Below are positions 1 through 64,000 of a DNA stretch of 64,000 nt, one piece after another. A model generated the notes under the pieces. It had not been told where the DNA came from, made no database searches, and saw only the letters and a program-made list of their open reading frames with translations. Made by a program: the position numbers and the translations under genes. This stretch comes from Candidatus Latescibacterota bacterium (GTDB lineage: Bacteria; Latescibacterota; UBA2968): contig OZ242195.1 of NCBI GenBank assembly GCA_965205975.1, forward strand, positions 3,904,001 to 3,968,000, in the 5' to 3' direction. Numbering within the stretch: position 1 is the first letter of the stretch; every line of letters begins with the position of its first letter.

Positions 1-923
1 ATGACAAAAACGATACTCGCACCGCCGAGACCGCCATCTACATCACCTGCAAACACCTCAATAGCGATCTCTTGATTGGCATCGGCACTGCCCGCGAGCA
101 TGCCATCATCCATCATATTCATCATGTCCATGCCTGCGATATCCAGCGCGGGAATCCGCATCTCGACAAACTTAATCTCAACCGGATCGGTCGAAGCCAT
201 ACCATCACTCGCCGTCACCGTTGCCGTTGCCGGACCACTCGCCGTCAGTGTCAACGTGGCACCTTCTTGAGCATGCATAATATTATCGAGCATCATACCC
301 TGCACATCAAACGCAATCGTCGCATCGGCGGGGAAATTCACAGCCGTCACCGTCGCCGTGCCCGTGCCACCTGGCGGCACCGGAACCGTAGTCGCACTTG
401 CATCCAACCTGGGAACAGCATTGAAAGACAAGGGCGCCATCATCGCCGTGGTAATATTATCCGTATCTGTAGGATTGGCAGCACCGGCCAGATTCATAAT
501 ACTGACACCAACGGTAAATTCGGTACTCGCCATCAAACCCTCTACGGGCGACAGCGTAACAGTCCCGAAATAATCGTTGGTCAAAGTACCAGAAGGAACA
601 GCACCAAAAGAAACGGTACTCGCCGTTGTACCCAGCGCAAAAAATCCCGTAGCAGGAGCCGCGCTTGTGACCGTCAGCTTATCCGTATCAAAAGTCACCA
701 CACCACCGACAATGGGACCTGCCAGCCCGGTAATAAATATTTCAACGACAACATCGGTACCCGCAACAGCAGTACCCGATGTATTGCCATCATTCATCTT
801 ATTGTCACTGGCATCAATGTCAACTGCCACAACAGCATTTGCATTGGGACCCGCAGAAGCTTGCCCCACAAAAGCCAGCAACATAAGAGCAGTAAAAAAT
901 AACAATCCTTTTTTCAAAAACAT
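1..923 (-). CDS. Large secreted surface protein, N-terminal part only (runs off the window); paralogue of the 1014-4700 gene
   Basis: Not in the ORF track; read by hand. ATG at 923 after a GAAGGAG RBS gives MFLKKGLLFFTALMLLAFVGQASA, nearly the same signal peptide as 1014-4700. Followed by Thr/Val/Ala-rich beta-sandwich repeats. Confidence 0.85.
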   Translation of the reverse strand, partial: MFLKKGLLFFTALMLLAFVGQASAGPNANAVVAVDIDASDNKMNDGNTSGTAVAGTDVVVEIFITGLAGPIVGGVVTFDTDKLTVTSAAPATGFFALGTTASTVSFGAVPSGTLTNDYFGTVTLSPVEGLMASTEFTVGVSIMNLAGAANPTDTDNITTAMMAPLSFNAVPRLDASATTVPVPPGGTGTATVTAVNFPADATIAFDVQGMMLDNIMHAQEGATLTLTASGPATATVTASDGMASTDPVEIKFVEMRIPALDIAGMDMMNMMDDGMLAGSADANQEIAIEVFAGDVDGGLGGASIVFV

Positions 924-975
924 TTGCAAAACTCCTTCGCTGAAAACTACTCCTTGTAAGTTCTGAGGGGAAATA

Positions 976-1005
976 GGTAGGGGCGAAAGATTTTTCACCC
1001 CTACC
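976..1005. repeat. GTAG-type REP-like palindrome between surface-protein genes
   Basis: ggtaggggcgaaagatttttcacccctacc forms an imperfect hairpin. Confidence 0.75.
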
Positions 1006-1013
1006 AAAACGAA

Positions 1014-4000
1014 TTACTTGAGCAGCATCAGCTTCCGCACATCCTGGAACTTCCCTGCCGAAATCTGGTAGAAATAAATTCCACTCGAAACCGGCATCCC
1101 ACGATCATCCATACCGTCCCAACGGACCTGATATCGACCGACCGACTGCGGTTCAGCAACCATAAGTGTCCGAACCACCTGACCCACCACATTGTAAATC
1201 TGGAGCGTCACATCGGCAGACTCGGCCAATTCATAACCGATCGTTGTTTCGGGGTTAAACGGATTGGGGAAATTCTGGAGCAGTGCAAACTCTGTAGGCG
1301 TCGTCTGAATATCCAGCACACTGCCAGCCAGTGGATTGGCGAGTTGGCTCGGATCGAAAACCAGACCATTGGCAATCTCGAATCGCGCATTATCTTCAAA
1401 ATCGCGCAACACGCGGAACACCAACCGAACGATATCGCCATCACCAGAAACCTCTGAGCCATTCACGATCGCATTCATAACGTGAACCTGCCCGGCCTCA
1501 GGCGACCAACCCCTCAACAGCGGGGTCTCGCCACCTGTTGACGTCAGCAAATCCTCAGTAGCTGGCACAGCTTCTACAAACTCGAACGTCTCAGCGTCGT
1601 AGTGCAGCACAAACCCATAACCCATCAGAGCCTGTACATTGGCCAGAGACACATCCACAAACATCGTCTCGCCAGCCACCACGCGATCACTGCCCAAACG
1701 CAACGACAACTCGGCAGCCTCATTCACGCCAAGAACAGGCGTAACCAGAGACTTACCAGCCGGACCTGTCGCCTCTTTGCCATAAGAGCCAAAGAACAGA
1801 ATGAAGTCATCGAAATTAACCACAGCATCGTCATTCAGATCAGCCTGAATAAAGACTCGCCATTCCTCGCGCGTCGAGGTGGCCTCACTTGTATTAAACG
1901 CCATCGTAAAGGCCACAAAATCTTCAAAGTCAACCAACAGCGGCGTCATAGCCCCGTACCTATCGAGCTTCACGACAAAAACGGGATTGCCATCGGCATC
2001 CGCAAACAGCTTGCGCTTCGGTGCAAGTTCAACCACCAGAGGCGGTACAATCGACGTCATGTTGGTGCCGTCCATCACAACCACATCTATCAGCACCGCA
2101 GGCACGCCCTGATCAATCAGAGACTCAATCAAAACCTGGGGAACCGTTAAACTGGTCGAACCAGGAGGAAGAACCCCTCCAACCACTGCGGTAACATCAA
2201 TCGGCGGTGCTTCTGAACCGACGACACTGGCCATAACCCTGTAGCCCGTCACATGCGGAACCATAATCGCGTGACCGCGATACATCACAGCATCCATACC
2301 GCCATCATCTGCGGACGCCGTCCAGGTAATAACCCCGGTATCCGGATCAGCAGCAACATCGGTCACAGCAGCAGGAGCCGTATCATCTACTGCACCCGCC
2401 ATACCACCATCGTTTGCCACGACAATTGGAGACGAAACAATGGGACCAAGATGACCATCTGTGCGGATATTCTGCGGAACAGCCAAATCGCCACCAATGA
2501 GAACACTCAAATCGGGATCCAGAGCCGCAAACACCACATTCTTCCTGCCGCCAGTAAGCGAATTAATATAATCAGCAGAAGGCATCAACATCTCGCTGAG
2601 CGCATTCTCGGTCACAACCAGATTGGGATCAACACCCAAAAGCTGAACGATCGCCTGCACGCTCTCTTTGGAGAACACGCGCTTGCCAGCAGGCGTAATC
2701 ACTTCCTCGCTCGACTCCTGGCCCGATTCCGCTGCAACGCCCCAGCGCGTCGCGTTGTTATCCGTCACCGGAACAACCGCGCGCGTAATACCCGCTTCAT
2801 CATTGTCCATCGCGTCAACAACAGCCCAGGACATCCACGTTGCAACCGGCGTATCGGTCGTCACCACATTGCCATCGGCATCCAGCGCGGTATTCACCAT
2901 CATCTCGCGATAAATGCGATACTGACTCACATCCGCGTGATTTGCCGAATTGGCAAAACTAACCATCACATAATGACCGTTATCGCCTTCATTATCCTGC
3001 ACAACCACACTGCTGGGTGCAGCGGGCAGTGCCTGCTCGAACGCAACCTCAACCGCAGACGTCGTAACGCCCGCGCCAGAAGCCGTCACAGAAACAGAAA
3101 CCGTACCCGTAGCAGTCAGTGTCAGCACATTGCCATCTGCCGACGTCGTAAGATTGGGATGGCTCGCCGGATCGACATTAAACGTAATATCGGCACCTTC
3201 GGGGAAACCCGCCGCAACGACCATTGCCATTGCACTGGGAACCTCAGCTTGCGGAACCATGACAACATCAGGCGCATCTGAACCAACAGTGGGCATCGCC
3301 CGGAACAGAATACTAATCGCCTCAGTCGTATCATCAGCATCAGAAGCCGTCACCGTCACCGTAGCAGACCCCATACCGCTCCCCGTAATCGTCACCATAT
3401 CACCATCGGTATCGGCGTTAATCGTAGCGGTACCGGAAGAGCTAATCGCATAAGTAATCGCACCTTCCAGACCCGTTGCAGAAACCGTCACCGACTTCTC
3501 TCCACCCTCGGGAATAATAACATCATCTTCACTCGCCGTCAGGTAAGGATCGGGATCCGTAAACGTAAGCGTAAGCGAAGCAGAAGACGTACCATCGGTC
3601 GCCGTCACCGTCACCGTGCCAGCCGAAGCCGTCGTAATCGTCAAATTGGCACCATCTTCCATCGACGTAAAATCGGCAGTCGCTTCATAAGAATAGTCAA
3701 TCTCGGCACCTTCTTCAAAATTCATAGCCGTAATCGACACCGAAGCCTCGGTACCAAAATCTTCAAACGTAATCGCGGTCTCTCCATCAGCAGTCACCAA
3801 CTCCGGCACGGGACCACCGCTAACCACCACAGCATCGCCAGCAGCAGCGGCAACTCTCATCCCACCCGATGTAAACACAGTAACCGAAGCACTAATGGAA
3901 ACCTCCGACCCATCGTAAGCAGGGCCCAGAGTCAACACCACAGTGCCATAACTGCCGTCTGTCAACGTCGTTGGCGCGCCAATAAGCGTAAGGCTCATAC

Positions 4001-4700
4001 CGACAATACCGTCTGGAGACACGACCAAACCGCCAGCAGGATCGCCACCAGTGATCGCCGCCACAGCGGGATCAACCGCAATGCTAATCTCGGCACCAAC
4101 TGTTGCAGCCTCCAACCCATCAACAGCGACATTGACAACAATATTATCACCTGCAGCAACAGGTCCCTCGCCGTCACGCGTCAGAGAAACGGACAAATTA
4201 TCATAAGACGGCGTCATACCAGTGCCGCCATTACCATTGCCATCACCATTGCCACCAGTCCCACCTTCATTAAACACAAGTGCTCCGGGAAGTGGAACAG
4301 TAATAGCAACATCATTGAGTTTAATTGACGCAATGCCAATAGAAAATTCCACATCCGTTACATCTGAGGCTGTGGTAAAGGTAAAAGACGCACTTGCGGG
4401 CACTGCTGTCGCCTGAATGGCAACCAGGCTTCCACTATTACCAGAAACAAGGCCAGTAAAGTCATCAGCAGAAGCGGCAGTCAATGTTACAGAATTATCA
4501 ACAGCGAACTCAACCGCTATGGCATTCACGGATGCGGTAAGACCCATCTGGGACACAACAACCGTAATTTCCGTGCCCGATCCTGAAACCGTGGTGGAGC
4601 CATCCCCACCAACAGCGAGCGACACCTGCGCAGAAGCCTGCCCTGCAAACATCAGCAATGCCAAAGCAGTCGTAAACAAAAGACTTTTTTTCAAAAACAT
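1014..4700 (-). CDS. 1228 aa secreted protein: Ig/cohesin-like repeats, dockerin-like EF-hand pair, cohesin-like domain, FlgD-type C-terminal domain
   Basis: Signal peptide ending GQASA; DFEDFVAF...ADLNDDAVVNFDDFILFF; VVAGETMFVDVSLANV...GFVLHYD...GDGDIVRLVFRV; FALLQNFPNPFNPETTI...KLMLLK. Confidence 0.85.
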   Translation of the reverse strand: MFLKKSLLFTTALALLMFAGQASAQVSLAVGGDGSTTVSGSGTEITVVVSQMGLTASVNAIAVEFAVDNSVTLTAASADDFTGLVSGNSGSLVAIQATAVPASASFTFTTASDVTDVEFSIGIASIKLNDVAITVPLPGALVFNEGGTGGNGDGNGNGGTGMTPSYDNLSVSLTRDGEGPVAAGDNIVVNVAVDGLEAATVGAEISIAVDPAVAAITGGDPAGGLVVSPDGIVGMSLTLIGAPTTLTDGSYGTVVLTLGPAYDGSEVSISASVTVFTSGGMRVAAAAGDAVVVSGGPVPELVTADGETAITFEDFGTEASVSITAMNFEEGAEIDYSYEATADFTSMEDGANLTITTASAGTVTVTATDGTSSASLTLTFTDPDPYLTASEDDVIIPEGGEKSVTVSATGLEGAITYAISSSGTATINADTDGDMVTITGSGMGSATVTVTASDADDTTEAISILFRAMPTVGSDAPDVVMVPQAEVPSAMAMVVAAGFPEGADITFNVDPASHPNLTTSADGNVLTLTATGTVSVSVTASGAGVTTSAVEVAFEQALPAAPSSVVVQDNEGDNGHYVMVSFANSANHADVSQYRIYREMMVNTALDADGNVVTTDTPVATWMSWAVVDAMDNDEAGITRAVVPVTDNNATRWGVAAESGQESSEEVITPAGKRVFSKESVQAIVQLLGVDPNLVVTENALSEMLMPSADYINSLTGGRKNVVFAALDPDLSVLIGGDLAVPQNIRTDGHLGPIVSSPIVVANDGGMAGAVDDTAPAAVTDVAADPDTGVITWTASADDGGMDAVMYRGHAIMVPHVTGYRVMASVVGSEAPPIDVTAVVGGVLPPGSTSLTVPQVLIESLIDQGVPAVLIDVVVMDGTNMTSIVPPLVVELAPKRKLFADADGNPVFVVKLDRYGAMTPLLVDFEDFVAFTMAFNTSEATSTREEWRVFIQADLNDDAVVNFDDFILFFGSYGKEATGPAGKSLVTPVLGVNEAAELSLRLGSDRVVAGETMFVDVSLANVQALMGYGFVLHYDAETFEFVEAVPATEDLLTSTGGETPLLRGWSPEAGQVHVMNAIVNGSEVSGDGDIVRLVFRVLRDFEDNARFEIANGLVFDPSQLANPLAGSVLDIQTTPTEFALLQNFPNPFNPETTIGYELAESADVTLQIYNVVGQVVRTLMVAEPQSVGRYQVRWDGMDDRGMPVSSGIYFYQISAGKFQDVRKLMLLK

Positions 4701-4725
4701 TACAAACTCCTCTATTGAAAATGGA

Positions 4726-4759
4726 ATCGGGAAGCCTCACATTTGGGAAACTTCCCGAT
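4726..4759. other. Intergenic hairpin (possible mRNA stabiliser or partial terminator)
   Basis: atcgggaag...cttcccgat 9 bp inverted repeat. Confidence 0.5.
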
Positions 4760-4770
4760 CCATCGGCGAA

Positions 4771-7700
4771 TTACTTGAGCAGCATCAGCTTCCGCACATC
4801 GCTGAACTTTCCGTCTGCCGCAATCTGGTAGAAGTAAATTCCACTCGAAACCGGCACACCGCGCTCATCCATACCATTCCAGCGGATCTGATAGCGACCC
4901 GCATTCTGTGCCTCAGAAGCGACCAGCGTCCGAACCACCTGACCCAACACATTGTAAATCTGGAGCGTCACGTCAGCGGACTCGGCCAAATCGTACTTAA
5001 TGGTCGTATCCGGGTTAAATGGATTGGGGAAGTTCTGGTGCAAAGCGAACTCTCTGGGTGTGCTCTGGAGTTCCAACACACCCGCGACCACCGCCGGGTT
5101 CTGCAACTGACTCGGGTCAAAGACCAGACCGTTGGCAATCTCAAACCGGGCGTTATCCTCGAACTCATACAACACGCGGAACACAAACCGGACAATGTCG
5201 CCACCGCCGGAAACCGCTGTACCATTATACATACCCGTGGCAACTTCAACCTGACCGTCGCCCGCGATGTGATGGAACAACGTCTCGCCACCTGTTGACG
5301 TGAGCAAATCCTCATCGGCCTGAGCAACACTCACGAACTCGAACTTCGCAGCATCGTAATTGAGCGTGAACCCATAACCGATCACAGATGCGACATTGGC
5401 AAGCGATACATCGACAGCCACCAACTCGCCAGCAACCACGCGCTCGCTACCCAGACTCAGTGAGAACTCAGCATTCTCGTTTACGCCGGGAGCCAGAACG
5501 ATAGGCTTAGACGCCGGACCATCAATTGTCCTGCCCCAAGAAGTAATAAACAGGAGGAAGTCAGCCACATCAACCGTGTCATCATCGTTGATATCAGCCT
5601 GAGGATTGTAATTCGCATCACCAGGACTGCTACCCCACGCAGCAACAAGGGCAAGGAAGTCATCCACGCCAACCGTGCCAGAAGACTTGGCAATCAGATA
5701 AACGGGATCGCCATTTGCATCGACATAACTGCGACGACCCATTTGCTCTTCATGGACAATATCAAGACTCGTCGAATACTGACCACTCGTAGCCGTCACC
5801 GACACAGTGCCTGACCCGGTCAGGGTAATAGACTGTGTAGCATAGCCACTGGCATCTGCTGTCGCTTCTGTCTCATCACCGTCAACGTTAAAGGTAACCG
5901 TATCGCCCTCGTCCAGACCTTCTGCACGAGCCGTTACCTCTACCTCGCCACCAGCGGGAATCGTGACAGTTTCACCAGCCTGATCCCCATCCATACCGGG
6001 AACCCAGAGCGTAATGGAAAGATCCAGAGGCGCGCTAATGGTAAAACTCTCAGTAGCTTTGATATCCCTACTCCGCATATCAGCATCGTCTAAGGACGCA
6101 TTCGCGACCAAGACCTGAACCGCCACACTCTTCTTGTTATCAGGTGCTACGAGTTCAAACGTCTCACCTGCCAACGGAATCGGCCATTCAAATAGAGAAG
6201 GCAGATCATCAAGCGCGGGATTGGAACGGAACGTAACGTCAACATCATCATATTTGAGGACTTTCGCCGTAATGGCAGCGGCCGTTTTGACGACATTTGC
6301 ATCCAACAGATTCAAGGTGTCTGCAACATTGGCTGGAGCCTGCTTAAAAGCCTTCAAAGAGGGGTTGCCATACTTATCAGTCGGAACCACTCGGAGAGTG
6401 AAATCACCCCAGACCGATGTCGCAGCGCCTACTACGCCTTCTTCCCAAGCAGTTATTTCAAAGTCGGCGAAGTCAGCGGCGTCAACAGTAATATCTACTG
6501 ACTCGGTAATGGTCGCAACACCGTCAGCGCCCATTTCTGTCACAGCAACCGTGAAAGTACCTGCCTTTTCTGATATCACCACGATACCCTCGAACACGCC
6601 TGCAGTCCAGGTATCGCCATTCAGCGTAGCAGAACCGTCTCCATTATCCGTGACACCCGTGCCTCCGAAAGATACCTCGGACACCATGTTACCATCGGAA
6701 TCCGTAGCGGAGACCATCACACCGTCTGCAGAGTAGGTAACAGCCGTCTTTTTCAATGTTGCGTCACGCGCCGTAACTTCCAAATGCAACGCCTGACCAG
6801 CAATCACAGCAGGCTTATTCTTATTTCCGCCACCAGTGGTAGTGGTAACAAGCACAAACTGATCAGCCGAAGGATTAACGATATTGTTGTCAAACGTCAA
6901 ACCTAATTGCCTGCCACTGGTACCTACATAACCAGCCTTGTCTCGAACATAGACTTGCAGATCATATACGTCGTCCTGCTGAAGCATTTCGTCTCCGAGG
7001 AACGAGATCCTGATATTCTGTCCCACCGTGGACTTCTGAGCAGCAGTACCCGCTACTTCGAGAATACCATCACTACCCTCGTAGCGAACCAAAATCGAAT
7101 CCGCTGCTTCGCTAATACGGAAAACCGGATGCTGTGTCCCGCCGCCAATCTTATTATCGGACAGGTCATCAGTATTGGGGAACAATCTCGAAACTGTGGG
7201 TGCCAGGTTGTCGAAAATTGCTTGTCCGGCATTTCCAGATGTACCTTTTTTAGGCGAGACCGTCCCCAGGTTACCAACCTCGTCTCTTACACCAATTTTG
7301 AGATTGGCTGCTGCACCCTTATTATACTTCTTCAGCACTCCTGGGTGTTGAGTGGCCTTGAGAGTAGCATTTCCCTTCCGATGCGTAAGCGCTCCCAAGT
7401 CCGCCTGCAAACCTGCATCGTCCGCAGAAAAATCAATATCTTCCAATATAAGGCTATCTGCGCCAATGACGATGAACGATTCATGGTTTGTAGCTTCATC
7501 AGAACTGAAGTTCAGCGGGTTGAGATCAAGGTCCACATCATCACCTTCTCCGATAAATGAGTAGAGTTGCGTCGATAGTGATGTGTAGTGCTTATGAGAA
7601 CTATCGGGATGCGCGATCGTAATTTTCGGCGGCTTGGAATCCAGCGTAAATACCGCAGACAATCCGCCGTCGGCAACATCTGCATCCAATTCAGTCTGGG

Positions 7701-9183
7701 TATATTGATCGCCTTTGTTACCAGCTTTATCCGTCACCTGTGCCCGCGCACGCACCATCATATTATCGGCTTCAAGCAGATCATTCTTCTTAACTTTATC
7801 AGCCGCATAAGCTGTGGTAGCTTTGCGCTTAAACTGGTTCGCCGACACTGTGAACTTATGGCTCACTTCACCGCCAGCATCCAATATTTCTCTAGCCATA
7901 AACGTCTTAGAAAACCCAACCAGAGGTGCATCTGCAGCGACGACCGGTACTTCATCACCACTGCCCATTTGATCAGGAGTTGGATCCCTCACATCTTCTC
8001 CCGTATCGATGATTTCAACCAGCACGCTGGTATCGTTGAAAATACCATTGATGGTCACGCTCAACGTAATCTGGTCCTTGATGCCAGCTGTTGTTGTCCC
8101 ACCAACACCATTTTTGTTAGCAATTTTATGCGTCAAGGCACTAACAACATCGCCACCAGGTGCAACGCGGTCAATTTTTATCAGCCTTCCATCACCGACC
8201 ACATCATCAAAAGCCGAATGAATCTTTGTTTCGGTGTCCCGGCTCTCAATCTGGTTATTTGCACTAAGATCACCGCTGGTCAATGTAGCAACAGCATACA
8301 CCTTGGACAAATCCGCATCCGTGCCAGCAGTTCCCGGTGGTATTGTAAGCACGAACTCAAGCGTGTCATAGTGGCCCGTTCGGGATCTCTCTGTATAGAA
8401 TGCCTGAGTGCCTGCACCGCCGGCGTCTGCTTCCAGGGTATCCTTTTTTACATCTTCCAGACCCAAACTGCTGAGTTGATTGTTTGTGCCCTGTGAAATT
8501 GTCATGGAATAGTATGCCGTAGCAGAGGCAGGGCGTTTACTACCAGTAGTTGCATCTACATTATCACCATCCTGAGACTCATCAAACAACCCAACCGAAA
8601 TCGAAGAAAAGTTACCCCAGGGGAAGGACGGGCCCTGTCTGCGAAGCAACCGAACCTTAACCTTGCCTTCGATTCCCGTCCACTCCTTAGATGGTGGCAC
8701 GATTTCAACGCGGAATCCCGAAACAGAATTAGCGGCGGGCGTGCCAACAGCCACCGCGTTATCGTTTATTTCAAGGGTAGCAGTCTGACTCTCGAAATTA
8801 GGTGCAGAAGCCGTCACTGTGACTGTTATATCTTGATCATCTTTATCCTGTGTGATACCCGCGAAAACCAGTACACCATCTGTTGAGGTACCAGTTACAT
8901 TGCCCGAAGTAACCGGCACTTCGACATCAACGGAGGGCCTGCCATCATAGGCACCTCGCATAGATGGCGCAGTTACTCTCACAGTAACCGTCGTGTCATT
9001 GTCAGGAGCGGTTTCGAAAGTCACATTCACGGACGCTGTCACTGTCGAGCTTGCGACATTATCCTGTATAGTAGTCGGATTAAGCGTAAGCGTGATTGTG
9101 TTTTGTGCAAAACTATCTGGCACTCCGATGCCCACCATGAGCAAAAGAGCCGCCAAAAAGCCAATTGTTTTGTGAAAATTCAT
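4771..9183 (-). CDS. 1470 aa secreted protein with a distinct N-terminal region and the same dockerin-cohesin-FlgD tail; S-layer-like candidate
   Basis: Signal peptide ending DSFA; GGAGG RBS; VGVDDFLALV...ADINDDDTVDVADFLLF; cohesin-like segment; FPNPFNP tail closely similar to that of 1014-4700 at DNA level. Confidence 0.85.
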   Translation of the reverse strand: MNFHKTIGFLAALLLMVGIGVPDSFAQNTITLTLNPTTIQDNVASSTVTASVNVTFETAPDNDTTVTVRVTAPSMRGAYDGRPSVDVEVPVTSGNVTGTSTDGVLVFAGITQDKDDQDITVTVTASAPNFESQTATLEINDNAVAVGTPAANSVSGFRVEIVPPSKEWTGIEGKVKVRLLRRQGPSFPWGNFSSISVGLFDESQDGDNVDATTGSKRPASATAYYSMTISQGTNNQLSSLGLEDVKKDTLEADAGGAGTQAFYTERSRTGHYDTLEFVLTIPPGTAGTDADLSKVYAVATLTSGDLSANNQIESRDTETKIHSAFDDVVGDGRLIKIDRVAPGGDVVSALTHKIANKNGVGGTTTAGIKDQITLSVTINGIFNDTSVLVEIIDTGEDVRDPTPDQMGSGDEVPVVAADAPLVGFSKTFMAREILDAGGEVSHKFTVSANQFKRKATTAYAADKVKKNDLLEADNMMVRARAQVTDKAGNKGDQYTQTELDADVADGGLSAVFTLDSKPPKITIAHPDSSHKHYTSLSTQLYSFIGEGDDVDLDLNPLNFSSDEATNHESFIVIGADSLILEDIDFSADDAGLQADLGALTHRKGNATLKATQHPGVLKKYNKGAAANLKIGVRDEVGNLGTVSPKKGTSGNAGQAIFDNLAPTVSRLFPNTDDLSDNKIGGGTQHPVFRISEAADSILVRYEGSDGILEVAGTAAQKSTVGQNIRISFLGDEMLQQDDVYDLQVYVRDKAGYVGTSGRQLGLTFDNNIVNPSADQFVLVTTTTGGGNKNKPAVIAGQALHLEVTARDATLKKTAVTYSADGVMVSATDSDGNMVSEVSFGGTGVTDNGDGSATLNGDTWTAGVFEGIVVISEKAGTFTVAVTEMGADGVATITESVDITVDAADFADFEITAWEEGVVGAATSVWGDFTLRVVPTDKYGNPSLKAFKQAPANVADTLNLLDANVVKTAAAITAKVLKYDDVDVTFRSNPALDDLPSLFEWPIPLAGETFELVAPDNKKSVAVQVLVANASLDDADMRSRDIKATESFTISAPLDLSITLWVPGMDGDQAGETVTIPAGGEVEVTARAEGLDEGDTVTFNVDGDETEATADASGYATQSITLTGSGTVSVTATSGQYSTSLDIVHEEQMGRRSYVDANGDPVYLIAKSSGTVGVDDFLALVAAWGSSPGDANYNPQADINDDDTVDVADFLLFITSWGRTIDGPASKPIVLAPGVNENAEFSLSLGSERVVAGELVAVDVSLANVASVIGYGFTLNYDAAKFEFVSVAQADEDLLTSTGGETLFHHIAGDGQVEVATGMYNGTAVSGGGDIVRFVFRVLYEFEDNARFEIANGLVFDPSQLQNPAVVAGVLELQSTPREFALHQNFPNPFNPDTTIKYDLAESADVTLQIYNVLGQVVRTLVASEAQNAGRYQIRWNGMDERGVPVSSGIYFYQIAADGKFSDVRKLMLLK

Positions 9184-9347
9184 CCTATCGACCTCCTAAA
9201 AAAAAGTCAGGATCGAGTAAATGATTGTTTACGAACGTTTTGATTCTACTGCGAAACTGCATCATCTCGCGCTGTCCATCGCGCTGTTTAAGACCGGACC
9301 CCAGAACAGGGTGAGAGCCGCGACCTTTGCGACACAGCGGAGAAGTT

Positions 9348-9372
9348 GATCGGGTTTCAAACCCGACCCTAC
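9348..9372 (-). repeat. GTAG-type REP in the long leader
   Basis: Minus strand GTAGGGTCGGGTTTGAAACCCGATC. Confidence 0.7.
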
Positions 9373-9631
9373 GAAAATCCAAATTTATATCCCTCCCTTC
9401 AACAGACTTGTTTTCATTTCTTTTAATTCCTTTCAATACAACAAGTTACGAACAACTATGAATTAACCATTTTATTCAAGTACCTCCTTCCAAAAACAGC
9501 CTAACACACACCAATGCAACATCCTCACAATGGCGTTAAGGAGTAATGCGTTAGGAAAAATCAACACCCTTTCTGTTTTGTTTGATGTTTGATTCATGGG
9601 AACTGCTCCACCTTAAATATATGACGGGCTA

Positions 9632-9660
9632 ATTATATGCAATCAAAATGGTAGTGTCAA
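9632..9660 (-). promoter_or_regulatory. Perfect-consensus sigma-70 promoter
   Basis: Minus strand TTGACA-ctaccattttgattgca (17 nt)-TATAAT. Confidence 0.85.
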
Positions 9661-9751
9661 GCGTTTTTTCTTCGGTAATGATATGATAATAAAAAAGAAA
9701 CGCAAAGGCAATCAGAAACGGTGTACAACTGGTCGATTCCCAGACCAGTTC

Positions 9752-10030
9752 ATCAGGATGTACAGGATTAAAGGATGTACAGGATGAAAGGCAAAAGCAA
9801 AAGGCAAAAAGCATCCGCAGATGACGCAGATGACGCGGATGAAAAGGCGAAAGGCAAAGGCAACCACAGATGAACACCGATGAACACGGATGAAAAGGCG
9901 AAAGGCAGAGGCGAATCCGCAGATGACGCAGATGACACAGATAAAAGGCAAAGGCAAAAGCAAACCTTCTGGATCGCGGGTAACACCACCCCGCGATGAC
10001 ACCTTAGAGGCAAAGGCAAAAGCAAAATCT
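9752..10030. repeat. Composite cluster of 8-10 nt tandem repeats (ggatgtaca, cgcagatga, gatgaacac, ggcaaa) around a CGTC-type palindrome (9963-10000)
   Basis: Direct reading; the low-complexity shadow ORFs (ICVICVICG, LPLPL) come from it. Confidence 0.85.
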
Positions 10031-10062
10031 TCTCCAGTGGTAGCGCATCCGAGACACCTTTT

Positions 10063-10326
10063 TTATCCGAGTTTGACAAGAATGAGCGTTCCGAGTGTGA
10101 TCAACGTTGTAAGCTGCGTGCTGATCAAAATACCGATAAGCCAGCGAAAATCTGTTCTGGCGGTTTGGCGTGTTTCGGCAAAGCCATGCTCAACCTTTTG
10201 CTCAAGGCTGGTCAAGCGCGTCTCAAGGCTGGTCAAGCGCGTGGCGATTTGCTCAGTAATGCCTTCAACCCGCGATAGGCGGGCGTCAAACTCGGACAGC
10301 TTGTTTTCAACGGTTGGAAGCTGCAT
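10063..10326 (-). CDS. Small heptad coiled-coil protein with C-terminal TM anchor (DUF1640/Bdr-like)
   Basis: RLTSLETRLTSLEQ from a 21 bp direct repeat at about 10201-10241; hydrophobic tail; GGAG RBS; paralogue at 16145. Confidence 0.75.
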   Translation of the reverse strand: MQLPTVENKLSEFDARLSRVEGITEQIATRLTSLETRLTSLEQKVEHGFAETRQTARTDFRWLIGILISTQLTTLITLGTLILVKLG

Positions 10327-10397
10327 TGTAAAAACTCCAGTGAAAGGAATATACGGTTTAAGGAATATAAGGAATATGGGGGAAGAACAAAAGTAAA

Positions 10398-12038
10398 TTA
10401 CCTGCTTTCAGCCGCGAAGCGGATACCATTATTGGGTGGGGGTTCTGGCGCATTGGGATTGACTTGCTTCATAATCTGATCCAAATTCCCGACAACTATC
10501 GGATTGTACGCCTCCCATTGACGGATCGGCGCATCATTCTCGTCTCGGCGCCAGATCTGGACATCGCCGAATTGCTTCTCCACTGTATAGCCGGGAATAG
10601 TGAGATTGGTATTCTCCGACACAATATGGCTGACCGAAGCCGCAGTTATCTCCAGACCCTTGTTTATCGCACGCCCTGAATACGCATCGTAAAACGGTAT
10701 CTCCCGGTGCAAATAGTAGTAGCCAGGAAGGTTGTAATAAGGTCGGTCGGCCTGCCACACCCCCAGAACACCGGGCACGCGGGCGAGATAGCGATACGCG
10801 GCAAAAATCGGATCCTGATCGCGGATGAACCCCACCTTCCCCGTCTCTTTGGAAAAAGCGCGATAAATCTGAACCTGTGAAGGCAGCGCATTCAGAACCC
10901 CGCCTATTGAAATTGCCGCGAACAAACCCCCCACCAATCCCCAAACGCGCACATGCCCACCAAATCGCGCCACCACATCTGCACCGAGCAAAAGCCACAG
11001 CGGAACAACCGCAAAAACGAACCGGTACTCCTTGTGCGCCTGAACAGAATGAATGAGCAACACCAGAGCGACCATCGCCAGAACAAACCCATAACGCCGC
11101 ACATCGCGCAATGCGACAACCACACACAGCGCACCCAACCCCACACTCGCCAGCAAAAGCCACCACAAAAACTGGTATCCCGGGGACTCGCCAGCGCGCC
11201 CCTGATCAAAGATGAGATTAAAACGGATATTCGCAACATAGGAATGAAATAAACCGCCATCCCACGTCATCGCATCGAACACCCCCACCGCCAGCAAAAA
11301 CGCACCCGCAGCAACCAATAGCTGAACCTTCTTCTCCGTCCTCAAAAAGAACACACCCAAAAGCAACAATGCAATCGGCGCGTACTGCACTCGTATCGCC
11401 GCCGCCAGCACCGCCACAAGTGCCATCAACCAGACCGTCCCCATCCTGTGTACCGACGACCGCGCACACATCACCAGCAACGCCATCAACAGGGCCGTAG
11501 CCACAAACTCCGTCATCGGCTTGTGGGCAAACCCCACCAACTCATACCAGAAAGCACCAGCCAATAATGCAACCCGCGCCGAAGTCTCCCCAAAATGCCG
11601 CCGCGCAAAAAAATACATCCCCACTGGAATCAACAGAGAAATTGCACAAAACATCAGCTTGACACCGCCCACATACCAGAACGGCTCATCGAGTCCCACC
11701 AGATCAAACACCTTCAACACCCCCGCAACCATGCCCGGCACCAGCCATGCACGCGCCCCGTAAAAAAACTCCCAATACGTAACCCCATTCCCAAAAACCA
11801 GACGATGCGCCGGCTCCAAATACTGCATAATTTCATCCGGGTGCAAAACAAAATCGCCACACAGCGCAATCGCCGCACGCACCGCGAATGCCAAAACAAG
11901 CACTGGCAACAAAAACTTCCACGGACGCTCATCGGACACCTGCAAATGCAACACGCGATCCACCAAAGGGACCAACGACCTCTGCCGATCCCCGCGCGGA
12001 TCGCGGCGCGTCCTCCTTGTCTTCCTTCTGTTTGCCAT
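10398..12038 (-). CDS. GT-C membrane glycosyltransferase, GT22 (PIG-B/Alg9-like mannosyltransferase)
   Basis: HPDEIMQYLEPAHRLVFG after TM1; HKEYRF motif; many TM segments. Confidence 0.8.
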   Translation of the reverse strand: MANRRKTRRTRRDPRGDRQRSLVPLVDRVLHLQVSDERPWKFLLPVLVLAFAVRAAIALCGDFVLHPDEIMQYLEPAHRLVFGNGVTYWEFFYGARAWLVPGMVAGVLKVFDLVGLDEPFWYVGGVKLMFCAISLLIPVGMYFFARRHFGETSARVALLAGAFWYELVGFAHKPMTEFVATALLMALLVMCARSSVHRMGTVWLMALVAVLAAAIRVQYAPIALLLLGVFFLRTEKKVQLLVAAGAFLLAVGVFDAMTWDGGLFHSYVANIRFNLIFDQGRAGESPGYQFLWWLLLASVGLGALCVVVALRDVRRYGFVLAMVALVLLIHSVQAHKEYRFVFAVVPLWLLLGADVVARFGGHVRVWGLVGGLFAAISIGGVLNALPSQVQIYRAFSKETGKVGFIRDQDPIFAAYRYLARVPGVLGVWQADRPYYNLPGYYYLHREIPFYDAYSGRAINKGLEITAASVSHIVSENTNLTIPGYTVEKQFGDVQIWRRDENDAPIRQWEAYNPIVVGNLDQIMKQVNPNAPEPPPNNGIRFAAESR

Positions 12039-12205
12039 TTCGTCTCCGTGAGCGGAAAACTTACACCAATCTATTAACCAAAATAAAAAACAAACGCCTC
12101 ACGGGTCGGCAAAAAGACCTGGGAGGCACTTAAAAAAAGATAGAACCTTCTGGATCACGCGGGACGGCACAGGGGCCGTCCCCTACAACACCAGACTGCG
12201 ATGAC
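12007..12205. repeat. Duplicated module, copy A: first codons + RBS/upstream region + hairpin + CGTC/GTAG composite repeat
   Basis: Near-identical to 14468-14696; partial copy at 15700-15800. Confidence 0.9.
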
Positions 12206-12244
12206 GGTGATGGATTATTGGCGTCAGGCTTCAGGGCAATCGCG

Positions 12245-12823
12245 TCACGCATCCAACACGTGCTCAAATGCCTCAAGACTGGACACCTGAACCGCCGAGC
12301 GAAGCAACTGCTTCAGGCGCTGCAAATCATCAATCGCGGCAATGCGCGTGGATAGCGGGTGCGCTTCACGCAGATCAAATCGAATCTCCAACACGTCGAG
12401 GATATCTTCGAGCTTACTTCTTCTTTCACCTTCCTCAATACCCTGTTGCTTGATGTATTGTGTAAACGACGATTCGCGCATGATGGCGTCCATAAGACCC
12501 TCCTGTAAGAGAATGCGATTGATCAGTGCCTCATCATACTCTAACCCACTCAATATCATCAACCGCTCCAAAATGTCAACCTTTATTGATTCATCCACCC
12601 GCAAAGCATTTGCAGCGTCAACACAGTGATGCAGCCACGCCTCTGAATCTATGCCAACAGGACGCTTCATCAACGATGCAAATGGAAACAAGCCCGAAGG
12701 TCCACCATCAAGAATATCCTGTCCTTCTATCTCACTCAACCGAATCACTGTGTATTCTAACAAAACGCGACGGCCGAGAAAATCCTGGATATAATATCCC
12801 GGATCGCGCCGACCTGCATTGCG
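12245..12823 (-). pseudogene. 5'-deleted Rpn-family gene; the C-terminal ORF 12245-12493 keeps its own RBS
   Basis: Highly similar to 16530-17191; the N-terminal nuclease-coding part is missing; AGGAGG-gtctt-ATG retained. Confidence 0.85.
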
Positions 12824-12826
12824 CCC

Positions 12827-12940
12827 CTAACTTGAATGCAGGAATCACTTTGAGAGATACATATAAATGGAACGCGCTGGGCGTTAAGCGTGTAAGTTTT
12901 GATCTATGGAGGATGGGATATCGTGAAAAATATGTACCTT
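12827..12940. repeat. Diverged copy of the sequence upstream of the full Rpn gene (about 17626-17738)
   Basis: Shared tgaatgcagga...atggaacgcgctg...gtgtaagttttgatc...atgggatatcgtgaaaaatatgtacctt. Confidence 0.85.
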
Positions 12941-12942
12941 TA

Positions 12943-14499
12943 TCACTCCCGTGGAGAAAGATAGAGAATCGGCATTTTCTTGTTGATATATGCTTGCATC
13001 AACCTTTTTTTAAGCGCCCTCTCCCGCTCAAAATTGGCGATATGGTAGGCAATCTGTGGCCTCGTCCACTGCCAAAGACTATCCTTGTCGGGATTGTTAT
13101 CGCGCGTCTCGTTCCACCACTGCTCGGTCCATCCCGTCACACTATAACTATAAGCCCCGATGAATTGCACCGTAACGGACCAAATCAACAAAGCACCAAA
13201 CAGCACCCGCATGCGACGGTTGGCAACAACCCGCTCAATAATCGGAACCATCAACAGCGCAAAAAATGGAACCGTATCCACAATAGACCGATAACCATAA
13301 GCCGAGCCGCCCCACCAATCGTACCACATAGACGCCACCAGAATCAGCAACACAGTCGCCACTTGCAGGGGAAGCAAAGGTCGGTAGCGAGAATCTCGCC
13401 ACGCCAACACCGCGCCGACAACGCCGAACAACAGCACAGGAGAAAAGAAAACCAACCCTCGCGACGGACTGATAAAAAGCCCCGGCAGGCTCTCCCACAC
13501 GGGACTCTGCCAGAGATCGTCAGACCCCGTAGTCGCAAGCGCGATATTCTTCGACGTAATGGTCTGCCCAAACTCGAGAATATTACCAAAGTAGTAGCCA
13601 TTGTACGCTGCCAGGATAACGGCGAAAGGCACCCCCCCAAGCACAAAAGCAACGAACCCGCGGCGATTCACCCACAACAAATACGCCCCCACGCAAACAA
13701 CCACCACAGCACTCGTCGGACGGCACAAAACCGCCATGCCAAGAGCCGCACCACAATAAGCCGCATAGCACTCTCGCACTGAGATACCAAACAAAAAATA
13801 AGCACCAAGACTTAAAAAAAACGTATTCGCCGGATGCTGCCAAAGTGCCTGACTGCTAATGGGCCACGCGCAACTGCCCAGCCCAAACGCCAGAGCCACC
13901 AGAAACGCAGGTATGGGCGCGACAAAGCGACGCGCCGACAAAAAAATGAACAACGTCGCAAATGCGACCAGCAAAGAAGCGGTCAAGGCACCGCCGTGCC
14001 ACCACCAGTACCGATCGGATTCAACATCGACAAAAAAATCGAGAACCGCATAAATCGGCAGCCCGACAACCGCCGATCCAATCCCAAAAGCGTTGACATA
14101 CACATCGGGCCGCGTGGTCTGGGCAAGATAGTAGCCTCCTCTGGCTTTTAATTGGCCCTTCTCGTACAGATCATTGACCTCCTGATCCCAGGCGTTGACA
14201 GTGACACGAAGCGGATTCTCACCGGGCCGTTCCAGTGTCCATAAAAAAGCCCCCGGCGCATCTGGCGGACTGAGCGAAAAGGTGTTGCGCTTTAGCAGAT
14301 TCACGCTAAGCAGCATATTGCCTTCCTGATCACCACCAGGGAGAAAATCGCCATTGCTCACGTACGCCCCAAAGCAACCGACGAACAGGAGAACCGGCAG
14401 AAAGTATTTCGACAAAGCCACTCTCCCCCCAGCCTGCGCAGTCGGCGTTGCGCCTGGTCTTTCGAGACGCGTCCTTCTCGTTTTCCTTCTTCTTGCCAT
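12943..14499 (-). CDS. GT-C-fold membrane protein (putative glycosyltransferase, PMT/GT39-like)
   Basis: Start reassigned to MARRRKTRRTR by analogy with 10398-12038; Asp motif (GGDQ) after TM1; multiple TMs; SPSRGL and WWGG...YGYR motifs. Confidence 0.7.
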   Translation of the reverse strand: MARRRKTRRTRLERPGATPTAQAGGRVALSKYFLPVLLFVGCFGAYVSNGDFLPGGDQEGNMLLSVNLLKRNTFSLSPPDAPGAFLWTLERPGENPLRVTVNAWDQEVNDLYEKGQLKARGGYYLAQTTRPDVYVNAFGIGSAVVGLPIYAVLDFFVDVESDRYWWWHGGALTASLLVAFATLFIFLSARRFVAPIPAFLVALAFGLGSCAWPISSQALWQHPANTFFLSLGAYFLFGISVRECYAAYCGAALGMAVLCRPTSAVVVVCVGAYLLWVNRRGFVAFVLGGVPFAVILAAYNGYYFGNILEFGQTITSKNIALATTGSDDLWQSPVWESLPGLFISPSRGLVFFSPVLLFGVVGAVLAWRDSRYRPLLPLQVATVLLILVASMWYDWWGGSAYGYRSIVDTVPFFALLMVPIIERVVANRRMRVLFGALLIWSVTVQFIGAYSYSVTGWTEQWWNETRDNNPDKDSLWQWTRPQIAYHIANFERERALKKRLMQAYINKKMPILYLSPRE

Positions 14500-14696
14500 T
14501 TCATCTCCGTGAGCGGAAAACTTACACCAATCTATAACCAATATAAAAAACAAACGCCTCACGGGTCGGCAAAAAGACCTAAGAGGCACTTGAAGAAAGA
14601 GAGAACCTTCTGGATCGCGCGGGACGGCACGGGGCCTGCCCCGTAATGTCTCTATACGGGGACCGTCCCCTACTATGCCGTGATGTCACAGATGAC
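14468..14696. repeat. Duplicated module, copy B, with a triple-nested palindrome
   Basis: Matches 12007-12205, plus a 27 bp insert at 14635-14661. Confidence 0.9.
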
Positions 14697-14790
14697 AAGC
14701 TGGGTATTGGTTCTTGATTTTCAGTCCCAGGTTTTATATTTTTTTCGCAACAATCTATATCTTCCAAACCATTATTAAAGGATTTTAGAC

Positions 14791-15042
14791 ATGAATAAAA
14801 CGATAAAAACAAAAGTAACAGCCCAAGGGGTTTTGATCCCTCGGCAGTTGTTAGAAGGAATCGAAGAAGTGGAAATAAAAAAAGAAAATGATGTAATTAC
14901 AATTATGCCGACGGGACAGATAAATTCCAACGGTAGCCGTTCACAGCTTGATCCCATTTGGAATCTGGGAGAAAATCCAGTGGAATGTGATATTTCAGAT
15001 GCTTCCGAACAGCATGACAAATATTTGTATGGAACATCTTGA
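14791..15042 (+). CDS. AbrB/MazE-like antitoxin
   Basis: KTKVTAQGVLIPRQLL...ITIMP; C-terminal DASEQHDKYLYG is typical of PIN-associated antitoxins; stop overlaps the toxin start. Confidence 0.75.
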   Translation: MNKTIKTKVTAQGVLIPRQLLEGIEEVEIKKENDVITIMPTGQINSNGSRSQLDPIWNLGENPVECDISDASEQHDKYLYGTS

Positions 15043-15455
15043 TGAACTCAAATATATTCTTTCTTGATACAGGTTATCTCATTGCCCTTGAAGCTTCAAA
15101 CGACAAAAATCATACACGCGCAAAAAATCATTGGCAAAATCTTATTCGCTCGCGCCCGTCTTTAGTGACCACTTCCTTTGTATTTGATGAAGCGGTCACT
15201 TTTTTTAACAGTCGAAATCGACATGATAAAGCAGTTGAAGTTGGCTCGCGTCTCTTGAACAGTCCTTCCATTCGGTTAATCCAGGTGGATGATTCTCTTT
15301 TTCGCAAAGGTTGGGAATATTTCGAGCAACATTCAGATAAGCTCTACTCTTTGACAGATTGCATTTCATTTGTTGTCATGCAACAACAAAAAATTCAGAC
15401 CGCCCTAACTTTTGATAGACACTTTACGCAAGCCAATTTTTTGACCATTCCCTAA
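15042..15455 (+). CDS. vapC: PIN-domain (VapC-like) toxin
   Basis: FLDTG, FDEAVT, YSLTDCISF, LTFDRHF motifs. Confidence 0.9.
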   Translation: MNSNIFFLDTGYLIALEASNDKNHTRAKNHWQNLIRSRPSLVTTSFVFDEAVTFFNSRNRHDKAVEVGSRLLNSPSIRLIQVDDSLFRKGWEYFEQHSDKLYSLTDCISFVVMQQQKIQTALTFDRHFTQANFLTIP

Positions 15456-15541
15456 ATCTCCAGTGCTGTAACGTCAAGTCATCTTATGTCTTAATGTTTT
15501 AACTGCTCTCATCTCTTTTAAGCACTTCTCGACACAGATCA

Positions 15542-15688
15542 TTAGAACACATCTGCAAGTGGCAATTGCCAGCCGGGCACGACATCGCCGCCATCAATAA
15601 GACCCTCCTGTAAGAGAATGCGATTGATCAGTGTCTGATCATAGGCTAACCCACTCAATATCATCAGCCGACCCAAAATGTCAACCTT
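15542..15688 (-). pseudogene. Rpn internal fragment fused in frame to a Uma2 (DUF820)-like C-terminus
   Basis: Hand translation: KVDILGRLMILSGLAYDQTLINRILLQEGL-IDGGDVVPGWQLPLADVF*. Confidence 0.7.
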
Positions 15689-15699
15689 TCTTTAGCCGA

Positions 15700-15800
15700 G
15701 ATAAAAAAATAAACGCCTCACGGGTCGGCAAAAAGACCTAAGAGGCACTTGAAGAAAGATAGAACCTTCTGGATCGCGGCTTTAATCATGCCGCGATGAC
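15700..15800. repeat. Module copy C: hairpin + CGTC-type palindrome
   Basis: aaacgcctcacgggtcggcaaaaagacctaagaggcacttgaagaaaga matches copy B. Confidence 0.9.
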
Positions 15801-15831
15801 AACAACAGCACAACGTCAATATCGCGCATTA

Positions 15832-16110
15832 TTATTTCAGCCCAACCTCTCGACGCAAGTCGTCAACGGATTGGGCGGGTTCTGTACCGGCTTTTGCTCG
15901 ATTTAGCGCTGTTGCCAATCGTTCCGCATTTTTGGGTGAGCTGAGAAGATGAGCGGTTTCTATGAGACTGGCAAGCTCAGACGCAGAAATCAAAGCAACA
16001 TCTTCATGCCCCGGACGGGTGATAATGACGTAATCACTGTCATCCGTCACATCTTTGCAGAGACTGGCGAGCCTATCGCGTGCCTGAGTATAGGAAAATG
16101 TTCTGGTCAT
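15832..16110 (-). CDS. yefM: Phd/YefM antitoxin with no adjacent toxin
   Basis: SYTQARDRLASL...VIITR...ETAHLLSSPKNAERL. Confidence 0.9.
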   Translation of the reverse strand: MTRTFSYTQARDRLASLCKDVTDDSDYVIITRPGHEDVALISASELASLIETAHLLSSPKNAERLATALNRAKAGTEPAQSVDDLRREVGLK

Positions 16111-16144
16111 ATTATTTGAAATATAAGGAATAACAAAGCCCGCC

Positions 16145-16429
16145 CTATTTGGGGAGATTCATCAAAATGGTAATTGACGTGCCGAAAATGGCGATCAGAA
16201 CCGTCAAAAGAAGTCCAACCGTCCATTTTAAATGGCTGGTCATGCGGGTTTCTATACTGTTCAAACGGTTGTCCACACGGGTTGACAATTCGCGTTGGCT
16301 TTGCTCAATGCTGGTCATGCGAGCGTCCATGCTGGTCAAACGCTGCACGATCTGATCAACAATCCCTTCTATTCGACTCATGCGCGTATCGATATCGGCC
16401 ATTCTGCTTTCTGCTGACGGAAGCTGCAT
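16145..16429 (-). CDS. Small coiled-coil protein with C-terminal TM anchor, paralogue of 10063-10326
   Basis: MQLPSAE...SRIEGI..QI..RLTS matches the paralogue; start set at MQLP. Confidence 0.75.
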   Translation of the reverse strand: MQLPSAESRMADIDTRMSRIEGIVDQIVQRLTSMDARMTSIEQSQRELSTRVDNRLNSIETRMTSHLKWTVGLLLTVLIAIFGTSITILMNLPK

Positions 16430-16529
16430 TGTGTGTCCTATCATTTTCGAATGATACGTTTAAGCGCGCGGAACCTGGCCCCGTAGCTATAATATATTGA
16501 AGACGATGATAAATATGAAGGAAATCGCG

Positions 16530-16862
16530 TCACCCATCCAACGCTTGCTCAAATGCCTCAAGATTGGACACCTGGATCGCCGCACGGTGCAACTGCTTGA
16601 GACGTTGCAAATCATCAATCGCGGCAATGCGTTTGGATAGCGGGTGTGCTTCACGCAGGTCAAATCGAATCTCCAACACGTCGAGAATATCTTCAATCGC
16701 GCGTTGCCTGCCCCCTTGCTCAATACCTTGCTCAATACCTTGCTCAATACCCTGCTCAATACCTTGCTCAATACCTTGCTCAATACCCTGCTCAATACCT
16801 TGCTCAATACCTAATTGCTTGATGTATTGTGCAGACAATGATTCGCGCATAATGGCATCCAT
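16530..16862 (-). CDS. Putative internally translated small protein (RpnS-like), in frame with Rpn
   Basis: AGGAGG (16873-16868) lies 5 nt before an in-frame ATG at 16862. Confidence 0.6.
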   Translation of the reverse strand: MDAIMRESLSAQYIKQLGIEQGIEQGIEQGIEQGIEQGIEQGIEQGIEQGGRQRAIEDILDVLEIRFDLREAHPLSKRIAAIDDLQRLKQLHRAAIQVSNLEAFEQALDG

Positions 16863-17495
16863 AAGACCCTCCTGTAATAGAATACGATTGATCAGTGTCG
16901 GATCATACGCTAACCCACTCAATATCATCAACCTGCCTAAAAAGTCAACCTTTATTGATTCATCCACCGGCAGCGCATTCGTCGCGTCAACACAGTGACG
17001 CAGCCACGCCTCTGAATCTATGCCAGACGGACGCTTCATCAACGGCACGAACGGAAACAAGCCCGAAGGTCCACCATCAAGAATATCCTGTCCCTCTATT
17101 TCACTCAGCCGAATCACGCTATATTTGATCACAGCAAGATGGCCGGACATTTTATGAATAAAGTGCCCCGGATCGCGCCGACCTGCATTGCGTCGCAAGT
17201 AGATCACACTGGAATAAATCGGCAGGTTGTGCTGCTCTATCGCACGTATCATATAGCCCGCCATGCGCAGCGGCATAGACGGATCGTCAGTGGTTTGAAA
17301 CTCCGTATGGATCAACGCCTCCTCACCTGCGATAAGGACGCGGATAAGGCTGTCCATGTGTCGTGTTTCAACGGTGTTTTGCTCTGTGTCGAGGATGTCG
17401 AGGACTTCTACATCGTCCTGTCCGAATGTGAGGCGGATGAAGTCTTTGGGGTAGGTTTGGATGAGGTCTTTAGAGATGGTGTCATATTCGGCCAT
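16530..17495 (-). CDS. Rpn/YhgA-like PD-(D/E)xK nuclease-family protein
   Basis: YDTISK, RHMDSL, HTEFQT, MPLRMAGY motifs; (GIEQ)x8 tail. Confidence 0.88.
   Translation of the reverse strand: MAEYDTISKDLIQTYPKDFIRLTFGQDDVEVLDILDTEQNTVETRHMDSLIRVLIAGEEALIHTEFQTTDDPSMPLRMAGYMIRAIEQHNLPIYSSVIYLRRNAGRRDPGHFIHKMSGHLAVIKYSVIRLSEIEGQDILDGGPSGLFPFVPLMKRPSGIDSEAWLRHCVDATNALPVDESIKVDFLGRLMILSGLAYDPTLINRILLQEGLMDAIMRESLSAQYIKQLGIEQGIEQGIEQGIEQGIEQGIEQGIEQGIEQGGRQRAIEDILDVLEIRFDLREAHPLSKRIAAIDDLQRLKQLHRAAIQVSNLEAFEQALDG
16716..16812. repeat. 12 bp tandem repeat, 8 copies, encoding GIEQ
   Basis: Repeated ttgctcaatacc / ctgctcaatacc. Confidence 0.95.
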
Positions 17496-17753
17496 GTGGC
17501 ATGCCTCGCGTCTGATGGGTGAATTTGATCAGACACAAAGCAAATATCAGGCCAACATCACTGAATTGAGCGATACATTGTATGGACAGAAGCTCAAATA
17601 GCCGCATCAGGCGTTTAATATGCTGTAACCTGAATGCAGGAAGCACCTTTGGAGATACATACACATGGAACGCGCTGAAAGGTAAGAGTGTAAGTTTTGA
17701 TCCATGAAGAATGGGATATCGTGAAAAATATGTACCTTATTATTATAACGCAA

Positions 17754-18374
17754 TCATTTCTCGATACTGTGTTCAAGCCGGCCGATCTCGTCGCGCAGCC
17801 TGGCGGCTTCTTCGTACTCTTCCAGCGCAACCGCCTCTTGCAAACGCGCCTTGAGCGCATCTACCTGCTGCGTCACCTGATCGGGTGCCTCTTCAGTGGA
17901 TTCATCCTCTCCTGCAGCCCTTATAAAAGCAGCAATATTCTCAACGCCTTCAATGGGTGCCTCGGCCTCTTGCATCTCGACCGACAGCCCCGCCTCCTCA
18001 ATCACCTGATCTGCCACAAAAATCGGGGCATCAACGCGCAACGCCAATGCCAGCGCATCGCTCGGACGCGAATCAATACAAATCGATTCCCCATCGCGGA
18101 CAAGCGTAATCTCCGCAAAAAACGTCTCGTCTTTCAACGCACTGACCAGCACCTGCTCGACGTGTACATCGAACCCCTCTAAAATATCACACAACAAATC
18201 ATAGGCAATCGGGCGCGGCGGCGGCTCATCGTGAAGCGCTATAGAAATCGCAACCGCCTCAAAATTGCCAATCGCAATGGGCAAAAAGACCTTCTGGTCC
18301 TTATCCTTTAGCCAGACCAGCGGATGACTGCTATTGGGTTCAAGCTGCACGGCAATCACTTCCATTTCTGTCAT
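17754..18374 (-). CDS. Bifunctional nuclease family (DUF151) protein with C-terminal UVR domain
   Basis: LPIAIGNFEA, RPIAYDL, IDSRPSDALALA, EEYEEAARLRDEI. Confidence 0.9.
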   Translation of the reverse strand: MTEMEVIAVQLEPNSSHPLVWLKDKDQKVFLPIAIGNFEAVAISIALHDEPPPRPIAYDLLCDILEGFDVHVEQVLVSALKDETFFAEITLVRDGESICIDSRPSDALALALRVDAPIFVADQVIEEAGLSVEMQEAEAPIEGVENIAAFIRAAGEDESTEEAPDQVTQQVDALKARLQEAVALEEYEEAARLRDEIGRLEHSIEK

Positions 18375-18387
18375 GCGAGAAATCCTT

Positions 18388-18621
18388 TTAGATGAGGGAA
18401 TTAGATACAATATCGAATATAAAAGTCTCGAACCTCAAATCTCGTATATTTAGATTTTTGCAACCCTGCAATAACACGAGCCAACACATATTGACGGCAA
18501 TTGCAAAATACTCTGTCTCGTTACTCCGAACAACAGGAACAAGGTCAGTCACAAAAATAAGCAGATGTTTACGGATTCCAATTTCATCTTGAGCAAGAAT
18601 ACAGGTGCCCGCTAATCCCAT
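18388..18621 (-). CDS. Short hypothetical ORF overlapping the Panacea stop; possible truncated partner toxin
   Basis: ATG overlaps the upstream gene end; KHLLIFVTD...AVN resembles the start of small beta-barrel toxins. Confidence 0.35.
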   Translation of the reverse strand: MGLAGTCILAQDEIGIRKHLLIFVTDLVPVVRSNETEYFAIAVNMCWLVLLQGCKNLNIRDLRFETFIFDIVSNSLI

Positions 18622-19169
18622 GCATGTCCAATCATTTTTTCAAAATCCGCTCTGATAGCCAAATCTTCTCGTATATCCAATATATCATCCTCATCCCATC
18701 CAACAGCACGCAACCAATTATTCCACTCAATAGGTCGAGCAGTGTTACCCGTATCTTCATACTCTGCCAATTTGTGCGTCTGTTGAGATATTTCATGAAA
18801 AGACATATGTCCAACTTCTTCTATCACTTTGTTGATATATTCCATATTCGCTTCAGACAACGCACCTGTACCAACTTCAACATCTCGCAACTTTACAAGA
18901 TGTTTGGTATCAAGCCCCCAAAATACCTTATTCCAATACCTACCATTGCCTTCTTTTATCAATCTATATGTACAGCTCAATAACGGTCCAAACTTCATAT
19001 TACAAGGACGATCAAAAGTGATGGGATAACCGCGGTCCTCCAGAGACTTTCGATCTATCAAATAGATTATCTTGAGCAATTTGCCCATATCCATCTTATT
19101 GTTAAATTTCTTTACCAATAAGGCAGCAACCTGCACTGTTTTTCTCTCATCAAAATCAGGAAGTTTCAA
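18612..19169 (-). CDS. Panacea-domain (DUF4065/SocA/GepA-like) antitoxin
   Basis: FDERKTVQVAALL...KLLKIIYLIDR...GYPITFD...MKFGP; start uncertain (TTG at 19169 chosen; frame open to 19316); AT-rich. Confidence 0.8.
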   Translation of the reverse strand: MKLPDFDERKTVQVAALLVKKFNNKMDMGKLLKIIYLIDRKSLEDRGYPITFDRPCNMKFGPLLSCTYRLIKEGNGRYWNKVFWGLDTKHLVKLRDVEVGTGALSEANMEYINKVIEEVGHMSFHEISQQTHKLAEYEDTGNTARPIEWNNWLRAVGWDEDDILDIREDLAIRADFEKMIGHAWD

Positions 19170-19300
19170 GTCGTCAACGTGAGAGGACCGTAATGTTGCC
19201 AGACTCGTTGGACAAGATTCGAGGTAACACCAGTGTACAGGGTTCCGTTGCGTTTGCTCGCCATGATATATACGCAGGGTTGGTTCATTCCTTAAATATT

Positions 19301-19362
19301 CTGGATCGCGGCTCAACTACATAGCCTGCCCCGTAGTGATTCTATACGGGGCCGCGATGACG
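19301..19362 (-). repeat. CGTC-type palindrome with nested 27 bp hairpin
   Basis: ctggatcgcggc...cctgccccgta...tacgggg...ccgcgatgacg. Confidence 0.85.
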
Positions 19363-19548
19363 AGTGCCACCGCATAGGCATGTGTCGTAATAGCCTGCTC
19401 TGGAATGTTTTAATCCAGAGATTCTATACGGCAGGCTTTGCTCGACACCTCTGGATTAATGAATTCATTAAAAATAATGAAGTATAAACAGACAAAAAGC
19501 AAGCGGAAATAGTCTGTCCCCTTTATTAACACCTCAAGGGACAGATAA

Positions 19549-19617
19549 AACCTTCTGGATCGCGGCTCAAGCATGTCCCTGCATGGTGTTGAGCAGGGAA
19601 CCCATACCGCGATGACG
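19549..19617 (-). repeat. CGTC-type palindrome with nested hairpin
   Basis: aaccttctggatcgcgg...tccctgc...gcaggga...ccgcgatgacg. Confidence 0.85.
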
Positions 19618-19661
19618 GCGGTACCCTCTTCTCCCTTCACACTTCATTCTTCTCCCTTCTC

Positions 19662-19690
19662 TTGACAGCCCGCGCGTCGCATCGTATCAT
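19662..19690 (+). promoter_or_regulatory. Sigma-70 promoter of the FGE gene
   Basis: TTGACA-N17-TATCAT. Confidence 0.7.
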
Positions 19691-19732
19691 TAAACCCGTA
19701 TTCACGCAACCCATAACCTCAGGAGAATCGCT

Positions 19733-20674
19733 ATGTCCTCCCCCTGCTGCGGTGCGAGCAGACCTGTCTCATCCAAAAAAAGAAAAACGCGCAAACAAAA
19801 AAACAGGCGCAGAAATGACACACCCCTCAAAAACATGATCCGCATATCGGGCGGCACATTTCTCATGGGAACAGACAGCGACGAAGGCTTCGCAGAAGAC
19901 GGCGAAGGACCCATGAGAGAAGTCACAATCGATCCCTTTTACCTCGATGCGTGCGCCGTCACCAACGCCGACTTTGCCAAATTCGTCCGCACAACCGCGT
20001 ACAAAACCGAAGCCGAACGCTTTGGCTGGTCCTTTGTATTCCACCTCTTTGTACCTCCCAACACCGCATCGCACATCTCGCAAACCGTCGTAGATACCCC
20101 CTGGTGGTTTGCTGTTGACGGCGCCTGCTGGCACCGCCCCGAAGGACCGGGAACAAATGTCAACAACCGCTGGAACCACCCCGCCATCCACATCTCGTGG
20201 AACGACGCCGTCGCCTATTGCAACTGGACGGGAAAACGCCTGCCCACAGAAGCCGAATGGGAATTTGCCGCACGGGGCGGCTTAAACAGCATGCGCTACC
20301 CCTGGGGAGACGACCTCGAACCCAACGGCAAACACATGTGCAACATCTGGCAGGGCACATTCCCCGAAGAAAACACCAGAGCAGATGGGCACATCGGCAC
20401 CGCACCCGTCACCTCATACCCCCCCAACAACTACGGCATCTACAACATCTCGGGCAACGTCTGGGAATGGTGCAGCGACTGGTTCAGCCCCACCTTTCAC
20501 CTCAAAAGCACCTCTGTAAACCCCACGGGACCCCACATCGGACAGGCGAAAAGCATGCGCGGCGGCTCCTACCTTTGCCACGACTCCTACTGCAACCGAT
20601 ACCGCGTTGCTGCCCGCAGCGCAAACACCCCGGACAGCTCCACGGGCAATCTGGGGTTTCGGTGTGCGAGGTGA
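19733..20674 (+). CDS. Formylglycine-generating enzyme (sulfatase-modifying factor)
   Basis: RLPTEAEWEFAARGG, GNVWEW, RGGSYLCHDSYCNRYRVAAR with both catalytic Cys; AGGAG RBS. Confidence 0.92.
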   Translation: MSSPCCGASRPVSSKKRKTRKQKNRRRNDTPLKNMIRISGGTFLMGTDSDEGFAEDGEGPMREVTIDPFYLDACAVTNADFAKFVRTTAYKTEAERFGWSFVFHLFVPPNTASHISQTVVDTPWWFAVDGACWHRPEGPGTNVNNRWNHPAIHISWNDAVAYCNWTGKRLPTEAEWEFAARGGLNSMRYPWGDDLEPNGKHMCNIWQGTFPEENTRADGHIGTAPVTSYPPNNYGIYNISGNVWEWCSDWFSPTFHLKSTSVNPTGPHIGQAKSMRGGSYLCHDSYCNRYRVAARSANTPDSSTGNLGFRCAR

Positions 20675-20679
20675 GGCGC

Positions 20680-20767
20680 GAATAGACGAATCAACGAATA
20701 GACGAATCAACGAATAGACGAATCAACGAATAGACGAATCAACGAATAGACGAATCGGCGAACAGAC
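20680..20767. repeat. Tandem 8/16-mer repeat (gaatagac-gaatcaac)
   Basis: Direct reading. Confidence 0.9.
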
Positions 20768-20807
20768 AAAAAAAGCGGAAGACGCAAACACGTCTTCCGC
20801 TTTTTTT
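20768..20807. terminator. Bidirectional intrinsic terminator
   Basis: A7-gcggaagacg-loop-cgtcttccgc-T7 between convergent genes. Confidence 0.9.
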
Positions 20808-20834
20808 CACACTTCCTACTTCACACTTCACACT

Positions 20835-21278
20835 TCACTCTCTAACCACCCACACCTTCACAGACACCACAACCCCTGCATAAAGCCGAATGGGCACATC
20901 ATATACCCCCAGTGCTCGAATCGGCTCTTCAAGCTCTATGTCTCGGCGATCAATATCGAACCCCAGATCACTGAGCGCAGCTGCTATTTGCTGTGCCGTC
21001 ACCGATCCAAAAATGCGATCCTCTTCGCCAGCCTTAACCGCCACATTGCACGAAACCTCTTTCAAAGCCTCTGCCAGCGACTCGGCACCGCGCGTTTCAC
21101 GCGCGCGTTGGGCTTCGCGTTGCTGGCGCACCTTCTCGTACACCGCCATATTTTGCTCATTTGCAATCAGCGCCACCGAACGAGGCAGCAAAAAATTTCG
21201 CGCATAGCCATCCTTCACCTCAACCACATCGCCAGCATTGCCCAGCGCATCCACATCTGCTGTAAGAATAATTTTCAT
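20835..21278 (-). CDS. rplI: 50S ribosomal protein L9
   Basis: LGNAGDVVEVKDGYARNFLLP; IFGSVT. Confidence 0.97.
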   Translation of the reverse strand: MKIILTADVDALGNAGDVVEVKDGYARNFLLPRSVALIANEQNMAVYEKVRQQREAQRARETRGAESLAEALKEVSCNVAVKAGEEDRIFGSVTAQQIAAALSDLGFDIDRRDIELEEPIRALGVYDVPIRLYAGVVVSVKVWVVRE

Positions 21279-21301
21279 AATATATTCCCGGAATATTAAG
21301 C

Positions 21302-21328
21302 GGGCGGGCACGGAGGCACCGCCCCTAC
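21302..21328 (-). repeat. GTAG-type REP
   Basis: gggcgggcacggaggcaccgcccctac; relatives at 12161, 14621, 24170, 25544, 26522, 43007, 46933. Confidence 0.85.
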
Positions 21329-21331
21329 AAT

Positions 21332-21583
21332 CTAACGAATCGAATCATTCACATAAGGCATAAGCGCGAGGAAGCGGGCGTGCTTAATCGCGCGCACCAA
21401 TGCGCGCTGCCCCTTTGCACACGTACCCGTCATACGCCGGGGAACAATTTTCCCGCGCTCGGTAACAAACCGGCGCAACAAACGCTCATTCTTATAATGA
21501 ACATCCAAACGGTGTGCTTCAAAATGGCAGGCCCCTGTATGACCCTCGCAAATATGGCAAACCTTCACTCGTCCTCTATTCAT
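21332..21583 (-). CDS. rpsR: 30S ribosomal protein S18
   Basis: [24 protein letters not shown]...[13 protein letters not shown]. Confidence 0.95.
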
Positions 21584-21942
21584 TGGGCAACCTCCTCTTC
21601 GATAACATCTTCAGACAATTCTTCAGCCGCCTCTTCAGCGTCATCCTCTTCCTCTTGAGGAGGAATTTCAGTCTGAAGAATCAGATGCCGCAAAACAGCC
21701 TCATCCAAACGGCACGCCCGCTCAACATCCGCAATCGCGCCCGGATCGGCCTGAAAATAAAAAATTGTATAGTCGCCCTGCTGCCGCTTTTGAATCTCAT
21801 AAGCGAGCCTGCGCACGCCCCAGCGGTCAATATTGACCACCGTAGCGCCCTGATCGGCGAGCAATGACGCATAGCGTTCGACCGTCTCATCCGCATTCTC
21901 CTGCGTACCGACAATCAAAACCATCTCGTACTCTCGTGACAT
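21580..21942 (-). CDS. rpsF: 30S ribosomal protein S6
   Basis: [26 protein letters not shown]. Confidence 0.96.
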
Positions 21943-22002
21943 AAACTATCCCCCATGGACGTGTGGTTCAGAAAACCGTGTTCTGAACGAGGAAAAAAAG
22001 CG

Positions 22003-22157
22003 CGAATCTGCGAATCTACGAATCTACGAATCTACGAATCTACGAATCTGCGAATCTACGACGGAGTTTGTAACGACTTTGGGTGGTTGAGCGGGGTTCG
22101 TCTATTCGTCTATTCGTCTATTCGTCTATTCGTCTATTCGTCTATTCGTCTATTCGT
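22003..22157. repeat. Composite element: opposing 8-mer arrays around a conserved G-rich core
   Basis: (cgaatcta)n - gactttgggtggttgagcgggg - (ttcgtcta)n; second copy at 34663-34756. Confidence 0.85.
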
Positions 22158-24152
22158 TCACACCAACATTGGAGCCAGAATCAGCGAAACCACCGACATC
22201 AACTTAATCAAAATATTCAACGCGGGACCAGACGTATCTTTTAACGGATCGCCAACCGTATCGCCAACCACGGCAGCTTTATGCGCCTCGGACCCCTTAC
22301 CCCCCAAATTGCCCCCCTCAATCAACTTCTTCGCATTGTCCAGCGCCCCCCCACTATTTGCCATCATCAGCGCCAGCAACACACCCGACACAGTCGCACC
22401 CGCCAGCATACCGCCCAACGCCTCGGCCCCCAGAACAAAGCCCACCAGCACCGGCGTCAAAACAGCCACCAGCCCCGGCACCACCATCTCGCGCAAAGCC
22501 GCGACAGAACTGATATCGACACAGCGACGCGTATCCGGCTTGCCCGTCCCCTCCATCAACCCTGGAATCTCGCGGAACTGCCGACGCACCTCTTCAACCA
22601 TCTTAAACGCCGCATTGCCCACACTCGTCATCGTCAACGCCGCCACGCAAAAAGGCACACCACCGCCCAAAAACAAACCGATCACAACCAGAGGTTTGAC
22701 CAGATTAATAGACTCTATCCCCACAGCCGCCGAATACGCGGAAAACAGCGCCAGCGCAGTCAGCGCAGCAGAACCAATCGCAAACCCCTTGCCAATCGCC
22801 GCCGTCGTATTCCCGATCGAATCCAGCTCATCGGTAATCTCGCGCGTCTCCGGACCCAAATTCGCCATCTCGGAAATACCGCCCGCATTATCTGCAATCG
22901 GACCGTAAGCATCCACCGCCATCGTAACACCCACAGTCGATAACATACCCACAGCCGCAATACCAATACCGTATAACCCCGCAAAGTGAAACGACCCTGC
23001 AATAGCGACACAAATCCCCAAAACCGGCAACGTCGTACTCTCCATCCCCACCGCCAAACCCGCGATCATATTCGTCGCCGACCCCGTCTCTGAAGAATGT
23101 GCAATGCGCCTTACAGGCGCCCCGCCCGTATAGTATTCCGTCATCAGTGCAATGGCAATACCAACGAGACAACCAAAGAGAATCGCCCAAAACACCCCGC
23201 GAGCCAGACCGAGATATTCCGCGGCAAAAAAAGATCCCACAAGCATCAAAACAGCGGAAATATACGTGGCATAGCGCAACGCAGCATCCGGGCTTAAAGA
23301 CTGCAAAACGCGAATGGACCCCACCCCGATCAGCGACGCCAACAAACCGATCATAACCACGATAAGGGGATATTGCATCGCAGCGACCCTCACCATCTCC
23401 GAATCGCCCCCCAACGCGCTCAACGCCGTGCCACCAGCCGTTGCCGCAATCGCAATCGTCGCAATAATAGACCCCACATAAGACTCAAAAATATCCGCCC
23501 CCATCCCGGCCACATCGCCCACATTATCGCCCACATGATCTGCAATAACAGCCGGATTTCTCGGATCGTCTTCCGGTATCCCGGCCTCAACCTTACCCAC
23601 CAGATCTGCACCCACATCCGCAGTCTTCGTATAAATACCGCCCCCGACCCGGGCAAACAGCGCAATAGAACTCGCCCCCATAGCAAAACCATTAATCATA
23701 GCCGCCTGATCGGGTTTGCCGTAAAAATAAAAAAGCAAGCCCACGCCAAAAAGCCCCAGACTTGCTACAGACAGCCCCATCACTGCGCCACCTGAAAACG
23801 CGACATTTAACGCCTTATCCCGCCCGCTCTCACTGGCGGCATAAGCCGTCCGCACATTTGCCTTGGTCGCTGCCTTCATCCCGATAAAACCCGCGCCAAG
23901 CGAACAAAGCGCGCCGCCCAAAAAAGATATGGCCGTGGGCAAATTGATACCCCAGCACACCAGCGCGAACACCACAACAATAAAAACAGATAGCACACTG
24001 TATTCGCGTTTCAAAAAGGTCACGGCCCCATCCTGGATATCTGCTGCGATCTCTCGCATCAACGCCGTGCCCTCTGGTTGTCTGGCAACATAGAGATAAA
24101 TCAAACCAGCGCAAACCAGCCCAACCACGCCCAGCACAGGTGCCAAAATCAT
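22158..24152 (-). CDS. hppA: Membrane-bound cation-translocating pyrophosphatase, K+-dependent type
   Basis: [27 protein letters not shown] (Ala marks K+ dependence), [10 protein letters not shown]. Confidence 0.95.
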
Positions 24153-24268
24153 AAAAATCTCCAAAATCAGGGCGAGGCATGCCTCGCCCCTACATATCAA
24201 CGCGCAATGACGGGCGGGTTTGGAGCGATGTACAACTGCGACAGCAGTTCAACCCACCCCTACATCAT

Positions 24269-24841
24269 CTAATTATACTGATTCATCGCCCGTTCAATAC
24301 CTTGTGTTGCCCAACAAAGCGCGCCCTTAACCGCATGCCCAACAGCATCTACAATCACATCTCCATCTTCGAATGGAAACTCACCCAACACATAATCGAT
24401 CATCCCGTCCAACTCGGCGGGGTGCCCAATACCGATGCGCAACCGCGGAAAATCCGCAGACCCCAACGCGCGTTCAACAGACCGCAAACCATTGTGCCCG
24501 CCGTGACTTCCCGTGCGCCGGAAGCGCAACCGCCCCAAACTCAGATGCACATCGTCAACCACCACCAGCACATCTGCTGGCCCAACCTGAAAACACCGCA
24601 CAACCTCGGCCACACCCAAACCGCTCTTATTCATATAAGTCAGCGGCTTGACCAGCACCAGATCATCTGAAAACCTGCACCACGCACAAAACTCAAACGC
24701 ATGCCAGGGCTTATGTTTCCCCAGCGCATCAACCACCCAAAACCCCACATTGTGGCGCGTACGTGCATAGCGCGCGCCCGGATTGCCCAGCCCCACAATC
24801 GCCTTTGTGTACGGCCGAAAAATTTTTCGGCCCCTACTCAT
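24269..24841 (-). CDS. pth: Peptidyl-tRNA hydrolase
   Basis: IVGLGNPG, TRHNVGF, KPLTYMN, GGHNGLRS, RLRIGIG. Confidence 0.95.
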   Translation of the reverse strand: MSRGRKIFRPYTKAIVGLGNPGARYARTRHNVGFWVVDALGKHKPWHAFEFCAWCRFSDDLVLVKPLTYMNKSGLGVAEVVRCFQVGPADVLVVVDDVHLSLGRLRFRRTGSHGGHNGLRSVERALGSADFPRLRIGIGHPAELDGMIDYVLGEFPFEDGDVIVDAVGHAVKGALCWATQGIERAMNQYN

Positions 24842-25529
24842 CGCCTTCTTCGTCATCGTCGCGCCTTCTGCCGCGCTCAATAAGCTCTGGCTCCTGCATT
24901 TCTTCGCCTTCTTCGCCCTCAGCGACCAATCCTTCTTCGTCCTCCACATCCTCTTCTTCTTCGATAACAAGCGCGGGCGCAGCCACCGCAAACATCGTGC
25001 GGTCGCTCTCCGTCACAATAGACAAATCATCGCTATCCAGAACAATATCCGAAACGTGCAGCGAATCCCCGATATCCAAATCCGACACATCAACTGCAAT
25101 ATTATCGGGTATATCTGTAGGCAGGCACTCGACCTCAAGCTCGTGCAACATCTGTTCCAGAATCCCCTCGCTAATCCGCACCCCAACGGCCGACCCCGTA
25201 GCGTGAATAGGCACCTCAACCACAATTTTGCGCGTCAAATCAATGCGGTGAAAATCCACATGCAATATCTCGCCGTGCACGGGATGATACTGAATATCCT
25301 TAATAATAGTACTATGGCTCGTATCGCCTGCGCTCAGCGAAATAATCGCATTGCGACCGTGTGCCTTCAGCAAATCGGACAATGTGCGATAATCCACAGA
25401 ACAGGCAACAGGCGCGGAATCTTCGCCATAAACAACCGCGGGCAACTGACCGCGATAGCGCAAGCGCTTGGCAAATTTCTTTCCCGATTCCGTGCGAACA
25501 TCTGCATTGAGAGAAACTTGATCGGACAT
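24834..25529 (-). CDS. rplY: 50S ribosomal protein L25/Ctc
   Basis: LPAVVYG, IQYHPV, HVDFHRI, acidic tail; GGAG RBS before MSDQ. Confidence 0.95.
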   Translation of the reverse strand: MSDQVSLNADVRTESGKKFAKRLRYRGQLPAVVYGEDSAPVACSVDYRTLSDLLKAHGRNAIISLSAGDTSHSTIIKDIQYHPVHGEILHVDFHRIDLTRKIVVEVPIHATGSAVGVRISEGILEQMLHELEVECLPTDIPDNIAVDVSDLDIGDSLHVSDIVLDSDDLSIVTESDRTMFAVAAPALVIEEEEDVEDEEGLVAEGEEGEEMQEPELIERGRRRDDDEEGDE

Positions 25530-25575
25530 ATCTATTCTCCAGCGGGCGGGCACAGGGGCACCGCCCCTACATAAA

Positions 25576-26427
25576 TCAAACAGGACAACACAAAAACGCC
25601 CGAAACTGATCGGACCTGAACCTCGCCCAAACAGCCTCGGCAACATCTCGAGACTCAAAAACACCGTAAAGCGTGGAACCACTGCCAGACATCGACGCAA
25701 CTATTGCGCCAGCATCTGTCAACCGCGACAAAATGCCGCGCGTCTCTGGATGCGTTTGAACAATAAGCGGCAAAAAATCGTTTTCAATACGCTCAAAAAA
25801 ATCTGAAACGGGTAAATGCTTTACAGAATGGATGAAACTATCATATTCACCATGCCCTGTCAAGGTCTTTTTATAATTTGCAAAAGCCCAGCCCGTATGC
25901 ACCTGAAACCCCGGACAAACCAACACATAGACCACATCTACAGACCAGGGCACATACCGCAAACGCTCTCCCCGACCCGAAACAACTGCCGTGCCCTTTT
26001 GCCGCACAAAAAACGGCACATCGGACCCCAGAGTCGCGCCTATCTCGCGCAGTTCTCCACCTGAAAGACCCGCTTTCCACACCCGATTCAAAACCCGCAA
26101 CACAGCCGCCGCATCTGAACTTCCGCCCCCCAAACCCGCCGCCATCGGAATCCGCTTCTCTATCACAACCTCAACCCCCCGGTCCATTCCCGTATAAGAC
26201 CGAAACGCCGAAACCGCCTGATAAACCAAATTTTCTGGACCTGTGGGCAAATCCGCATCGTCGCACGACAAAATAATCTGCCCCTTCTCGGCGTGCCTGA
26301 AAACGAGGCGGTCACACAGATCCACAGTCTGAAAAACCGACAAAATATCGTGAAACCCATCGCCGCGCCGCCCGAGAATCTTCAACCCCAAATTGAGCTT
26401 TGCATAAGCGTATTCGACAATATCCAA
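25576..26427 (-). CDS. ispE: 4-diphosphocytidyl-2-C-methyl-D-erythritol kinase
   Basis: AKLNLGL, KRIPMAAGLGGGSSDAA, GSDVPFF, MSGSGS. Confidence 0.96.
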   Translation of the reverse strand: MDIVEYAYAKLNLGLKILGRRGDGFHDILSVFQTVDLCDRLVFRHAEKGQIILSCDDADLPTGPENLVYQAVSAFRSYTGMDRGVEVVIEKRIPMAAGLGGGSSDAAAVLRVLNRVWKAGLSGGELREIGATLGSDVPFFVRQKGTAVVSGRGERLRYVPWSVDVVYVLVCPGFQVHTGWAFANYKKTLTGHGEYDSFIHSVKHLPVSDFFERIENDFLPLIVQTHPETRGILSRLTDAGAIVASMSGSGSTLYGVFESRDVAEAVWARFRSDQFRAFLCCPV

Positions 26428-26481
26428 AACGATTATCTCCCATTGACGCTTTTGGCAAAATATAATACATTCGTAAAATAA

Positions 26482-26545
26482 AGAACCTTCTGGATCGCGG
26501 CTTTAAGCATGCCGCGATGATGGGCGAGACATGCCTCGCCCCTAC
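26482..26545 (-). repeat. Adjacent CGTC-type and GTAG-type palindromes
   Basis: gaaccttctggatcgcggc...gccgcgatga followed by gggcgagacatgcctcgcccctac. Confidence 0.85.
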
Positions 26546-26583
26546 GGTTGTTCATCCTTCTCACTTCACACTTCTCACTTCAC

Positions 26584-29500
26584 ATGACCCTTCTAAAAAA
26601 CACATTAATCTGCATCCTCCTCTTCGGCATCTCATCCCACCTCTGCGCGCAGGGGACCCAGGATGAAAACTCCCATTACGAACTCGCACAGCGAATCTTC
26701 AACGATGGCCTCTATGCCGATGCCGCGCGGGAATATAAACAATTCATCATCAACTATCCCAACAGCAAGCGACTGCCCGATGCCATGCTGCGCGTTGGAC
26801 AGGCACTTGCAAGAGCCGAACAATACGACCACGCACTCGAAGCCTTTCGGCAATTCATCGACCGCTACCCCACCCACATCGAAGTAGGCAGTGCAATGCG
26901 CGCACGCGCCAATGCACTCAGCCAACTTGGAGAACACACCCGAGCCGGTGCAGCCTATCGCGACGTACACGCGGCCTATCCCGCCTCGACAAACGCGCCC
27001 CAGGACCTCTTATCAGCCGGAGAGAACTACCACAAAGGCGGCGCCTTACCAGAAGCCGGCGCGGCCTTTCGCCAACTCGTCGAACAATATCCCAAATCGC
27101 CTATAGTCAACGAAGCCACCTTCAACCTGGGCAGAGTCTTACTTGAAGAATCGCGCACCGAAGAAGCCCTCGTACAATTTCGCACCCTCGCCGAACATCC
27201 CGGTTCCGCAAAGCGCAAGCCCGACGCCCTCCTCGAAATGGGCAACATCGCCCTATCGCGCGACAACCTCTCGGAAGCAGAACGCATCTTTGCAAACCTG
27301 CGCGCCAGATATCCCGCAACACTCGCCGCCCAGAACTCGCACCTCATCACAGGCGCGTGGCACGCCGGCAAAAACGACTGGACAAGCGCTGAAAAAACCT
27401 ATAACAACGCCCTTGTAAAAATACCGAACAACACCCGTCGCCAGCAGGCCCTGTTGGGAAGTGCAAATGCAAAACGCAAACTCGGCAAAAGCGAAGGTGC
27501 GCTACAGCGCTACGCCTCATTTCTAAGAGCCTATCCCAAAAGCCCCTTCCACGCCCACGCCCTGATAGGCTATGGCCGCGCATTTGCAGACCTGAAAAAT
27601 TATCGCAACGCACTGGACGCCTTTAGAAATCTACAGGAAAAATATCCAGACGCAGACGTCAGCATCCAGGCTTATGGCGACATCGGAAACATCTGGCGCG
27701 TGCTTGGAACGCACCAAAAAGCATTGACAGCGTATCAAACATACCTCACGCGCATACAATCCCCTATCGAAAAAGCCAATGCACGACTACAAATTGCGCA
27801 AATATGCGAAGACCTGAACTGGTACGACCTCGCAGCCGAAAATTATCGCACCCTGATCAACAGCGCAATACCACACTACGCCTCCGAAGGTCAAATTGGC
27901 CTCGCACGCGTATTTGAAAAAAATGGACAAACCGCACTCGCGCTGCGAGAATATCGCACCTACATTAAAAATCACGGCGACGCCTCGCACGCCGAAACAG
28001 CGGAAACGCGCATCCAACTCCTCACCGAATTTGGCACAGAGACCGACCGCGACCGCATCTATATCGACCTCCTTGCCGACCTGCCCGGCATCGCCGACGA
28101 CCCACACACGCAATTTAAACTGGGCAAAACCCTCCACACCCAAAAACGCTACAACCGCGCAATCCCACACCTCGAAACCGCGCTATCAATCCAGGGAATA
28201 TCCCCCTCAGCCTATGAACACATACTCGTCGAAGAAACACCCGAAACACCTGAAAACACACCCGCAACCACATCAGATGACACACTCGCCTTTGCAGCCG
28301 AAGCCGCACGCGCAGCCGAAGCCGCGCTTGCAGCATTATCTAACCCAGCAACCAGCGATACAACCACCGACGGACGAGACATGTCGGCTAATGACGACAC
28401 ACCCATACCCGATGAATCGGCATTCACCAACGCCCCTGCCTGGGCTTATGAAGCCTATTATCTCCTCGGCAACAGCTACTTAAAACAGGCGCGCAGAGCC
28501 ACCCTCGAAAACAAATCCCCAGACGAATGGCAAAACAAGGGCCTCACAACACTCAAAATACTCGTCAAAATATTTCCCGACAACGACCATGCGAAAAACG
28601 CCGCACTCGCCGTCATACACACAGAAACAGCCGACATACAACCCGACACCCTGCGCGCACAAACGCGCCTGAGCGCCTATCGCGCATATCGTAAAACACA
28701 TCCCAACAGCCCCGATTTGCTCCTGCGAATCGCCGACGCCCATTTCGCCAACACCCATATCGACAGCGCCCTTAGCCTGTACCTCCAAATAGAAAAAAAA
28801 GCTGGGGATCCCACACTCAAAGAAAAAGCCGCCTATCGCATCGGCTTGTGTCGGGCCAAGCAACAACAACACGTACGCGCCGAAGAAACCCTGAAAAACT
28901 TCCTCTTCAACTATCCGCAGAGCGACCTGACACCACACGCGCAATTTCAACTGGGACGCATACTCCTCGACCGGGAATTTTACGCCAGCGCTGCCGAAGC
29001 ATTCTCCGAACTCCTCTCCGCATCTCCAACGCTCGCACTCCAGCGATCTGCCCGCTCGCTATTGGCAGAAAGCTACCATCGCACAGGCAACTATCAACGC
29101 GCCATAGAAATAGACGAAAGCCTGATCACCCACAACACCACCCCTCAACTATTGCGACGCCTCGCCAGATCCTATGCTCAAAACAACCAGCGCGACAAAG
29201 CCATCACAACTTATAACATGTACCTCCGCAAATATCCACAAGCACCCGACGCCGACAGCATCGCCTACACACGCGCCGAACACCTGACATCGCGCAACCG
29301 CACATCAGAAGCCCTCACCGCCTTCCGCGAATTCTCCAAAAAATATCCCAACAGCCCGCTCGGCACACAGGCAGATCAAGCTGTGGGCGACCTCCTCTTT
29401 CAAACGGAAAAATACGCCCAGGCCATCACCGCGTACCGGCGCGTACCAGAACCCGCGCGCAACGAAACCATGGCCGCACGCGAAGTCTTGAGCCTATACC

Positions 29501-30426
29501 GCCTCCGGCGCATTGGCGAAGCCAACAAAGCCGCGGGCCAATTCAAAAAAACCTATAAAACAGCAACCGAATGGCTCGCCCGCTTCGAAGTCGAAAAAGG
29601 CAGATATCAACTCGCCGTCAGAAATCCCAAAAAAGCGCGACAAATCTTTGAAGACATCTCAAAAAAATACGCCGCCACCGAAGCATCGGCCGACGCGCGT
29701 TATTACATCATCCGCGCCTACCACAACGAAGGACCCGACAAAGACGGCAACAACGAACCCTATCTCAACGCACTCACCGCATTCATAAAAAATTATCCCG
29801 ACAGCCCGCACTGGGCAGATGCCAACATCGAACTCGCCGAATTTTGGGAACGCAACGAAGAATACAACCTCTCTGCACGCGCATATCGCAACGCCATTGA
29901 AAAAGGCGTCGCCCAATCCAAAAAACCCGACATCCTCCACAAACTCGCAAAAAATTACAGCAATCTCAACGCCTATGACCTCGCCATCAACTTTGCGCGC
30001 CAGCTCATCCGCGAATTTCCCCAGAACCGCCTCGCCCTGAGCGCCCGCATCGACATCGGCACCATTTACCTGCCCAACAAAGGCGACCACAAACAAGCCA
30101 TCGCAGAACTTCGGCCCCTGCTCAAAATCGTGACCGTGGAAGACGAAAAAGCCAGCATCCAGTATTCCATCGCAGAAAATTATTTCGAATTGGGCGACTA
30201 TGCCAACGCACTCCGAGAATTTTTGATCTTGCGCTACAACCAGAACGCGAGACCTATGTGGATCGTATCCGCACAAATGAAAGTAGCAGAATGCTATGCG
30301 GCACAGAACAACATCGAACAAGCCATACAAGAACTCGAAGCCATAAAACGCCGCCACGGCGTGGCCAGCATGTACGGCATTGGCGCGGAAAAGGTCATTC
30401 AGCAAATAAAAACACAACGACAATAA
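26584..30426 (+). CDS. Large exported TPR protein (BamD/CpoB-like repeats)
   Basis: Signal peptide; many 'F...YP.S...' TPR pairs. Confidence 0.9.
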   Translation: MTLLKNTLICILLFGISSHLCAQGTQDENSHYELAQRIFNDGLYADAAREYKQFIINYPNSKRLPDAMLRVGQALARAEQYDHALEAFRQFIDRYPTHIEVGSAMRARANALSQLGEHTRAGAAYRDVHAAYPASTNAPQDLLSAGENYHKGGALPEAGAAFRQLVEQYPKSPIVNEATFNLGRVLLEESRTEEALVQFRTLAEHPGSAKRKPDALLEMGNIALSRDNLSEAERIFANLRARYPATLAAQNSHLITGAWHAGKNDWTSAEKTYNNALVKIPNNTRRQQALLGSANAKRKLGKSEGALQRYASFLRAYPKSPFHAHALIGYGRAFADLKNYRNALDAFRNLQEKYPDADVSIQAYGDIGNIWRVLGTHQKALTAYQTYLTRIQSPIEKANARLQIAQICEDLNWYDLAAENYRTLINSAIPHYASEGQIGLARVFEKNGQTALALREYRTYIKNHGDASHAETAETRIQLLTEFGTETDRDRIYIDLLADLPGIADDPHTQFKLGKTLHTQKRYNRAIPHLETALSIQGISPSAYEHILVEETPETPENTPATTSDDTLAFAAEAARAAEAALAALSNPATSDTTTDGRDMSANDDTPIPDESAFTNAPAWAYEAYYLLGNSYLKQARRATLENKSPDEWQNKGLTTLKILVKIFPDNDHAKNAALAVIHTETADIQPDTLRAQTRLSAYRAYRKTHPNSPDLLLRIADAHFANTHIDSALSLYLQIEKKAGDPTLKEKAAYRIGLCRAKQQQHVRAEETLKNFLFNYPQSDLTPHAQFQLGRILLDREFYASAAEAFSELLSASPTLALQRSARSLLAESYHRTGNYQRAIEIDESLITHNTTPQLLRRLARSYAQNNQRDKAITTYNMYLRKYPQAPDADSIAYTRAEHLTSRNRTSEALTAFREFSKKYPNSPLGTQADQAVGDLLFQTEKYAQAITAYRRVPEPARNETMAAREVLSLYRLRRIGEANKAAGQFKKTYKTATEWLARFEVEKGRYQLAVRNPKKARQIFEDISKKYAATEASADARYYIIRAYHNEGPDKDGNNEPYLNALTAFIKNYPDSPHWADANIELAEFWERNEEYNLSARAYRNAIEKGVAQSKKPDILHKLAKNYSNLNAYDLAINFARQLIREFPQNRLALSARIDIGTIYLPNKGDHKQAIAELRPLLKIVTVEDEKASIQYSIAENYFELGDYANALREFLILRYNQNARPMWIVSAQMKVAECYAAQNNIEQAIQELEAIKRRHGVASMYGIGAEKVIQQIKTQRQ

Positions 30427-30428
30427 CC

Positions 30429-31955
30429 ATGCCCACCGACCAAAAAGAAGCCCTCATCATCGTAGATCAACCCACCGAACTGGGTCGGGACCTGCGCGTC
30501 GAACTCGAAGAACTCGGCTGGCAAACCCTCGTGACCAACAGTGCGAGACCCGCCAGAAAACTGATCTCTGAAAACCAGTTTGACCTGCTCATCCTGGACG
30601 AAACCACATTGCCCGAAGCCGACGTACAACTCGCCGACATATTATCTGAGCAACCTGAAAAAATCCCCATCTTCGCAATCGCCACCCTGGACGGCACCCA
30701 ACTCCAAACAGCACCCTCATTAGACCCCGATGCCCTGCTCTCCTATCCGCTCATTCCCGCAGAATTGCAAGACGCCCTGACGCAAAAACGCACCCGACCC
30801 GACACCACGATCCTCGGACGCTCAGACGCCATACAACAAATCCGGGAAAGCGTGGCACAAATCGCGCCCACCCCCGTCAGCGTACTCATCACAGGAGAAA
30901 GCGGCTCCGGAAAAAATCTCATCGCCGAAGCCATCCACCGGCAAAGCGTGCGCAGCGACGAACCATTTCTCATCATCAACTGCGGCGCAATCCCCGAAAC
31001 CCTCCTCGAAAGCGAACTCTTCGGCCATGAAAAAGGCGCATTTACCGACGCGCGCACGCAGCGATCTGGCATCTTTGAAGCCGCCAACCGCGGCACCGTC
31101 TTCCTCGATGAAATCGGCGAAATGTCCCTCTCTGCACAGGTGCGCTTATTGCGCGTCCTCGACGCCAAAGAAGTCACCCGCCTGGGCAGCACCGCCCCAA
31201 TAGCCGTTGACGTCCGCGTCATAGCCGCCACCAATCGCAACCTGCAACAAGCCGTTGCCGAAGGCAAATTCAGGCAAGACCTCTACCAGCGCCTTCGCGT
31301 CATCGAAATCGAAATGCCCCCACTGCGCGCCCACCCCCAGGACATCCCCCTCATCGCGCAAAACATCATCCAAAAACAAAGCGACGAACTGCACATGCCC
31401 CCCATTGAATTTGCGCCCGACGCGATGAACGCACTCCAGCAATACCACTGGCCGGGCAATGTCCGGGAACTCATCAACCTCATCGAACGCCTCATGGTCT
31501 TATCCAAAACCCGACACATAACCGCCGTGGACCTCGCGCAACACCTCGCCACAACCCCGGAGACAGAACCCTCTTATCTCCCTGTCCTCGCGGGCAAAAC
31601 ACCTGCAGAATCCGATCGCGACCTCCTCTACTGGGCAATACTCGAAGTCGCCAAAGACGTCAAAGAACTCAAAGTCTATATCATGCAAAGCATGCAAACG
31701 CCTGTACAAAATACACCAACACCCGTCCTACCCGTCTATGACACACCTATAGAAGACACAGAAATCAAAGAAACCGCAGGTGCAGGTTTAAAACCTGCAC
31801 CTACCGAAGAAGACATACGCCCCTTGCGAGAACTCGAACGCGAAGCCATCGCCAATGCCCTGCGCGTAACCGGCGGGCACCGCGAACGCACCGCAAAACT
31901 CCTCGGCATGGCCGTACGCACCCTCTATCGCAAAATTGATCAATACGATTTGTAG
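30429..31955 (+). CDS. Sigma-54-interacting regulator (receiver-like + AAA+ + Fis HTH)
   Basis: GESGSGK, ELFGHEKGAFTDA, FLDEIGE, WPGNVREL, TLYRKI. Confidence 0.92.
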   Translation: MPTDQKEALIIVDQPTELGRDLRVELEELGWQTLVTNSARPARKLISENQFDLLILDETTLPEADVQLADILSEQPEKIPIFAIATLDGTQLQTAPSLDPDALLSYPLIPAELQDALTQKRTRPDTTILGRSDAIQQIRESVAQIAPTPVSVLITGESGSGKNLIAEAIHRQSVRSDEPFLIINCGAIPETLLESELFGHEKGAFTDARTQRSGIFEAANRGTVFLDEIGEMSLSAQVRLLRVLDAKEVTRLGSTAPIAVDVRVIAATNRNLQQAVAEGKFRQDLYQRLRVIEIEMPPLRAHPQDIPLIAQNIIQKQSDELHMPPIEFAPDAMNALQQYHWPGNVRELINLIERLMVLSKTRHITAVDLAQHLATTPETEPSYLPVLAGKTPAESDRDLLYWAILEVAKDVKELKVYIMQSMQTPVQNTPTPVLPVYDTPIEDTEIKETAGAGLKPAPTEEDIRPLRELEREAIANALRVTGGHRERTAKLLGMAVRTLYRKIDQYDL

Positions 31956-31963
31956 AATTTCTC

Positions 31964-31992
31964 GGAACCATCTCATAGTGTCGTGGGTCTAA
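31964..31992 (+). promoter_or_regulatory. ECF (sigmaE-like) promoter upstream of the DegP-like gene
   Basis: GGAACC-N17-GTCTAA. Confidence 0.6.
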
Positions 31993-32041
31993 TCGTCGAA
32001 AATAGAAACTGCATAACCCAACAAAAAAGGAGTCACCCGCC

Positions 32042-33514
<1,473 letters not shown>

Positions 33515-33524
33515 GGACCCTATA

Positions 33525-34655
33525 ATGAGCACCTCTGAAGCGCGGCTCATGATCGCCGCCAGCGAAACCGACGCCGACATGTATTACGCCACGCGCTTTC
33601 TCGCACCCGACCCCTTTATCTTTTTTCAAATCGGCGAGGAAAAACACCTCCTCATGTCCGACCTGGAACGCGACCGTGCACGCGCGCAAGCCCAGGTCGA
33701 TCATGTACTCTCCTTATCTGAATACCAGGAAAAAGCAAAAAAAAACGACACCGACGAAGAACCCTCTCAAATCGATGCCTTACACGAAGTACTACAAGAA
33801 AAAAATATCACCCACCTGAACGTCCCCCGCGCCTTTGCCATAGCCACGGCAGACGACTTGCGCGAACGCGGCTACACAGTGGCATTTCCAGAAGGCGCGT
33901 ATTGGCCCGACCGGGAAATCAAAACCCCTGATGAAATCGAACACATCCGCGAAGTCCAGCAACACACCGAAGCCGCAATGGACGCCGCCATAACCCTCAT
34001 CCGCAACGCGGAAATCCGCGGCGACCTCCTCTACCACAGCGGCGAACCCCTCACATCGGAAACCGTCAAACGCGAAATAAAATTTCTCCTCCTCGAACGC
34101 GACTGCACAGCCGGTCACACCATCGTCGCCGGCGGCGATCAAGCCTGTGACCCCCACAACGAAGGCACCGGCCCCCTGCACGCGCACCAATCCATCATCA
34201 TCGACATCTTTCCGCGCTCAAATATCACCGGCTATTTCGCCGACCTCACCCGCACCGTCGTCAAAGGCGAACCCTCTGCCGACCTCCAGAACATCTACGA
34301 CGCGGTCCTCGCCGGACAAAACCTCGTCCTCGACAGCGTCCGCGCAGACGCAGACGGCCAGGCCATCCACCGATCACTTACAGAACTATTTGAAAACCGC
34401 AACTTCGAAACCGGCAACATAGACGGCCGAATGCAGGGCTTCTTCCACGGCACGGGCCACGGCCTGGGCCTTGAAATCCACGAACCCCCGCGCATCGGCA
34501 AAACCCCGGGAAATCTCCGCGCAGGGCACATCGTCACCGTTGAACCGGGCCTCTATTATCCCGGTCGAGGCGCCGTACGCATCGAAGACCTCGCCGTCGT
34601 CACCGAAGACGGCCTCGAAAACCTGACCACCTATCCGAAGTTTCTCACCTTATGA
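33525..34655 (+). CDS. Xaa-Pro peptidase (M24B)
   Basis: DLTRT, HGTGHGLGLEIHE, TVEPGLY, VRIED. Confidence 0.93.
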   Translation: MSTSEARLMIAASETDADMYYATRFLAPDPFIFFQIGEEKHLLMSDLERDRARAQAQVDHVLSLSEYQEKAKKNDTDEEPSQIDALHEVLQEKNITHLNVPRAFAIATADDLRERGYTVAFPEGAYWPDREIKTPDEIEHIREVQQHTEAAMDAAITLIRNAEIRGDLLYHSGEPLTSETVKREIKFLLLERDCTAGHTIVAGGDQACDPHNEGTGPLHAHQSIIIDIFPRSNITGYFADLTRTVVKGEPSADLQNIYDAVLAGQNLVLDSVRADADGQAIHRSLTELFENRNFETGNIDGRMQGFFHGTGHGLGLEIHEPPRIGKTPGNLRAGHIVTVEPGLYYPGRGAVRIEDLAVVTEDGLENLTTYPKFLTL

Positions 34656-34662
34656 ACGCAAA

Positions 34663-34756
34663 GACGAATCAACGAATCAGCGAATCAGCGAATCGGGATT
34701 AGCACTGACTTTGGGTGGTTGGGCAGGGTTCGTCTATTCGTCTATTCGTCTATTCG
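34663..34756. repeat. Second copy of the opposing-8-mer composite element
   Basis: (cgaatcag)n - gactttgggtggttgggcaggg - (ttcgtcta)n. Confidence 0.85.
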
Positions 34757-34760
34757 CCCT

Positions 34761-36491
34761 TCACATCGCATTCTCCACCCGAGCCGTAATAACATCGATC
34801 CCCTCATACTTCCGATGATGCACCGATGAAGCGTAATGCCGCAAAAGCCGGATCGAAAACTCGTGATCATCCTCGGCATACGCATCCTCACCCAAATACG
34901 CGATCTGGTCTTCGATATTCTCGCCATCCGAAGCCGCCAGAAATTCAACCTCTGCTGCCCCATTATCCATGCGAATACCCATGATCAGTTGCCGCGGTGT
35001 ACTGGAAGATTCCTTTTCATCCTCAGTCACAAGACTCACCAGCATCTCTTCCCCTACCGAACGCAGGCGGTATTGCCCGCTCTCCGTCCAACCGTATTTC
35101 TCGGCAAACGCAACGAGAAACTCGTCAATCGCGGGCAATGCAGACAACTCCAGCGGCACTTGAATTTTTCTCCGCCGCGAACCGGTCAATTCCACCAAAA
35201 GCGTCATGCCAATAACCGTCAGGCTTCCCACCGTAACCCCGCTATTGAGCAACTCGCGCACAAACCCGTCAAAAAATCCAGCAATACTCCCAGAAGAAAG
35301 CCCAACCATTATCGATACCGCGATGACGATACTCTTGCGATGATCAATCTTATCATCTAACGCCACCTTTGCCCCTTCCACGAAAAGCCCGCCAAATACG
35401 ATGATATAGACAGCTGCCAGAACCGAACTCGGAATCGCAATGAGAAAAGCCCCCAACTTGGGCAAAAATGCCGCCCCGATCATAAACAACCCCATGTACA
35501 CACCCACCATCCGCGTAGCCACGCCTGTAAGAGAGACATACGTTGCAGTGAGTGCCCAGGGCGTCGTGGCAGAGGGAATGCCCAGAAAGCCCACGATCAA
35601 ATTGCCCACGGAGTAGGCATTGAGACCGCCTTGAACAACTCTGAAATCCTGTGCCTGTACCTCTCGGTGCGAAGCTCTTTGGATCACGCCAATATCCCCA
35701 ACAGCCTTCACAAAAGTCACCAAACCGACAAAGATAAAAGCCGGCAGAAGTCCCCAAAATTCAACGCCAAAGGTCAAATCCAAACCTTCCCAGACGGGAA
35801 CGGGAAAACCAATATAGGCAGCTTCGACCACACCGTTGTTATCGTACAACCCCAAAGGCACTGCGACAATCAGACCTGCCAAAATGGTGATACCGACTAT
35901 CCACAGCCGCCAGGTCTGTGGCGCACGCAAAATTATCAGTACCCCAACAAGCAAAGATATTGTCAGGGTCGCGATAACGCGATCAACGGGCAAATCCTGT
36001 GTCGATTTCACAACATCGTTAAACAGGAAGGGGGCTGCCGTAGCTGCGACCAACATCACAATTGTGCCACTGACGGTTCGCGTAAATATTCGGCGCAACA
36101 GCGGAAGGTACATCGTGAGCACCAACTGAACGAGCGTCGAGACAACGGTCAAAATCGCCAGCAAACCCGGTCCGCCTTTTTCTAAGGCAAGCGTAGAGAT
36201 CGCAATAAAAGGGATATTGAAACCCGTCAAAATGAGAAGTCCAGTCCCAATTCGACCACGGGAAGCCTGAATAATTGACGTGAATCCGCACGTTATCAAG
36301 GCCATAAACACGGCCCACGGCAAATAGGCCCCGGTCTCGCCCGATGATCGAATGACCACAGTCGTAAACACCACGACCATGACGATATTTGGCGATGCCA
36401 TCTGAACGGCAGAGAGTATGGCTACAGACCGGGGACATTTGTCCTCTGGTTCGTAGCGAATACCCTCATTTACCTGCCTGCCTGCCGCCAT
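34761..36491 (-). CDS. NCS2/NAT-family permease with a soluble C-terminal RsbW/SpoIIAB-like extension
   Basis: IRYEPED, GFTSIIQ..RIGTGL, AVGDI, TGVATR, PKLGA..AIP; last ~135 aa soluble with EEMLVSL...IRLLRHYASSVHHRK. Confidence 0.8.
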   Translation of the reverse strand: MAAGRQVNEGIRYEPEDKCPRSVAILSAVQMASPNIVMVVVFTTVVIRSSGETGAYLPWAVFMALITCGFTSIIQASRGRIGTGLLILTGFNIPFIAISTLALEKGGPGLLAILTVVSTLVQLVLTMYLPLLRRIFTRTVSGTIVMLVAATAAPFLFNDVVKSTQDLPVDRVIATLTISLLVGVLIILRAPQTWRLWIVGITILAGLIVAVPLGLYDNNGVVEAAYIGFPVPVWEGLDLTFGVEFWGLLPAFIFVGLVTFVKAVGDIGVIQRASHREVQAQDFRVVQGGLNAYSVGNLIVGFLGIPSATTPWALTATYVSLTGVATRMVGVYMGLFMIGAAFLPKLGAFLIAIPSSVLAAVYIIVFGGLFVEGAKVALDDKIDHRKSIVIAVSIMVGLSSGSIAGFFDGFVRELLNSGVTVGSLTVIGMTLLVELTGSRRRKIQVPLELSALPAIDEFLVAFAEKYGWTESGQYRLRSVGEEMLVSLVTEDEKESSSTPRQLIMGIRMDNGAAEVEFLAASDGENIEDQIAYLGEDAYAEDDHEFSIRLLRHYASSVHHRKYEGIDVITARVENAM

Positions 36492-36536
36492 GATTACATC
36501 CTCTAATATTGCGTGGTGCGAAAACGGTTAAAGCTA

Positions 36537-36567
36537 CTCATGGCTGCGCTTCAAACGCAGCCATGAG
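36537..36567. other. 12 bp-stem hairpin between the Cache and NCS2 genes
   Basis: ctcatggctgcg-cttcaaa-cgcagccatgag. Confidence 0.7.
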
Positions 36568-36607
36568 CGATGGAGTTTTGTCGCCTGCTAAGGCTTTTAC
36601 GAGCAAC

Positions 36608-38221
36608 TCAATCGTCCGCCGGTTCGCCAAAGTAGCTCGACCCGAAAATCAGACCATCGTAGCGAATCACCCATGCATGTGCATCCAGGATTACGCCGGT
36701 TCTCACGTTGGGCCGCTGGTAGTGAATCCAGTGCCCCTCCTCGGTCGCACGCACTATTTCTTTGCCAAGTTCAAATCCGGTGCTGGGTATCTTGACAACT
36801 TCGATGTTGAGACCCACCGCTCCGGGCGCAACGAGGAAGACAGCGATGCGGCCATTCTCGTCAATCAGGAACAGGGACGATTGGCCTTCGATGCTCTCCC
36901 GGCTGCTATAGTAGGCGACTGTAGCTTCCAGGCCCTCCTGTTTGTACTTGTCTATGGCAGCCTGCACGTATGCCTTAGTGCCCGCTTCGGGATTCTCCGG
37001 GGCAGGGTAATAGCCCGAAGCGAAAATCATCCCATCGCGCCGGATAGCGTAGCCCACCTTGGGAACCTCCGCCAGCGTCACCGGATGCGGCCACAGGTAT
37101 TCTACCCAAACACCCACGCCTTCCCCCGCCTTGACCAGCGCCTTGCCCAGTTCGTAGCCATCGGAACCCACCACATCCTTGAGGTCCGTGCCGATCAGTT
37201 TGGAAATCAGCGGGTGGACGTGATACATGTCGTCCGCGTCGGTGGCGAACAAATACCACTCGCCCTCAATGGAGGCCACGCTGTTGTAGTAGGCCTTCAT
37301 CGCCTCCAGGCCATCGCGCTCGTAGCGATCAATGGCCCGTTGCACGTACGCCTCGGTGTACTCCCTCGGGTCGGCACCCTGCCAGGACGGCGGTCCCGCC
37401 TCGATGTCCGAGGTGTAGTAGCCCGAGGCGAAGATCAGCCCGTCGTGGCGCACCACCCAGGCCGCCTTGTGTTCTTCCCGTAGTGTTACCGGATTCGGCC
37501 ACAGGTATTCCACCCAGTGACCTTCCTCAGTGGCTTGGGCGATTTCCTTGCCCAACTCTTGACCATCAGAGCCGACCACGTCCTTGATGTCCGTGCCGAT
37601 CAGGTGCGGGAAAATGGGATGTGCCAGGTAGAGATCATCGGCCCCGATGAGGAACAAATAAAAATGCCCATCCACGCTTTCCCGGCTGTTGTAATACGCG
37701 GTGGTCGCTTCCAGGCCCTCTCGATCGTAGTGCGCGATCGCTTTGGCGATGTAATTGCGGGTGACGTCGGCCAGATTTTCTTGCAACGTGAAATGCCCGG
37801 CCATGAAAACGAGATCATCGTGCCGAATGAGGAAGTTGCGCATGGGGCCTAACTGTCGGGTTCTGGGATGAATACCTTGATGATCCATCCAGATGCCTTC
37901 CGGAGTGACTGGACCGAGGGCGGGCGCGGGCGCACCGACGCGCGTGGATAAACCACTTGCCAGTATGATGCTTTGCTGCGGGTCAATGATAAGCATGAGC
38001 CGCTCGCCTTCGATACTTTCTCGGCTACTGTAGTATGCGAGTGTGGCTTCCCGGCCATCGCGCTGGTAACGCTCAATGGCCTTCATTACATAAGCTTTTG
38101 TGAGCGCATCCTCGTCATCGGCGGCCATCGCGGAAGAACTCGTGACCTGTGCATTACCACCAACCCACATCGCACCAGCCACCAGTGCCAACGCGAACAC
38201 GCGACAAATATCTCGAAACAT
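36608..38221 (-). CDS. Secreted protein made of four tandem single-Cache domains
   Basis: Signal peptide; 4 repeats of T..YV..AI..Y..EG.EAT.AYY.S..S..G...W..Y..P.P.T......DG.IF.SGYY; GGAGG RBS. Confidence 0.85.
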   Translation of the reverse strand: MFRDICRVFALALVAGAMWVGGNAQVTSSSAMAADDEDALTKAYVMKAIERYQRDGREATLAYYSSRESIEGERLMLIIDPQQSIILASGLSTRVGAPAPALGPVTPEGIWMDHQGIHPRTRQLGPMRNFLIRHDDLVFMAGHFTLQENLADVTRNYIAKAIAHYDREGLEATTAYYNSRESVDGHFYLFLIGADDLYLAHPIFPHLIGTDIKDVVGSDGQELGKEIAQATEEGHWVEYLWPNPVTLREEHKAAWVVRHDGLIFASGYYTSDIEAGPPSWQGADPREYTEAYVQRAIDRYERDGLEAMKAYYNSVASIEGEWYLFATDADDMYHVHPLISKLIGTDLKDVVGSDGYELGKALVKAGEGVGVWVEYLWPHPVTLAEVPKVGYAIRRDGMIFASGYYPAPENPEAGTKAYVQAAIDKYKQEGLEATVAYYSSRESIEGQSSLFLIDENGRIAVFLVAPGAVGLNIEVVKIPSTGFELGKEIVRATEEGHWIHYQRPNVRTGVILDAHAWVIRYDGLIFGSSYFGEPADD

Positions 38222-38411
38222 AACAACCTCCCTTGTAAAATGGCTTTCTCTGCGAATACTGCGAATACGGAAAAAATAAGGTAAAATATTTCTCTTGCAA
38301 TATAAAAGCGCAGAGGCTCTGGAAGCACCTGTTTTTTTATCAATCCATCTTCACAGTGAACTGGTCTGAACTGCGACCAGTCATGCTCGATTTACTCCCC
38401 TTCATACACCG

Positions 38412-38465
38412 TTCCCTACTTCACACTTCCTACTTCACACTTCCTACTTCACACTTCCTACTTGC
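38412..38465. repeat. Heptamer tandem repeat (cacactt/cctactt)
   Basis: Same family at about 20808-20835, 26557-26583 and 19636-19660. Confidence 0.85.
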
Positions 38466-38467
38466 CT

Positions 38468-39388
38468 TTAAGCCCTCGGATGAAACGTCCGATGCACCTC
38501 CTTCAAATACTCCCGATCCACATGCGTATAAATCTGCGTCGTTGAAATATCCGCATGCCCCAGCATCTCTTGCACCGCCCGCAAATCTGCCCCACCCTCC
38601 AGCAAATGCGTCGCAAAAGAATGCCGCAGCGTATGCGGACTCACCTTCTTCTTCAACCCCGCCAGCACCACATATTGCCTCAGCAACTTCCACACGCCCA
38701 TCCGCGACAACGGACCACCGCGAAAATTCAAAAACACCTCCGATCCCGTACGCGGCTTAGCCAGACCTGGACGCACCGTATCCAAATACTCAGACACCCA
38801 CTCGATACCCTCTGACCCAATCGGCACCACCCGCTCGCGCCCGCCCTTGCCCAGCACCCGAACCACCTCCACATCAAACAGCAAATCCATCAGCGACAAC
38901 CCGATCAACTCCGACACCCGCAACCCCGCCCCATAAAGCATCTCTATAAGCGCGCGATCGCGCAACCCTAAGGGCGTCTCCACATCCGGCGCCAGCATCA
39001 ACCGCTCAACCTCGTAAATATTCAGCACCGACGGCAACTTCCGCCCCAACTTGGGCGGCTTCAAATGCTCTGTCGGATCCCGATGTGCAAGCCCTTCCCC
39101 CATCAAAAACCTGTGAAACATCCGCACCGCCGTCAAATTCCGCGCCACACTCGACGCCTCCAGCCCCATCTCCGAAAGCAAATTCAACAGCGCGGACACC
39201 TCCGCCTGAGAAATCGCATCCGGCGCATTGATCCCCAAATCTGTCAACAGCGTCAAATACCTGCTCAAATCGCGTTGATATGCACGCGCCGTATTATCCG
39301 ACAACCCGCGCTCCAGCGTCACAGAATCGAGAAACCGCTGCAACGCCCGCTTCAATTCCGGGGCAATTTGTATCTGGTCTATAGACAT
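38468..39388 (-). CDS. xerD: Tyrosine recombinase XerD
   Basis: ERGLSDNT, GLRVSEL, GKGGRER, SPHTLRHSFATHLL, LGHADISTTQIYTHV. Confidence 0.93.
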   Translation of the reverse strand: MSIDQIQIAPELKRALQRFLDSVTLERGLSDNTARAYQRDLSRYLTLLTDLGINAPDAISQAEVSALLNLLSEMGLEASSVARNLTAVRMFHRFLMGEGLAHRDPTEHLKPPKLGRKLPSVLNIYEVERLMLAPDVETPLGLRDRALIEMLYGAGLRVSELIGLSLMDLLFDVEVVRVLGKGGRERVVPIGSEGIEWVSEYLDTVRPGLAKPRTGSEVFLNFRGGPLSRMGVWKLLRQYVVLAGLKKKVSPHTLRHSFATHLLEGGADLRAVQEMLGHADISTTQIYTHVDREYLKEVHRTFHPRA

Positions 39389-41196
39389 TATTTCAACCCC
39401 GCACAAATCACCTCAGCCAGCCTCAGCCCCACCCCATCGACCTCTGCCACCTCTTCGACCTCTGCTTCTCGAATCCGCTTCACCGAACCAAAATGCTTCA
39501 ACAATGCGACGCGACGCGACGGACCCACCCCGGGAATCTCATCCAACTCCGACGTCAGCGTCCGCTTATCGCGCAACTTGCGGTGATATGCAATCGCAAA
39601 ACGGTGCGACTCATCGCGCAACATCTGCAACAACTTCAGTGCCGACGACGTCTTGGGAATATTCTGCGGATCGGACAAACCCGGCACAAACACCTCCTCC
39701 AGCCGCTTCGCCAGCCCAATCACCGGCTGGTCTTCAATCCCCAACGCTCGCAGTGCCTCAACCACGCTCGAAAGCTGACCCTTACCCCCATCGACCAACA
39801 GCAAATCGGGAAACGACTTACCCTCCTCCATCAACCGCTTAAACCGCCGCGTCACCACCTGCTGCATCATCGCAAAATCATTGGGCCCCTCCAACCCCGT
39901 AATTTTAAAATGCCTGTACTCGCGCTTTCGCGCCCTACCATCCACAAAACACACCAGCGACGCCACCGGATCCGACCCCTGAATATTTGAAATATCCACC
40001 GCCTCAATCCACCGCGGCGGCTTCTCCAGATGCAAATCGCGCTGAAGCGCCTGCACTGCTGCCGGTGCTTGCGACCTGCGATTCTCGCGCTTCAAACGCC
40101 GCTCTGTCAACAACAGCCGCGCATTATTCTCCGCCATCTTCACCAACCGGAACTTATCCCCCCGTTGGGGCACGCGCATCTCAACCCCGCCCTCTGAACG
40201 CTCTGTAAGCCAATCGAGCACCGTCTCTCGATCCTCGATATCACCCGGCAGGCACACCTCTCGCGGCACAAACGTAGCCGTCGCGTAAAACAACTGCACA
40301 AATTTTGAAACCACCTCCTCTTCGGACGCATCCAGCACCCCGCCGAGAAAATAATTCTGCCGCCCGATCAACCGCCCATCGCGCACCTCCATCACCACCC
40401 CGCAAGCCTCGTCATCTTCCCGCGCAACCGCAATCGCATCCCAATCCGTCAAATCATTGGACACCACCTTTTGCCGGCTCGAAGCCTGCTCCAGCGCCTG
40501 AATGCGATCCCGATAAATCGCCGCCTCCTCGTACCTCAGCGCCTCTGCCGCCCGCTTCATCCGCTCTTTAAGGGTCACCATAACCTGCGTATGCCGCCCC
40601 GTCAAAAACAACACCGCTTCATCCACGATCTTTTGATACGCCCCTGCCACAATCAACCCCTCACACGGACCGTCGCACCGCTTGATCTCGTAATCCAGAC
40701 ACAGCCGCACATTGGCCTTTGGCAAATCGTAATCACAACTCCGAATCCGAAACAACCTGTGCATCGTCTCCACCATGCGCCGCATCGCCCGCACATCCGT
40801 ATAAGGACCCAAATAGCGCGACCCATCCTTCACCACATCGCGCGTCACCACAACGCGGGGAAACGCCTCCTTTGTAATGCGGATATACGGATACTTCTTG
40901 TCGTCCTTCAAACTGATATTGTAGCGCGGCTTGTGTGCCTTGATCAAATTCGCCTCTAAAATCAACGCCTCCAACTCCGTATCCGTAACAATATATTCCA
41001 AATCGCGCACATTGCGAACCAGTGCCCGAAACTGCCGCCGCCCATCATGGGCATTGGGACGAAAATATTGCTGCACCCGGCTGCGCAACACCTTTGCCTT
41101 CCCGATATAAATAATCTGCCCCTCATCGCCCTTCATCATGTACACACCAGGCTCTCTGGGCATCAATGCAACAATACCGTCGATATGTTCGTTCAT
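39388..41196 (-). CDS. uvrC: Excinuclease ABC subunit C
   Basis: PGVY..YIGKAK GIY-YIG domain, DISN, VDGGKGQ, RDESHRFA, HhH. Confidence 0.97.
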   Translation of the reverse strand: MNEHIDGIVALMPREPGVYMMKGDEGQIIYIGKAKVLRSRVQQYFRPNAHDGRRQFRALVRNVRDLEYIVTDTELEALILEANLIKAHKPRYNISLKDDKKYPYIRITKEAFPRVVVTRDVVKDGSRYLGPYTDVRAMRRMVETMHRLFRIRSCDYDLPKANVRLCLDYEIKRCDGPCEGLIVAGAYQKIVDEAVLFLTGRHTQVMVTLKERMKRAAEALRYEEAAIYRDRIQALEQASSRQKVVSNDLTDWDAIAVAREDDEACGVVMEVRDGRLIGRQNYFLGGVLDASEEEVVSKFVQLFYATATFVPREVCLPGDIEDRETVLDWLTERSEGGVEMRVPQRGDKFRLVKMAENNARLLLTERRLKRENRRSQAPAAVQALQRDLHLEKPPRWIEAVDISNIQGSDPVASLVCFVDGRARKREYRHFKITGLEGPNDFAMMQQVVTRRFKRLMEEGKSFPDLLLVDGGKGQLSSVVEALRALGIEDQPVIGLAKRLEEVFVPGLSDPQNIPKTSSALKLLQMLRDESHRFAIAYHRKLRDKRTLTSELDEIPGVGPSRRVALLKHFGSVKRIREAEVEEVAEVDGVGLRLAEVICAGLK

Positions 41197-41208
41197 ATTA
41201 CACCTCAC

Positions 41209-41703
41209 CTACAATTCCACAATCTCCACATCCATCGCATTCAAATTTAGAATCCCCACCGTCTCCCTGCCCGTTGTCCAGCCGCACGCCTCTCCCGGAT
41301 TAATCACCAGCGTATCTCCTCTGCGAACATCAATCTCGTGCGTATGCCCGTAAAAGATCACATCATAAGCACCGCTCTGTGATAGGGCATCCACCTCATC
41401 GGGTTCGTGCAACATCAAAATGCGCTTGCCCTCCCACTCGTGTACATAAGGCGGGCGGTGAATCGGTCCCAGATCTTCAAAAAGTGCCCGCAAACCGAAC
41501 TTCTCCCCATCATTATTCCCAAAAACCCCGACAAAAGGCACCGTCAAATCACTCATCCAGCGCGCATTAAACGGCGCGATATAATCGCCCCCGTGCAGCA
41601 CCAGCCCCACATCCCGCGCGTTAAAAAGTGCAACGGCCTTCTCAATCGCGTGTTTATTATCATGTGTATCCGTAATCAAACCGACAAGATGCGATTTTCC
41701 CAT
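41209..41703 (-). CDS. Metallophosphoesterase (YfcE/MJ0936 family)
   Basis: DTHD, HGGD, GNND, GHTH, INPGE. Confidence 0.92.
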   Translation of the reverse strand: MGKSHLVGLITDTHDNKHAIEKAVALFNARDVGLVLHGGDYIAPFNARWMSDLTVPFVGVFGNNDGEKFGLRALFEDLGPIHRPPYVHEWEGKRILMLHEPDEVDALSQSGAYDVIFYGHTHEIDVRRGDTLVINPGEACGWTTGRETVGILNLNAMDVEIVEL

Positions 41704-41892
41704 GGTTAGGCTCCTGTTTTTAGATCAATTCTTCTGAGATAACTCAATTTTCATAATTATAGGCATTAAATTTCCCAAAAAAAACAAAAAATCTTATCTT
41801 ATACAGATGTAGATGTAGTAAATGAAAAAAATAAATCAGGGGTGTGTATAATTCATTTGTTGTAGTACAGCGAAGTATAAAGTTTTTTTCAT

Positions 41893-42072
41893 GCCTTCGG
41901 CGACTTCATTTTTTTGCGCGCCAAAAAAATGAAGCAAAAAAAGGGCGCCCCTGCGGGGGGGCTTGCACAGCGCGAATCGTTCTTGTGACAATACGCCATA
42001 CAGTGGCCTTCAGATTGCAATGCCATAAAGATGTCCGCTGCGAATCGGACTTGCGCGCTGTGCCCAATGGCT
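41893..42072. repeat. Structured intergenic element (MITE-like) upstream of hisG
   Basis: cttcattttttt-gcgcgcc-aaaaaaatgaag hairpin, then a long stem gcacagcgcg...cgcgctgtgc. Confidence 0.55.
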
Positions 42073-42109
42073 CATCTGATTTATGTGTTAATACAGGAGC
42101 AGATCCCTT

Positions 42110-42988
42110 ATGCCCATACTAAAAATCGGCCTTCCCTCTGGAAGCCTGCAGGAATCCACGCTCACCCTATTTGCCAAAGCCGGTTATCGCATCCGCGCCA
42201 GCCACCGGTCCTACACGCCCGTCATCGACGACCCCGAACTCGAGGGCTTATTTCTGCGCGCCCAGGAAATCGCGCACTACGTCGAACGCGGCGTCCTCGA
42301 CATAGGCCTCACCGGCATTGACTGGATCCGCGAAAACGAAGCCGACATCATTGAAATCGCCGAATTTGCCTACAGCAAAACCTCATCGCAACCCGCGCGC
42401 TGGATCATCGCAGTCCCCGAAGACTCGGATATCCAGACCGTACAGGACCTGCAGGGCAAGCGCATCGCCACCGAACTCGTCACAGCCACGCGCAACCACC
42501 TCAAAAACCACGGCATAACCGCCGAAGTCGAATACTCCTGGGGATCCACCGAAGCCAAAGTCCGCGTACCCGGCCTCGTCGATGCCATAGCCGAACTCAC
42601 CGAAACCGGATCGTCTTTGCGCGCCAACAACCTGCGCGTCATAGACACCATGTTTGAAACCACGCCCAGACTCATAGCCAACAAAAATGCCTATAACAAT
42701 GCATGGAAACGCGAAAAAGCGCAACACATCGCCACCTTGCTCATCGGTGCATTCAACGCCGAAGACAAAGTCGGCCTCAAAATGAACGTACGCCGCGACG
42801 ACCTCGCGCAAATCGTCAAAAACTTACCCGCGCTCAACAACCCCACAATCGCCAACTTACTCGACGAAAACTGGGTCGCCATCGAAGTCATCGTCGATGA
42901 GCGCGTCGTGCGCGACCTCATCCCAAAACTCAAAAAAGCAGGCGCCGAAGGCATCATCGAATATCCCTTAAACAAAGTGATTTATTAA
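42110..42988 (+). CDS. hisG: ATP phosphoribosyltransferase, long form
   Basis: LPSGSL, RAQEI, GSTEA, TETGSSLRANNL; C-terminal regulatory domain. Confidence 0.96.
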   Translation: MPILKIGLPSGSLQESTLTLFAKAGYRIRASHRSYTPVIDDPELEGLFLRAQEIAHYVERGVLDIGLTGIDWIRENEADIIEIAEFAYSKTSSQPARWIIAVPEDSDIQTVQDLQGKRIATELVTATRNHLKNHGITAEVEYSWGSTEAKVRVPGLVDAIAELTETGSSLRANNLRVIDTMFETTPRLIANKNAYNNAWKREKAQHIATLLIGAFNAEDKVGLKMNVRRDDLAQIVKNLPALNNPTIANLLDENWVAIEVIVDERVVRDLIPKLKKAGAEGIIEYPLNKVIY

Positions 42989-43113
42989 CTTCTAAATAGA
43001 CGATTAGGGCGAGGCATGCCTCCGCCCCTACATTCATCTCATCTGCGTCCATCTGCGTCCATCTGCGAAAAACGCTCAAATTATTCGCGTTTTTTTCTGC
43101 GGAACTTTTATCC

Positions 43114-44406
43114 ATGATCGAACTCATCACATACAACCGCGACAAAACACCCCCAAAACTCGACGCCATCCTCTCGCGCAGCCCTGATTTCTCCGCCGAA
43201 CAGGAAGCCACCGTGCGGGAAATCGTCACCACCGTAAAAAAACAGGGGGATCGCGCCCTGCTCGCGTACACCAAAAAATACGACGGCATCGACATAATCG
43301 ACATCCGCGTGCCCGAAACCGAAATCAAAGCCGCCCATCGCAACGCCGACCCCAAATTCATCGAAATCATAGACGCAGCCGCGACAAACATCCGCAAATT
43401 TCACGAAACCCAGCGACAAACATCCTACTTCATCGAAGACGGCGACGGCGTCATCCTCGGCAAACGCATCCTCCCCATCGAACGCGTTGCCCTGCTCATC
43501 CCCGGTGCAAGTGCCCCCTTATTCTCCACCCTGCTCATGGCCGCCATCCCCGCGCAAATCGCGGGCGTCCCGCACCTCTGCGTCGCCACGCCCCCTCAGG
43601 CAAACGGCACCATACACCCCGCCGTCCTCGCCACAGCCCATCACCTGGGCATACGCGAAATCTACAAAGTATTTGGCGCGCAAGCCATCGCCGCACTCGC
43701 CTATGGCACCGACACCATACCCCGCGTTGACAAACTCGTCGGACCCGGCAACCCTTATGTACAAATCGCAAAAAAACTCGTTTTCGGAACCGTTGACATC
43801 GACATGATCGCCGGACCCAGCGAAATCGTCGTCATCGCCGACCACACCGCAAACGCCAAACACATCGCCGCCGACCTCCTCTCACAGGCCGAACACGGCA
43901 GCGGCTTTGAAGCCGCGGTCTGCATCACGCCCTCTGCCGACCTCGCAACGCAAATCGCCGACGAAATCGCCCATCAAGCCGCCGACCTGACGCACCGCGA
44001 AGCCATACAAAAAGCACTCGACCGATTCGGCGCAATCGTCGTCGTCCGCGACCTCGCCGAAGGCATTGACCTCGCCAACCGCATTGCACCCGAACACCTC
44101 GAACTCATCGTCGCCGACCCCTGGGCGCATCTACAATCGGTTCGCCATGCCGGCGCTGTATTCCTCGGCGCGGCATCATCCGAACCCGTGGGCGACTACT
44201 ACGCGGGCACCAACCACATCCTGCCCACAGCTGGCGCTGCCCGATTCGCGTCATCCGTTGGCGTTGACACCTTCACCAAAACCATCAGCATCTTGCAATA
44301 CACCGAACAACGCCTGCAAAAAACCGCGGGCCACATCATCAGCATGGCCGAAACCGAGGGCCTCGACGCACATGCCAATGCCATCAGGATCAGGATGGGA
44401 AAATGA
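43114..44406 (+). CDS. hisD: Histidinol dehydrogenase
   Basis: GPGNPYV, IDMIAGPSE, DLLSQAEH, APEHLE, GDYYAGTNHILPT. Confidence 0.97.
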   Translation: MIELITYNRDKTPPKLDAILSRSPDFSAEQEATVREIVTTVKKQGDRALLAYTKKYDGIDIIDIRVPETEIKAAHRNADPKFIEIIDAAATNIRKFHETQRQTSYFIEDGDGVILGKRILPIERVALLIPGASAPLFSTLLMAAIPAQIAGVPHLCVATPPQANGTIHPAVLATAHHLGIREIYKVFGAQAIAALAYGTDTIPRVDKLVGPGNPYVQIAKKLVFGTVDIDMIAGPSEIVVIADHTANAKHIAADLLSQAEHGSGFEAAVCITPSADLATQIADEIAHQAADLTHREAIQKALDRFGAIVVVRDLAEGIDLANRIAPEHLELIVADPWAHLQSVRHAGAVFLGAASSEPVGDYYAGTNHILPTAGAARFASSVGVDTFTKTISILQYTEQRLQKTAGHIISMAETEGLDAHANAIRIRMGK

Positions 44407-45467
44407 CCTATCTCCAAAACATAAAACCCGAAGTCCGCGCCCTGCACGGATATCATCTCACAGCCTATGACTGTCCCATCAAGCTCAACCAGAACGAAAG
44501 CCCTTATGACGTACCCGACAGCTTGAAAGACGACATCTTGCGCGCCGTCCGCGACAAATCCTGGTCGCGCTATCCCGAACCCATGCAAATGGACCTCGTC
44601 GAAGCACTCGCCGACCACGTAGGCGTCCAACCCGAAGGACTCATCGTCTGCAACGGATCGAACACCCTCGTGCAACTCGTCCTCGGCGTCGTATCTGCCC
44701 CCGGTGTCCAGGTCGTCATCCCCTCACCCTCGTTCTCTCTTTACGGTCTCTACACCGACATATTCAGCGGACGCATCCTCGACGTTCCCCTCACAGAAAA
44801 CTACGGCTTCGACATCCCGGCTTTATGCCGCGCTACCAGCGAAAAAAACGTGCGCCTCATCATCCTCTGCTCCCCCAACAACCCCACGGGATGTGCCATC
44901 TCAAACGCGGACCTCGACAAACTCCTATCCAGCACCAGCGCCCTCGTCATGGTCGATGAAGCCTACGGCGAATTCTACAACCAAACCGCCATCGACCTCT
45001 TGCCCAAACACCCCAACCTCATCGTACTCAAAACCCTCTCCAAAGCATTTGGCGCCGCTGGCATCCGCATCGGATATCTCATCGCCCATCCCGACTTGCG
45101 CGACGAAATCATCAAAGGCAAAATCCCCTTTGACATCAACATCTTCTCGCACACAGCAGCCATGGCCATCCTCAACCACAAAGACCTCATACAAAAACGC
45201 ATCGCATTTATATGCTCAGAACGCGAGCGCGTCTTCCAATCTCTCACCCAAATAGATGGCGTCACACCCTACCCATCACACGCCAACCTCATCCTCTTTG
45301 AAGTCGCCGATCCAGACCTCGTCTTCACCGGACTAATCGAACAAGGCGTACTCATCCGCAACGTCACATCCTATCCCATGCTCGACAGGGCGCTGCGCGT
45401 ATCCATCGGCACAGAACGAGAAAACGACCGTTTTTTAGACGCTCTAAAAAGAACATTGGAACAGTGA
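44403..45467 (+). CDS. hisC: Histidinol-phosphate aminotransferase
   Basis: KLNQNESP, SPNNPTG, VDEAYGEF, KTLSKAFG..GIRIG. Confidence 0.95.
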   Translation: MTYLQNIKPEVRALHGYHLTAYDCPIKLNQNESPYDVPDSLKDDILRAVRDKSWSRYPEPMQMDLVEALADHVGVQPEGLIVCNGSNTLVQLVLGVVSAPGVQVVIPSPSFSLYGLYTDIFSGRILDVPLTENYGFDIPALCRATSEKNVRLIILCSPNNPTGCAISNADLDKLLSSTSALVMVDEAYGEFYNQTAIDLLPKHPNLIVLKTLSKAFGAAGIRIGYLIAHPDLRDEIIKGKIPFDINIFSHTAAMAILNHKDLIQKRIAFICSERERVFQSLTQIDGVTPYPSHANLILFEVADPDLVFTGLIEQGVLIRNVTSYPMLDRALRVSIGTERENDRFLDALKRTLEQ

Positions 45468-45476
45468 GACAAACCC

Positions 45477-46883
45477 ATGCCAAAACCAACAGACATAAAA
45501 ATCAAAACCGTCGCCACCTACTTCCTCCCCGTACAAACGCGCATACCCTATCGCTTTGGCACCGAACAACTCGACAGCGTCACCTGCGTCAGAGTTCGCA
45601 TCGACATTGAAGACAAGCGCGGCAACACCGCTTCAGGTTGGGGAGAAACACCCTTAAGCGCGCCCTGGGCATGGCCATCGCCACACCTTACTTATGCCAT
45701 CCGAGAAACGGCCATGAAAAACTTCTGCCTCAAAATCGGACGCGCATGGGCAGATATCGACACAACCGGTCACCCCATCGAAATCGGCCACACATTCCAG
45801 GAAAACATCCTCCCCAATCTCCTATCGGCCTTCAACATCGAACAACAAAATACCACAGGGGACATGCCCCGCCTATCCGCGCTCGTCTGTGCCTCGGCTT
45901 ATGACCTCGCCCTGCACGACGCTTATGGCATGTGCCACAACATCGACATCTACGACACGTACAACGCAGACTTCATGAACGCCGACCTCTCGCACTACCT
46001 CGACCCCGCCGACGACATCGACGACAACTTCGCCGGTCGCTATCCCGAAAACTATCTCATCCGCCCGCGACCAAACCACCTGCCCGCATGGCACGCCGTA
46101 GGCGGCAACGACCTCCTCGACGACGCCGAACGCACGGGCGATGAACCCGACGACGGCTATCCCGTAGTCCTCCCCGACTGGATACGGCGCGACGGCATCA
46201 CCTGCCTCAAAATCAAACTCACCGGACAAGAACCCGGGTGGGATTACGACCGCATCGTCCGCATCGGACAAATCGGCATCGAACACAACGCCATGTGGTT
46301 GTGTACAGACTTCAACTGCACCGTCCAACAAGTCGATTACGTCAACGACATCCTGGACCGCCTCCTCACCGACCACCCGCGCATCTATCAAATGATCCTC
46401 TACGTCGAACAGCCCTTTGCCTATGAACTATCCGACAACCCCCTCCACGTACACAGTATCTCTGCGCGCAAACCCCTCTTCATGGACGAAAGCGCGCACG
46501 ACTGGCGCGTGATATGCCTGGGGCGGCAACTCGGCTGGACCGGCGTAGCCCTCAAAACCTGCAAAACCCAGACCGGCGCCCTGCTCTCCCTTTGCTGGGC
46601 GCGCGCACACGGCATGACACTCATGGTACAGGACCTCACAAATCCCATGCTCGCGCAAATCCCCCACACCCTGCTCACCGCGTATGCCGGAACCGTCATG
46701 GGCTTTGAAACCAACGCCATGCAATTCTACCCCGACGCCTCAATCCCCGAAGCCGCCGTACACCCCGGCGTCTATCGCCGGCAAAACGGCCACATCGACA
46801 TCTCCACAGTCGAAGGTCCCGGCTTTGGATACAAACACGACCAGATCGACCGCACACTACCGGAACCTGCTGATGAGAATTAA
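45477..46883 (+). CDS. Enolase-superfamily (mandelate racemase/MLE-like) enzyme
   Basis: KIK, DFN, EQP, DES metal and catalytic motifs; GPGFG end. Confidence 0.8.
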   Translation: MPKPTDIKIKTVATYFLPVQTRIPYRFGTEQLDSVTCVRVRIDIEDKRGNTASGWGETPLSAPWAWPSPHLTYAIRETAMKNFCLKIGRAWADIDTTGHPIEIGHTFQENILPNLLSAFNIEQQNTTGDMPRLSALVCASAYDLALHDAYGMCHNIDIYDTYNADFMNADLSHYLDPADDIDDNFAGRYPENYLIRPRPNHLPAWHAVGGNDLLDDAERTGDEPDDGYPVVLPDWIRRDGITCLKIKLTGQEPGWDYDRIVRIGQIGIEHNAMWLCTDFNCTVQQVDYVNDILDRLLTDHPRIYQMILYVEQPFAYELSDNPLHVHSISARKPLFMDESAHDWRVICLGRQLGWTGVALKTCKTQTGALLSLCWARAHGMTLMVQDLTNPMLAQIPHTLLTAYAGTVMGFETNAMQFYPDASIPEAAVHPGVYRRQNGHIDISTVEGPGFGYKHDQIDRTLPEPADEN

Positions 46884-46890
46884 AAGGCAA

Positions 46891-46958
46891 AACCTTCTGG
46901 ATTGCGGCTTACACCCTGCCGCGATGACACACGGGACGGCACGGGGGCCGTCCCCTAC
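46891..46958 (-). repeat. Adjacent CGTC-type and GTAG-type palindromes
   Basis: aaccttctggattgcggc...gccgcgatgac; gggacggcacgggggccgtcccctac. Confidence 0.85.
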
Positions 46959-46977
46959 ACAAAAAGGCACATATCCA

Positions 46978-47568
46978 ATGTCCTCACGCACCGCACACAT
47001 CCAGCGCAAAACCTCTGAAACCGACATCGACCTCACCCTCGCCCTCACGGGCACGGGAGAATCGCACATCGACACGGGCATCGGCTTCTTTGACCACATG
47101 CTCACAGCCCTTGCCCGCCACGGCTTATTCGACCTCACCGTCACCTGTAAAGGCGACCTCGAAGTCGATGCCCACCACACCGTCGAAGACGTCGGCATCT
47201 GCCTCGGTCAAGCACTATCCAACGCACTGGGCGACAAAGCCGGCATCGCGCGATTCGGCGCTGCGTACGTACCCATGGACGAAGCCCTCGCCCGCGCCGT
47301 CGTCGATCTCTCTGGCCGCGCGCACCTCATCTATAACGCCGCATTCGCCGAAGAACGCATCGGCGCATTTCCCACGGCACTGGGCCTCGAATTTTTCACC
47401 GCACTCGCGCACAACAGCCGCATGAACCTGCACATCGACCTCATCCGCGGCAACAACGCGCACCACGGCATGGAAGCCATCTTCAAAGCCGTCGCCCGAT
47501 CCCTGCGACAAGCCGTCACCCTCGACAACAGGATCAGCGGCATACCCTCAACCAAAGGAAGCCTGTGA
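46978..47568 (+). CDS. hisB: Imidazoleglycerol-phosphate dehydratase
   Basis: RKTSETDI, FFDHML, DAHHTVED, PMDEAL, NAHHGMEAIFKA. Confidence 0.97.
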   Translation: MSSRTAHIQRKTSETDIDLTLALTGTGESHIDTGIGFFDHMLTALARHGLFDLTVTCKGDLEVDAHHTVEDVGICLGQALSNALGDKAGIARFGAAYVPMDEALARAVVDLSGRAHLIYNAAFAEERIGAFPTALGLEFFTALAHNSRMNLHIDLIRGNNAHHGMEAIFKAVARSLRQAVTLDNRISGIPSTKGSL

Positions 47569-48131
47569 ACGCAAAACCCGCAGCATTCATCGACCGCGAC
47601 GGCACAATCAACATCGAGGTCCACTACCTCAACCGCGTGGAACAACTCCAACTCATCCCACGCGCGGGAGAAGCCATTGCGCGCCTCAACCAGGCCGGTT
47701 ATCCCGTCATCGTCATCACCAACCAATCCGCCATAGGTCGCGGCCTGCTCACAGAAACCGGACTCTCTGAGATCCACCGCGAACTCAAACGTCAATTATC
47801 AGCCTACAACGCCTCCATCGACGCCATCTACCATTGCCCCCATCACGAAAGAGACAACTGCACCTGCCGCAAACCCGCGCCGGGCATGATCTTGCGCGCC
47901 GCCAATGAACACAACATCGACCTCGCGGGTTCTATCATGATAGGCGACAACGCAACCGACCTCGAAGCCGGATGGAACGCCGGCTGTCGCGCAGCCCTCG
48001 TGCGAACCGGCTCTGGCGAAGATGCCCTGAAAAAAATCGACCGACAAACGCGCGACCGCATAAGCTATATTGGCAACGACTTATTCGACGTCGTAGAAGA
48101 ATTCTTAAACATTAGTCGCACATTGCAATGA
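47565..48131 (+). CDS. HAD-IIIA phosphatase (GmhB/histidinol-phosphatase family)
   Basis: FIDRDGTIN, TNQS, CPH..CTCRKP, IGD...D. Confidence 0.9.
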   Translation: MNAKPAAFIDRDGTINIEVHYLNRVEQLQLIPRAGEAIARLNQAGYPVIVITNQSAIGRGLLTETGLSEIHRELKRQLSAYNASIDAIYHCPHHERDNCTCRKPAPGMILRAANEHNIDLAGSIMIGDNATDLEAGWNAGCRAALVRTGSGEDALKKIDRQTRDRISYIGNDLFDVVEEFLNISRTLQ

Positions 48132-48207
48132 CCGACGACCTTTACATTCCAACGCGAAATAGGTAAATTACATATAAGAAAAAATATCATAAAAAGGAGA
48201 ATATATC

Positions 48208-48447
48208 ATGAGCGCAATTAAAGAATCTCTCTACCAAACGATAGACCAATTAAATGAAGGCGAACTCCTTCAGGTGTTAGAGTTTGTCCATAAAATCAAC
48301 AAAGTAAGCGAGATCTCTCAAATCAAAACATCATTGGCTAATGATCCAGCTATAAAATTTCCTGCAGATAATAGTTTTAGAAAGGTTAAACCCGTGTGCG
48401 GCAAGGGTACCTCTGCATCTGAACTTTTATTGAAAGATCGTAAATGA
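48208..48447 (+). CDS. Small hypothetical protein, antitoxin-like
   Basis: AAGGAG RBS; AT-rich; C-terminal KPV.GKG.SASELLLKDR resembles PIN-associated antitoxins. Confidence 0.55.
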   Translation: MSAIKESLYQTIDQLNEGELLQVLEFVHKINKVSEISQIKTSLANDPAIKFPADNSFRKVKPVCGKGTSASELLLKDRK

Positions 48448-48457
48448 TTATTTTTTA

Positions 48458-49564
48458 ATGAAAATTCTACACACCTTATACGACGACATCGACAACCCCT
48501 GGTGTGGTGGGGGTGGTGCTCTGCGCACATGGGAAATAGCCCGTCGCCTGTCGCACAAACACCAGATCACCATTATAACAGGCGCGTATCCCAACGCACC
48601 CAGAGAAGAAACCCGAGAAGGCGTACACATCCGCCGCGTGGGATCAGACCGCTCGTATCTCCGGAGCCGAATGAGCTTTGCCCACCACGCCTCCCGCGAA
48701 ATCGCCCGCGCAAACCCCGACCTGTGGGTGCATCAATTCTCGGCCTTTGCCCCCCTCTTCGTCTCCGCAAAAAAAAGACGCGACAGCCTCCTCGAATTCT
48801 TCCACTTCATGGACGACCACGCCATTGCAAAATATCCCCTGCTCGGCCACATTGCCCGCAAAGCCGAACAGCGCGCCCTGCGCCTTCACCCGCACATCCT
48901 GACCATCTCGCCCACCGTCACGCGCCAGCTTGAAAAACGCGCGACAAACGCGCAATTTCACCTCGTCTATACCGGCGTCGATCAAATCTGTTTTGAAGCA
49001 CCCTGGGCAGAAGAGAATTACATCCTCTATTTTGGACGCATGGACATCCACAACAAAGGCATCGACGTCCTCCTATCCGCCTTTGCCAAACTCAACGCAC
49101 CCGACATCCGCCTCATTCTCTCAGGTCGCGGAACCCCGCAAAGCAAACGCGAAATACGATCCATCGCCAATGATCTCAACATCGCAAACCGCGTCGAATT
49201 CACCGGCGCCGTCACACCCGAACAAAAAAATAGCCTCATAGGCCATGCCCTCTTCGTCTGCACCCCCTCGCGCTACGAAGGCTGGGGCATCGTCGCCATC
49301 GAAGCCGCTGCCGCAGCCAAATCCGTCATAGGCACAAATATCCCCGGATTGGCAGATGCCATCCGCGCCGATGAAACCGGTCTCCTCGTCCCCCCCGAAA
49401 ATCCCCAGGCACTCGCCAGCGCCATGAACCGCCTGCGCAGCGACGCCCTCCTGCGCAAACGCCTGGGAACAGCAGGGAGAAAATGGGCCGCCCAATTCAC
49501 CTGGGACCGCACGGCACAGGCGCAAGAAGAAGTCTATTTGAAAGTTGCCAAACAACAGGTTTAA
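48458..49564 (+). CDS. GT4 glycosyltransferase
   Basis: YFGR...KG; PSRYEGWGIVAIEA. Confidence 0.92.
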   Translation: MKILHTLYDDIDNPWCGGGGALRTWEIARRLSHKHQITIITGAYPNAPREETREGVHIRRVGSDRSYLRSRMSFAHHASREIARANPDLWVHQFSAFAPLFVSAKKRRDSLLEFFHFMDDHAIAKYPLLGHIARKAEQRALRLHPHILTISPTVTRQLEKRATNAQFHLVYTGVDQICFEAPWAEENYILYFGRMDIHNKGIDVLLSAFAKLNAPDIRLILSGRGTPQSKREIRSIANDLNIANRVEFTGAVTPEQKNSLIGHALFVCTPSRYEGWGIVAIEAAAAAKSVIGTNIPGLADAIRADETGLLVPPENPQALASAMNRLRSDALLRKRLGTAGRKWAAQFTWDRTAQAQEEVYLKVAKQQV

Positions 49565-49624
49565 ATACATCTTTAAGACATTGATGGATTTATGGACGAA
49601 ACCCAAAATACAGGAGGTGCGATC

Positions 49625-50908
49625 GTGAAACTGAAATCCGTAACAATTGAAAATTATCGCGCCATAGAAAACCTCGTACTACCTCTTGACCAAAAACTAA
49701 CCGTGTTGCACGGAGCCAATGGGCACGGCAAAACGAGTGTTCTGAGCGCGATTGCTGTGGGTTTGGGAGAGTGGCTGGGATCTTTTCTCAATGAATTGTC
49801 CTTTGATCTTTCCGAGGAGGATTGGCGTGAGGGCGCAGGACCTCCGCAGATCATCGTCGAGTCAATAGATGGAATCATAGGGGAACGACAAGGAGATAAA
49901 GCGACAGATGAACGAGAGGAAGCGCAGAGAATAGCTATCAATGATGCGATGCGGTCGGGATTAGAAGAAGCTCTTGCTACAAGAGAGGAAGATATGCCGA
50001 TAGTCGCCTTCTATGGCACTGATCGCATGTTATCCGATATACCGGACTGGGTATTGTCACAACGTGGTTCCCAATACAAGCCCTCTCGTCGTGACGCACT
50101 GAAGGGTGCCCTTGCCCACACAGATTTCGAGGATCTCTTGACCTGGTTTTATTTTAAAGAAAACGAAGAGCTTCGAGAACGGAGAGAGCGGCGCGATTTC
50201 GATTATCAACTCAAAGATGTATCCATAATTCGTCAGGCGATCTCCTCCATGCTTCCGGAAGTGTCCGACCCACGTATCGAGTTAAACCCACTTCGTTTTG
50301 TGGTATCCCAGAAATCCGAGGAAGGCCGGGCAGAAAAACTCTCCCTCAACCAATTGAGCGGCGGCTATCGCATCGTACTCGCGCTCGCGGCGGATCTCGC
50401 GCGGCGCATGGCACAGGGCAACCCGCACATGGACGACCCGCTCCAATCCGAAGCCATCGTCCTCATCGACGAAATCGAACTCCACCTGCATCCGGCGTGG
50501 CAGCAGCGCATCCTCAACGACCTCATGCGGACATTCCCCAACGCGCAATTCATCGTCACCACCCACAGCCCGCAGGTGCTAACGACAGTCGAGCCAGAGC
50601 GCATTGTAGAACTGTACCGAGATGGTGAAAACATTGTTGCCGAGCCACCTCCAGCAGCAACTTATGGTGCCGAAGCCGGAGATGTTCTCGCTGCGGTAAT
50701 GCATGTGAGCGAAAGACCCGATAACAAATTCACAAAAGTTCTGGATGAATACCGGCGTCTGGTCAGCGAAGGACAGGGCGAAACAACAGACGCCTTGAAG
50801 CTCAGGCGCAGGCTCGAAAAACTCTCGCCCCACGATTACGCCCTTATCAGTGCCGACCTCGAAATTAAGCAACGCAAACTATTCGAGCAAATGGCCGAGT
50901 CCCAATGA
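49625..50908 (+). CDS. ABC-fold ATPase, PtuA-like (Septu/retron effector)
   Basis: GANGHGKT, LSGG, VLIDEIELHLHP, TTHSP; GTG start after AGGAGG. Confidence 0.85.
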   Translation: MKLKSVTIENYRAIENLVLPLDQKLTVLHGANGHGKTSVLSAIAVGLGEWLGSFLNELSFDLSEEDWREGAGPPQIIVESIDGIIGERQGDKATDEREEAQRIAINDAMRSGLEEALATREEDMPIVAFYGTDRMLSDIPDWVLSQRGSQYKPSRRDALKGALAHTDFEDLLTWFYFKENEELRERRERRDFDYQLKDVSIIRQAISSMLPEVSDPRIELNPLRFVVSQKSEEGRAEKLSLNQLSGGYRIVLALAADLARRMAQGNPHMDDPLQSEAIVLIDEIELHLHPAWQQRILNDLMRTFPNAQFIVTTHSPQVLTTVEPERIVELYRDGENIVAEPPPAATYGAEAGDVLAAVMHVSERPDNKFTKVLDEYRRLVSEGQGETTDALKLRRRLEKLSPHDYALISADLEIKQRKLFEQMAESQ

Positions 50909-51633
50909 AGAAAATCCGAGAAGTGAACGAATCTACACCCGGCCTTGCTGAATATCTCAATATTGTGAGAGCCAATGCGAATTGGACCGAATTCTGCTCT
51001 CACAATTCGGGAGCGTCACGCAATGAACTCATGGATGCGCTGGCCCAAAACCAGCATGGACTTTGCGCCTACTGCGAGATTGCAATCCCAGCATGGCCTC
51101 GTCAGATTGAACATGTGATCCCGCAGAGCGACGACGAAATGGGTAAATCAAAGGCCCTCGATATAGCCAATCTGGTCGCCTGTTGTGTAGGTGGAACAGA
51201 ATCGAAGGCCAGTAAGCGCGGGGGAACAAGCTGTGGCCAGGCAAAGGGGAATCAGAACGACGAAAACTTTATTGACCCCCGGCTACTACCCGCCCGACCA
51301 TCGCTTATCAAGGTCCTTAGCGATGGCCTTATCGAAGTTGATGAAAAAGCGTGCGAATCTGAAGGTATTCCTACCGCTCGCGTTAGGAGAACTATTGATG
51401 ATATACTGAACCTCAACGCGGAACGGCTCCGGTTAGCGCGAACAAAATACTGGAACGAACTTGTCGAACGGTCAGGACAATTTGACGGTCCAGATAAAAT
51501 GAACGCCTGGATACGCTCTGTGTTGATACCGGAAGAGGAGGGACAATTGACGCCTTTTTTCACGACGACCCGATCTTACTTTACCCCACGCAGCGAATCC
51601 ATCCTCGCGCAACAACCTCAAACATGGATATAA
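50905..51633 (+). CDS. HNH endonuclease, PtuB/TIGR02646-like
   Basis: QHGLCAYCE, IEHVIP, NLVACC, SCGQAK, LNLN..RL; ATGA overlap with the ATPase. Confidence 0.85.
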   Translation: MKKIREVNESTPGLAEYLNIVRANANWTEFCSHNSGASRNELMDALAQNQHGLCAYCEIAIPAWPRQIEHVIPQSDDEMGKSKALDIANLVACCVGGTESKASKRGGTSCGQAKGNQNDENFIDPRLLPARPSLIKVLSDGLIEVDEKACESEGIPTARVRRTIDDILNLNAERLRLARTKYWNELVERSGQFDGPDKMNAWIRSVLIPEEEGQLTPFFTTTRSYFTPRSESILAQQPQTWI

Positions 51634-51636
51634 ACT

Positions 51637-53997
51637 ATGCCTCCTCGCCGTTCTTCCCAACCAAAACCCCCATCTACACTCACCAACCTCCTATCCCGCC
51701 CCTGGGTACCCGTTGTATTCTTTGCCCTCCTCACAACCGGCTATTTCTATCACATCTTCATCACGGGCGACGTAATCTACGGCACCGACACCGGTGCAGA
51801 ATTTCACAGAGGCAACGAACCCTTTGCAGAAGCCCTGAGCAAATTGCCGCCAAAAAACTGGAGTCGATACATGGGTGGCATGCCAGAATCCGCCGCGCTG
51901 CGCGCCCAATACTATCCCCTCATCGTCATCGACCTCTTCACCAGCCAACACCGCTATTTTGGCTGGCGTTACATCTTTGCCATGTTCACAGCGGGCTACT
52001 TCATGTACCTCTGCGCGCGCAGCTTTGGCCTCCATCCCCTCGCCGCCCTCATCGCGGGTGCGGCCTATGCCTCTGCCCCGGCATTCCTCTCCTTCTCGCA
52101 TGCCGGGCACTATGCAAAAATGACCGTCATCGGCCTCTTCCCCCTCATGTACTGGGCGCTCAACCGCGGCATGGACACGCGGCGCATCATCTACTTTTTA
52201 ATCCTCGGCGGCACCGTCGGCATCGCCATCTACAGCCCGCACCTCCAGATGGCCTACTTCGCCCTCTGGGGACTGGGCCTGCTCTTCCTCTACAAACTCT
52301 TATGGGGCCTGTCCCGCAATGGAACAAAAACCGCCCTCTATCAAACCCTCTTATCAGCAGGCGCGATCTGCCTGGGCCTCGCCATCGGCGCAGAAGGCGT
52401 CATCCCACAATACTGGAACACAAAAACCGCCTCAAAACGCGCCTTCACCGAACAACAAACCGACGAAGGGTATGAATTTGCCTCATCCTGGTCGCTTCAT
52501 CCCGAAGAAATATTCGCCCTCGTCATCCCCGAATTTGTCGCCTTTGACACCAACACAACAGCCCACAAATACTGGGGACGCAACGCCTTCAAAATCAACT
52601 CCGAATACGTCGGCATCGTCCCCCTCTTCTTCGCCATCCTTGCCCTCTCGCGCACGCGCAAAAAAACCCACATCGCATTCCTCCTCGGCCTCTTCATACT
52701 CTCAGTCGCCTACGCACTCGGACCCCACACCCCCTTGCACAAACTCCTCTACCACCTCGTCCCCGGCGTCAGCACATTGCGCGCACCCGGCATGATCGCC
52801 TTCCTCTTTGCCTTTGCGCTGTGCGCCCTCGGCGCGTACGGTCTTCACCGCCTCATAACCGACGACATCACCCCGGAAGCAGCAAAAAAACTCGGCATCG
52901 CAGGCGGGATATGCACCGCAATCCTCCTCTTATTTGCCTTCGTCCCCTCCGCACTCTTATCCTTATGGCAAAACATCGTCTGGACAGACATACCCTCCTC
53001 CCGTCAGCAAATCGCCCAGGCGAACCTCACCCATACAGGACAGGGCGCATTGCTCGCCGCACTCTTCGTCGGCACACTCACCGCCATCTCGTATCTCCGC
53101 GCACAAAACAAACTCCAAATCCACACCTTTGCCCTTGTGCTCCTCACCGTCCTCCTCATCGACACATGGCGCATCGACAAACTATTTCTCAACTATGCCA
53201 ACCCCAACCGCGTTCTACCAGAAGAGCGCGTCAATGCCGACGCCGTTGCCTTCCTCAAACGGGACAACAGCCTCTTCCGCGTACTCGCCCTACCCGACCA
53301 CAACCAGATGCCCTTGCCCGGCATAGACCTCGTAACCGGATTTCACGACTTCGCCATCAGGCGTTATGATCACATCCTCAAATCCGGAGCCATCAACAAC
53401 CCCGCGATCCTCAACCTCCTCAACACCAGATACATCGTCGCACCCTCTGAACTGAACATCCCATATCTCGAAAAAATTGCCGGACGCCAGGGCCTGCACA
53501 TCTACCGCAACCCCGGTGCGCTACCGTGGTTTTATCTCGCGCCCCAATACGAAATCATCCCCGATGAAAACCAGATCCTCCAAAAACTGACCGACCCCAA
53601 CACCAACCCCATGCAAACAGCAATCATCGAAGAAAACCCCGGCATCACCCCCGACCCCAACGCCAGCGAACCGGGCAGCGTCAAACGCCTCGAATACAAC
53701 GAACACCAGGGCCATCTCAAACTCAGCACAACAGCCCCCGGACCCCGCATCCTCGTCATCTCGCAAAACCACCACCCCAACTGGACTGCCACCGTCAACG
53801 GCGAACCCAAACCCCTCATCCGCGCCAACTACCTCTGGACCGCAGTCGCGCTTGAACCCGGCGAACACATCGTCGAACTCACCTACCGCGACCCCATCGT
53901 AGCCACCACGCGCTGGATCACACTCGGCGGCGTTATCATCCTCATCGCGGCAATCGCGCTGAGCCTGTACAAACCCCATGAAAAAACCCACAACTGA
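51637..53997 (+). CDS. YfhO-like GT-C membrane protein
   Basis: GGMPE, many TMs, YVG, C-terminal HPNWTATVNG...RANY...PGEH.V..Y. Confidence 0.85.
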   Translation: MPPRRSSQPKPPSTLTNLLSRPWVPVVFFALLTTGYFYHIFITGDVIYGTDTGAEFHRGNEPFAEALSKLPPKNWSRYMGGMPESAALRAQYYPLIVIDLFTSQHRYFGWRYIFAMFTAGYFMYLCARSFGLHPLAALIAGAAYASAPAFLSFSHAGHYAKMTVIGLFPLMYWALNRGMDTRRIIYFLILGGTVGIAIYSPHLQMAYFALWGLGLLFLYKLLWGLSRNGTKTALYQTLLSAGAICLGLAIGAEGVIPQYWNTKTASKRAFTEQQTDEGYEFASSWSLHPEEIFALVIPEFVAFDTNTTAHKYWGRNAFKINSEYVGIVPLFFAILALSRTRKKTHIAFLLGLFILSVAYALGPHTPLHKLLYHLVPGVSTLRAPGMIAFLFAFALCALGAYGLHRLITDDITPEAAKKLGIAGGICTAILLLFAFVPSALLSLWQNIVWTDIPSSRQQIAQANLTHTGQGALLAALFVGTLTAISYLRAQNKLQIHTFALVLLTVLLIDTWRIDKLFLNYANPNRVLPEERVNADAVAFLKRDNSLFRVLALPDHNQMPLPGIDLVTGFHDFAIRRYDHILKSGAINNPAILNLLNTRYIVAPSELNIPYLEKIAGRQGLHIYRNPGALPWFYLAPQYEIIPDENQILQKLTDPNTNPMQTAIIEENPGITPDPNASEPGSVKRLEYNEHQGHLKLSTTAPGPRILVISQNHHPNWTATVNGEPKPLIRANYLWTAVALEPGEHIVELTYRDPIVATTRWITLGGVIILIAAIALSLYKPHEKTHN

Positions 53998-55519
53998 AAA
54001 ATCCGCCATCCAGCGCATTGCCCGCGGCACAATCCAGACCTTCGGCAGCACCTACCCCGCGCGACTCATCAACTTCGCGGTCCTCCTCCTGCTCTATCAG
54101 ATCCTCGTCCCCGAAGACTTTGGCGCCATCGCAACAGCCTATTCCATACTCGTCCTTATAATCGCCATCCGCGACCTCGGCTTGCACTACGCCCTCTTGC
54201 ACGAACACGACAACGTCCACGACCTCGCCCCCACACACTTTGTACTCAGCGTCAGCCTGGGCAGCATCAGCACACTCCTCGCCCTGTGCATCGCCCTCTA
54301 TTCCGAGCACCTGTTTGAACTCACCCGCACATTCAACACCTACATCACAGACACCGATACAGAACAAACCTACCCCAAAGTCGCCATCGCTCTGGGCATA
54401 CTGGGCGCATTCGACCTGATCCGAACAGCCGCTCTCACCGCCGAAACCCAACTCCAGCGCGACCTCGAATTCGGGCGCCTCGCCTTTGCACATGCAGGCG
54501 GAACCATCCTCGCAGCCCTCGTCGGCCTCGCCGTTGCCTACCTCGGATACGGCAAATGGGCACTCATCTTCGGATTCTTCCCATACAGCGTCACCTACAT
54601 CCTCTTCTATTGCACCGTCGTCTGGCTCCGCCATCCCCCGCCCCTGAACCAGCTACACACCTTCAACGCACAAGCCGCGCGGCGCATGATCCGCTACGGC
54701 TTATGGTTCTGGATCGGCGGCATACCCAAAATCTTCATTCAACACTACGACAAACTCATCATCAGCCTGTTCTTCGGACTAAGCCTGCGCGGCATATACG
54801 ACGCCGCACACAATTTTGCACAGATACCCACCGGAGCCATCACCATGGTCATGGTACGCATCACCGCCACAGTGTACGCGCGCTACCAGAACAACCGCGA
54901 CCAACTCTCCGCAGCATACCGCCGAACCTCGCGCCTCATCCTCCGCACCACAGTCCCCATCTCCCTCGTGCTCGCGCTCGAAGCCAACCGATGGATCCAC
55001 ATCTTCAAACCCGACTGGGCACCTGCCGCCCCCCTCCTCCAATGGCTCATCATCTACGCCCTCTGTCGCCCCATACTCGACGATATACACGCCCTATTTT
55101 ACAGCGCAGGCAGCCCCAAAAGCATCGCAAAATTCTCTGCGGCGCAAGCCCTCATCCTCCTCATCCTCGCCCCCTATCTCGCCCATCACATGGACGCCAC
55201 AGGCATCGCCATCAGCATGAACGCCATCGCCCTCGTCGGCCTCATCCTCGCACTCATCCTCGTACGCGCACATGTCGATATCCCCATCGCCAAAACTTAT
55301 GCCCCCCCGCTCATCGCCGCAGCCATTGGCACGGGCCTGCACTTTGCCAGTTCCGAATGGCTCAACACATTGCCAATACTGCTGGGCGTCCTCGCAGGCA
55401 GCGCGATCTTCACCACAGGTTATGGCTCGGGCCTCCTCATCCTCGAACGCAAAACAATAATCGACGAAATCAAAACCGTCATCCGCGCCATCAAACCTGG
55501 ATCAGGATTTACAGGATGA
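53978..55519 (+). CDS. Wzx-type oligosaccharide flippase
   Basis: PEDFG, RDLGL, LQRDLEF; multi-TM. Confidence 0.85.
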   Translation: MKKPTTEKSAIQRIARGTIQTFGSTYPARLINFAVLLLLYQILVPEDFGAIATAYSILVLIIAIRDLGLHYALLHEHDNVHDLAPTHFVLSVSLGSISTLLALCIALYSEHLFELTRTFNTYITDTDTEQTYPKVAIALGILGAFDLIRTAALTAETQLQRDLEFGRLAFAHAGGTILAALVGLAVAYLGYGKWALIFGFFPYSVTYILFYCTVVWLRHPPPLNQLHTFNAQAARRMIRYGLWFWIGGIPKIFIQHYDKLIISLFFGLSLRGIYDAAHNFAQIPTGAITMVMVRITATVYARYQNNRDQLSAAYRRTSRLILRTTVPISLVLALEANRWIHIFKPDWAPAAPLLQWLIIYALCRPILDDIHALFYSAGSPKSIAKFSAAQALILLILAPYLAHHMDATGIAISMNAIALVGLILALILVRAHVDIPIAKTYAPPLIAAAIGTGLHFASSEWLNTLPILLGVLAGSAIFTTGYGSGLLILERKTIIDEIKTVIRAIKPGSGFTG

Positions 55520-55628
55520 AAGGATGGACAGGATGAAAGGATGGACAGGATGAAAAGCAAAAACCTTCTGGATCGCGGCTCAACTTCATAGCCTGCCCCT
55601 GTATGCTTTAAGCAGGGGCCGCGATGAC
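55505..55628. repeat. ggatgaaaggatggaca tandem repeat plus a CGTC-type palindrome with nested 27 bp hairpin
   Basis: Same architecture as 9752-10000 and 19301-19362. Confidence 0.85.
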
Positions 55629-55720
55629 GGCTCTACCCTTAATTGTATTGACATGAAAAAAACAGGGACGAACACACAGACTCGCCCCCACCATTTACCT
55701 GACACAATTTCAGATCGGGA

Positions 55721-56068
55721 TTACACAGCAGCCTCTGAAGATCTTTCGCGCTCCAAAAGCTGTAAACACAACGCACGTATCTTTTCCAACTCGTGCAAAA
55801 ATTCGCGCTGGGCTTCTTCAGCGGGCAAACTCTCAAATAAATCTGGCAACTGCACCCCGCGGCTCATAACCATATTGGCTTCTCGGCTCTGGAAATGCTT
55901 GCGGACATAGAGACAGTTATCCGCGTGATAAAAGCGTCCAATCGCCTCAGAAGGACTCAAAGCACCACTATGTAAGGACTGCACAAGCCCCAGATTCAAA
56001 AATGCAAAAAATGCCAACCCAGACTCCCCATTGGAATCTGAAAGAAGAATGCGATGATGTGCTTTCAT
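55721..56068 (-). CDS. Hypothetical helical protein, DUF3969-like immunity candidate
   Basis: FFAFLNLGLVQSL..G.LS..EA...FY...GVQLPDLFESLP pattern; ATGA overlap with the upstream gene. Confidence 0.6.
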   Translation of the reverse strand: MKAHHRILLSDSNGESGLAFFAFLNLGLVQSLHSGALSPSEAIGRFYHADNCLYVRKHFQSREANMVMSRGVQLPDLFESLPAEEAQREFLHELEKIRALCLQLLERERSSEAAV

Positions 56069-56307
56069 AAATTCACCGAAAAGTATTTTACACCTGCAAC
56101 ATGGCCAGATTCGTGTTCAAAATAATGGACCTCGCCAGTGTTGCCTTTTTTAATAACCTTTTGCCATCTTCCGGCCCGTAAGTTTCTCAATACATGCATA
56201 ACAGAACGATTGCGAACTGGATATTTAACTGTTCCACCTCGAATAGGGCTCCATCCCAAAGGCACTGATCCAGATGCATAGACATTTGGATAGAGATAGA
56301 GCGGCAT
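56065..56307 (-). CDS. Small basic protein, candidate nuclease toxin
   Basis: GRWQKV...EVHYFEHESG.V..VK; GAGG RBS; TTGATA-N17-TATTTT upstream (56377-56349). Confidence 0.6.
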   Translation of the reverse strand: MPLYLYPNVYASGSVPLGWSPIRGGTVKYPVRNRSVMHVLRNLRAGRWQKVIKKGNTGEVHYFEHESGHVAGVKYFSVNL

Positions 56308-56427
56308 TCAAAAGACCTCACACGAGCAATATATCTCTTATTCTTATCAAAATACATCTATAATGTATATATATCAAGCCCATCTCGGACGTTTTTTTGC
56401 ATATCGCCATCAACTCCTGAACCGCTA

Positions 56428-56456
56428 TTGACATTTGCCCCTATTTTCATTATTAT
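56428..56456 (+). promoter_or_regulatory. Sigma-70-like promoter
   Basis: TTGACA-N17-TATTAT. Confidence 0.6.
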
Positions 56457-56487
56457 TCTAAAAATAATTATTATTGAAAGAATAATA

Positions 56488-57894
56488 ATGAAATTCTACG
56501 ACAGAGAAACAGAACTCGCACTCCTGCGAGAACTCACCGAAAGATCAACCCAATATTCTCAATTCACCGCAATCTTTGGGCGACGTCGCATAGGAAAAAC
56601 AGAACTCGTGCGCCAGCATCTCCAGAATCGCGGCATCTATTTCTTTGTCGAAAAGCGCCCTTCAAATGCCCTCCTCGCCGAATTCTCCGCCACCCTCAAA
56701 TCGCACATTGCCCACGCGCCCACTTTTACAGATTGGAAAGACTTTTTCGTATTCCTCTTTGCCGAAACCCAGCGCCAGCCCCTGATCGTCGTCTTCGATG
56801 AATTTCAAAACTTCCTCACCATCGAACCCGCCATCTATTCCATCCTCCAGGACGTGTGGGACACATGGCAAAAACAATCCAGAATCCATCTCATCGCCAT
56901 AGGTTCTGTCGTCGGCCTGATGAAAAAAGTCTTCCAGGACGCCAAAGAACCCCTCTACGGCCGCCTCACCCGGGAAATAGACCTCAGCCCCTTACCCATC
57001 GACGCCATCTATCAAATCGCCACAGAACTCGACTTTCAATCGCCCACAGACATCCTGACCCTCTACGGCATCTTCGGCGGCATGCCCCGGTACTACGAAA
57101 TCATAGAAAGCATGGACCTGGGTGGCAACACCATCCCCCACATTCTCCATCACGCATTATTCACCCCCTTTGCCCCCTTTCGCAATGAAATGCGCGACAT
57201 CATCCTCTCCGAATTTGGAAACACGGCCCACACCTACCTAGCAATCCTCGAAGCCATCGCCACGGGCAAAACCCGCCGATCTGAAATCGCAGGTCCCGTC
57301 GGACTACCAGCCACGAGCCTGTCCAAATACCTGCGCGAATTATCCGACCTATTCGACCTCATCGAACGCGAAGTACCCGTCACCGAACGACCATGGAAAA
57401 CAAAAAAAAGCCGCTATAAAATCCGCGACCCCTTTATCACATTCTGGATGCGATTCATCTACCGGCAATTGAGCATCTACGAATCGGGCAATTTTCCGTA
57501 CTTCCTCAATCGCCTCGACACTTACATATCGGAATTCATGGGCTTTGCCTTTGAAAACATCACGCGAGAACTCTTAATCCAACGCAACCACCAAAACGCC
57601 GCGCCCTTCTACTTTCACAGAATCGGACGCTGGTGGGACAGACAAAGCGAAATAGACCTCGTCGCCCACAACTCCGAAACCCGGCAAACCCTCTTTGTCG
57701 AATGCAAATGGACATCCACCCCCGTTGGCACAGACGTCCTGCAAACCCTCAAACACCGCGCCCAAAAGCTCCCAACCTCGGAGGCTTTTTATCTCATCAC
57801 CTCCAAATCCGGATTCACCGACACCCTCAAAAATCTCCGCGACCCGTACCTCCACCTCTGGGACCCAGACGACATCGCGACATTTTTGATTTAG
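56488..57894 (+). CDS. Archaeal-type ATPase with wHTH and DUF234/PD-(D/E)xK C-terminus
   Basis: FYDRETEL, GRRRIGKT, FDEFQ, FGGMPRY, RWW..EIDLV..ECKW. Confidence 0.9.
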   Translation: MKFYDRETELALLRELTERSTQYSQFTAIFGRRRIGKTELVRQHLQNRGIYFFVEKRPSNALLAEFSATLKSHIAHAPTFTDWKDFFVFLFAETQRQPLIVVFDEFQNFLTIEPAIYSILQDVWDTWQKQSRIHLIAIGSVVGLMKKVFQDAKEPLYGRLTREIDLSPLPIDAIYQIATELDFQSPTDILTLYGIFGGMPRYYEIIESMDLGGNTIPHILHHALFTPFAPFRNEMRDIILSEFGNTAHTYLAILEAIATGKTRRSEIAGPVGLPATSLSKYLRELSDLFDLIEREVPVTERPWKTKKSRYKIRDPFITFWMRFIYRQLSIYESGNFPYFLNRLDTYISEFMGFAFENITRELLIQRNHQNAAPFYFHRIGRWWDRQSEIDLVAHNSETRQTLFVECKWTSTPVGTDVLQTLKHRAQKLPTSEAFYLITSKSGFTDTLKNLRDPYLHLWDPDDIATFLI

Positions 57895-57975
57895 AATTTG
57901 ACCTTTCCCGATCAAAACCCTATTTTTTCCATTCGCAAAATCACCAACTGATAGCGGAATGCTGGAAGCACATCC

Positions 57976-59028
57976 ATGAAAACCCTCCTCGTCACTGGCT
58001 CATCGGGCCTCATAGGCTCGGAAGTCTGCATCTATTTTTCCGAACAGGGATATATTGTCCACGGTATAGACAACAATCAACGCGCCGTCTTTTTTGGTCC
58101 CCAGGGAGACACGCGCTGGAATCAAAAACGTCTGAACAGCGTCTTAAAACACTTCCACCACCACGAAATAGACATCCGCGACCGTATGGGCATCTGCGAA
58201 CGCCTCTCCCAAATAAAACCCAACGCCATCATACACGCAGCCGCCCAACCCTCGCACGACCTCGCCGCACGCATCCCCTTTGACGACTTTGACACCAACG
58301 CCGTCGGCACGCTCAACCTCCTCGAAGCCGCGCGTCAAACCTGTCCCGAATCCCCCTTCATCCACATGTCCACCAACAAAGTCTATGGCGATGCCCCCAA
58401 CCACATCCCCTTAAAAGAATTAGACACCCGCTATGATTACGACGACCCCGCGTACAAACACGGCATCCCCGAAACATTGACCATCGACCAGTCCGTACAC
58501 TCCCTCTTTGGCGCATCCAAAGTCGCCGCCGACATCATGGTACAGGAATACGGGCGTTACTTTTCCATGCCCACCTGCTGCCTGCGCGGCGGATGCCTCA
58601 CCGGACCCAATCACAGCGGCGTTGAACTCCACGGCTTCTTGAGCTATCTAATCAAATGCAACATGGAAAACCACACGTACACCATCTTCGGTTACAAAGG
58701 CAAACAGGTTCGCGACAATATCCACGCCCTCGACGTCGCCCGCTTCATGTGGGCCTTTGTCCAATCGCCCCGATGCGGCGAAGTCTATAACCTCGGCGGC
58801 GGCAAAAACAACAGCTGCTCCATCCTCGAAGCATTCGATCTCGCCGCCCGGTATTCCGAAAAAAAAATGCAATACACCTATACCGACCAGAACCGCGAAG
58901 GCGACCATATATGCTATTACAGCGACCTCCGCAAAATGAAATCGCACTACCCCAACTGGGACATCACAAAAACCCTCGAAGACACCTTTGCCGAAATTGT
59001 CGCAAGCTGGCAGAAACGGCTCGTATAA
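57976..59028 (+). CDS. NAD-dependent nucleotide-sugar epimerase (CDP-paratose 2-epimerase-like)
   Basis: [26 protein letters not shown]. Confidence 0.88.
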
Positions 59029-59043
59029 TCGGAGAACCTAATT

Positions 59044-60000
59044 ATGAAAATCCAGGTCTATGCCGCTCACGAAGGCGTACAGGAAAGTTTGTTTCGCGAA
59101 TGGGTCGCATGCGGCCACGAAATCTACCTCACCGAAGGCTTTGGAAAATGGGAGGAGATACATGCTGCGTTACCCAAAGGGGTTAAACGCGGATACTCGA
59201 ACAACCCCGATGTCGTATGGGTTGGGATAACACAGGATATGCGCAACGCCCTGCTGTACAAATGGAAAAAACTCCGCCCGGGTATTCCCATAGTACTCAC
59301 GCACTGGTGGGTACCCTCAATCAGGCGATTTGCGGGAACCGTGTACAAATTTGCCCATCAAGTCAGCGTGTGCGAATGGGGACGCGAATATCTTTTGAAA
59401 CACCATAACATGGACTCCGCAGTCATGTATTGCCCGGTAGATCCAGACATCTTCACCTTAAGAGAAGAAGACCCCGACCCCAAGCGCGTCCTGTGCATTG
59501 GCCATCACTTTGTCTCACGCGACATCATGGGCTGGGAATACCTAAAACCCATCATGCACAAAGTCTATGAACAAGACCCCGAAGTACACTTCGAATTCCT
59601 GGGCATCAATCCCGAAATCGACCCCAACAACTATCCCAATGTCTCTACACGCGCAGTCCTCCAAAACGAAATGCCCGATTACGAGGCCAGAGCGCGGTGT
59701 GTCGTCATCACCACCACCTTCAACCTCATCCCGCACTCGCTATTGGGCGCAATGGCACTGGGACGCAATGTTGTCGCATTTGATCTTCCATCGCTACGCG
59801 AAGTCATCGAACACGAAAAAAGCGGGTACCTCATCCCGCGTTACGACACCGACGCCTTTGCCAAACAGATCCTCGAACTCACCAGCACACCCGTCAACCC
59901 GAAAATAGGCCGCAAAGCACGCGAGAGTGCATTGGGCAAAGCCGACCATCGACTCGTGGCATCGCAGTATGAAGCATTTTTTGAAAAAATTATAAAATAA
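59044..60000 (+). CDS. GT4-like glycosyltransferase
   Basis: AMALG..VVAFD...EVIEH..SG C-terminal fold; the usual acidic EX7E residues are replaced. Confidence 0.75.
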   Translation: MKIQVYAAHEGVQESLFREWVACGHEIYLTEGFGKWEEIHAALPKGVKRGYSNNPDVVWVGITQDMRNALLYKWKKLRPGIPIVLTHWWVPSIRRFAGTVYKFAHQVSVCEWGREYLLKHHNMDSAVMYCPVDPDIFTLREEDPDPKRVLCIGHHFVSRDIMGWEYLKPIMHKVYEQDPEVHFEFLGINPEIDPNNYPNVSTRAVLQNEMPDYEARARCVVITTTFNLIPHSLLGAMALGRNVVAFDLPSLREVIEHEKSGYLIPRYDTDAFAKQILELTSTPVNPKIGRKARESALGKADHRLVASQYEAFFEKIIK

Positions 60001-60013
60001 GAGGATTCATATC

Positions 60014-61156
60014 TTGTCTGTGCCAGAGACAATTTTAATCGGATCATTGCCACCCCCTATCACTGGACAAACCATTGCATTTCAGATGACCTGCGAGGGG
60101 TTTCAAAAGCGCGAGTTGCCATATCGGATCATCAACCTCAGCGGGGGAGAACACATACGGCCAGAGGGCGGCTTCTCTCTAAAACGGTTGATGCAACTCC
60201 TCAAACCCTTCTTCAAAGCACTTATCCTTTTATTTGGCAAAAAAAATTTATACCTCAGTGCCACTCAAAATTGGGTGGGATTTCTCAGAGACAGCATATT
60301 CATACTCCTCGCCACCATCGGCAGGCAACGTATTGTGATTCACTTCCAGGGGGGAAATTACGACGGCTTCTATGCCTCCCTCTCGCCCTTGCAACAGTAC
60401 GCGGTGCGCGCCTTTTTCAAACCTGTGGACAAAATATTGATCCTTGGAAAAAGTTTATATAGCATGTTCGATTTTGAACCTGCTCTGCGGGATAAAATAC
60501 AGGTCGTCTTCAATGGCCTGCCGTATGAGAGAGAGGACCTATCCCTTGAACCAAAACATCTGCCATCGGGAGAACGCCCAAAGCTCCTCTTCCTCTCCAA
60601 CCTGATCGTGAGCAAAGGCTACCTCCAGGTACTCGAAGCACTGCACACTCTGGTACATGACTTGAGAATTGACGCCGAATGTCATTTTTGTGGCAGCTTT
60701 GTCCTGGCATCCGACATCTGCCCTTACGCAACCCCCGAAGAAGCGGAAACCGATTTTCTGCACCGGATTGAAAAATTGGGACTGGGCGAACACGCATTCT
60801 GGCATGGTCCCGTCGATGGAAATAAAAAACTTCGTTTCCTGCAAGAAAGTCACTTCTTTTTGCTTCCAACCCGCTATGTGTACGAAGGTCAACCGATATC
60901 CATCATCGAAGCACTCGCATTCGGACTGGTTGTGATTACAACACCCCATCGCACGATACCGGAAATGGTAAAAGATGGTACGGTCGCGGAATTGATCCCC
61001 TTTGGTCAACCCGAGAAAATCGCACGCGCAATCGAATCTTACATCCGAAATCCAGACAAGTTTGAAGCGATGAGTCGCGCATCCATTGACCGATACCGCA
61101 AGACCTTTACCCGCGAACAACACTTGAAGAAATTGATCCCTCTTATTTTGGGATAA
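60014..61156 (+). CDS. GT4 glycosyltransferase
   Basis: LSNL..SKG; EGQPISIIEA. Confidence 0.9.
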   Translation: MSVPETILIGSLPPPITGQTIAFQMTCEGFQKRELPYRIINLSGGEHIRPEGGFSLKRLMQLLKPFFKALILLFGKKNLYLSATQNWVGFLRDSIFILLATIGRQRIVIHFQGGNYDGFYASLSPLQQYAVRAFFKPVDKILILGKSLYSMFDFEPALRDKIQVVFNGLPYEREDLSLEPKHLPSGERPKLLFLSNLIVSKGYLQVLEALHTLVHDLRIDAECHFCGSFVLASDICPYATPEEAETDFLHRIEKLGLGEHAFWHGPVDGNKKLRFLQESHFFLLPTRYVYEGQPISIIEALAFGLVVITTPHRTIPEMVKDGTVAELIPFGQPEKIARAIESYIRNPDKFEAMSRASIDRYRKTFTREQHLKKLIPLILG

Positions 61157-61202
61157 AAGTGGCATCGCCCTGTATTTTCCACCTGACAATGCCAATTAAG
61201 AC

Positions 61203-62726
61203 ATGAACCAAAAACACCAACAAAAGGCATCCTCTCCCCTCTTTAACCTCGCGCAACACGAACGCAAACTCTATTTCTTGCTTGCGCTGAGCCTGTGCGG
61301 TTTGCTCATGGGCATCCTCCTTTTCGACGCCAACCTCTCCCTCACTGGCGACAATGCCCAATTCATCAACCTGGGGCGATCCCTTGCCGATGGGTATGGA
61401 TTCTCGGAAACCATCGAAGGCGAACCCATTCCACACACCAAATACCCCTTTGGATTTCCGCTCCTCCTCGCCATAGTTCACATCCTCTTCCCCGACAACC
61501 TCATCGCGCTCAAAAGCCTCGTCGTCCTCCTCTACGCCATCTCGATCCCGCTCACCTATCTCCTCATCCGCCGCTTTGCGCCTCCCCCCATGGCACTCGG
61601 CGCAAGCGCACTATGTCTCGCATCCCCTCTCCTGTTGGATTACTCGCACCAGGTCATGTCCGAAATCCCCTTTCTCCTGTGCTCTCTCATAGCGCTCCTC
61701 CTCCTCCACCGCGCACGTGAATCCAATACCCTATCTACACTCGCACTTGCAATCATCGCCATAATCGCAGCCTACTACATCCGCAGCGCGGGCATCATCC
61801 TCATCGCCACAGGCATCATCTTCTTTGCCCTGCACAAAAAATGGAAAGAAGCGGGCCTCATCGCCACAGGCAGCTTCCTCCTCGCCCTGCCCTGGCAAAT
61901 CCGCAACGCATCGCTCGGCGGCACCCCCTACATCAAACAACTCCTCAGCATAAACCCCTATCGCCCGGAAGAGGGCATGATCACATTCACCGCCCTGATC
62001 GAACGCATCATCGCAAACCTCGAACTCTACGGCCTACAAATCATTCCCTATATCTTTCTGCCCAGTTTTATCGACGCCAACTACTTCGTCGGCCTCTTCT
62101 TCTCCAGCCTGATCCTCTACGCCCTGATCGCAGGACTCATAAAACGGCACTTGCTCATCGTATATCTCACCTGCTATCTGACCCTCTACATCCTCTGGCC
62201 CCAGGTCTGGTCCGACACGCGCTTTCTCGTCCCCGCCATCCCCATCCTCTTCTACACCATCCTCACCAGCCTGGACGAACTCCTCCACCTTCTCGCCCGA
62301 GCACTAAAAAAACCCGCCTCGCGCGCGGGTGTCGTACTCTTCTTCCTCTTCCTCCTCGGCTCAAATATCTATGAGACCAACAACCTCGCCAAATACACCG
62401 GGAGGTTGCCAACCGAGTGGAACAATTACTTTATCGCTGCAGAATGGATCGGAAAAAACACCGAACCCGACGTCAAAATCGCCTGCCGCAAACCCTTTCT
62501 CATGAACGCCATTGCCAGCCGCAAAGCCACGGGCTACGCCTGGAAAACACCCGATGAGGTCATTGCCGACTTTGAGCAAAAAAGCATCGAAATCGTCGTT
62601 ATCGACCAGATCGGATTCCGCTCCACACCCGAATTTCTCGTCCCCGCGGTCCGGGCACATGAAAACCGCTTTAAAGTCCTCCTCATCGTCCGCAATCCCG
62701 ACACCTACGTCTTAAAATTCAAATGA
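61203..62726 (+). CDS. GT-C (ArnT/GT39-like) membrane glycosyltransferase
   Basis: GDNAQF..LG.SL, YPFGFPLLL, MSEIPF, RFLVP. Confidence 0.82.
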   Translation: MNQKHQQKASSPLFNLAQHERKLYFLLALSLCGLLMGILLFDANLSLTGDNAQFINLGRSLADGYGFSETIEGEPIPHTKYPFGFPLLLAIVHILFPDNLIALKSLVVLLYAISIPLTYLLIRRFAPPPMALGASALCLASPLLLDYSHQVMSEIPFLLCSLIALLLLHRARESNTLSTLALAIIAIIAAYYIRSAGIILIATGIIFFALHKKWKEAGLIATGSFLLALPWQIRNASLGGTPYIKQLLSINPYRPEEGMITFTALIERIIANLELYGLQIIPYIFLPSFIDANYFVGLFFSSLILYALIAGLIKRHLLIVYLTCYLTLYILWPQVWSDTRFLVPAIPILFYTILTSLDELLHLLARALKKPASRAGVVLFFLFLLGSNIYETNNLAKYTGRLPTEWNNYFIAAEWIGKNTEPDVKIACRKPFLMNAIASRKATGYAWKTPDEVIADFEQKSIEIVVIDQIGFRSTPEFLVPAVRAHENRFKVLLIVRNPDTYVLKFK

Positions 62727-62810
62727 CCATCCCATTCGCATTTGTCAAAAAACGCGCCCTTTGCTATCTTTGTCATAATTCTCATCTTCTAATCTCAACA
62801 ATACGCGACC

Positions 62811-63737
62811 ATGGACCTCAGCCTCGTCATACCCCTGCTCAACGAAGAAGAAAGCCTGCGCCCACTCATGGAACAAATCCGCGGCGTACTCTCTACCCAG
62901 AACCGCACCTACGAAGTCATCTTCATCGACGATGGTAGCACCGATGGGTCAATCACCGTATTGGAAGACCTGCACAACACCTATCCCGAAGTCAAAGTCA
63001 TCCAATTCCGACGCAACTTTGGCAAAGCCGCGGCTTATACCGCCGGATTTCAACGCGCACGCGGCACGTATATCATCACCATGGACGCCGACCTGCAAGA
63101 CGACCCCGCAGAAATCCCCAACCTCCTATCCAAAATCGAAGAAGGCTATGACCTCGTCTCCGGATGGAAGAAAAAACGCTTTGATCCCCTGGGCAAAACC
63201 CTCCCCTCCAAATTCTTCAACTGGGTCACGGGCTTTGTATCGGGCATTGACATACACGACTTTAACTGCGGCCTCAAAATCTATCGCAGCGAAGTCACAA
63301 AAGACTTATGCGTACTCGGCGAACTCCACCGCTACATCCCCGTACTCGCCCACCTGGAAGGGTATCGCATCGGTGAAATCCCCGTCCAGCATCACCCGCG
63401 ACAATACGGCGTAACCAAATACGGCTGGGGACGCCTGTTCAAAGGCTTTTTTGACCTCCTCACCGTCATGTACATCGGCAAATACATGGGCCGTCCCCTT
63501 CACCTCTTTGGCACAGTGGGCCTCATCTTTGGCATCACGGGCATGCTCGTCAACGCATATATCGCATCCCTCTGGTTCCAAACCGGCACCATTCAATACC
63601 GGTATCCCCTGCTCATGCTCGGGGTCTTCCTCACCGTACTCGGCGTACAATTCATCTGCACGGGCCTCCTCGCCGACATGTTGACCCGGGGTCCCCAGCC
63701 CAGTGAAAAATTCAACATTCGAAAAATTTTGGAATAA
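62811..63737 (+). CDS. GT2 polyprenol-phosphate glycosyltransferase (ArnC/DPM-like)
   Basis: IPLLNEE, DDGSTD, RNFGK, DADLQD; two C-terminal TMs. Confidence 0.92.
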   Translation: MDLSLVIPLLNEEESLRPLMEQIRGVLSTQNRTYEVIFIDDGSTDGSITVLEDLHNTYPEVKVIQFRRNFGKAAAYTAGFQRARGTYIITMDADLQDDPAEIPNLLSKIEEGYDLVSGWKKKRFDPLGKTLPSKFFNWVTGFVSGIDIHDFNCGLKIYRSEVTKDLCVLGELHRYIPVLAHLEGYRIGEIPVQHHPRQYGVTKYGWGRLFKGFFDLLTVMYIGKYMGRPLHLFGTVGLIFGITGMLVNAYIASLWFQTGTIQYRYPLLMLGVFLTVLGVQFICTGLLADMLTRGPQPSEKFNIRKILE

Positions 63738-64000
63738 ATGACCACCAAAAACATCCTCGTCACCGGCGGCATGGGATTTGTAGGCTCCTACCTCGTCGAT
63801 GAACTCGTACAGCGCGGACACCGCGTCCGCATCTTTGACAACCTGGACCCTCAGGTACACCCCAACCGCGAATTGCCGGACTACGCCAACCCCCATGCCG
63901 AATTTATCCAGGCCGACATCCGCGATCGCGACGCCTTAAAAAAAGCCCTTCACGGCATTGAAATCATCTTCCACAAAGCCGCCGCCGTTGGCGTGGGACA
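63738..64000 (+). CDS. NAD-dependent epimerase/dehydratase, partial (runs off the window)
   Basis: Hand translation MTTKNILVTGGMGFVGSYLVDEL...DNLDPQVH. Confidence 0.88.
   Translation, partial: MTTKNILVTGGMGFVGSYLVDELVQRGHRVRIFDNLDPQVHPNRELPDYANPHAEFIQADIRDRDALKKALHGIEIIFHKAAAVGVG

Follow-up and report, generated by a model that had tools for sequence, protein, structure and literature searches.

What does a Cache protein without a membrane anchor or output domain do beside an NCS2-fold carrier with an RsbW-like tail? The question is raised by two minus-strand ORFs, 36608-38221 (Cache, 537 aa) and 34761-36491 (NCS2, 576 aa), in the window analysed here, a 64,000-nucleotide stretch of contig OZ242195.1 from a Candidatus Latescibacterota bacterium. 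The NCS2-fold gene lies directly downstream of the Cache gene on the same strand, in agreement with the sequence-only reading that preceded our analysis; the genes are separated by 116 bp, and a Shine-Dalgarno-like purine run precedes each of them. The gap contains a putative element, a 15-pair hairpin without a U-tract (36536-36568, minus strand; z -2.86), and a promoter and terminator scan of the locus gave matches at chance level.

The Cache gene encodes an exported protein of four sCache_2-type modules. Pfam detects only two sCache_2 stretches (PF17200 above the cut-off) and self-BLAST no internal repeats; the repeats came from the profile and the structural model. In the AlphaFold model (pLDDT 78.8), there are four units, each consisting of two helices and a five-stranded sheet, and a repeat HMM, partly circular because it was built from the Cache family itself, recovers all four modules. 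The fold is that of a single Cache domain, a helical hairpin that leads into a PAS-like sheet of five strands, with 4k08, 4exo and 5g4y as the best single-domain matches. In PscD, the carboxylate is contacted by Tyr90, His103, Tyr143 and Lys156 (PMC5062169). The corresponding motif is intact in module 2 (residues 152-272; 37406-37768, minus strand; Y188, F190, H201, Y239, W241, K252) and module 3 (residues 283-410; 36992-37375, minus strand; Y323, F325, H336, Y375, W377, K388), and lost in modules 1 (residues 38-151; 37769-38110, minus strand) and 4 (residues 411-533; 36623-36991, minus strand), both delimited with the repeat HMM and the model. All 83 four-module homologues have the full PscD-type Y-H-Y-K motif in modules 2 and 3, and none of the 83 has it in module 1 or 4. 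From these residues, we predict that modules 2 and 3 likely bind a small carboxylate.

The only hydrophobic stretch of the protein is N-terminal, a predicted signal peptide (about residues 1-33; 38123-38221, minus strand) without a lipobox Cys, and there is no C-terminal transmembrane helix; the layout of a Cache receptor (MCP, HK, DGC or SpoIIE), with Cache between two transmembrane helices and a cytoplasmic output domain, is absent. Of 120 homologues, 106 show a hydrophobic stretch at the N-terminus, at least 43 match a crude lipobox pattern, and none has a transmembrane helix further on, a combination that fits what would be expected of a solute-binding protein. The longer homologues, which exceed this copy by about 120 residues, do have a lipobox. 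Thus, the free protein of four Cache modules described from sequence stands, as does the lack of an output domain, but the claim that it has no membrane anchor holds for this copy only and is false for the family as a whole, because many homologues are lipoproteins. As a lead only, Cache-only clusters are present in several phyla in the ESM Atlas.

The Cache protein might also be an auxiliary subunit, constitutively bound to the carrier and modulating its folding, stability or gating, with the ligand as an allosteric gate rather than a delivered substrate. The analogy is with the multi-Cache alpha2-delta subunit of calcium channels; alpha2-delta and Cachd1 are among the Foldseek matches, via shared Cache folds only (TM-scores about 0.12-0.15), and the two degenerate outer modules could act as docking surfaces. 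However, modules 1 and 4 are the least conserved part of the protein, contrary to a fixed docking surface, and the number of modules in homologues ranges from 2 to 12; we consider such a role very unlikely.

The second protein was assigned to the 14-TM NCS2 fold with Pfam and profile searches: PF00860 matches residues 25-399 with 101 bits (cut-off 27), and the family profile matches UapA (E 2e-44) as well as UraA and SVCT1, while the scores fall under the NCBIfam cut-offs for ncs2 and pbuX. The membrane core spans residues 10-436 (35184-36464, minus strand), with the pocket formed by Q30-M31, N92, K262, D266, P311-W312, T315 and E372. Comparison with UapA bears out the earlier claim that the TM1 QH and the NAT signature are replaced, the former by QM and the Q-N-x-G positions by L-T-x-T. 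A further change, overlooked in that reading, is that of the TM8 Glu (UapA E356, UraA E241) to Lys262 (codon 35706-35708, minus strand, placed by alignment). UraA contacts uracil through Glu241 and Glu290 (PMC5539350), and both positions are replaced in the window's carrier. With the nucleobase-carrier contacts in TM1 (QH), TM8 (Glu) and TM10 (Q/E-N-x-G) all lost, an ordinary nucleobase carrier was rejected. The replaced pocket residues are invariant among the homologues listed (K262 and D266 in 120/120, N92 in 118/120), more in keeping with a pocket kept by selection than with a decaying one. Lys262 covaries with Glu372 of TM12 (K-E in 28 rows and E-Q in 39, n=109) and may be engaged in a salt bridge. 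The match between this Lys and a carboxylate is not exclusive, because K or R occupies the position in 117/150 distant relatives and also in 23 sister rows without an adjacent Cache gene, and a second Cache-paired lineage keeps Glu. Lys262 was rejected as a marker of Cache pairing. In the full-length model of the carrier (27 rows) the membrane core is poor (mean pLDDT 46), and pocket geometry was therefore taken from alignments only.

The pairing of the two genes is real and conserved. The window's NCS2 clade comprises carriers from Latescibacterota and Dehalococcoidia, and the co-occurrence check proposed along with the earlier claims found all 18 of its 18 members next to a four-Cache-type gene within 1 kb; both genes are present in the same 18/402 genomes, counts that few independent lineages underlie. 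Conversely, 22/26 genes for the four-module cassette lie within 3 kb of a clade carrier and four are orphans with no such carrier nearby. The arrangement is tandem in Latescibacterota and divergent in Dehalococcoidia (12/12 copies), with linkage kept in both; by coordinates, the L023 pair is divergent. Chance adjacency was rejected. A single-protein scan of genome contigs returned six loci only, limited searches found no Cache-NCS2 fusion, and a weak search of 7999 candidates gave no longer fused forms. RNA contigs from close relatives span both genes in 2/4 runs, which is weak evidence because the contigs reveal neither strand nor a single transcript. In these runs, a 19.5-kb control stretch is covered by short pieces only and xerD is mostly uncovered, a comparison that ranks nothing because the runs were picked for containing the pair. 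Complex prediction for the carrier core and the Cache protein gave a score of 0.00 and a mark of 0.32, by the tool's own statement evidence neither way.

The same partnership is found outside this clade. In a second tailed NCS2 lineage, a Cache gene of 2-4 modules lies directly upstream in 7/10 rows; in a tail-less lineage, a two-module Cache gene is directly upstream in 10/10 top Cloacimonadota genomes and in 8/9 close metagenome loci, the ninth having no upstream DNA, with gaps as short as 10 bp. A Cache HMM found no matches among 150 representatives near tail-less NCS2. In AU tests, trees that unite the window's clade with the second tailed or with the tail-less lineage are rejected (p 0.0003 and 3e-36). 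The partnership is not a general role of the poly-Cache family, because 20 further, more distant Dehalococcoidia poly-Cache copies have no NCS2 gene within about 4 kb (0/20), and no transporter family recurs among their nearest neighbours.

These distant copies, together with the orphan cassettes and the divergent Dehalococcoidia pairs, which suggest shared regulation, are compatible with two independent, co-regulated genes, where the Cache protein would be a periplasmic or surface ligand buffer, or the partner of another receptor, and the carrier alone would handle the same compound. Against this stand the tight adjacency, down to 10 bp, in three NCS2 lineages that are rejected as one clade, and the lack of a shared regulator or enzyme gene travelling with the pair: no third gene was seen to recur in both the Latescibacterota and the Dehalococcoidia neighbourhoods. 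We regard independence as unlikely.

The tail of the carrier (residues 437-576; 34764-35183, minus strand) has the RsbW/SpoIIAB fold, as had been suspected. In Foldseek and VIA, it is matched best by RsbW, UsfX and SpoIIAB (Z 14.1-14.9, rmsd 1.9-2.6 A over 103-121 residues), of the HATPase_c_2 (Bergerat) fold, and hhalign places its conserved Trp and the EE of the N-box on those of the local RsbW family (67%, E 5e-5). The N-box Asn position is occupied by Ser486 (Ser in 108/120 homologues, Asn in 8/120), and the G1 DxG and G2 GxG motifs, both kept by the local RsbWs, are absent; ATP binding is therefore not expected, and an active kinase was rejected. ESM Atlas look-alikes of the tail are hypothetical proteins of 134-140 aa, one cluster of which is 15% HATPase_c_2, a lead only.

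This dead RsbW-like domain is an older, family-wide feature that tracks the STAS/SpoIIE/RsbW module rather than a Cache neighbour. Among Dehalococcoidia genomes, an RsbW-type match was found in 44/44 with a tailed NCS2 and in 12/207 without one; the 17 further genomes of the clade all encode STAS proteins, as does the genome of the window; and several loci have the module next to a tailed NCS2 gene. In contrast, a Cache gene within 1 kb is missing from 83 of the 90 remaining rows with a tailed NCS2. With most tailed carriers lacking a Cache neighbour and a tail-less lineage paired, partnership with a Cache protein and possession of a tail seem to be separate traits.

The separation bears on a split receptor, in which the ligand-loaded Cache protein would dock on the NCS2 protein and change its conformation with little or no transport, and the tail would bind or release a STAS protein, feeding a partner switch. 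Cache domains are otherwise receptor inputs (PMC4822843), the tail is conserved across NCS2 paralogues while their pockets diversify, and the canonical proton-coupling Glu is lost from the window's carrier. Moreover, a Cloacimonadota operon (L147) joins a tailed NCS2 gene with genes for free Cache proteins, a dCache_2-HAMP-SpoIIE-HATPase_c_2 protein and a STAS protein, and a distant tailed NCS2 protein (P0333) has an N-terminal GAF domain. However, the tail-less lineage keeps its Cache partner, so that pairing needs no output domain; most tailed carriers have no such neighbour; and the neighbourhoods examined for the window's clade share no recurrent gene for a switch protein, sigma factor or regulator, the genome's own module being about 1.5 Mb away. 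We rate the split receptor as a doubtful possibility. The same tentative standing applies to its fuller form, a split chemoreceptor of repurposed parts, with the Cache array as input, the NCS2 protein as transducer and the dead anti-sigma kinase sequestering a STAS protein, paralogues feeding one switch. An NCS2 fragment joined to SpoIIE (P0270) was set aside as a possible chimera with its last helices missing; it contains a stretch that presumably is translated sequencing adapter.

Of the split receptor or binding-protein-assisted transceptor proposed from sequence, we favour the half that invokes a binding protein; signalling through the tail has no specific support. Two of the outcomes named in advance as refuting that proposal, genes that do not co-occur elsewhere and a tail unlike a HATPase, did not come about. 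Specifically, we consider a carboxylate carrier that is assisted by a binding protein and regulated by docking of a STAS protein to its tail, a reading whose chances we put at about even. Modules 2 and 3 of the exported Cache protein would capture a small carboxylate, which would be kept at, or handed to, the external side of the carrier and taken up through the altered pocket. The degenerate tail would be the docking site for the short STAS protein of a STAS / REC-SpoIIE / RsbW module whose genes lie at another place in the genome, and the phospho-state of this switch would tune the carrier through the docking.

To our knowledge, no functionally characterised NCS2 carrier requires a binding protein, and a literature search, mostly of the main text of openly accessible papers, found no description of a Cache-NCS2 pairing or of an NCS2/anti-sigma-HATPase fusion. 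If the favoured reading is true, this would be a fourth route of binding-protein-assisted uptake, in a form undescribed so far, beside ABC, TRAP and TTT, the binding-protein users named in PMC8050422. Cache domains would then have a part in transport, as binding proteins, and a carrier of the NCS2/SLC23 family would have shifted from nucleobases to a small acid. The pairing recurs in at least three NCS2 lineages and three phyla, including sponge-associated bacteria with poorly known carbon sources. From the tail, it would seem that a carrier can be a target of, or an input to, the kind of partner switch known from sigma-factor control; if the split chemoreceptor were true, the tailed NCS2 family would be an unrecognised receptor class with differing pockets and one shared partner switch.

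Each part of the pair has known relatives. With the sCache_2 chemoreceptor domains (PscD 5g4y, Adeh_3718 4k08, Vibrio 4exo/2qhk), the Cache protein shares the fold and, in modules 2 and 3, Y-H-Y-K with the flanking aromatics; unlike them, it has four tandem modules, two of them degenerate, is exported or lipid-anchored, has neither flanking transmembrane helices nor a signalling output, and is encoded by a carrier-linked gene. The carrier belongs by profile to the NCS2/NAT (SLC23) family of UraA, UapA and SVCT1 (PF00860), but differs in the replaced TM1 His, TM8 Glu and TM10 Q/E-N-x-G, the 140-aa tail and the linked predicted binding protein. The tail shares fold, Trp and EE with the anti-sigma serine kinases RsbW, SpoIIAB and UsfX (HATPase_c_2), whereas its N-box Asn and both G boxes (G1, G2) are missing, it forms part of a carrier, and no sigma gene was seen nearby. 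TRAP and tripartite tricarboxylate transporters follow, by analogy, the same logic of an exported binding protein serving an ion-driven carrier; here, however, the binding protein would be a PAS-like Cache array instead of a Venus-flytrap fold and the carrier is NCS2 instead of DctM/TctA, with no gene for a small membrane subunit seen, and Pfam and NCBIfam give Cache and NCS2 only, with no DctP/TctC, DctM/TctA or small subunits. SLC26/SulP carriers have the same 7+7 fold as NCS2 (PMC5539350, PMC6308229). They, too, bear a cytoplasmic domain derived from a partner switch at the C-terminus; SulP carries the antagonist (STAS) half, and the window's carrier the kinase-fold half.

The Cache protein gene (window positions 36608-38221, minus strand) encodes 537 aa with a single N-terminal hydrophobic stretch; together with the carrier gene, it is flanked by genes for an Xaa-Pro peptidase and a xerD-type recombinase. 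Pfam recognized two sCache_2/dCache_2 stretches, and the AlphaFold model (22 rows, pLDDT 78.8) contains four units, each of two helices and a five-stranded sheet, with the sCache_2 sensors 4k08, 4exo, 2qhk and 5g4y as the best single-domain matches. In PscD, a carboxylate is described as held by Tyr90, His103, Tyr143 and Lys156, between two Trp residues (PMC5062169). By alignment with 4k08, these contacts correspond to Y188/H201/Y239/K252 in module 2 and Y323/H336/Y375/K388 in module 3. Of 840 homologues found, 120 were listed, 83 of them with exactly four modules; all 83 keep the four contact residues in modules 2 and 3 and none does so in modules 1 or 4; proteins with 8 and 12 modules are repeats of this degenerate-intact-intact-degenerate cassette. 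The N-terminal hydrophobic stretch is present in 106 of the 120, a lipobox, by a crude pattern, in at least 43, and a later transmembrane helix in none. The copy in the window belongs to a short form, seen in several clusters, that has no lipobox. Upstream of the gene (38350-38467) lie short tandem heptamer-like repeats, matched at about 40 other places in the genome.

The carrier (34761-36491, minus strand) is an NCS2 protein by profile, scoring under the NCBIfam cut-offs. The TM1 His of UapA and UraA is replaced with Met, the TM8 Glu with Lys262, and the TM10 motif, compared with those two proteins, is P-W-x-L-T-x-T. In UraA, uracil is contacted by Glu241 and Glu290, and Glu241 is proposed to act with His245 in proton coupling (PMC5539350). 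Among the 120 listed of 1068 carrier homologues found, K262, D266, P311, T315 and Y318 are each present in all 120, and N35, N92 and E372 each in 118. With the pocket replacements thus fixed, a nucleobase would be an unlikely substrate and an anion a plausible one. Across the family, Lys262 and the TM12 residue Glu372 covary (K-E in 28 and E-Q in 39 of 109 rows), so that the charge of Lys262 may be partly neutralised. Past the gene, the gap (34656-34760) contains a short dispersed repeat that BLAST matched about 300 times in the genome and that is abundant in RNA contigs too.

Only the tail of the carrier, residues 437-576, was modelled with confidence (pLDDT mostly 62-84, low in loop 523-546). 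The sequence-only reading had likened it to a degenerate SpoIIAB/RsbW HATPase fold, and the structural matches agree: the top ten Foldseek hits are RsbW, UsfX and SpoIIAB chains, and VIA gave Z 14.9 with rmsd 2.0-2.4 A over 114 residues (unrelated rows, Z about 7-8). A profile of 60 tails aligned with that of 8 local RsbW proteins (67% probability, E 5e-5); relative to these, the tails retain the Trp and EE, carry Ser in place of the N-box Asn, and lack both G1 and G2. Searched against the fetched loci and the own genome, the tail HMM matched, besides tails, only the local RsbWs; its match to the RsbW of the own genome was non-significant (E 0.43). By motif, the tail is a pseudo-kinase.

Tailed NCS2s were sought in 402 genomes (151 Latescibacterota, 251 Dehalococcoidia) and found in 60 and 44 of these, respectively, with at least 267 matches. 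The 100 stretches fetched took in every high-scoring copy, two orphan Cache loci, those loci whose coordinates placed a Cache match nearby, and a range of the remaining ones picked by hand. A tree built from 109 membrane cores places the window carrier inside a 17-row clade (SH-aLRT 100) distinguished by K-x-x-G-D and PW. The genes had been expected to co-occur elsewhere, and they do: by coordinates, a cassette gene lies within 1 kb of 18/18 carrier genes of this clade, including one insertion-element-split copy and one frameshifted copy that the tree omits. Conversely, 22 of 26 cassette genes have a clade carrier within 3 kb. Both genes are present in the same 18 of 402 genomes: 6 Latescibacterota, where the two are in tandem, and 12 Dehalococcoidia, where they are divergent. 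These counts are non-independent because they represent essentially two lineages. No third gene recurring in the pair loci of both groups was found. That the Cache protein is an auxiliary subunit we consider very improbable. The Cache gene still adjoins the carrier gene split by an insertion element (L027:10076-13043, genome G067) and the frameshifted one (L028:9778-11548, G073). In four Dehalococcoidia loci (L016, L017, L018, L021), the Cache gene is surrounded by two to three distinct tailed NCS2 paralogues, along with genes for TauD, a luciferase-like monooxygenase and a DUF1330 protein.

The Cache partnership is not tied to the tail, because most tailed NCS2s lack a neighbouring Cache gene and a tail-less NCS2 has one. 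In the other 90 tailed rows, a Cache gene is directly upstream in 7, and 83 have none within 1 kb; the 7, enriched by choice since loci were selected partly for a nearby Cache match, all belong to one 10-row Dehalococcoidia group with the TM8 Glu mostly kept. The own genome (G000; window at C1:3904001-3968000) encodes three further tailed paralogues with differing pocket motifs (G000:C1:2713196-2714914, 4204011-4205717 and 714631-716352); neither a second Cache gene of this kind nor, with the core HMM, a canonical tail-less NCS2 was found there. One of the three adjoins a polyketide synthase gene. In Cloacimonadota, a two-gene operon (L006:5534-7861) encodes a two-module Cache lipoprotein and, after a gap of 10 bp, a tail-less NCS2 with a TM8 Lys; this is the simplest form of the pairing. 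In 151 Cloacimonadota genomes, 10/10 best carrier matches lie directly behind the best lipoprotein matches (among them G438, G522, G482, G434, G484, G545, G465, G494 and G524), as do 8 of 9 in close metagenome loci, the ninth having no upstream DNA. AU tests, run on quick trees with long branches after the trees had been inspected, reject the window's group plus either other paired group as a single clade (p 0.0003 and 3e-36); either the pairing had several origins or it is an old one that was lost many times. Tails are widespread: of the 150 representatives nearest the L006 carrier, 119 have one of at least 110 residues, and in 117 the TM8 residue is K or R. P0333 (829 aa) combines a GAF domain, NCS2 core and tail in a single chain.

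Next to other tailed NCS2 genes lies a STAS/REC-SpoIIE/RsbW module, in many cases accompanied by a Peripla_BP_6 binding protein and a HAMP kinase. At a Cloacimonadota locus (L147:350-9529), a tailed NCS2 is clustered with a dCache_2-HAMP-SpoIIE-HATPase_c_2 membrane protein, a STAS gene, two solute-binding proteins, and free genes of the dCache_1 and sCache_2 types. A similar cluster of tailed NCS2, such a membrane protein and a STAS protein occurs at L146:561-5469. The own genome encodes STAS, REC-SpoIIE, RsbW, Peripla_BP_6-like and HAMP-kinase-like proteins in a single cluster far from the window (G000:C1:5440382-5446093), with no sigma gene seen among the listed plus-strand ORFs; this module is a candidate partner switch of the tails. 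STAS matches occur in 17/17 other genomes of the window's clade. In Dehalococcoidia, RsbW-type matches were obtained in 44/44 genomes with a tailed NCS2 (a close stand-alone form in 40) and 12/207 without, an association inflated by kinship. Such neighbours would also suit a split receptor signalling through the tail, which, beside a partnership that extends to tail-less carriers, we regard as a possible but rather doubtful reading.

Most RNA runs in which close relatives occur bear the label sponge metagenome. In 2 of 4 runs, contigs (X1, 36038-37211; X2, 35648-38078; about 94-95% identity to the window) bridge the intergenic gap, and these are only consistent with co-transcription because a contig reveals neither its strand nor whether it stems from one transcript. 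A gap hairpin of 15 pairs, with no U-tract (z -2.86), also occurs in four close relatives, with no further copy elsewhere in the genome. Free poly-Cache proteins are common in Dehalococcoidia (57/251 genomes), and 20 further copies there have neither an NCS2 gene within about 4 kb nor a recurring transporter among their nearest neighbours. Such solitary copies would fit two independent proteins that are co-regulated; with close adjacency recurring in three NCS2 lineages, we judge this unlikely. The solitary copies (L158-L177) form a large family of exported proteins with 2-5 modules, many with collagen-like or Pro/Thr linkers; three loci adjoin a Lit lipoprotein transacylase gene. In a Cache survey, about 1920 of 2243 sCache_2 sequences (summed from Table 1) have a counted output domain, and Cache proteins lacking an output domain are thus no rarity in databases, although the survey names only SMP_2 as an exception (PMC4822843).

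To the observed folds, motif states, linkage and co-occurrence, we add by inference a ligand, a Cache-carrier contact, flux and STAS docking. We favour, at about an even chance, a binding-protein-assisted carboxylate carrier: the Cache protein would bind a carboxylate and assist its uptake by the NCS2 carrier, and the tail would dock a STAS switch protein. Limited searches for fused forms found no Cache-NCS2 fusion. No description of the pairing was found in the open-access literature searched, and the word 'fusion' is absent from the main text of a NAT/NCS2 classification paper (PMC6308229). Established here are the tandem arrangement in Latescibacterota and both the second tailed and the tail-less pairing. 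The pair is real and conserved and would add a new form of binding-protein-assisted secondary transport. TRAP and TTT are named among the users of binding proteins (PMC8050422); the Cache-NCS2 pair would work alike, yet belongs to neither family.
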